Assembly (NCBI GenBank): GCA_035517415.1
Contig: DATIYW010000113.1
Location: forward strand, 1 to 11,082
Length of the DNA stretch: 11,082 bases
Reading direction: 5' to 3'
Source of the DNA: Thermoanaerobaculaceae bacterium
GTDB lineage: Bacteria; Acidobacteriota; Thermoanaerobaculia; Thermoanaerobaculales; Thermoanaerobaculaceae
The translations under genes were made by a program, and so were the position numbers. Positions 1-11,082 of the stretch are shown here, one piece after another. How positions within the stretch are numbered: position 1 is the first letter of the stretch; every line of letters begins with the position of its first letter. Below the pieces are notes generated by a model that was not told the origin of the DNA, did no database searches, and saw only the letters and a list, made by a program, of their open reading frames with translations.

Positions 1-1
1 G

Positions 2-133
2 GAGACGGGTTTCTTGCGGGATTTACTCTTTGTTCGGAGCGGTCATCCCGTCGAATTCGAGGTTCTGGCCGCGGCCGACGTTGGGAAGGTGCCGAGAGCG
101 TGGCGAACGATCCGGCTAGTGCCGCAGCGCTAG
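2..133 (+). CDS. Possible 3' end of an upstream gene-cassette ORF (partial, runs off the left edge)
   Basis: Frame 2 is open from the window edge for 43 codons (…ETGFLRDLLFVRSGHPVEFEVLAAADVGKVPRAWRTIRLVPQR*). The TAG at 131-133 lies 8 bp before the attC-like inverse core at 141-147, the same stop-then-attC arrangement seen for the VOC ORF. Codons are visibly AT-richer (tta, ttt, gat, cat) than the backbone. No homology recognised. Confidence 0.3.
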   Translation, partial: ETGFLRDLLFVRSGHPVEFEVLAAADVGKVPRAWRTIRLVPQR

Positions 134-140
134 GGGGGTT

Positions 141-238
141 GCCTAACATGCCGTTGCAGCCGTCCCACTCGGCTGTCACGCCGCTTGCGTGCGCTACAGG
201 CGCGCCAGCCAGCGGGCGGCTGAATGGCGGCGTTGGGC
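141..238 (+). other. attC-like recombination site (integron cassette-associated), copy 1
   Basis: GCCTAAC (141-147) fits the inverse core RYYYAAC, and GTTGGGC (232-238) fits the core GTTRRRY. The two are near-complementary (GTTAGGC vs GTTGGGC). The outer ~22 bp arms are imperfect inverted repeats with unpaired bases, GCCTAACATGCCGTTGCAGCCG versus the reverse complement of CGGCTGAATGGCGGCGTTGGGC. Total length of 98 bp is within the attC range. It sits between an ORF stop (131-133) and the next ORF start (282). Confidence 0.55.
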
Positions 239-281
239 AGCGTAGGGCGTCAGTCACAAACGTAGAGGCGAGAGGAAGAAG

Positions 282-710
282 ATGAGCAAGAAAGCAGAAG
301 GAGAGTTCAAGGTCCTATTTGTCGCTGGGTTCGGTCCCATTGTCCAAGACATCCCCAGCTCCCACAAGTTCTATGTGGATGCTCTCGGCTTGTCCTTCCA
401 GAAGGAGGCGGGAGACTATCTACACACAGAGAAATTGGAAGGCGCCATGACTTTTGCTCTCTGGCCGCTTTCGCAGGCAGCACAATCCTGTTTTGGGTCA
501 GAGATCTGGCCATCGGACCTTCCGGCACCTCAAGCATGGCTGGAGTTCGACGTTGATGACATTGAGCGGGCCAGCACAGAACTACAGAGAAGTGGATATA
601 GGTTGTTGTCGAGAGCACAGAAAGAGCCGTGGGGACAGATTGTTACTCGTTTGCTCAGTCCCGAGGGCATATTGGTCGCGGTCACTGTTACGCCGGCGAT
701 GCGCAGATAG
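282..710 (+). CDS. VOC (glyoxalase/bleomycin-resistance/dioxygenase) family protein; probable integron cassette ORF
   Basis: 142-aa ORF with a VOC-like C-terminal motif (FDVDDIERASTELQRSGYRLLSRAQKEPWGQIVTRLLSPEGILVAVT). An AG-rich SD, gagaggaagaag, lies just upstream of the ATG. GC is markedly lower than neighbouring genes, with many A/T-ending codons. It is flanked by attC-like repeats, and its stop at 708-710 is ~15 bp before copy 2. Confidence 0.8.
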   Translation: MSKKAEGEFKVLFVAGFGPIVQDIPSSHKFYVDALGLSFQKEAGDYLHTEKLEGAMTFALWPLSQAAQSCFGSEIWPSDLPAPQAWLEFDVDDIERASTELQRSGYRLLSRAQKEPWGQIVTRLLSPEGILVAVTVTPAMRR

Positions 711-724
711 TCACTATGTCGGGC

Positions 725-815
725 GCCTAGCCAGCGCTTGCAGCCATTCCACTTGGCTGTCACGCCGCGTGCGTGCGCAACCCGCGCGCTGACCGGCGGC
801 GGTGCGACGGGCAAC
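725..815 (+). other. attC-like site, copy 2 (degenerate; probable terminal attC of the array)
   Basis: It is an imperfect direct repeat of 141-238: GCCTAGC…GCTTGCAGCC…CCACTTGGCTGTCACGCCGCGTGCGTGCGC…GGCGGCGG…GGGC. The inverse core has one mismatch (GCCTAGC). The core-site region reads GGTGCGACGGGC, so GTT has become GGT with a ~5 bp insertion. The end coordinate is approximate. Confidence 0.4.
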
Positions 816-944
816 GGCGGGCGAGACGATGACCCACGCTGAGGGCCGCACTCCGGTTCTCCGAGAGGCCCTCGCCACCTGTCGGGAGCCGGCACGGCGT
901 GGCGATCCGGCGGCGAGGAGCGGGCGAGTCGGCTGGACCGTCCC

Positions 945-1928
945 TCAGTCGTGCGCGCCGGCGCCCCGGAGCGCTGCCTCGATCTCCTTCTTGCTGAAGA
1001 TCTTCGCGAACATCAGCGGGGTCGCGCCGCCGGGCGCCTTGGTGTTGACGTTGGCGCCCGCCTTGATCAGCACGTTGACGATCTCGACCCCGGTGCAGTG
1101 CTGCGCGGCGGCGAGCAGCGGCGTGATGCCGTTCTTCGCGCCAGCATCGACCTTGGCGCCCGCCGCGAGCAGCGCCTTCGTCATCTCCAGCGCCTCGGCC
1201 TCGTGCTGGTAGGCGCACTGCGTGACCGCGGAGGCGAGGGGCTGCTGGTCGGAAGGTCCCGGCTGGTTCGGCGACATGCCGAGCTTGAGGAAGAGGCCGA
1301 CCGCCTCGACGTTGGAGTCGCTCACCGCGTGCATGAACATCTCCGGGTTGTACTCGTAGCCGAGCTTGCCGAGCCGCACCTTCATCTGCGTCTTGGGGTC
1401 GCCCGGCGCGGCCTCCGCGGCGGCGGCCGGCTCCTCCGCCTCGGGCTCCAGCTCGAGCGTGCCGCCCGGCTGGATCGCGGCCTTCACCTTCGCCTGGAAG
1501 AACCAGCTCTGGCCCAGCATCTTGGACTGTATCGAGCCCTCGAACCGTGCCCCGTCGTAGCGCTCGAGGTCGATCGACGGGTGCTCGACGCCGCGCTTGC
1601 CGCTGTCCGGCAGTCCCAGCGCGTACGGCACCGCGACGACGCGGTCGAGGCCCTCCGCCCAGAGGACGCGCACGGCGCGCAGCTTGCCCGCCGCGGCCAG
1701 CTCGGCGAGGCGCGCCGGGGTGCGGTCGCCGGGCGCGACCGGCGCATCGCTGGCAAGCACGACCAGCCACGACTCCGACGGCGTGTCGGGGTCCGCCTGC
1801 TTGGAGACCGCGACGCTCTTGAGCGCGATCGGCTTGCCGTTGACGGTCAGGGTGCCGACCACCGAGTCGGCGGCCAGCGTGGCGGTGGCGAAGAGGCCGG
1901 CGATGACTGCAGCCCACAGGTGTCTCAT
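945..1928 (-). CDS. Secreted ankyrin-repeat protein
   Basis: ATG at 1928 (MRHLWAAVIAGLFATATLAADS…) is preceded by GGAGGA, and the N-terminus is signal-peptide-like. The C-terminus carries two clear ANK repeats (NGITPLLAAAQHCTGVEIVNVLIKAGANVN; GGATPLMFAKIFSKKEIEAALRGAGA). The track ORF begins 4 codons earlier, but that ATG overlaps the SD. The ~200-aa N-terminal region is unassigned. Confidence 0.75.
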   Translation of the reverse strand: MRHLWAAVIAGLFATATLAADSVVGTLTVNGKPIALKSVAVSKQADPDTPSESWLVVLASDAPVAPGDRTPARLAELAAAGKLRAVRVLWAEGLDRVVAVPYALGLPDSGKRGVEHPSIDLERYDGARFEGSIQSKMLGQSWFFQAKVKAAIQPGGTLELEPEAEEPAAAAEAAPGDPKTQMKVRLGKLGYEYNPEMFMHAVSDSNVEAVGLFLKLGMSPNQPGPSDQQPLASAVTQCAYQHEAEALEMTKALLAAGAKVDAGAKNGITPLLAAAQHCTGVEIVNVLIKAGANVNTKAPGGATPLMFAKIFSKKEIEAALRGAGAHD

Positions 1929-2000
1929 CGGTTCCTCCATCCGGGACGCGGGTTCGCGGCGCGTGACCGGAATTCTAGCGCAGGCGCCGCGCCGACGGCG

Positions 2001-3725
2001 TCACGACGGGAGGCGGCCGGCGCGGTAGGGGTAGAAGCGCGGCGTCCACTGCGCGCGGCGGATCAGCGCCGCCAGGCCGTCGTCGTCGAGGAGGCGCCCG
2101 AGGCCCGCCCGCCGCGCCTCGATCGCCACCGCCCGCGCGACCGTGAACGCGACCTCGCCGATCGACTCCATGCGCGGCAGCAGCAGGCCTTGGGCGAGCT
2201 CCTGCGGCGTGACCATCGCTGCGAGCGCCTTGGCGCCCTCGACGAACATGCGGTCGGTGATGCGCGCGGCGCGCGAGACCAGCGCGCCGAGGCCCACGCC
2301 CGGGAACATGTAGAGGTTGTTGCACTGCGAGATCGCGATGCGGCGGTCGTCCCACGGCACCGGGTCGAACGGGCTCCCGGTCGCCACCAGCGCGCGGCCG
2401 CCGCTGGCGCGCAGCGCTTCGAACGGCGTGCACTCGGAGCGGTCGGTCGGGTTGGAGAGCGCGAGGATCGCCGGGCGCGGGTCGTTGGCGGCCATCTGCT
2501 GGAGGATCTCCGCGTCGAAAAGCCCGCGCATCGCGGTGTAGCCGATCAGCGCGGTGGCGCGCGCGTTGCGCACGACGTCGGCGAGAGCGATCCGGTCCGG
2601 CGCGGCGAGCTTCCAGGTCGCGACGACGCCGCGTGGCTGGGCGAACGGCCGCTGCGCCTGCTCGAGCGCCGGGTCGCCCTCGACCAGCAGCCCCTGCCGG
2701 TCGACGGCGAAGATGCGCCGCCGCGCCTCCTCGTCGGGCAGCCCGTCCTCGACGAGGATGGCGCGCAGCGCCTCCGCAGTGCCGATCCCGGCCTGGCCCA
2801 TGCCGGCGATGACGAAGCTCTGCTCGGCGAACCGGCTGCCCTTGATCCGCATCGCCGCCAGCAGCGCGGCGCAGGCGGTGGCTCCGGTGCCCTGGATGTC
2901 GTCGTCGAACGAGAGCACGCGCTCGCGGTAGCGCGCGAGCAGGCGGAACGCCTTGTCCTTGGCGAAGTCCTCCCACTGCACCAGCGCGTCGGGGAAGTTG
3001 CGCTTGACGCCGAGCACGAAGCGCTCGACGAAGCGGTCGTACTCGTCGCCGGTCAGGCGCGGCCGGCGGGTGCCGAGGTAGAGCGGGTCGGCGAGCAGGC
3101 GCTCGTTGTTGGTGCCGACGTCGAGGCAGACCGGCAGGCAGACCGCCGGGTGGATGCCGCCGGCGGCGACGTAGAGGCTGACCTTGCCGACCGGGATCCC
3201 CATGCCGTCGGCGCCGAGGTCGCCGAGGCCGAGGATGCGCTCGCCGTCAGTGACCACCATCAGCCTCACCTCCGGCGCGGGGAGGCTCTGGAGGATCCTG
3301 TCGATGTTGGCGATGTTTTCCGGGTGGAAGTAGATCCCGCGCGGGCGCCGCATGATGCGCGAGAGCAGCATGCAGGCCTGGCCGACCGTCGGGGTGTAGA
3401 CGATCGGCAGCATCTCGGTGAGGTTCTCGGCGAGGACCTGGTAGAACAGCGTCTCGTTGCGGTTGAGCAGGCCGAGCAGGTAGAGGTAGCGCTCGAGGTC
3501 GTCGGGCTTGCGGCGGTACGACTCGAGCGCGCGCGCCGCCTGCTCCTCGATGTTCGAGACGCCGGGGGGGAGCAGGCCGGAGAGCTCGAGCGAGGTGCGC
3601 TCCTCGAGCGTGAACTGCGAGCCCTTGTTGAGCAGCGGGTCGGCGATCAGCTGCTGGCCGCGCAGGTAGACCTCGTAGTACTCCTCGCCGGTCAGCGGAT
3701 CGATCTTGAACGAGAAGCTCTTCAT
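2001..3725 (-). CDS. maeA: NAD(P)-dependent malic enzyme (malate dehydrogenase, oxaloacetate-decarboxylating)
   Basis: It starts MKSFSFKIDPLTGEEYYEVYLRGQQLIADPLLNKGSQFTLEER…, the malic-enzyme N-terminal domain. The nucleotide-binding GAGxAG-like motif (VIAGMGQAGIGTAEAL) and the rest of the fold are recognisable throughout. ATG at 3725 is preceded by a G-rich SD. The 43 upstream codons in the track ORF are Arg/Ser-rich and judged non-coding. Confidence 0.85.
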   Translation of the reverse strand: MKSFSFKIDPLTGEEYYEVYLRGQQLIADPLLNKGSQFTLEERTSLELSGLLPPGVSNIEEQAARALESYRRKPDDLERYLYLLGLLNRNETLFYQVLAENLTEMLPIVYTPTVGQACMLLSRIMRRPRGIYFHPENIANIDRILQSLPAPEVRLMVVTDGERILGLGDLGADGMGIPVGKVSLYVAAGGIHPAVCLPVCLDVGTNNERLLADPLYLGTRRPRLTGDEYDRFVERFVLGVKRNFPDALVQWEDFAKDKAFRLLARYRERVLSFDDDIQGTGATACAALLAAMRIKGSRFAEQSFVIAGMGQAGIGTAEALRAILVEDGLPDEEARRRIFAVDRQGLLVEGDPALEQAQRPFAQPRGVVATWKLAAPDRIALADVVRNARATALIGYTAMRGLFDAEILQQMAANDPRPAILALSNPTDRSECTPFEALRASGGRALVATGSPFDPVPWDDRRIAISQCNNLYMFPGVGLGALVSRAARITDRMFVEGAKALAAMVTPQELAQGLLLPRMESIGEVAFTVARAVAIEARRAGLGRLLDDDGLAALIRRAQWTPRFYPYRAGRLPS

Positions 3726-3755
3726 GACGCCCCCCCGGAACTCCGTCAGCCTGCG

Positions 3756-3769
3756 TCGCGATCGCGACC
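3756..3769. promoter_or_regulatory. 14-bp perfect palindrome GTCGCGATCGCGAC; candidate operator in a divergent promoter region
   Basis: It is a perfect inverted repeat, read directly. It lies ~30 bp upstream of the malic enzyme start and ~65 bp upstream of the DUF1697 start. An extra half-site TCGCGAC sits at 3782-3788. A -10-like TATGAT at 3799-3804 is positioned for the + strand cluster. Confidence 0.45.
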
Positions 3770-3835
3770 AGCATACTCGCTCGCGACCGGCGCTCGGGTA
3801 TGATCCGCGTCGCAAGCCAGGAAGGGAACGCGGCA

Positions 3836-4378
3836 ATGACGAGGTGCGTCGCACTCCTCCGTGCTGTCAACGTCGGCGGCCGCAAGCCGGTCGCGATGGC
3901 CGACCTGCGCCGGCTCGCCTCGGACCTTGGCTTCGCCGAGCCGCAGACCCTGCTCCAGAGCGGCAATCTCGTCTTCACCTGCGGCGACGGCGAGCTGCCC
4001 CACGCCGAGCGCCGCCTGGAGCGCGAGGCCGCGGAGCGCCTCGGCCTGACCACGGAGGTGTTCCTTCGCACCGCGGCGGACCTCGACCGGGTGATCGCGC
4101 GCAACCCGTTCCCCGAGCAGGCGGCAGGCGATCCCGCCCGCCTCCACGTCGTGTTCCTGCGGCGCGCGCCCGACCGGGCCGGCGTCGAGTCGCTGCGAGC
4201 GGCGATCACCGGCCGGGAGGTGGTCGCGTACGGAGGCCGCGAACTCTACGCCGTCTACCCCGAGGGCGCCGGTCGTTCGCGCCTGACGCTGCCGCTGATC
4301 GAGCGGCGCCTCGGCGCGCACGGCACCGCGCGCAACTGGAACACCGTCCTCCGCCTCGCGGCCGCGGTGCGGTCCTGA
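3836..4378 (+). CDS. DUF1697 family protein
   Basis: MTRCVALLRAVNVGGRKPVAMADLRRLASDLGFAEPQTLLQSGNLVF… matches the characteristic DUF1697 N-terminus (LLRGINVGG…V.MA.LR…LGF..V.T.IQSGNV.F). ATG at 3836 has GAAGGGAA 7 nt upstream. The earlier ATG at 3800 in the track lacks an SD. Confidence 0.75.
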   Translation: MTRCVALLRAVNVGGRKPVAMADLRRLASDLGFAEPQTLLQSGNLVFTCGDGELPHAERRLEREAAERLGLTTEVFLRTAADLDRVIARNPFPEQAAGDPARLHVVFLRRAPDRAGVESLRAAITGREVVAYGGRELYAVYPEGAGRSRLTLPLIERRLGAHGTARNWNTVLRLAAAVRS

Positions 4379-4398
4379 CCGGCCGGCGCCAAACGGCT

Positions 4399-4953
4399 AT
4401 GATCTCGACGCGGCGACCGATGACGGCGAGCGATCCGACCCCGAGTGGGGCGGCGATCCGTTGGCCGGCGGCGTTCGAGCCGAGCCGCAGCCCGGTCCAC
4501 GTCCGCAACCAGATCGAGATCGCGGCGAGCGCGGAGCGCGTGTGGGCCTGGCTCGTGCGCGCCGAGCGCTGGCCCGAGTGGTACGCCAACTCGCGCGACG
4601 TGCGCTTCCTCGCCGGGCGGCCGCCCGACCTCGCGCCCGGCGCGCGTTTCCGCTGGCGCACGTTCGGCGTGCGGATCTCCTCGCGCGTGCTCGAGTTCGA
4701 GCCTCCGCACCGGCTCGCGTGGGACGCCCGCGGCGTCGGCGTGCGCGCGTACCACGCCTGGCTGCTGGAGGAATCGTCGGGCGGCTGCCGCGTTCTCACC
4801 GAGGAGACGCAGCGCGGGTGGGTGGCTCGCCTCGGCGCGCGGCTGATGCCCGCGCGGATGTGGCGGGGACACCAGCTCTGGCTCGAGTCGCTGCGCGATC
4901 GCGCGCCGGCGGACGCGCCCGACCGGGTCGAGCCTCCCGGTCCGATCGGATAG
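4399..4953 (+). CDS. SRPBCC (Bet v1-like / polyketide cyclase-dehydrase-like) family protein
   Basis: The C-terminal part of the long track ORF 3706..4953 carries the SRPBCC-like core (HVRNQIEIAASAERVWAWLVRAERWPEWY…RFRWRTFGVRISSRVLEFEPPHRLAWD…). The start is uncertain: ATG at 4399 or 4420, both with weak SD. Everything upstream of ~4399 in that frame overlaps DUF1697 in another frame and is rejected. Confidence 0.6.
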   Translation: MISTRRPMTASDPTPSGAAIRWPAAFEPSRSPVHVRNQIEIAASAERVWAWLVRAERWPEWYANSRDVRFLAGRPPDLAPGARFRWRTFGVRISSRVLEFEPPHRLAWDARGVGVRAYHAWLLEESSGGCRVLTEETQRGWVARLGARLMPARMWRGHQLWLESLRDRAPADAPDRVEPPGPIG

Positions 4954-4961
4954 GAGGCGCC

Positions 4962-5333
4962 GTGGAACAACTGGAGCATCCGGAGCACTCGCAAGCGCGG
5001 CGGTCCTGGCATCTCGCCGGGCACATGGTGTCGCGCGGCTACGCGCTGCTGCCGCTGGCGCTCGGCACGCTCGCGGCGGGGATGGCGATCTACCACTGGG
5101 TCGAGGGGCTGGCCTGGCCCGACGCGTTTCTCAACGCGGCGATGCTGCTCGGCGGGATGGGGCCGGTCGACCAGCTCCACACCACCGCCGGCAAGTGGCT
5201 GGCGGGCTTCTATGCGCTGTTCGCCGGCGTCGTTTTCCTCGTCCTCGCCGGCGTGATGCTCGCCCCGGTGCTCCACCACGTGCTGCAGCGGTTCCACCTC
5301 GAGACGGCGGAGAAGGGCGCCCGGAAGGGATGA
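4962..5333 (+). CDS. Small hypothetical membrane protein (two predicted TM helices)
   Basis: GTG at 4962 follows AGGAGG (4952-4957), which overlaps the upstream TAG stop (4951-4953), suggesting translational coupling. Hydrophobic segments are ALLPLALGTLAAGMAIYHW and WLAGFYALFAGVVFLVLAGVMLAPVL. The alternative ATG at 5025 has no SD. No family recognised. Confidence 0.5.
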   Translation: MEQLEHPEHSQARRSWHLAGHMVSRGYALLPLALGTLAAGMAIYHWVEGLAWPDAFLNAAMLLGGMGPVDQLHTTAGKWLAGFYALFAGVVFLVLAGVMLAPVLHHVLQRFHLETAEKGARKG

Positions 5334-5379
5334 GCGCTCGGCGCCGGCGCGAGCCCGCTCGCCCCGTTGGCGGCCGCCG

Positions 5380-5817
5380 TTGAGGCTCTGGACGCTCCAT
5401 CCGCGCTACCTCGACGCGCGCGGCCTGACCGCGGTGTGGCGCGAGGCGCTGCTGGCGCAACGGGTGCTGCAGGGCCTCACCCGCGGATACCGCTCGCACC
5501 CCCAGCTCGAGCGCTTTCGCGCGCAGCCCGACCCGGTCGCCGCGATCGCGGCATACCTCGTCGGCGTGCTCGAGGAGGCGACCGCGCGCGGGTACCGCTT
5601 CGACGCCGCCAGGGTCGTGGCGCCGCCGTCGCGCCGGCGGATCGACGAGACCGAGGGCCAGCTGCGCCTCGAGTGGCGGCACCTGCTGGCCAAGCTCGCG
5701 GTCCGGGCGCCGGAACTGGCTGACCGCTTCCGCCGCGTCGACCTGCCCGAGGCTCACCCGCTCTTCCGCATCGTCCCAGGGGAGCGCCGCGAGTGGGAGC
5801 GCGCGCCGGCGAACTAA
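5380..5817 (+). CDS. Pyrimidine dimer DNA glycosylase-like (Pyr_excise family-like) protein
   Basis: The N-terminus MRLWTLHPRYLDARGLTAVWREALLAQRVLQGLTRGYRSHPQLERF matches my recollection of the conserved MRLWSLHP.YLD..GL.A.WREALLAQ start of bacterial proteins annotated as pyrimidine-dimer DNA glycosylase. The ORF uses a TTG start with no clear SD. Family membership is from memory and needs a profile search. Confidence 0.5.
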   Translation: MRLWTLHPRYLDARGLTAVWREALLAQRVLQGLTRGYRSHPQLERFRAQPDPVAAIAAYLVGVLEEATARGYRFDAARVVAPPSRRRIDETEGQLRLEWRHLLAKLAVRAPELADRFRRVDLPEAHPLFRIVPGERREWERAPAN

Positions 5818-5837
5818 AATCGGCGCGGGAGGGGACG

Positions 5838-6326
5838 ATGGAAGCTGCCGTCGACACTGCGCGCGAGCTGCTGCGGCACACCCTGGCGACGCTTGCCTAC
5901 CGCGGCGGGAAGGCGGTGCGCGGCGCGCCGCCGGAGTTCGCCGCGACCCGGTTCGGCCAGGGCAGCCGGACGCCCGGCGAGATCCTGGCGCACGTCGGCG
6001 ACCTGCTCGACTGGTCGCTGTGGCTGGCGCGGGGCAAGCACGTCTGGCACGACTCGCCGCCGCAGGGCTGGGACCTCGACACGGCGCGCTTCTTCGCCGC
6101 CGCGGGCGCCCTCGACGCGCTGCTCGCCTCGAGCGTGCCGCTGGGGTGCCCGATCGAGCGGCTGTTCCAGGGTCCGATCGCCGACGCGCTCACCCACGTC
6201 GGCCAGATCGCGATGCTGCGGCGCATGGCGGGGGCGCCGATCCGCGGCGAGAACTACTTCAAGGCGGAGATCCACGCTGGCCGCGTGGGCGCCGAACAGG
6301 CCGCGCCGGTGCGCGAGTTCGACTGA
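5838..6326 (+). CDS. DinB/YfiT-like (DinB_2 superfamily) putative metal-dependent enzyme
   Basis: ATG at 5838 is preceded by GGGAGGGGAC. The protein has the DinB-like layout: LLRHTLATLAYR…, a His-containing ILAHVGDLLDW, and C-terminal ALTHVGQIAMLRR, which resembles the H..HRGQ…LR motif. The track ORF starts 15 codons earlier without an SD. Confidence 0.6.
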   Translation: MEAAVDTARELLRHTLATLAYRGGKAVRGAPPEFAATRFGQGSRTPGEILAHVGDLLDWSLWLARGKHVWHDSPPQGWDLDTARFFAAAGALDALLASSVPLGCPIERLFQGPIADALTHVGQIAMLRRMAGAPIRGENYFKAEIHAGRVGAEQAAPVREFD

Positions 6327-6351
6327 GTCGGACGCGCGCAGCTGCACCGCT

Positions 6352-6378
6352 CCGGCGACTCCAGCGCGACCTCGCCGG
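6352..6378. terminator. Candidate bidirectional terminator hairpin between convergent genes
   Basis: CCGGCGA (6352-6358) and TCGCCGG (6372-6378) form a 7-bp GC stem with a 13-nt loop. It lies between the DinB-like stop at 6326 and the reductase-like stop at 6397. There is no U-tract, which is common in high-GC genomes. Confidence 0.25.
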
Positions 6379-6396
6379 CGAACGGGCTCGGATGAG

Positions 6397-7050
6397 CTAC
6401 TTCCGCAGCAGCTTGAACGCGTGGTCCCAGCTGTTGGTGCGGATGCCGTAGAGCACCCACAGGATGCACATCGGCTCCAGAAGCCTCGCGCCCTCGATGC
6501 CACCGAGGTCGATGGTCGGCCAGCCGAACTCCTTGAGGATGGTCGTCACCACCGCCTTGGCGTCCGCGTCGTTGCCGGCGATGAGCATGTCGGGCGGGCC
6601 GCCCGGAAAGCTCGGGTTCACCATGTGCGCGAACCCGACGGTGTTGAACGCCTTCACCACCCGCGACTCGGGCAGCCAGCGCTGCACCTGCTCGCCGCCC
6701 GAGTCGTTGTGGCCGAGCGCCAGCGCGGGCGGCGCGTTGGGCGCGAACACGAGGGGGTTGGTGGCGTCGATCACGACCTTGCCGGCGAGGTGCTTCGGGT
6801 TGGCGAGACGGATCGCGCTCTCGGTCCCGCTCCACAGCGTCGCCAGCACCACCACCTCGCCGAACTTCGCGGTCTCCGCGAACGTGCCGGCGGTGGCGCC
6901 GTGGCCGACCTTCGCCAGCATCGCCGTGACCTTCTCGCTGCCGGGCTCGCGCGAGCCGACCTTGACCTCGTGACCGTGCTTCGCGAATCCGGTCGCCAGC
7001 GACCGCCCGACGTCGCCCGTGCCCAGGATCCCAATCCGCGATTTGGCCAT
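6397..7050 (-). CDS. NADP oxidoreductase, coenzyme F420-dependent family (NADPH-dependent F420 reductase-like / dinucleotide-binding) protein
   Basis: MAKSRIGILGTGDVGRSLATGFAKHGHEV is a Rossmann GxGxxG N-terminus typical of the F420_oxidored / ProC-like family. ATG at 7050 has GGAGG 6 nt upstream. The track uses a TTG two codons earlier. Confidence 0.7.
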   Translation of the reverse strand: MAKSRIGILGTGDVGRSLATGFAKHGHEVKVGSREPGSEKVTAMLAKVGHGATAGTFAETAKFGEVVVLATLWSGTESAIRLANPKHLAGKVVIDATNPLVFAPNAPPALALGHNDSGGEQVQRWLPESRVVKAFNTVGFAHMVNPSFPGGPPDMLIAGNDADAKAVVTTILKEFGWPTIDLGGIEGARLLEPMCILWVLYGIRTNSWDHAFKLLRK

Positions 7051-7146
7051 CGTCAACCTCCGGACGGGAGAACACCCGGCGCCGCCGCCAATTTCCCGAT
7101 CCGAGAGCCCAGCGATGGGCCGGATTCGTCGCGATGACGCGCGAGC

Positions 7147-7163
7147 GTGGCGGAGGGGAGGAG
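7147..7163. repeat. Direct repeat of the tRNA-Ser 3' end (18-bp identity CGTGGCGGAGGGGAGGAG at 7146-7163 and 7187-7204)
   Basis: Exact match, read directly. The repeated segment covers CCA, the discriminator, the acceptor 3' strand and the start of the T-stem. The copies are 41 bp apart. Confidence 0.7.
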
Positions 7164-7188
7164 CCTGCGGGGCGATGCGGCGCCGCCG

Positions 7189-7276
7189 TGGCGGAGGGGA
7201 GGAGGTTCGAACTCCTGAGGGCTTGCACCCTGCCAGTTTTCAAGACTGGTGCCTTCGACCGCTCGGCCACCCCTCC
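7189..7276 (-). tRNA. tRNA-Ser (anticodon UGA), class II with long variable arm, encoded CCA
   Basis: Reverse complement: GGAGGGGTGGCCGAGCGGTCGAAGGCACCAGTCTTGAAAACTGGCAGGGTGCAAGCCCTCAGGAGTTCGAACCTCCTCCCCTCCGCCA. The acceptor is 7 bp (GGAGGGG/CCCCTCC) with discriminator G. It has a 3-bp D-stem with a long D-loop, and an anticodon stem CCAGT/ACTGG around loop CTTGAAA (anticodon TGA). There is a long variable arm and a T-loop TTCGAAC. It is very similar to E. coli tRNA-Ser(UGA). Confidence 0.93.
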
Positions 7277-7443
7277 GCAGGCGCGGGCAGCATAGGTCCG
7301 CCACGGAGCAAGCTCAAGCCGGACGGCGTGGGACCGAATGGGGCTCAACCGGGGCGACGCCCCCGCGGGCGCGAGTGGCTCTGCCGGGAGAGATCGTGCC
7401 TCGCCAATCCGGACCGCAGCGGCCGCGGCTGAGCCGCTCCGAG

Positions 7444-7851
7444 CTAGCCCTCCGACTCGGCGATCAGGCGCTTCGCGAAGGCCGCCTGGCTCTCCGGTAC
7501 GAGCAACCGCGTGCACGTGGCCCAGTCCGTCTGACCGTCGAAGTCGCGGCCGTCGTCGAGGAACTCGATCACGACGACGCCGTTCGCCGCGAGCAGCGCG
7601 AGCGCCGGCCCGGCGTCGTCGCGGCTGTCGAACGCCGCCACCGCCACGACCTGCTCGGCGACCGGCGGCACCTGCTCCGTCTCCGGCGCCGCGTCGAGCT
7701 GGATCTCAGCGCGTGATGCGGCCGACTGCACAGCGGCCACCTCCTCGACCAGCGTTGCGCCGCAGATCGGGCAGACCGTCACGCCGTCGACGTATTCGCC
7801 GTGGATGCGGCTCTCGACGAAATCCGGGCACTCGCGGTTCGGGCAGAACAC
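7444..7851 (-). CDS. Zinc-ribbon + DUF2007-like small protein
   Basis: GTG at 7851 is preceded by GAGGAGG with a 5-nt spacer. The N-terminus has a Cys4 ribbon (CPNRECPDF…CPICG). The C-terminus (VAVAAFDSRDDAGPALALLAANGVVVIEFLDD…CTRLLVPESQAAFAKRLI) resembles DUF2007, the putative signal-transducing fold. It lies 50 bp downstream of the flotillin-like gene on the same strand. Confidence 0.6.
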   Translation of the reverse strand: MFCPNRECPDFVESRIHGEYVDGVTVCPICGATLVEEVAAVQSAASRAEIQLDAAPETEQVPPVAEQVVAVAAFDSRDDAGPALALLAANGVVVIEFLDDGRDFDGQTDWATCTRLLVPESQAAFAKRLIAESEG

Positions 7852-7900
7852 CGGCGCCTCCTCGTGTCGATCTCGGGTGGCATCTGACCGCTCGACTCGC

Positions 7901-10030
7901 TCACGTCGCGTCGATCTCGCGCTCGGCCGAGTCGTCGATCGACTCGGGCGTGGCGCCCTGATCCGGGTCCTCCGCGCGGGCGAAGCGCCGCGCCAGCTCG
8001 GCGGCGAACCTCTCGAGGTCCTCGAGCCCCTTCGGCGCGTCGGTGGGGCTCAGTCCGGTCCTCTCCGCCAAGAGGATCGCGATCAGCTGCGTGAACACGT
8101 TCGCCACGCCCGGCCCGCCGCCCTCGGCGCCGCCTCCCATCGTGAACAGCCGCTCCGGCACGATCGGCTGGGCGCTGTGGGCGAACTGGTCGGCGACGAG
8201 CGAGAGCGCGAACAGGCGCGGGTCGCCGTAGGCGCGGATCTTCTGCAGGAATACCGCCGCCTCCGACAGGCCGGTCTGCGCGATCCTGGCGCCCTCGCCC
8301 TTGCCGAACAGCTCCTTCGAGCGCGCCTCGCCGAGCGCGCGGACGACGTCGCGCTTGGCCAGCCGCCGCGCCTCGGCCAGCTGCGCCTCGCCGCGGTTGC
8401 CGGAGATCGCCACGTCGACCTGGGTCTGCGTCAGCTCGGTCTGCTTGTCGGCCGAGGCGCGCGCGTCGTTCAGCTCGCGGAGCTGCTTGGCCGCCTCCTC
8501 CTGCTTGGCGAAGGTCTGCTTCTGCTCCTCGGCGAGCCGGCGGGCGCGGAGCTGGTCGAAGAGCAGCTCGATCGGGTCCTGCTGGCCCTCGGGGACGCGC
8601 GACTCCGGGCGTCCGATCAGCACCGCGATGCAGTTGATGTCGTACTCCTGGAAGCGCCGCCCGAGCTCCTCGGTGGCGCGCTTCTGGATGTCCTCGCGCT
8701 TGGTCAGCAGGTCGAGCATGTGCGAGCTCTGCGCCACGTCGCGGAAGTACGACGAGAGGATCGGGTCGAGCGTCTGCGAGATCAGCCGGCGCACGTCGCC
8801 GAAGCGCTGGATCACCGACGGCGCCTTCTCGTAGTCGATGTGGAGCACGAGGGAGAGCGGCAGCACCGGCTCGTAGCCGTCCGCGGTGATCAGGTCGATG
8901 CTGGTGAGGTCCTTGTCGTACTGGTGCTCCTCGGCCTGGCCGGTGATCCAGCGCAGCACGAAGTTCACGGTCGGAACCAGCTCGACCTTGAGCGCGTAGG
9001 GGTTCAACGGGTACTTGCCGGGGGCGAGCGCGCGCTTCCACACGCCGCGCTGGCCGGCCTCGACCTGCTCGCCGTAACGGAACCCGGTGCCGGTGACGTC
9101 GGCGCCGCGCCCGCCGAAGTACGACACCACCACGCCGACGTAGCCGATCGGGATGAGCGTCTTGGGATTCATCTCGACGGTGGCGAACCAGCGGTTGAGG
9201 AAGAACGTGCCGTCGGTGAGCACCTGGAGCTGCTTGCCGCGGCGTCCGCCGAGCGCGAGGAACGCCTCGGGGTCCTGGAAGTAGTTGTGGTCCGTCTCGC
9301 CGTGGGCCGGCTTGACCTCGGGGGCGATGATCTCGGAGGTCTCGATCGGCGGCCCGTCCTGCACCGTCACCACGCCGATCGTGTCGGTCGCGGTGATGCG
9401 GATGTCGGCGCCGCCGACCGCGCGGTCCGCGCCCGCCGCCGCCTCGCGGCCGCCGTGGCCGACGATCACCGGCGTGAAGCCGCCGATCGCGCGGAGCTGG
9501 CTCTGCCACTCCGCGTACTTCGCCCCGTGCTCCTGGATCGGGCCGGAGTACACGCGCTCCTCGGTGATGACGACGAACTGCGCCAGGTTCACGGCGAAAA
9601 CGCCTTCACGGAGGATCGCGCGCTGGCGGCCGCGCTGGCCGCCCTTGGTCAGGAAGCCGCGCGCGTCCTGGAAGTGGTTGCCGTCGGCGATCCGTCCGAG
9701 CGTCTGGGTCGGCGGCAGGGGAGAGCCGTCGCGGGCGTAGACGTAGCCGATCCGGCTCTCCGCGATCATTACGAGCGGCTCCCGGTGGACGCGGTACTGC
9801 CAGGGGAAGTAGCCGAAGTGCAGGCCGCCGCGGAGGATCTCGGCCTGGAACCCGGCCTCGCCGTCGAGCGCAATGATCTTGCCGGACTTGAGCGAGCCCT
9901 TCGCCGACCAGTACTTCTCGATGATGCCGACCTTGTTGTGCGGGATGTAGCGGAGCCCGAGCAGCCACTTGAGCAGAATCAAGCCGACGACCACGCCGAT
10001 CGGGACGTACGCGATAGGGGGTATGGGCAT
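7901..10030 (-). CDS. Flotillin-like SPFH/Band-7 domain membrane protein (large, ~709 aa)
   Basis: ATG at 10030 (MPIPPIAYVPIGVVVGLILLKWLLGL, an N-terminal TM helix) is preceded by AGGAGG. An SPFH-like core runs …SIDLITADGYEPVLPLSLVLHI…LDPILSSYFRDVAQ…DINCIAVLIGRPE. The C-terminus is Glu/Ala/Gln-rich and coiled-coil, typical of flotillins. The upstream part of the track ORF (to 10441) is low-complexity and overlaps the divergent promoter, so it is rejected. Confidence 0.65.
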   Translation of the reverse strand: MPIPPIAYVPIGVVVGLILLKWLLGLRYIPHNKVGIIEKYWSAKGSLKSGKIIALDGEAGFQAEILRGGLHFGYFPWQYRVHREPLVMIAESRIGYVYARDGSPLPPTQTLGRIADGNHFQDARGFLTKGGQRGRQRAILREGVFAVNLAQFVVITEERVYSGPIQEHGAKYAEWQSQLRAIGGFTPVIVGHGGREAAAGADRAVGGADIRITATDTIGVVTVQDGPPIETSEIIAPEVKPAHGETDHNYFQDPEAFLALGGRRGKQLQVLTDGTFFLNRWFATVEMNPKTLIPIGYVGVVVSYFGGRGADVTGTGFRYGEQVEAGQRGVWKRALAPGKYPLNPYALKVELVPTVNFVLRWITGQAEEHQYDKDLTSIDLITADGYEPVLPLSLVLHIDYEKAPSVIQRFGDVRRLISQTLDPILSSYFRDVAQSSHMLDLLTKREDIQKRATEELGRRFQEYDINCIAVLIGRPESRVPEGQQDPIELLFDQLRARRLAEEQKQTFAKQEEAAKQLRELNDARASADKQTELTQTQVDVAISGNRGEAQLAEARRLAKRDVVRALGEARSKELFGKGEGARIAQTGLSEAAVFLQKIRAYGDPRLFALSLVADQFAHSAQPIVPERLFTMGGGAEGGGPGVANVFTQLIAILLAERTGLSPTDAPKGLEDLERFAAELARRFARAEDPDQGATPESIDDSAEREIDAT

Positions 10031-10127
10031 GATGCCTCCTGAGAAAACACCGTTGCTGATGGCGATTCTACTCCCTCCGCCGCGAGGCGCGGCGCGCGCG
10101 TCCCGCCCTGCACTACACTGCGCCCCC

Positions 10128-11045
10128 ATGACCGTGCTCGCCGGGCTCGTCCCGGTCTTCCTGCTGCTGGTTGTCGGCGTCGTCGCCCGGCGCTTCGGCG
10201 TGCTCGACGATCCGGCCGCGAATGGACTGAATCGGCTGGTCACCAACGTCGCCCTGCCGGCGCTGTTCATCTCGACCGTCGGCACCGCGCCGCTCGAGTC
10301 GGCGTTTTCGCCGCCGGTGATCCTGGCGACTTCGCTCGCGTCGGTGGCGATCGCGGCCGCGGCGCTGCTCGTCGCGCGCTCGTGGCGGCTGCCGGCGAAC
10401 CAGCGCGGCGTGATGGCGCAGGCGTCGCAGCGCGGCAACATCGTCTACTTCACTTTCCCGATCATCCTTGCGATGTACGGTCAGAGCGGGCTGCAGCTGG
10501 CGGCGGTGACCTCGACGCTGCTGATCCCGGTGATGAACCTGCTCGCGGTCGGATCGCTCGAGCTGCACCGTGCGCCGTCGAAGGGCAAGGCACACTTCCT
10601 CGTCCGAGTCGTCGCCAACCCGTTGGTGTCGAGCGCGCTGCTCGGCCTGGCGCTGGCGGCGGTCCACTGGCGCCCGTGGGCGTGGCTCGACAACGGGCTC
10701 AAGATCCTCGCGGGGCTGGCGTTCCCCGGGGCGCTGCTCGCGCTCGGGGCGCAGCTCGAGGTGGGGAAGTGGCGCGCCTACGCCCGCCAGCTCGGCGCGG
10801 TCGGCGCGCTCAAGCTGGCGGCGATGCCGGCGCTCGGCTGGTGGCTGCTGATTCTGCTCCACGCCTCGCGCCGCGACACCGCGATCGGCGTGCTGCTCCT
10901 CGCGTCGCCGACCGCGGTGGCGAGCCACTCGGTGGCGGCGGACCTCGGCGGCGACATCGAGCTCGCCTCCGCCTGCGTGCTCGTCACGACGATCGCGTCC
11001 GTGGTCACCTACGCCGCCTGGAGCCTGCTGCTCGGCACCCGCTGA
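10128..11045 (+). CDS. AEC (auxin efflux carrier) family transporter / malate-permease-like
   Basis: The N-terminus MTVLAGLVPVFLLLVVGVVARRFGVLDD…LVTNVALPALF is typical of AEC-family permeases. It is multi-TM throughout. ATG at 10128 has no obvious SD. The upstream part of the track ORF (from 9969) overlaps the flotillin-like start and promoter. Confidence 0.7.
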   Translation: MTVLAGLVPVFLLLVVGVVARRFGVLDDPAANGLNRLVTNVALPALFISTVGTAPLESAFSPPVILATSLASVAIAAAALLVARSWRLPANQRGVMAQASQRGNIVYFTFPIILAMYGQSGLQLAAVTSTLLIPVMNLLAVGSLELHRAPSKGKAHFLVRVVANPLVSSALLGLALAAVHWRPWAWLDNGLKILAGLAFPGALLALGAQLEVGKWRAYARQLGAVGALKLAAMPALGWWLLILLHASRRDTAIGVLLLASPTAVASHSVAADLGGDIELASACVLVTTIASVVTYAAWSLLLGTR

Positions 11046-11070
11046 CGCCGGCGTCGGTGTCCCGTAGAAT
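11043..11070 (+). promoter_or_regulatory. Candidate sigma70-like promoter pointing out of the right edge
   Basis: TGACGC (11043-11048), a 16-nt spacer, then TAGAAT (11065-11070). Pattern only; the downstream gene is not in the window. Confidence 0.25.
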
Positions 11071-11082
11071 GGCCTCGTGTCC

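Follow-up and report, generated by a model that had tools for sequence, protein, structure and literature searches.

The first 822 positions of the window, an 11,082 bp contig from a Thermoanaerobaculaceae (Acidobacteriota) genome that was analysed over its whole length, very probably represent the distal end of a chromosomal integron-type gene-cassette array, a reading to which we assign a probability of about 90%. The elements are best read, from left to right, as the tail of a cassette ORF, a well-preserved attC site (attC1, 141-238), a VOC/glyoxalase cassette (233-822) that would carry its own decayed attC site (attC2, 725-822), and the chromosomal backbone. The repeats at this locus belong to an attC family that forms cassette arrays in other genomes, one of which (L002) links the family to an integron integrase. 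The ORF-attC-ORF-attC layout had already been proposed in a first-pass annotation made from the sequence alone; it is borne out by a covariance model built independently of the window (R1), by the arrays formed by the same family elsewhere and by the L002 integrase, with the second repeat copy now seen as a relic.

Organization of the array end

A repeat search of the window returned a direct repeat of 109 nt, 130-238 versus 714-822, with 71% ungapped identity, and MAFFT alignment of the two copies gave a mean column identity of around 81%. Set against the family found in other genomes, the units could be refined to 141-238 and 725-822, 98 nt each, with a start-to-start distance of 584 bp. The earlier description of two repeats bracketing one small ORF thus holds with respect to the homology of the pair, while the limits of the second copy, given there as approximately 725-815, had to be extended to 725-822. 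The stop codons of the two ORFs (131-133 and 708-710) precede the repeats by 7 and 14 nt, respectively; the first-pass annotation gave 8-15 bp. Both sites have the length and placement of attC sites (ca. 55-140 nt, directly 3' of a co-oriented ORF and at cassette spacing). GC content at the left end of the window is 53-63%, as opposed to approximately 72% in the backbone.

To the left of attC1 lies the 3' end of the ORF of the penultimate cassette (2-133, plus strand, GC 0.635), which encodes a hypothetical protein, is cut by the contig end and retains 43 codons plus the stop. Five relatives of this protein are present in the protein database, one of which (P0243) is located in another acidobacterial array with an attC match directly after it. 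A metagenome search with the protein returned no relative, and a metagenome search with the first 40 nt of the window returned no longer version of the left end of the array. Exact-sequence searches with the VOC and ankyrin proteins likewise led to no longer contig.

Searching 185,579 species-representative genomes for a conserved 24-nt core of the repeat yielded 11 loci, 10 of which are Acidobacteriota or Terriglobia MAGs containing the full repeat. The remaining locus, L003 from a Gemmatimonadaceae genome, matches the 24-nt core alone, lacks attC flanks or a model match and was dismissed as a chance match. In the 10 loci, similarity runs over 98 nt from RYYYAAC to GTTAGGY, with unrelated flanks, and the 17 repeat copies from other genomes have a mean identity of 94%. 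R1 is a covariance model constructed from these 17 copies, containing no window sequence, and was used to search the window with filters turned off; attC detection in the window refers to this family-specific model. The covariance-model check suggested in the first-pass annotation, carried out in this way, gave one strong and one weak match, for the first and second copy respectively, with the next-best match in the 11 kb at 16.5 bits. R1 detected no third attC site in the window, including the region to the right of the array, where the background stays at or below 16.5 bits. A search of the window against Rfam, which has no attC family, returned a tRNA as its sole match.

The strong match is attC1, written here on the plus strand, with the minus strand being the one expected to fold and recombine. 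The R1 match to window 138-241 reaches 98.8 bits (E = 5e-23) on the minus strand, as opposed to 37.1 bits on the plus strand. Identity to the family consensus is 91/98, and 34 of the 38 hairpin pairs are kept. The first seven nucleotides, GCCTAAC (R'', 141-147), and the last seven, GTTGGGC (R', 232-238), are canonical R boxes as initially claimed, with one C-A mismatch between them in the R helix. Bulged bases are found at window positions 156, 163 and 169, all on the R''/L'' arm. The first bulged base is a C on the bottom strand; the extrahelical bases described for model attC sites are G and T. When modelled as single-stranded DNA, attC1 folds on its bottom strand into a single long, imperfect hairpin of -33.1 kcal/mol (z = -2.8, with none of 200 shuffles as good) and on its top strand at a similar -32.3 kcal/mol. 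R boxes, a bottom-strand hairpin with spacer and extrahelical bases, and detection by a covariance model are all found for attC1, which appears to have everything required for integrase-mediated recombination and is predicted to be competent for it.

The second copy is different. R1 matches window 722-825 on the minus strand with 29.4 bits (E = 1e-5), identity to the consensus drops to 72/98, and 25 of the 38 hairpin pairs are kept while 13 are lost. GCCTAGC stands at the R'' position and GGCGGGC at the R' position, meaning that the AAC triplet and the GTT triplet are both gone and the R boxes no longer have attC form. Neither strand of attC2 folds better than its shuffles (z = 0.2 and -1.0), and the predicted attC-type bottom-strand hairpin was consequently recovered for the first copy and not for the second. 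Nine of the 24 consensus A/T sites have changed to G/C and 11 of the 78 G/C sites to A/T, a substitution pattern compatible with drift toward the high GC content of the host.

The match of attC2 to the consensus is uneven, with 54/65 positions in the 5' part and merely 18/33 in the 3' part, which could be explained if the 5' two-thirds of an attC site had been fused to unrelated backbone by deletion or illegitimate recombination rather than having accumulated point mutations. We regard such a truncation as improbable. The 18/33 matches lie at the exact expected register and about 3 standard deviations above background, as 33-mers from the background match at 10.3 positions on average (sd 2.6) and 0.4% of them reach 18; in addition, the alignment still shows the GGC..CGG blocks and the terminal GGGC. 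The 3' third is thus better understood as a mutated attC arm than as foreign sequence. On this basis we infer that attC2 is a point-mutated relic and not a working site. With both triplets and a third of the base pairs lost, the VOC cassette is probably no longer excisable, and this terminal cassette would probably be immobilised and locked in the chromosome.

In terms of the established integron model, the single-stranded bottom strand of attC1 would adopt an imperfect hairpin in which an unpaired spacer separates the R-box helix from an L stem carrying extrahelical bases. This hairpin would be recognised by an integron integrase, which would cut the R' box between the G and the TT (top strand), leading to excision of the cassette and its re-insertion. 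attC2 would be beyond such use, and the terminal VOC cassette may be on its way to becoming a fixed chromosomal gene. We infer that an integrase exists in this genome; a tblastn search found no IntI-like sequence in the window, which is the whole contig and ends inside the array before any intI/attI end.

An attC family forming cassette arrays in Acidobacteriota

The RNAalifold consensus of the bottom strands of the family consists of a 4-bp R helix (CTAA/TTAG), an unpaired 4/3-nt spacer and a 34-bp L stem, with single-base bulges at columns 86, 79 and 73, all on the 3' (R''/L'') arm. This succession of R-box helix, spacer and stem, bulged on one arm, corresponds to the established architecture of attC sites. 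The structure proposed initially, outer arms of about 22 bp around a variable centre, has to be revised, given that the L stem is near-continuous and the centre is highly conserved in the family. The family hairpin is supported by covariation. When 31 bottom-strand family matches were aligned, 97% of cells were standard pairs, compared with 22-40% when the partners were slid. Compensatory double changes occur in 14 of the 38 hairpin pairs and 0/500 shuffles reach the observed values, to be read with the caveat that the model itself guided the alignment and that one subclass of 6-7 sequences accounts for most double changes, corresponding to few independent events.

Three loci (L002, L008 and L009) contain 10-11 same-strand R1 matches per 8 kb, 450-700 bp apart and falling into length classes of 101, 104, 107 and 120 nt. 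In 27 of 29 inter-attC spacers, the longest ORF is oriented like the cassettes and takes up most of the available length. L002 further encodes an integrase approximately 600 bp ahead of its first attC site, matching the TIGR02249 'integron integrase' model with 410 bits (cutoff 265). The gene is represented by its 3' 271 codons at the left edge of the locus, contains the IntI-specific insertion and lies on the same strand as the cassettes. It was first found by tblastn with an IntI1 query and independently confirmed with NCBIfam; among the window and the fetched loci, tblastn with IntI detected an integrase in L002 only.

GC-rich imperfect palindromes of about 100 nt, present in several copies per genome and, in the case of the first copy, folding almost equally on both strands (-33.1 versus -32.3 kcal/mol), are also what would be expected of REP, MITE or other dispersed palindromes that flank a small gene by chance and have no relation to integrons. 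This explanation is rejected on the grounds of array organization and retains a negligible probability. Rather than being scattered away from ORF ends, as the first-pass annotation had foreseen for a REP/MITE-like element, the copies follow one another in tandem, always on the same strand, and each spacer of 300-700 bp holds a single ORF in the same orientation. RYYYAAC and GTTRRRY boxes mark the two ends of the copies, one of the arrays has an integron integrase as its neighbour, and the remaining 10 kb of the window are devoid of further copies.

Cassette content and chromosomal context

The last cassette (233-822, plus strand) begins with the TTGGGC of the core site in attC1 and runs through the whole of the decayed attC, ca. 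590 bp in total. Its ORF (282-710, plus strand) encodes a 142 aa protein of the VOC/glyoxalase/bleomycin-resistance fold (NCBI HUK12826.1; PF00903, 4.5e-9; PF12681, 1.2e-8) with an exact database match, P0121, 'VOC family protein [Thermoanaerobaculaceae bacterium]'. An AGGA-type ribosome-binding site precedes the ATG; neither a sigma-70-like promoter nor an intrinsic terminator was found in window 1-1000. The ORF has a GC content of 54%, and that of the cassette between 242 and 721 is 0.535, compared with 0.72 in the backbone. Homologs of the VOC protein number in the thousands. The closest, at 77-88% amino acid identity, are mostly found on very short contigs, but some are located in Ca. Sulfotelmatobacter and Verrucomicrobiota MAGs, and in four such loci from other phyla the ORF is 81-84% identical at the DNA level. 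Homology in three loci (L016, L017 and L018) starts at the GTTRGGC core (around window 232), continues through the 5' leader and ends near window 718, a few bases past the stop codon, with divergence from the window outside of ~232-718. Judged from these boundaries, the conserved unit is the cassette minus its attC, the pattern expected when a cassette has been transferred among arrays whose attC types differ. No attC of the R1 family was detected beside the VOC homologs in L014, L016, L017 and L018, a search whose reach is confined to the R1 family and does not extend to other attC types.

To the right, the array is followed by an intergenic junction (823-944, GC 0.748) with neither an attC match nor a homolog in L013, a relative discussed below. 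The first backbone gene, located outside the array, is an ankyrin-repeat gene (945-1940, minus strand; Pfam Ank_2, 2.8e-10) with 79% nucleotide identity to L013 8894-9830. It is followed by an NAD-malic enzyme gene (2001-3854, minus strand; a 574-aa product according to P0001), the closest named homologs of which are from Thermoanaerobaculales and other Acidobacteriota. Malic enzyme and tRNA-Ser are backbone genes of the housekeeping type. As anticipated from the sequence, the VOC cassette is the last one, given that no more attC sites follow and GC content jumps to 72%.

The relative L013 carries the malic enzyme gene at 88% nucleotide identity and aligns with window 1-233 over 14968-14736 at 89% identity. 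In L013, the left-cassette ORF is complete (14836-15249, minus strand, 137 aa) and followed by the orthologous attC. Based on the same left cassette and attC being located beside the same malic enzyme gene, the array is chromosomal and conserved in its site. Comparison with L013, L021 and L012 reveals the same location, related attCs and a non-mobile backbone, features of sedentary chromosomal arrays. In window orientation, units with attC-like ends (DUF4160/DUF2442 and RibD_C) come before the shared cassette of L013; after it come genes for abhydrolase, RibD_C (which has a short remnant of an attC) and TonB_C, and then the malic enzyme gene. At least three further cassette-like units lie to the left of the shared cassette, in line with the initial expectation that the array continues leftward out of the window; the L013 contig likewise ends inside the array. 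The L013 ortholog of attC1 reaches 76.6 bits with R1, with its R boxes mutated to GCCTGGC and GTCAGGT and both triplets lost, and the other attC-like sites of L013 are of reduced length, with folds that do not surpass those of shuffles. Judging from these mutated R boxes and shuffle-like folds, the array may be largely inactive in this lineage. Divergence of the shared cassette is about that of the backbone (89% versus 88% identity), which points to vertical co-inheritance since the two lineages split. Both lineages thus have the array at the same chromosomal place, with one cassette shared by descent, differing distal cassettes and visible attC decay.

Two contigs of the same ENA sample, L012 and L021, represent a near-identical strain. 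L012 aligns with window 1027-11082 at 99.5% identity and carries an identical malic enzyme; it starts at window 1027, leaving the repeats outside its coverage. L021 (797 bp) corresponds to window 152-885 with 6 mismatches and has in common with it the VOC cassette, the attC2 relic (2 SNPs relative to the window), the junction and every private substitution of attC1. Left of position 152, L021 is unrelated to the window, reading GTCTAACAGCG where the window has GCCTAACATGC, and contains the end of a different upstream ORF. The breakpoint lies at the end of the R'' box and spacer of attC1 and not at the IntI crossover point between G and TT (window 232/233). This hybrid attC1 could have arisen by homologous recombination between attCs that are almost the same, or be a chimera created during assembly through the repeat. 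That the sequence upstream of attC1 differs at 99.5% backbone identity suggests a recent rearrangement.

State of the array and relation to known integrons

With its identity as a cassette array established at the probability given above, the state of the element is a separate matter. The array could be a CALIN or fossil, a vertically inherited remnant that has lost its integrase in this lineage and in which attC sites decay one by one while cassettes become chromosomal genes, and we place the chances of this somewhat short of even. The decayed attC2, the loss of both R-box triplets in the L013 ortholog of attC1 (GCCTGGC, GTCAGGT) together with the shortened, shuffle-like remaining L013 sites, the vertical co-inheritance indicated by 89% versus 88% identity, and a further locus (L019) in which no intI was found within 10 kb of the array are all consistent with it. 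Against it stand the nearly intact attC1 (91/98 to consensus, canonical R boxes), the 99.5%-identical strain whose different sequence upstream of attC1 suggests recent rearrangement, and the fact that the window contig stops inside the array, meaning that loss of intI cannot be read from it. A more specific scenario is put forward tentatively and seems rather unlikely: a vertically inherited array at a conserved site would be fossilising from its distal end, with attC decay partly reflecting GC drift and VOC-type cassettes being locked in, while similar attCs would reshuffle cassettes by homologous recombination instead of IntI cleavage, of which the hybrid attC1 would be a trace.

Sedentary chromosomal integron arrays with taxon-specific attCs are well known, for example the VCR arrays of Vibrio and the arrays of Xanthomonas. 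Similarities to these systems include near-identical attCs within and between related genomes, one small same-strand ORF per cassette, a cassette GC content unlike that of the backbone, a conserved position in relatives and attC hairpins with R boxes, spacer and bulges. Unlike in these arrays, the last two cassettes alone are visible in the window, no intI or attI is seen and the terminal attC is decayed. The host is also distinct in composition, being a Thermoanaerobaculaceae MAG of 72% GC, whereas the reference arrays of the same attC type are found in acidobacterial MAGs of approximately 63-65% GC.

CALIN denotes a cluster of attC sites lacking an integron integrase, a term that reportedly goes back to Cury and co-workers (2016) and IntegronFinder. 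The contig resembles this arrangement in having two sites of attC type within less than 4 kb and no integrase, although the absence of an integrase is merely an effect of the contig end. Under a functional attC model, one of the two sites in the window would probably be missed, and a standard run might then report a single attC. In 'inverted integrase' integrons, such as that of Treponema denticola, intI is transcribed in the direction of the cassettes. The L002 integrase, the sole one found beside this attC family, is similarly encoded in cassette orientation, facing the array, a likeness that concerns a single locus from a genome other than that of the window, with the integrase gene cut by the locus edge.

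Taxon-specific attC covariance models, including one for Acidobacteria, were published by Ghaly et al. 2021 (PMC8352920) and have been used again since (PMC9176274). Acidobacterial chromosomal attC families are thus an already recognised class, and the remark in the first-pass annotation that such integrons are poorly catalogued in high-GC genomes was overstated. The window array is a new instance of this known class, genuine but ordinary, in a Thermoanaerobaculaceae MAG and with a decayed terminal site.

While the current understanding of integrons is left unchanged, the locus adds a documented integron cassette array in the class Thermoanaerobaculia. The points of interest are an attC type kept across acidobacterial classes, a conserved chromosomal site, distal attC decay and a hybrid attC1 between near-identical strains. 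Together with the orthologous L013 array, the decayed terminal attC provides a small, concrete example of cassettes turning into fixed chromosomal genes. One 98-nt attC type is found at more than 90% identity in distantly related acidobacterial MAGs of very different GC content, and this shared type implies a common cassette pool and a common integrase specificity in soil and sediment Acidobacteriota.

Integron architecture in related and distant loci

The attC family represented by attC1 (window 141-238) adjoins an integron integrase in one acidobacterial locus, where the integrase gene (L002 1-816, + strand) is accompanied by attC matches at L002 1418-7694. Here, the cassettes lie on the same strand as the integrase, which is transcribed toward the cassette array, an 'inverted' arrangement that differs from the divergent one of class 1 integrons. 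Another acidobacterial contig carrying this attC family (CAVSFQ010000022.1, comprising loci L008 and L009) contains one large array in which some cassettes are seemingly present twice, with identical flanks found at different attC copies. For example, L008 2598-2731 and L009 6670-6803 share a downstream cassette start. An exact 24-nt match to the attC core in a Gemmatimonadaceae contig (L003 2910-2933) was discarded; it is without other attC features and seems to have arisen by chance, the sequence being GC-rich.

Homologs of the VOC cassette ORF (window 282-710) from other taxa are located within runs of small ORFs, all encoded on one strand (L014 5864-11282, L018 9502-13696 and L017 7774-10841). 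These runs look like cassette arrays carrying a different attC type, and no attCs were detected in them by the covariance model specific to the attC1 family.

Backbone genes next to the array

The order of the ankyrin-repeat and malic-enzyme genes is swapped between the window (array, ank, malic; 945-3854) and the relative with an orthologous array (array, TonB_C, malic, ank; L013 8830-11725), while their relative strand is unchanged. Divergence between the window and L013 is greater for the ankyrin-repeat gene (79% identity) than for the malic-enzyme gene (88%). A tRNA-Ser gene (anticodon TGA; window 7189-7276, - strand) is also part of the backbone and has no relation to the array.

Variation and decay of attC sites

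The near-identical strain represented by L021 shows 99.5% backbone identity to the window, and attC1, the VOC cassette, the decayed second attC and the junction to the backbone all match, with 6 mismatches over 734 nt. The sequences differ in the R'' box and spacer and throughout the upstream region (L021 1-63, window 89-151). The breakpoint is found at the R'' end of attC1 rather than in R', the box containing the IntI crossover point, suggesting homologous recombination between attC repeats or else an assembly chimera. Near the array end of L013 (12795-16032), several attC-like sites are shortened to about 55-65 nt or carry mutations in their R boxes. Their folding is no better than that of shuffled sequence, and together this suggests that the distal attCs of this lineage are undergoing progressive decay.

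What the first reader, a model, noticed from the sequence alone, without database searches (positions are those of the whole stretch)
282..710. Sharp compositional island: a VOC/glyoxalase-family cassette gene with much lower GC than its surroundings
By eye this ORF has many AAA/AAG/GAT/TAT/TTT codons and a GC content probably in the 50s. Every other recognisable gene in the window is ~70% GC or more, with G/C-ending codons. The transition coincides with the attC-like repeats. VOC-family proteins (fosfomycin/bleomycin resistance, glyoxalases) are a recurrent cargo of integron cassettes. It is therefore most likely a horizontally acquired, possibly detoxification- or resistance-type gene.
Basis: seen in the sequence. 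Interest (0 to 1): 0.55.

Follow-up and report, generated by a model that had tools for sequence, protein, structure and literature searches.

The report
Low-GC VOC gene integron cassette
A small 54%-GC gene sitting in a 72%-GC soil-bacterium genome is a genuine integron gene cassette encoding a glyoxalase-fold (VOC) protein, which is a well-documented kind of mobile cargo, so the finding is correct but ordinary.

Summary
Observation confirmed. ORF 282-710 has 53.6% GC and 59% GC3. The rest of the contig is 72% GC (z = -6.7), and host genes have GC3 of 0.91-0.96.

The dip is bounded by two copies of a 98-nt attC. A covariance model built only from 14 attCs of other metagenomes hits 141-238 (98 bits, E 2e-21; intact R'' GCCTAAC and R' GTTGGGC). 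It also hits 725-822 (35 bits; degenerate, GTT lost). The same attC family forms 4-7-site arrays next to bona fide integron integrases elsewhere.

Homology to the same VOC cassette in other contigs starts at the R' crossover. A related genome shares window 1-233 up to that point and then carries a different cassette, beside the same host genes.

The protein passes the Pfam VOC thresholds and folds as a VOC (pLDDT 82). Its best structural match is the mitomycin-binding protein MRD. All four canonical metal-ligand positions are G/A/W/A, so it is not glyoxalase I or FosA. It is under purifying selection (dN/dS about 0.16). Its substrate is unknown.

VOC cassettes and Acidobacteria attCs are already described, so this is a new member of a known kind. 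One oddity: the same ORF carries unrelated attC interiors in different hosts.

The parts
1..133 (+). 3' end of the preceding cassette's ORF (frame +2, last 43 codons, stop TAG 131-133). The contig starts inside this cassette.
   Evidence: Frame +2 is open from base 2 to the TAG at 131-133. Window 1-233 is 89% identical to L102 14139-13907, which holds the 3' end of a 137-aa ORF (L102 14007-14420, -) plus its attC, and the reading frame is preserved. That ORF has no Pfam hit.
141..238 (+). attC1, an intact 98-nt attC belonging to the preceding cassette. R'' is GCCTAAC (141-147) and R' is GTTGGGC (232-238). The predicted crossover lies between G232 and T233.
   Evidence: Model R1, built from 14 attCs of other metagenomes, scores it 98.4 bits (E 2.3e-21) on the + strand and 33.1 bits on the - strand. 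It folds as one long imperfect hairpin: bottom strand -33.1 kcal/mol, z -2.9. In the family, 95.5% of cells are paired, with compensatory changes in the spacer stem. The bulged bases lie on the R''/L'' arm.
233..822 (+). The VOC gene cassette as a unit: from the TT of R' through the 5' leader, the ORF and its own degenerate attC.
   Evidence: blastn homology to other VOC cassettes (L082/L083 88%, L084 84%, L007 79%) starts at window 230-231 and ends at 718-745. Homology to the relative L102, which lacks the cassette, ends at 233.
239..281 (+). Cassette 5' leader (56% GC) with a Shine-Dalgarno-like AGAGGAAG at 271-278. No promoter was detected.
   Evidence: The leader is conserved with other VOC cassettes (GTTAGGCAGCATGAGCGTCAGTCACAAAC..AGGAGAAAGGAAGAAT ATG). 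The sigma-70 and terminator scans of 1-1000 found 0 sites.
282..710 (+). VOC-superfamily ORF of 142 aa, with 53.6% GC and GC3 of 0.594.
725..822 (+). attC2, the cassette's own attC. It is a degenerate member of the same 98-nt family: R'' is GCCTAGC, the R' position reads GGCGGGC (GTT lost), and the right arm has decayed.
   Evidence: R1 scores it 35.1 bits (E 1.8e-6) with about 20 broken pairs. Its interior is 75% identical to that of attC1 (z 8.8 against shuffles). It does not fold as a hairpin (bottom strand z +0.46).
945..1940 (-). First host-backbone gene (ankyrin-repeat protein, GC3 0.955), convergent with the array. It marks the end of the island.
   Evidence: Pfam Ank_2/Ank and GC3. Orthologues lie next to malic enzyme and a homologous cassette array in L102. 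An independent JGI contig, L101, is 98.4% identical over window 852-2090.

Best explanation
The window is a complete 11-kb contig of a Thermoanaerobaculaceae (Acidobacteriota) MAG. Its left end lies inside a chromosomal integron cassette array.

Shown:
- Positions 233-822 are the last cassette of that array. It consists of a promoterless leader with a ribosome-binding site, a 142-aa VOC-fold gene, and a decayed attC.
- The cassette lies downstream of the intact attC of the preceding cassette (141-238).
- The junction homologies break at the G232|T233 point of that attC's R' box, which is where IntI-mediated insertion predicts them.
- The gene keeps a foreign composition (54% GC, GC3 0.59). This resembles its relatives in 52-56%-GC Terriglobia and Verrucomicrobiota genomes and in other arrays.

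Inferred:
- An integron integrase placed the cassette at that point. The integrase lies off the contig. It is present next to the same attC family in other contigs.
- The cassette's own attC has lost the GTT of R' and most of its stem. It is therefore probably fixed in place, and expressed only by read-through from upstream.

The protein:
- It is under purifying selection and has the two-module beta-alpha-beta-beta-beta VOC cup.
- It lacks all four canonical metal ligands (G16, A59, W86, A133).
- The most likely mechanism, at about 0.4 probability, is non-enzymatic capture of a planar aromatic or quinone-type toxin in the cup. Binding would occur between the conserved H48 and W117, which align with the stacking clamp of the mitomycin-binding protein MRD.
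- This would give tolerance by sequestration, possibly with hand-over to an exporter.
For: Composition.

attC identity: model R1, built without any window sequence, hits exactly 141-238 (98.4 bits) and 725-822 (35.1 bits), and nothing else scores above 20 bits. The family alignment has 94% column identity, with flanks diverging immediately outside R'' and R'. Pairing is 95.5%, against 26-50% when the partners are slid by one to three columns.

Integron linkage of the family: arrays of 4-7 attCs occur in L085, L086, L089 and L093. The integrases at L089:305-1438 and L090:3-911 score 459 and 447 bits on TIGR02249 (cut-off 265).

Cassette mobility:
- The same ORF, leader and 3' flank are bounded by GTTRRRY upstream and GCCTAAC downstream in L002, L010, L013, L082, L083 and L084.
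- L082 and L083 share the VOC cassette up to the GTT of its downstream attC R' box and diverge after it.
- Relative L102 shares window 1-233 (89%) and then carries an alpha/beta-hydrolase cassette instead. The array lies beside the orthologous malic-enzyme and ankyrin genes.

Protein:
- Pfam thresholds are passed, and no NCBIfam equivalog matches.
- AF2 pLDDT is 82.
- The top Foldseek hit is MRD 1kmz, TM 0.67/0.74.
- GlxI H74 aligns to W86. By register, H5 aligns to G16 and E122 to A133. These positions are G, A, W and G/A in all 84 family members.
- The phmmer alignment puts H48 and W117 on MRD residues 38 and 108.
- PMC3175449 describes the two-aromatic stacking clamp of MRD and EhpR, and the absence of catalytic residues in such binders.
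- dN/dS is 0.15-0.17 to the nearest relatives.

Literature: VOC (COG0346) cassettes are enriched in cassette pools of every environment sampled (PMC10661359). An Acidobacteria-specific attC model exists (PMC8352920).
Against: No integrase or attI is on the contig, so formally this is a truncated array or CALIN.

The cassette's own attC is degenerate, so present-day mobility is doubtful.

attC2 belongs to the resident attC family rather than to the attCs carried by other VOC cassettes. Simple IntI-mediated transfer of the whole cassette does not predict this.

For the sequestration mechanism:
- Sequence similarity to MRD is marginal (E 0.01, 21% identity).
- Ble-like_N scores 23.5 bits, below its cut-off of 24.5.
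- The N-terminal module of the model has low confidence (pLDDT 51-72 for residues 31-60).
- The family has an unusually rigid set of invariant polar residues: Y31, Y46, H48, T49, C70, E88, D90, Q119 and R123. That fits an enzyme at least as well as a promiscuous binder.
- The assignment of MRD His38 and Trp108 as the clamp residues is from memory of Martin et al. 2002, not from a text read here.
Confidence: 0.8

Rival explanations
1. Same cassette, different biochemistry. The protein is an enzyme with a non-canonical active site, possibly a shifted metal site, built from the invariant H48, E88, D90, C70, Y46 and R123. It would chemically transform a widespread soil electrophile or toxin as an isomerase, lyase, hydrolase or thiol transferase, rather than merely binding it.
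For: 21 positions are invariant or nearly so across 84 sequences of 59-100% identity from many phyla, including His, Cys, Glu, Asp, Arg and Gln. E88 and D90 alternate with W86 on strand beta5 and so should face the cup. dN/dS is low. Many VOC members are enzymes, and some cassette VOCs raised the fosfomycin MIC (PMC10661359). A 54%-identical homologue on a Klebsiella plasmid lies next to a DJ-1/PfpI gene.
Against: All four canonical VOC metal positions are non-coordinating residues. No equivalog or subfamily HMM matches. The best structural match is a non-catalytic binder. The closest solved relatives (4hc5, 2qnt, 2r6u) have no known activity.
Confidence: 0.4
2. The gene is a canonical glyoxalase I or a FosA/FosB/FosX-type fosfomycin-resistance enzyme carried as a resistance cassette.
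For: Generic Pfam Glyoxalase hits. VOC cassettes conferring 2-4-fold increases in fosfomycin MIC exist.
Against: The His/Glu/His/Glu ligand positions are G16, A59, W86 and A133, and are invariant as such in the family. NCBIfam equivalogs for glyoxalase-like metalloproteins, methylmalonyl-CoA epimerase and dioxygenases score 13-14 bits against cut-offs of 115-321. No FosA, FosB or GlxI structure appears among significant sequence hits.
Confidence: 0.03
3. The low-GC island is not integron-borne. The flanking repeats would be another kind of repeat (REP, MITE or terminator palindromes). Alternatively, the gene would be native and compositionally odd for functional reasons.
For: No integrase is on the contig. 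attC2 does not fold. A crude regex-plus-fold scanner found no attCs around 80 homologues.
Against: The repeat is a 98-nt unit with RYYYAAC and GTTRRRY ends, a 5-nt/6-nt asymmetric spacer and one-sided bulges. It is found in tandem arrays separated by single small ORFs and adjacent to TIGR02249 integrases. Junctions of shared and unshared DNA fall at G|TT. The repeat occurs only at the two ends of the island within 11 kb.
Confidence: 0.03
4. Assembly or binning chimera: a 54%-GC fragment from another organism was joined to a 72%-GC contig.
For: This is a short-read MAG contig that begins inside a repeat-rich array. The independent contig L101 stops at window 852, 30 nt from attC2, so it does not cross the junction. 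The ORF and attC2 show no GC amelioration.
Against: The GC-rich attCs (71-74% GC) flank the gene on both sides. In the 148-kb contig L102 of a related organism, the homologue of window 1-233 lies in an array about 3 kb from the orthologous malic-enzyme and ankyrin genes. This independently confirms the linkage between array and host backbone.
Confidence: 0.03

Closest known systems
Integron gene cassettes encoding VOC (COG0346) proteins: environmental cassette metagenomes (Ghaly et al. 2023, PMC10661359) and solved cassette proteins such as PDB 3ey7 (V. cholerae) and 3ghj (Halifax Harbour)
   Different: It is only distantly related in sequence to the solved cassette VOCs. It was not among the experimentally tested cassettes as far as could be checked, because the supplement is not held. 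Its own attC is degenerate.
MRD, the mitomycin C-binding resistance protein of Streptomyces lavendulae (PDB 1kmz/1kll), and the related binder EhpR (PMC3175449)
   Same: MRD is the best Foldseek match (E 7e-7, TM 0.67/0.74). Neither protein has the VOC metal ligands. H48 and W117 align with MRD positions 38 and 108, the stacking clamp. The PWGQ motif is shared.
   Different: Identity is only 21% and phmmer E is 0.01. The family here is far more conserved, with extra invariant polar residues (C70, E88, D90, R123). It is not linked to an antibiotic biosynthetic cluster. Binding is untested.
Structural-genomics VOC proteins 4hc5 (Sphaerobacter), 2qnt (Atu1872), 4nvs and 2r6u (RHA04853)
   Different: They have no known function, share 16-23% identity, and were not reported as cassettes.
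Sedentary chromosomal integrons or CALINs with homogeneous attC families (for example Vibrio VCR arrays, and the Acidobacteria-type attCs of Ghaly et al. 2021, PMC8352920)
   Same: A highly homogeneous attC family (94% identity over 98 nt), long arrays of small ORFs, a conserved chromosomal location with variable cassette content between relatives, and decayed terminal sites.
   Different: The integrase was not observed for this genome. In the two contigs that have it, intI points the same way as the cassettes. I recall this arrangement from the literature for some integron groups; no tool result checks that.

Membership tests
Integron gene cassette | An attC recombination site with inverse core sites R'' (RYYYAAC) and R' (GTTRRRY) at the 3' end of the cassette, and the R' of the preceding attC at its 5' boundary | tested here: inconclusive
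   The 5' boundary is met: attC1 has GCCTAAC (141-147) and GTTGGGC (232-238), scoring 98.4 bits on the independent model. The cassette's own attC2 has GCCTAGC and GGCGGGC, so the GTT is lost, and it scores 35.1 bits with about 20 broken pairs. It is a recognisable but degenerate attC.
Integron gene cassette | attC folds as an imperfect hairpin, with an unpaired spacer and extrahelical bases on one arm that set the strand and orientation | tested here: met
   attC1 folds at -33.1 kcal/mol, z -2.9. In the family, 38 pairs are 95.5% paired, with compensatory GC<->CG changes at 4 pairs. Bulges at model positions 16, 23 and 27 are all on the R''/L'' arm. The + strand scores 98 bits against 33 for the - strand. 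This is not met for attC2.
Integron gene cassette | One ORF, co-oriented with the attC, with a short leader and no promoter of its own | tested here: met
   A 43-nt leader with an SD-like AGAGGAAG lies 3 nt upstream of the ATG, and the stop lies 14 nt before R''. No sigma-70-like promoter or terminator was found. That is a consensus scan only.
Integron gene cassette | The same cassette is found in different contexts, with junctions at the G|TT recombination point | tested here: met
   Homology to L082, L083 and L007 begins at window 230, and to L084 at 231. Homology to L102, which lacks the cassette, ends at 233. L082 and L083 diverge after the downstream GTT.
Integron (complete) | An integron integrase (IntI, TIGR02249) and attI adjacent to the array | not testable with these tools
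   The contig starts inside the array (the longest contig is 11082 nt, which equals the window). The same attC family is adjacent to TIGR02249 integrases in L089 (459 bits) and L090 (447 bits).
VOC superfamily (Pfam Glyoxalase PF00903 / Glyoxalase_2 PF12681) | Score above the curated Pfam thresholds, and paired beta-alpha-beta-beta-beta modules forming a cup | tested here: met
Metal-dependent VOC enzymes (glyoxalase I, FosA/B/X, methylmalonyl-CoA epimerase, extradiol dioxygenases) | Metal ligands (His/Glu) at the conserved positions on strands beta1, beta4, beta5 and beta8 | tested here: not met
   E. coli GlxI H74 aligns to W86. By register, H5 aligns to G16 and E122 to A133, and strand beta4 (TFALWPL) has no His, Glu or Asp (the GlxI sequence was supplied from memory). 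G16, A59 and W86 are invariant, and position 133 is G or A, in 84 family members. NCBIfam equivalogs score far below their cut-offs.
Bleomycin/mitomycin-binding (sequestering) VOC proteins (BLMA, Sh ble, MRD, EhpR) | No catalytic or metal residues, plus a pair of aromatic side chains that clamp a planar ligand | tested here: inconclusive
   The metal ligands are absent. H48 (82 of 84 sequences) and W117 (84 of 84) align to MRD positions 38 and 108. MRD is the top Foldseek hit. The clamp residue numbers are from memory. The general principle is from PMC3175449.
Bleomycin/mitomycin-binding (sequestering) VOC proteins | Demonstrated stoichiometric binding of a toxin, and protection of the host | not testable with these tools
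   This needs expression, MIC and binding assays.

The most novel reading that the evidence does not exclude
One and the same cassette travels through at least four phyla. It has the same ORF, the same 45-nt leader starting at GTTAGGC, and the same 3' flank ending in GCTGCCTAAC. Yet it carries a different, host-array-specific attC interior in each place. The interiors are 61, 68, 93, 104 and 129 nt long and are not alignable. In this window the interior belongs to the resident 98-nt family. This would mean that attC interiors can be swapped or converted to the resident type while the R-box ends are kept. Possible routes are gene conversion or template switching between hairpins, or rare top-strand crossover at R''. 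Such a process would bear on how cassettes adapt to a new integrase and on the unsolved question of cassette genesis. It would also weaken taxonomic source-tracking of cassettes by attC type.
Probability: 0.3. Interest if true: 0.55.

Novelty: new member of a known kind. Interest (0 to 1): 0.3.

Why it matters
The finding is a clean, fully bounded example of integron-mediated gene flow into a very GC-rich Acidobacteriota genome. The donor-like composition is preserved, the insertion point is resolved to the nucleotide, and an "empty-site" relative is available. It adds a highly conserved, cross-phylum and even cross-domain VOC subfamily of unknown substrate to the list of cosmopolitan soil cassettes worth testing for toxin tolerance. 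It does not change what is known about integrons or VOC proteins. The one thread with wider value is the apparent replacement of attC interiors on an otherwise conserved cassette.

Tried and rejected
- Exact-sequence look-up of the ORF product in the contig index returned nothing, although the protein is in the homology database as P0001.
- A home-made regex-plus-hairpin attC scanner found only attC1 and none of the attCs later seen by eye or by the covariance model. It was too strict and was discarded.
- A tblastn search with an IntI1 probe (sequence from memory) over the 10-kb flanks of 84 VOC homologues gave only a 52-aa fragment in L002. That fragment is a truncated tyrosine recombinase, and an IS3-family transposase lies between it and the VOC gene. 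It is not an integron integrase.
- Amelioration tests gave W>S 15 against S>W 4 versus a 75% consensus, and 12 against 7 versus the four closest relatives. These values are not distinguishable from those of relatives living in 52-62%-GC contexts, so long residence could not be shown.
- Gene neighbourhoods of chromosomal homologues are not conserved, so they give no functional clue.
- The promoter and terminator scan was empty.
- The supplement with the eight experimentally tested VOC cassettes is not held.
- A paper search for the MRD clamp residues by number found nothing. A related paper gave only the general principle.
- Model R1 is family-specific. It missed the attCs of L002 and L084, so its negative results on other loci are not informative.
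- The GTTGGGA at 80-86 was considered as the R' of a further attC. It was rejected because positions 1-95 do not fold (z +1.4), R1 has no hit there, and the stretch is coding sequence of the preceding cassette.

Full report
1. THE OBSERVATION

The ORF at 282-710 (+) encodes 142 aa. Its GC is 0.536 and its GC3 is 0.594.

The rest of the window (945-11082) has 0.720 GC. Windows of 429 bp there have sd 0.027 and a minimum of 0.648. The ORF is therefore 6.7 sd below the mean.

The 200-bp profile dips to 0.53-0.55 only across about 300-700. It returns to at least 0.70 from the window starting at 701.

Every GC3-supported host ORF has GC3 of 0.91-0.96.

The window is a whole contig. The product is 100% identical to P0001, "VOC family protein [Thermoanaerobaculaceae bacterium]", whose longest contig is 11082 nt.

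2. THE FLANKING REPEATS ARE attC SITES

A direct repeat, 130-238 / 714-822, has 71% identity.

The first copy has R'' GCCTAAC (141-147) and R' GTTGGGC (232-238). It folds into one long imperfect hairpin. The bottom strand gives -33.1 kcal/mol with z -2.9.

An exact-match scan of metagenome contigs with the shared core, GGCTGTCACGCCGCNTGCGTGCGC, returned 15 loci. In all of them the conserved block is the same 98-nt unit. Similarity ends abruptly just outside R'' and R' (94% mean column identity).

A structure with a 7-bp R-box stem, a 2x3 internal loop and a long bulged stem is 95.5% paired. It is only 26-50% paired when the partners are slid by one to three columns. Compensatory GC<->CG changes occur in the spacer stem.

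I built covariance model R1 from 14 of these sites and used no window sequence. With filters off, it gives these hits on the window:
- 141-238 (+): 98.4 bits, E 2e-21. The minus strand scores only 33 bits.
- 725-822 (+): 35.1 bits, E 2e-6, with about 20 broken pairs.
- Nothing else scores above 20 bits.

The second copy has GCCTAGC at R'' and GGCGGGC where GTTRRRY should be. It does not fold as a hairpin. It is a decayed attC.

The same model finds arrays of 4-7 sites, separated by single small co-oriented ORFs, in L085, L086, L089 and L093. L089 and L090 carry integron integrases about 0.7-0.9 kb from their first attC. These score 459 and 447 bits on TIGR02249, against a cut-off of 265.

The repeat is thus an attC family of real integrons. 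An Acidobacteria-specific attC class has been described (PMC8352920).

3. THE GENE IS A CASSETTE, AND THE JUNCTIONS ARE AT THE RECOMBINATION POINT

The closest DNA relatives of the ORF are L082/L083 (88% identity) and L084 (84%). They were retrieved through P0002 and P0004.

Their alignments with the window begin at 230-231, which is the R' box at 232-238. They end at 718-745, inside the left arm of attC2.

In these loci, and in the genome loci L002, L010 and L013, the gene is bounded in the same way:
- Upstream: ...GTTAGGC|AGCATGAG..CACAAAC..AGGAGAAAGGAAGAAT ATG.
- Downstream: TAG TCACAAnTTTATGCTGCCTAAC, followed by a hairpin and then GTT.

L082 and L083 share the upstream cassette and the VOC cassette. 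They diverge immediately after the downstream GTT.

The converse case is L102, a 148-kb contig of a relative whose ankyrin protein is 76% identical. Window 1-233 matches L102 14139-13907 at 89% identity. That stretch is the 3' end of a 137-aa ORF plus its attC (77 bits). The match stops at the R' box. L102 then continues with an alpha/beta-hydrolase cassette instead of VOC.

In both genomes the array lies beside the orthologous malic-enzyme and ankyrin genes. This also argues against an assembly chimera.

The independent contig L101 is 98.4% identical over window 852-2090 and ends 30 nt from attC2. It neither confirms nor refutes the junction.

The anatomy of the window is:
- 1-133: tail of the preceding cassette ORF.
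- 141-238: that cassette's attC.
- 233-822: the VOC cassette.
- 945 onward: host backbone.

4. ORIGIN AND AGE

The family is very large: 7516 hits at E<=1e-3 among the scored candidates, with the best 120 at 72-100% identity. Representatives occur in Acidobacteriota, Verrucomicrobiota, Desulfobacterota, Gemmatimonadota, Dormibacterota, Chloroflexota and Paraburkholderia/Bradyrhizobium genomes. They also occur on a few megaplasmids, including haloarchaeal ones.

In most of the 80 genome loci, homology is restricted to the ORF and the gene's GC is close to the flank GC. In L001 (Sulfotelmatobacter) it is 0.551 against 0.552. In several GC-rich genomes the gene lies 0.10-0.15 below its flanks. 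In the window the deficit is 0.18.

Cassette bodies attached to the 98-nt attC family have 56-65% GC (mean 61%). The VOC body, at 54%, is low even for this pool.

The window copy's GC3 (0.592) equals that of its cassette relatives (0.592-0.600). Its lineage-specific changes are not GC-biased: W>S 12 against S>W 7. Most of its divergence from the nearest relative (dS 0.38) was therefore not accumulated in this genome, whose genes have GC3 of about 0.95.

dN/dS of 0.15-0.17 to the nearest relatives shows purifying selection.

5. THE PROTEIN

PF00903 and PF12681 pass their thresholds. No NCBIfam equivalog matches.

The AF2 model has mean pLDDT 82.4 and pTM 0.78. Residues 31-60 are weak.

Against E. 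coli GlxI (sequence from memory), hhalign puts H74 on W86. The alignment register puts H5 on G16 and E122 on A133, and strand beta4 has no ligand-type residue. These positions are G, A, W and G/A in all 84 family members examined. Canonical glyoxalase I and FosA chemistry is therefore excluded.

phmmer aligns H48 and W117 (in the PWGQ motif) to MRD residues 38 and 108. I recall these as the stacking clamp from Martin et al. 2002, which was not read here. PMC3175449 confirms the principle that MRD and EhpR hold planar ligands between two aromatic side chains and lack catalytic residues.

Against a simple binder, the family has invariant Y31, Y46, T49, C70, E88, D90, Q119 and R123. That pattern would suit an enzyme.

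I rate sequestration at about 0.4 and a non-canonical enzyme at about 0.4. The substrate is unknown.

6. COMPARISON WITH WHAT IS KNOWN

VOC (COG0346) cassettes are reported as present in every sample and enriched in cassette pools of all environments. Two tested cassettes gave 2-4-fold MIC shifts for fosfomycin and/or bleomycin (PMC10661359).

Chromosomal arrays with homogeneous attCs and decayed terminal sites are classical features of sedentary integrons.

The finding is therefore a new member of a known kind. The refinement is that the FosA and GlxI options are excluded, and the cassette is probably immobilised.

7. UNEXPLAINED

The attC interiors that follow the VOC ORF in L002, L083, L084, L013 and L010 are 61-129 nt long and are not alignable with one another (z<=3). 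In contrast, attC2 is 75% identical in its interior (z 8.8) to the resident attC1.

An IntI crossover at R' cannot separate an ORF from its own attC. This suggests either replacement of attC interiors or their very rapid divergence. It is the only aspect with potential wider interest.

Noticed in passing
window 1-133; L102 14007-14420 (-): The contig begins inside another cassette. Frame +2 is open to the TAG at 131-133 and is the C-terminus of a 137-aa protein that is complete in L102. The protein has no Pfam domain.
   Followed up: partly
L102 10897-15164 (-) compared with window 1-3854: A related genome has the homologous array beside the same host genes, but with different cassettes: an alpha/beta-hydrolase, RibD_C, TonB_C, and a DUF4160/DUF2442 pair. 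Several of its attCs are decayed or truncated (R'' GCCTGGC, R' GTCAGGT, and a right-arm-only remnant at 12025-11977). The order of the ankyrin and malic-enzyme genes relative to the array is swapped between the two genomes.
   Followed up: partly
L089 305-1438 with attCs from 2320; L090 3-911 with attCs at 1633 and 2268: In both contigs that carry the integrase, intI is on the same strand as the attCs and cassette ORFs and points into the array. This is not the classical divergent arrangement.
   Followed up: no
L085 5013-6733, L086 18-4136, L089 2320-4361: Arrays mix two attC length classes: the 98-nt family (95-115 bits) and sites of about 126 nt (27-45 bits on R1).
   Followed up: no
L002, L010, L013, L083, L084 downstream of the VOC stop; window 725-822: The same VOC ORF, leader and 3' flank up to R'' are followed by unrelated attC interiors of 61-129 nt in different hosts. 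The window's copy has the resident family's interior.
   Followed up: partly
L081 9540-10060, L100 3940-4470, L005, L007, L008 flanks: Several chromosomal copies keep the cassette leader and a recognisable or mutated GTTAGGC upstream, but have decayed R'' boxes downstream (for example GCCCAGC, GCCTACG, GCCTGAC). They look like ex-cassettes that have become fixed genes.
   Followed up: partly
L002 8562-9673 and 4514-5056: In a Deferrimicrobiaceae MAG the VOC cassette, with an intact 129-nt attC, sits alone next to an IS3-family transposase. A truncated tyrosine-recombinase fragment lies about 5 kb upstream, and no integron integrase lies within 10 kb.
   Followed up: partly
L103 (Klebsiella aerogenes plasmid NZ_CP139388.1, record positions 34691-39803): A conjugative IncFII plasmid from a blood isolate carries two copies of a homologue (the copy matched is 54% identical). 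They flank DJ-1/PfpI, LysR and pmrD genes and are not in an integron. Haloarchaeal Halocatena megaplasmids carry 55-58%-identical homologues.
   Followed up: partly
L101 (JGI Ga0335079_10539522) = window 852-2090: An independent assembly of nearly the same strain (98.4% identity) breaks 30 nt from the end of attC2. A repeat-induced assembly break at the edge of an array would look like this.
   Followed up: no
window 282-710, protein positions 31, 46, 48, 49, 70, 88, 90, 119, 123: Invariant polar residues (Y, Y, H, T, C, E, D, Q, R) and four invariant Trp occur across 84 sequences from many phyla. This suggests a specific, conserved ligand or reaction.
   Followed up: partly
window 9969-10441: The longest ORFs of the SPFH/Band-7 gene (7901-10441, -) and the auxin-efflux-carrier-type transporter (9969-11045, +) overlap by about 470 nt at their 5' ends. 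The true starts are probably internal.
   Followed up: no

Follow-up and report, generated by a model that had tools for sequence, protein, structure and literature searches.

A displaced copy of the tRNA-Ser(UGA) 3' end close behind the gene: a probable integration scar in a Thermoanaerobaculaceae genome

The stretch of DNA analysed here, in the following called the window, comprises 11,082 nucleotides with a G + C content of 71% and, as ARAGORN and Rfam concur, contains a single tRNA gene, tRNA-Ser(TGA) on the minus strand, which judged by its sequence is intact and functional (Table 1). Upstream, in the orientation of the tRNA, lie the genes for a membrane transporter (Mem_trans family, divergent), an SPFH/Band-7 membrane protein and a small zinc-ribbon protein. 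In the downstream direction the first four genes code for an F420-type NADP oxidoreductase, a 162-aa protein of no assigned function, a pyrimidine-dimer glycosylase and a further protein of no assigned function, followed by genes for an SRPBCC protein, a DUF1697 protein, a malic enzyme and an ankyrin protein. Since these downstream genes have the very high third-codon-position G + C content that is typical of the window (0.90 in the F420 oxidoreductase gene, like the rest of the window) and are syntenic in the related locus L110, they are native genes and not the cargo of an island. The window contains no gene for an integrase or for any other function of a mobile element, and there is no intrinsic terminator between the tRNA and the oxidoreductase gene.

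The motif TTGAGC-N17-TATGCT in front of the tRNA gene is its probable promoter. Whereas it scored below threshold in a promoter consensus scan, TTGAGC-N17-TAT(G/C)CT precedes the tRNA in all seven lineages compared below, in the form TTGAGC-N17-TATCCT in L099, L075, L110, L114, L122 and L124.

Table 1. Coordinates of the tRNA-Ser(UGA) gene, the repeat and the adjoining features in the window
Feature	Position	Strand	Basis
Probable tRNA promoter, TTGAGC (7312-7317), 17 nt, TATGCT (7289-7294)	7289-7317	-	Read from sequence
tRNA-Ser(UGA) with encoded CCA, intact	7189-7276	-	ARAGORN; Rfam RF00005, 56.4 bits
Repeat copy inside the tRNA, attL-like	7187-7204	-	Exact match; anatomy compared with ARAGORN/Rfam
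23-nt spacer, GCGGCGCCGCATCGCCCCGCAGG on the tRNA strand	7164-7186	-	No ORF, no Rfam match at gathering score
Displaced ('orphan') copy of the tRNA 3' end, attR-like, 23 nt past the tRNA	7146-7163	-	Exact match
95-nt stretch from the displaced copy to the F420 oxidoreductase start codon	7051-7145	-	
F420_oxidored (NADP oxidoreductase) gene, first downstream of the tRNA	6397-7050	-	Pfam PF03807

The feature of interest is an exact duplication of the 3' end of this tRNA gene. As claimed in an earlier note on this DNA and borne out by exact search, the 18-mer CGTGGCGGAGGGGAGGAG occurs on the plus strand at both 7146-7163 and 7187-7204; the distance of 41 bp given there is right for the start-to-start spacing but not for the gap, which is 23 bp. 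Read on the tRNA strand, the repeat is CTCCT-CCCCTCC-G-CCA-cg and consists of the 3' strand of the T-stem (5 nt), the 3' strand of the acceptor stem (7 nt), the discriminator G, the encoded CCA and two trailer bases (CG), so that 16 of its 18 bases belong to the tRNA and two to the trailer. That the copy at 7187-7204 is the genuine 3' terminus of the tRNA, as the earlier note had it, agrees with ARAGORN, Rfam and this anatomy, with the qualification that two of its bases are trailer. The other copy lies downstream of the tRNA in the same orientation as the tRNA 3' end, and its identification as a displaced 3' fragment stands, both position and orientation being as expected of an att site.

With up to three mismatches allowed, the window contains only one further match to the 18-mer, at 1878-1895 within the ankyrin gene, which is attributable to chance, and none of 200 shuffles gave three or more matches. 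By base composition, ~3e-4 exact 18-mer direct pairs within 100 bp are expected in the whole window, and the pair is the sole exact direct repeat of at least 14 nt within 200 bp that the window contains.

On one side of the repeat, the identity ends exactly at the T-loop/T-stem boundary, with no similarity on the T-loop side, and the T-loop/T-stem junction is one known crossover position of tyrosine integrases in tRNA genes. On the trailer side, a weak match continues over 13 of 23 bases (p ~0.01; about 1% of random window pairs reach it). The abrupt drop from 18/18 to 13/23 (p = 0.002, Fisher's exact test) fits a recombination core with unrelated or long-diverged arms and not an old local duplication.

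This bears directly on the possibility that the duplication arose without any integrase, which is rather unlikely and comes in two versions, namely (a) a 41-bp tandem duplication by slippage or (b) the import of a tRNA together with its trailer from a related genome. Version (a) is rejected, since uniform decay cannot account for 18/18 next to 13/23 (p = 0.002): were the displaced copy neutral, its 18 unchanged nucleotides would limit its age to ~0.17 substitutions per site at most, far below the divergence of the adjoining 23 nt. Version (b), which is taken up again below, can draw on the same resemblance of the spacer to the 23 nt that follow the displaced copy (13/23, p ~0.01).

The duplication is not confined to the window. 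Both copies, 41 bp apart, are found in three independent metagenome contigs from other samples, L074 (the contig that is also L113; JGI 3300032955), L111 (ENA ERZ27256511) and L112 (ENA ERZ27256474), and a further contig, L001 (JGI 3300032892), starts inside the spacer and carries the displaced copy together with part of the spacer. In all four contigs the displaced copy is unchanged. L074 is 95.9% identical to the window over 2552 nt, with the differences spread through the flanking genes, but shows no difference in either copy and only one in the spacer. The tRNA gene itself has no difference in 90 nt between these ~96% identical strains, and the spacer differs from that of the window at one position each in L074, L111 and L112 and at three in L001. 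As the duplication is shared by strains of ~96% identity, it must predate their divergence and is not an artefact of assembly.

Accordingly, an assembly artefact or a chance repeat can be regarded as practically negligible. Contigs L001 and L098 do break at or near the tRNA, a place where assemblers struggle; however, three independent assemblies contain both copies and a fourth has the displaced one, with the surrounding sequence differing at the strain level. In addition, a repeat of 18 nt does not reach the length of typical assembly k-mers, and the expectation of ~3e-4 argues against chance.

Two minor observations concern the distribution of the differences between these strains. L001 is 99.6% identical to the window over 2077 nt, and three of the nine differences fall within 9 nt of the spacer (7168, 7170 and 7176), near the end of the contig; the L001 spacer (L001 1-21, corresponding to 7164-7184 of the window) is thus either a contig-end artefact or a third spacer variant on an otherwise identical flank. 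In addition, the intergenic region upstream of the tRNA (7277-7443), which holds terminator-like hairpins after the zinc-ribbon gene as well as the tRNA promoter, differs at only one of 167 nt between the window and L074, compared to 3.5-6% in the neighbouring genes, and either is under constraint or belongs to a recently recombined tract extending over the tRNA and the duplication as well.

Related loci were found via homologues of the SPFH and oxidoreductase proteins, and six further lineages share the Mem_trans - tRNA-Ser(TGA) neighbourhood. The named homologues of these two proteins belong to Acidobacteriota (Polarisedimenticolaceae, Acidobacteriia, Bryobacteraceae). In genome collections, the closest relatives of the F420-type oxidoreductase are 68% identical and come from Acidobacteriota, Bacteroidota and Myxococcota (loci L002-L025), and no tRNA-Ser was found near them in the 14 loci that were scanned for tRNAs.

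Amongst the seven lineages, the DNA directly 3' of the tRNA varies. In four of them the site is empty, i.e. there is a single copy of the tRNA 3' end and no displaced copy: it is followed by 28 nt and a peptidase gene in L099/L100, by ~84 nt and the gene for a 520-aa membrane protein in L075/L047, by 82 nt, orf517 and the oxidoreductase gene in L124, and by 211 nt and the oxidoreductase gene in L122/L123. In L110 the site is occupied, and short remnants are left in the lineage of the window and in L114/L115, which are the only ones with two direct copies among the 124 loci fetched. In L110, L114, L122 and L124 the F420 oxidoreductase gene also comes after the tRNA, separated from it by DNA that varies. 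Within the 95 nt that separate the displaced copy of the window from this gene, the promoter-proximal half can be aligned to the sequence in front of the gene in L110 and L122, while the half next to the displaced copy gave no confident alignment; the stretch probably represents the original tRNA trailer joined to the leader of the F420 oxidoreductase gene.

The most informative of these lineages is L114/L115. Here the tRNA is followed by 233 nt, a second 3' fragment, AATCTCCTCCCCTCCGC, which is exact over 17 nt and lies 249 bp start-to-start from the copy in the tRNA, then 84 nt, orf519 and the oxidoreductase gene. The stretch from this fragment to orf519 is colinear with, and equal in length to, what lies between the tRNA 3' end and orf517/520 in L124 and L075, and the orf519 product is 61-68% identical to the L047/L075 protein. 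Since the flank of the fragment in L114 is thus colinear with native trailers, the displaced fragment there is the original 3' end, which, as read from this colinearity, was demonstrably moved by 249 bp through an insertion that brought along a replacement end. In the window as in L114/L115, the block of identity has its left edge no more than 3 nt from the T-loop/T-stem boundary. No integrase or mobile-element gene is contained in the L114 spacer, the start of which resembles the native trailers of the relatives. As an observation in its own right, the 233-nt interval also harbours (L114 4125-4170) an inverted, degenerate copy of the tRNA T-arm and 3' acceptor strand (22/29 nt), which can form a long hairpin with the 3' half of the tRNA (z = -1.8).

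The comparison of relatives for inserted islands, which the earlier note had proposed, yielded one insert: in L110 the tRNA is followed, exactly at its 3' end, by ~2.3 kb of DNA with a lower G + C content (56-64%, flanks 69-74%), and then by the oxidoreductase gene and the downstream genes in the same order as in the window. This insert (7714-10000) contains a DUF4238 gene (7910-8935), at least seven copies of a 21-nt tandem repeat (9111-9292) and an ORF of 133 aa; searches with Pfam and PADLOC returned DUF4238 only, with neither an integrase nor a match to a defence system. There is no clear displaced tRNA fragment in L110, and an 8-mer, CTCCTCCG, upstream of its F420 gene is too short to be called a decayed displaced copy. 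The sequence of L110 has frameshifted genes and a split SPFH gene, so that its base accuracy is doubtful and it may carry indel errors. A kinship of the window's spacer to this insert (CCGCaTC-gCCCCGCAGGC) was considered, but with p ~0.1 for the whole insert and 0.01-0.04 for its first 150 nt the match is post hoc and unusable, and that of the L114 spacer is marginal (p ~0.03).

The claim of the earlier note that tRNA-Ser is a used integration hotspot thus gains from the lineage-specific duplication, the variation of the site in relatives, the L110 insert and the L114/L115 fragment, although no integrase was found. We consider it probable, with a probability of roughly 0.6, that the two copies in the window are the leftover of an attL/attR-like pair at a tRNA site that integrases use. 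Elements integrated in a tRNA gene are recognised by an exact fragment of its 3' end that lies downstream with the orientation of the gene: when a tyrosine integrase inserts the incoming DNA, this DNA restores the tRNA gene, while the displaced fragment is found at the far end of the element (PMC4383910). The T-loop and the T/acceptor-stem junction are the crossover positions given there (PMC4383910, footnote).

Under this scenario, DNA bearing a copy of the final ~16-18 nt of tRNA-Ser(UGA) would have recombined with the gene inside that block, probably by the agency of an integrase, and an element would once have lain between the copies. The incoming DNA would have supplied the new 3' end of the tRNA (7187-7204), and the original 3' end, together with its trailer, would have been shifted downstream, where it would now be found from 7146-7163 onward. 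The inserted DNA would then have been nearly all deleted, leaving the 23 nt of the spacer (7164-7186) as all that might remain of the DNA that once parted the copies. As precise excision would leave a single copy, the presence of only 23 nt between the two implies that the element would have been lost by internal deletion. The displaced copy would have no function of its own and simply not yet have decayed or been lost, in line with the observation that no known RNA family, terminator or unusually stable fold involves it.

With respect to the polarity of the event, 7146-7163 would be the original tRNA end in the lineage of the window. If the tRNA is directly followed by CGCTCGCGCGTCATCGCGACG... 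in sister species with an empty site, this would indeed be the case, whereas with CGGCGGCGCCGCATCG... in that place the polarity would be reversed and 7146-7163 would be the newcomer. The corresponding attP would be expected to read ...CCCCGCAGG-core-GCGGCGCC..., and further copies of the repeat string CTCCTCCCCTCCGCCA would bear on the interpretation as an att pair.

The search for such copies covered both viral and metagenome contigs. The 18-mer has no match in the viral contigs. The 16-mer that remains without the trailer bases has five, all of them chance-like, none attP-like and none in a tRNA; two of these (the pair L105/L109) lie upstream of a capsid gene, and none of the ORFs tested beside the 16-mer sites in L105 and L106 codes for an integrase. 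In the metagenome contigs the 18-mer was found at 72 loci, of which 69 are chance occurrences in unrelated coding DNA, and the only loci linked to a tRNA are L047, L074 and L075, which represent the lineage of the window (L074) and a single relative with one copy (L047/L075). The window, the related loci and the viral contigs yielded neither an integrase nor an element or attP. The residual attL/attR pair of the earlier note is the best available explanation and is partly backed by the comparison of relatives.

Several findings count against the interpretation as attachment-site remnants. Remnants of only 23 and 233 nt demand two near-total deletions, and the spacer resembles the trailer that follows the displaced copy (13/23, p ~0.01). 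Furthermore, a perfect 18-bp repeat with copies 41 bp apart should be prone to slippage deletion, going by short-repeat deletion studies. The repeat nevertheless persists across a strain divergence of ~4%, despite this expected instability. As to the second of these points, the trailer-like spacers in the window and in L114 imply that the incoming DNA carried trailer-like sequence, which could equally well have been an attP of host origin or an import from a related genome.

The latter possibility is version (b) of a duplication without integrase, which ranks second to the interpretation as an att pair. It assumes homologous recombination upstream and an illegitimate join inside the recipient tRNA, by which the last 18 nt of the recipient gene were left behind. 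In favour of this scenario are, in addition to the spacer match mentioned above, the resemblance of the L114 spacer start to the native trailers of the relatives and the lack of an integrase or element in the window, the L110 insert and the viral contigs. Moreover, the region 7146-7443 is unusually similar between strains, with two differences in ~300 nt compared to 3.5-6% in the flanking genes, and this low divergence could mark a recent recombination tract. However, such an import leaves unexplained why two independent joins, in the lineage of the window and in L114/L115, should fall within 3 nt of the same position of the tRNA, and also why foreign DNA of lower G + C content is found at the same point in a third lineage, L110.

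There is, in turn, a small probability that the displaced copy is kept by selection for a function at the RNA or DNA level, e.g. as an alternative partner of the 5' acceptor strand in the precursor, as a CCUCC-rich mask of the GGAGG ribosome-binding site of the oxidoreductase gene, or as a processing or termination signal. With no terminator separating the tRNA from the oxidoreductase gene, the two may be co-transcribed. In the complete precursor folded at minimum energy, the 5' acceptor strand is paired with the distal copy, and the repeat is kept in all five assemblies of the lineage despite its expected instability; the L114 trailer, too, holds a structured element, the inverted tRNA 3' half as a hairpin, with a sub-threshold match to Rfam sX4. 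On the other hand, folding is no more stable than in shuffled sequences (z = +0.73 and -0.72), and only the tRNA itself passes the gathering score of an Rfam family, the spacer and the displaced copy having no such match; a permissive Rfam threshold added nothing but sX4. At ~4% divergence only 0.7 changes are expected in 18 nt, so that observing none is no evidence of constraint. The gene after the displaced copy also differs, being that of the F420 oxidoreductase in the window and orf519 in L114. Finally, the second copy is absent from four related lineages, and any copy in L110 has decayed to an 8-mer; the direct repeat is therefore not a conserved terminator or processing structure of never-occupied genomes, the finding which, according to the earlier note, would have spoken against an att scar.

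Slim odds are also given to the idea that the short intervals (41 bp in the window and 249 bp in L114/L115) are not what large islands left on decaying but the normal product of a repeated addition, at this gene, of new tRNA-Ser 3' ends with a short piece of trailer, or else that the displaced copy is kept by selection. Compatible with this are the tiny remnants, the trailer-like incoming pieces, the lack of a nearby integrase and the persistence of the repeat across ~4% divergence. A candidate agent of repeated addition could be a miniature, non-autonomous, att-bearing unit that is moved in trans by an integrase encoded elsewhere, and a copy retained by selection may serve as a second attachment site or as an element of the precursor RNA.

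Very improbable is a target-site duplication by a transposase-type, e.g. casposon-like, enzyme acting at tRNA 3' ends, the element being nearly all lost thereafter. Casposons insert at tRNA 3' ends and generate target duplications of 14-15 bp, and the direct repeats of 17-18 nt are of broadly similar length. Yet they exceed the known casposon duplications, no terminal inverted repeats flank the spacer, and neither the window nor the L110 insert contains a gene for Cas1, a polymerase or a transposase.

Amongst known systems, the feature most closely resembles the tRNA-gene fragments that flank islands and prophages as compiled by Islander (PMC4383910), with which it shares an intact tRNA gene with an exact downstream 3' copy in the same orientation, an identity block of 16-18 nt from the T-loop/T-stem region and a site that varies between relatives. 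Judged by the criteria of that software, the full-length tRNA gene and the matching fragment are located in the same replicon, and the latter is an end fragment that lies downstream with the orientation of the gene. In contrast, the place between gene and fragment in which a tyrosine integrase is looked for is taken up by 23 nt only, and the interval is 41 bp, compared to the 2-200 kb of real islands (PMC4383910). The window, having neither integrase nor cargo, would thus fail the integrase and length filters of Islander. It contains a scar and not an island.

Cis-mobilizable elements (CIMEs), described in streptococci, are what remains of integrative elements after the loss of their recombination genes; they are flanked by att sites and presumably derive from an integrated element through internal deletion. 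Like these, the locus consists of two att-like repeats enclosing DNA without an integrase. However, the CIMEs described are much longer and have functional att sites with arm regions, whereas the 23 nt in the window cannot hold integrase arm-binding sites. A further comparison is with the model of the Xanthomonas sRNA sX4 (Rfam RF02223), in which a tRNA-Ser is followed by a trailer pairing with the tRNA 3' end. Here, too, a tRNA-Ser precedes a tRNA-derived trailer, and in L114 the inverted tRNA 3' half forms such a hairpin; but the scores of 20.1 bits for the window and 29.6 bits for L114 fall far short of the gathering score of 70, the match is driven by the tRNA part, and the copy in the window is direct and not inverted.

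The feature is therefore of a well-known kind, the tRNA-gene fragments left by integration, and its only unusual aspect is the very short interval; no new mechanism is revealed. Its significance is that the tRNA-Ser(UGA) 3' end appears as a recurrent site of insertion and turnover in a high-G + C, probably acidobacterial lineage of soil and sediment. As an example of an integration scar shrunk to 23 nt, it also calls for caution with island-finding software and in the annotation of these metagenome-assembled genomes.

The earlier note had in addition hinted at a link of the tRNA-Ser site to a cassette array ~6 kb away, for which there is no support: integron cassettes use a different recombinase and a different site, and the genes in between are native and syntenic in a relative. 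The integron cassettes are thus unconnected with the duplication at tRNA-Ser, and no integron integrase is present in the window. As a separate observation, a gene of the glyoxalase/bleomycin-resistance family with a lower G + C content (~55-60%) is located at the left end of the window (282-710) between two repeats of ~100 nt (130-238 and 714-822) that are 71% identical. The first of these has integron attC-like ends, GCCTAAC ... GTTGGGC, while the second is degenerate (GCCTAGC ...), and the region 130-822 resembles the end of an integron array, with its last cassette or cassettes, or else an integrase-less attC cluster.
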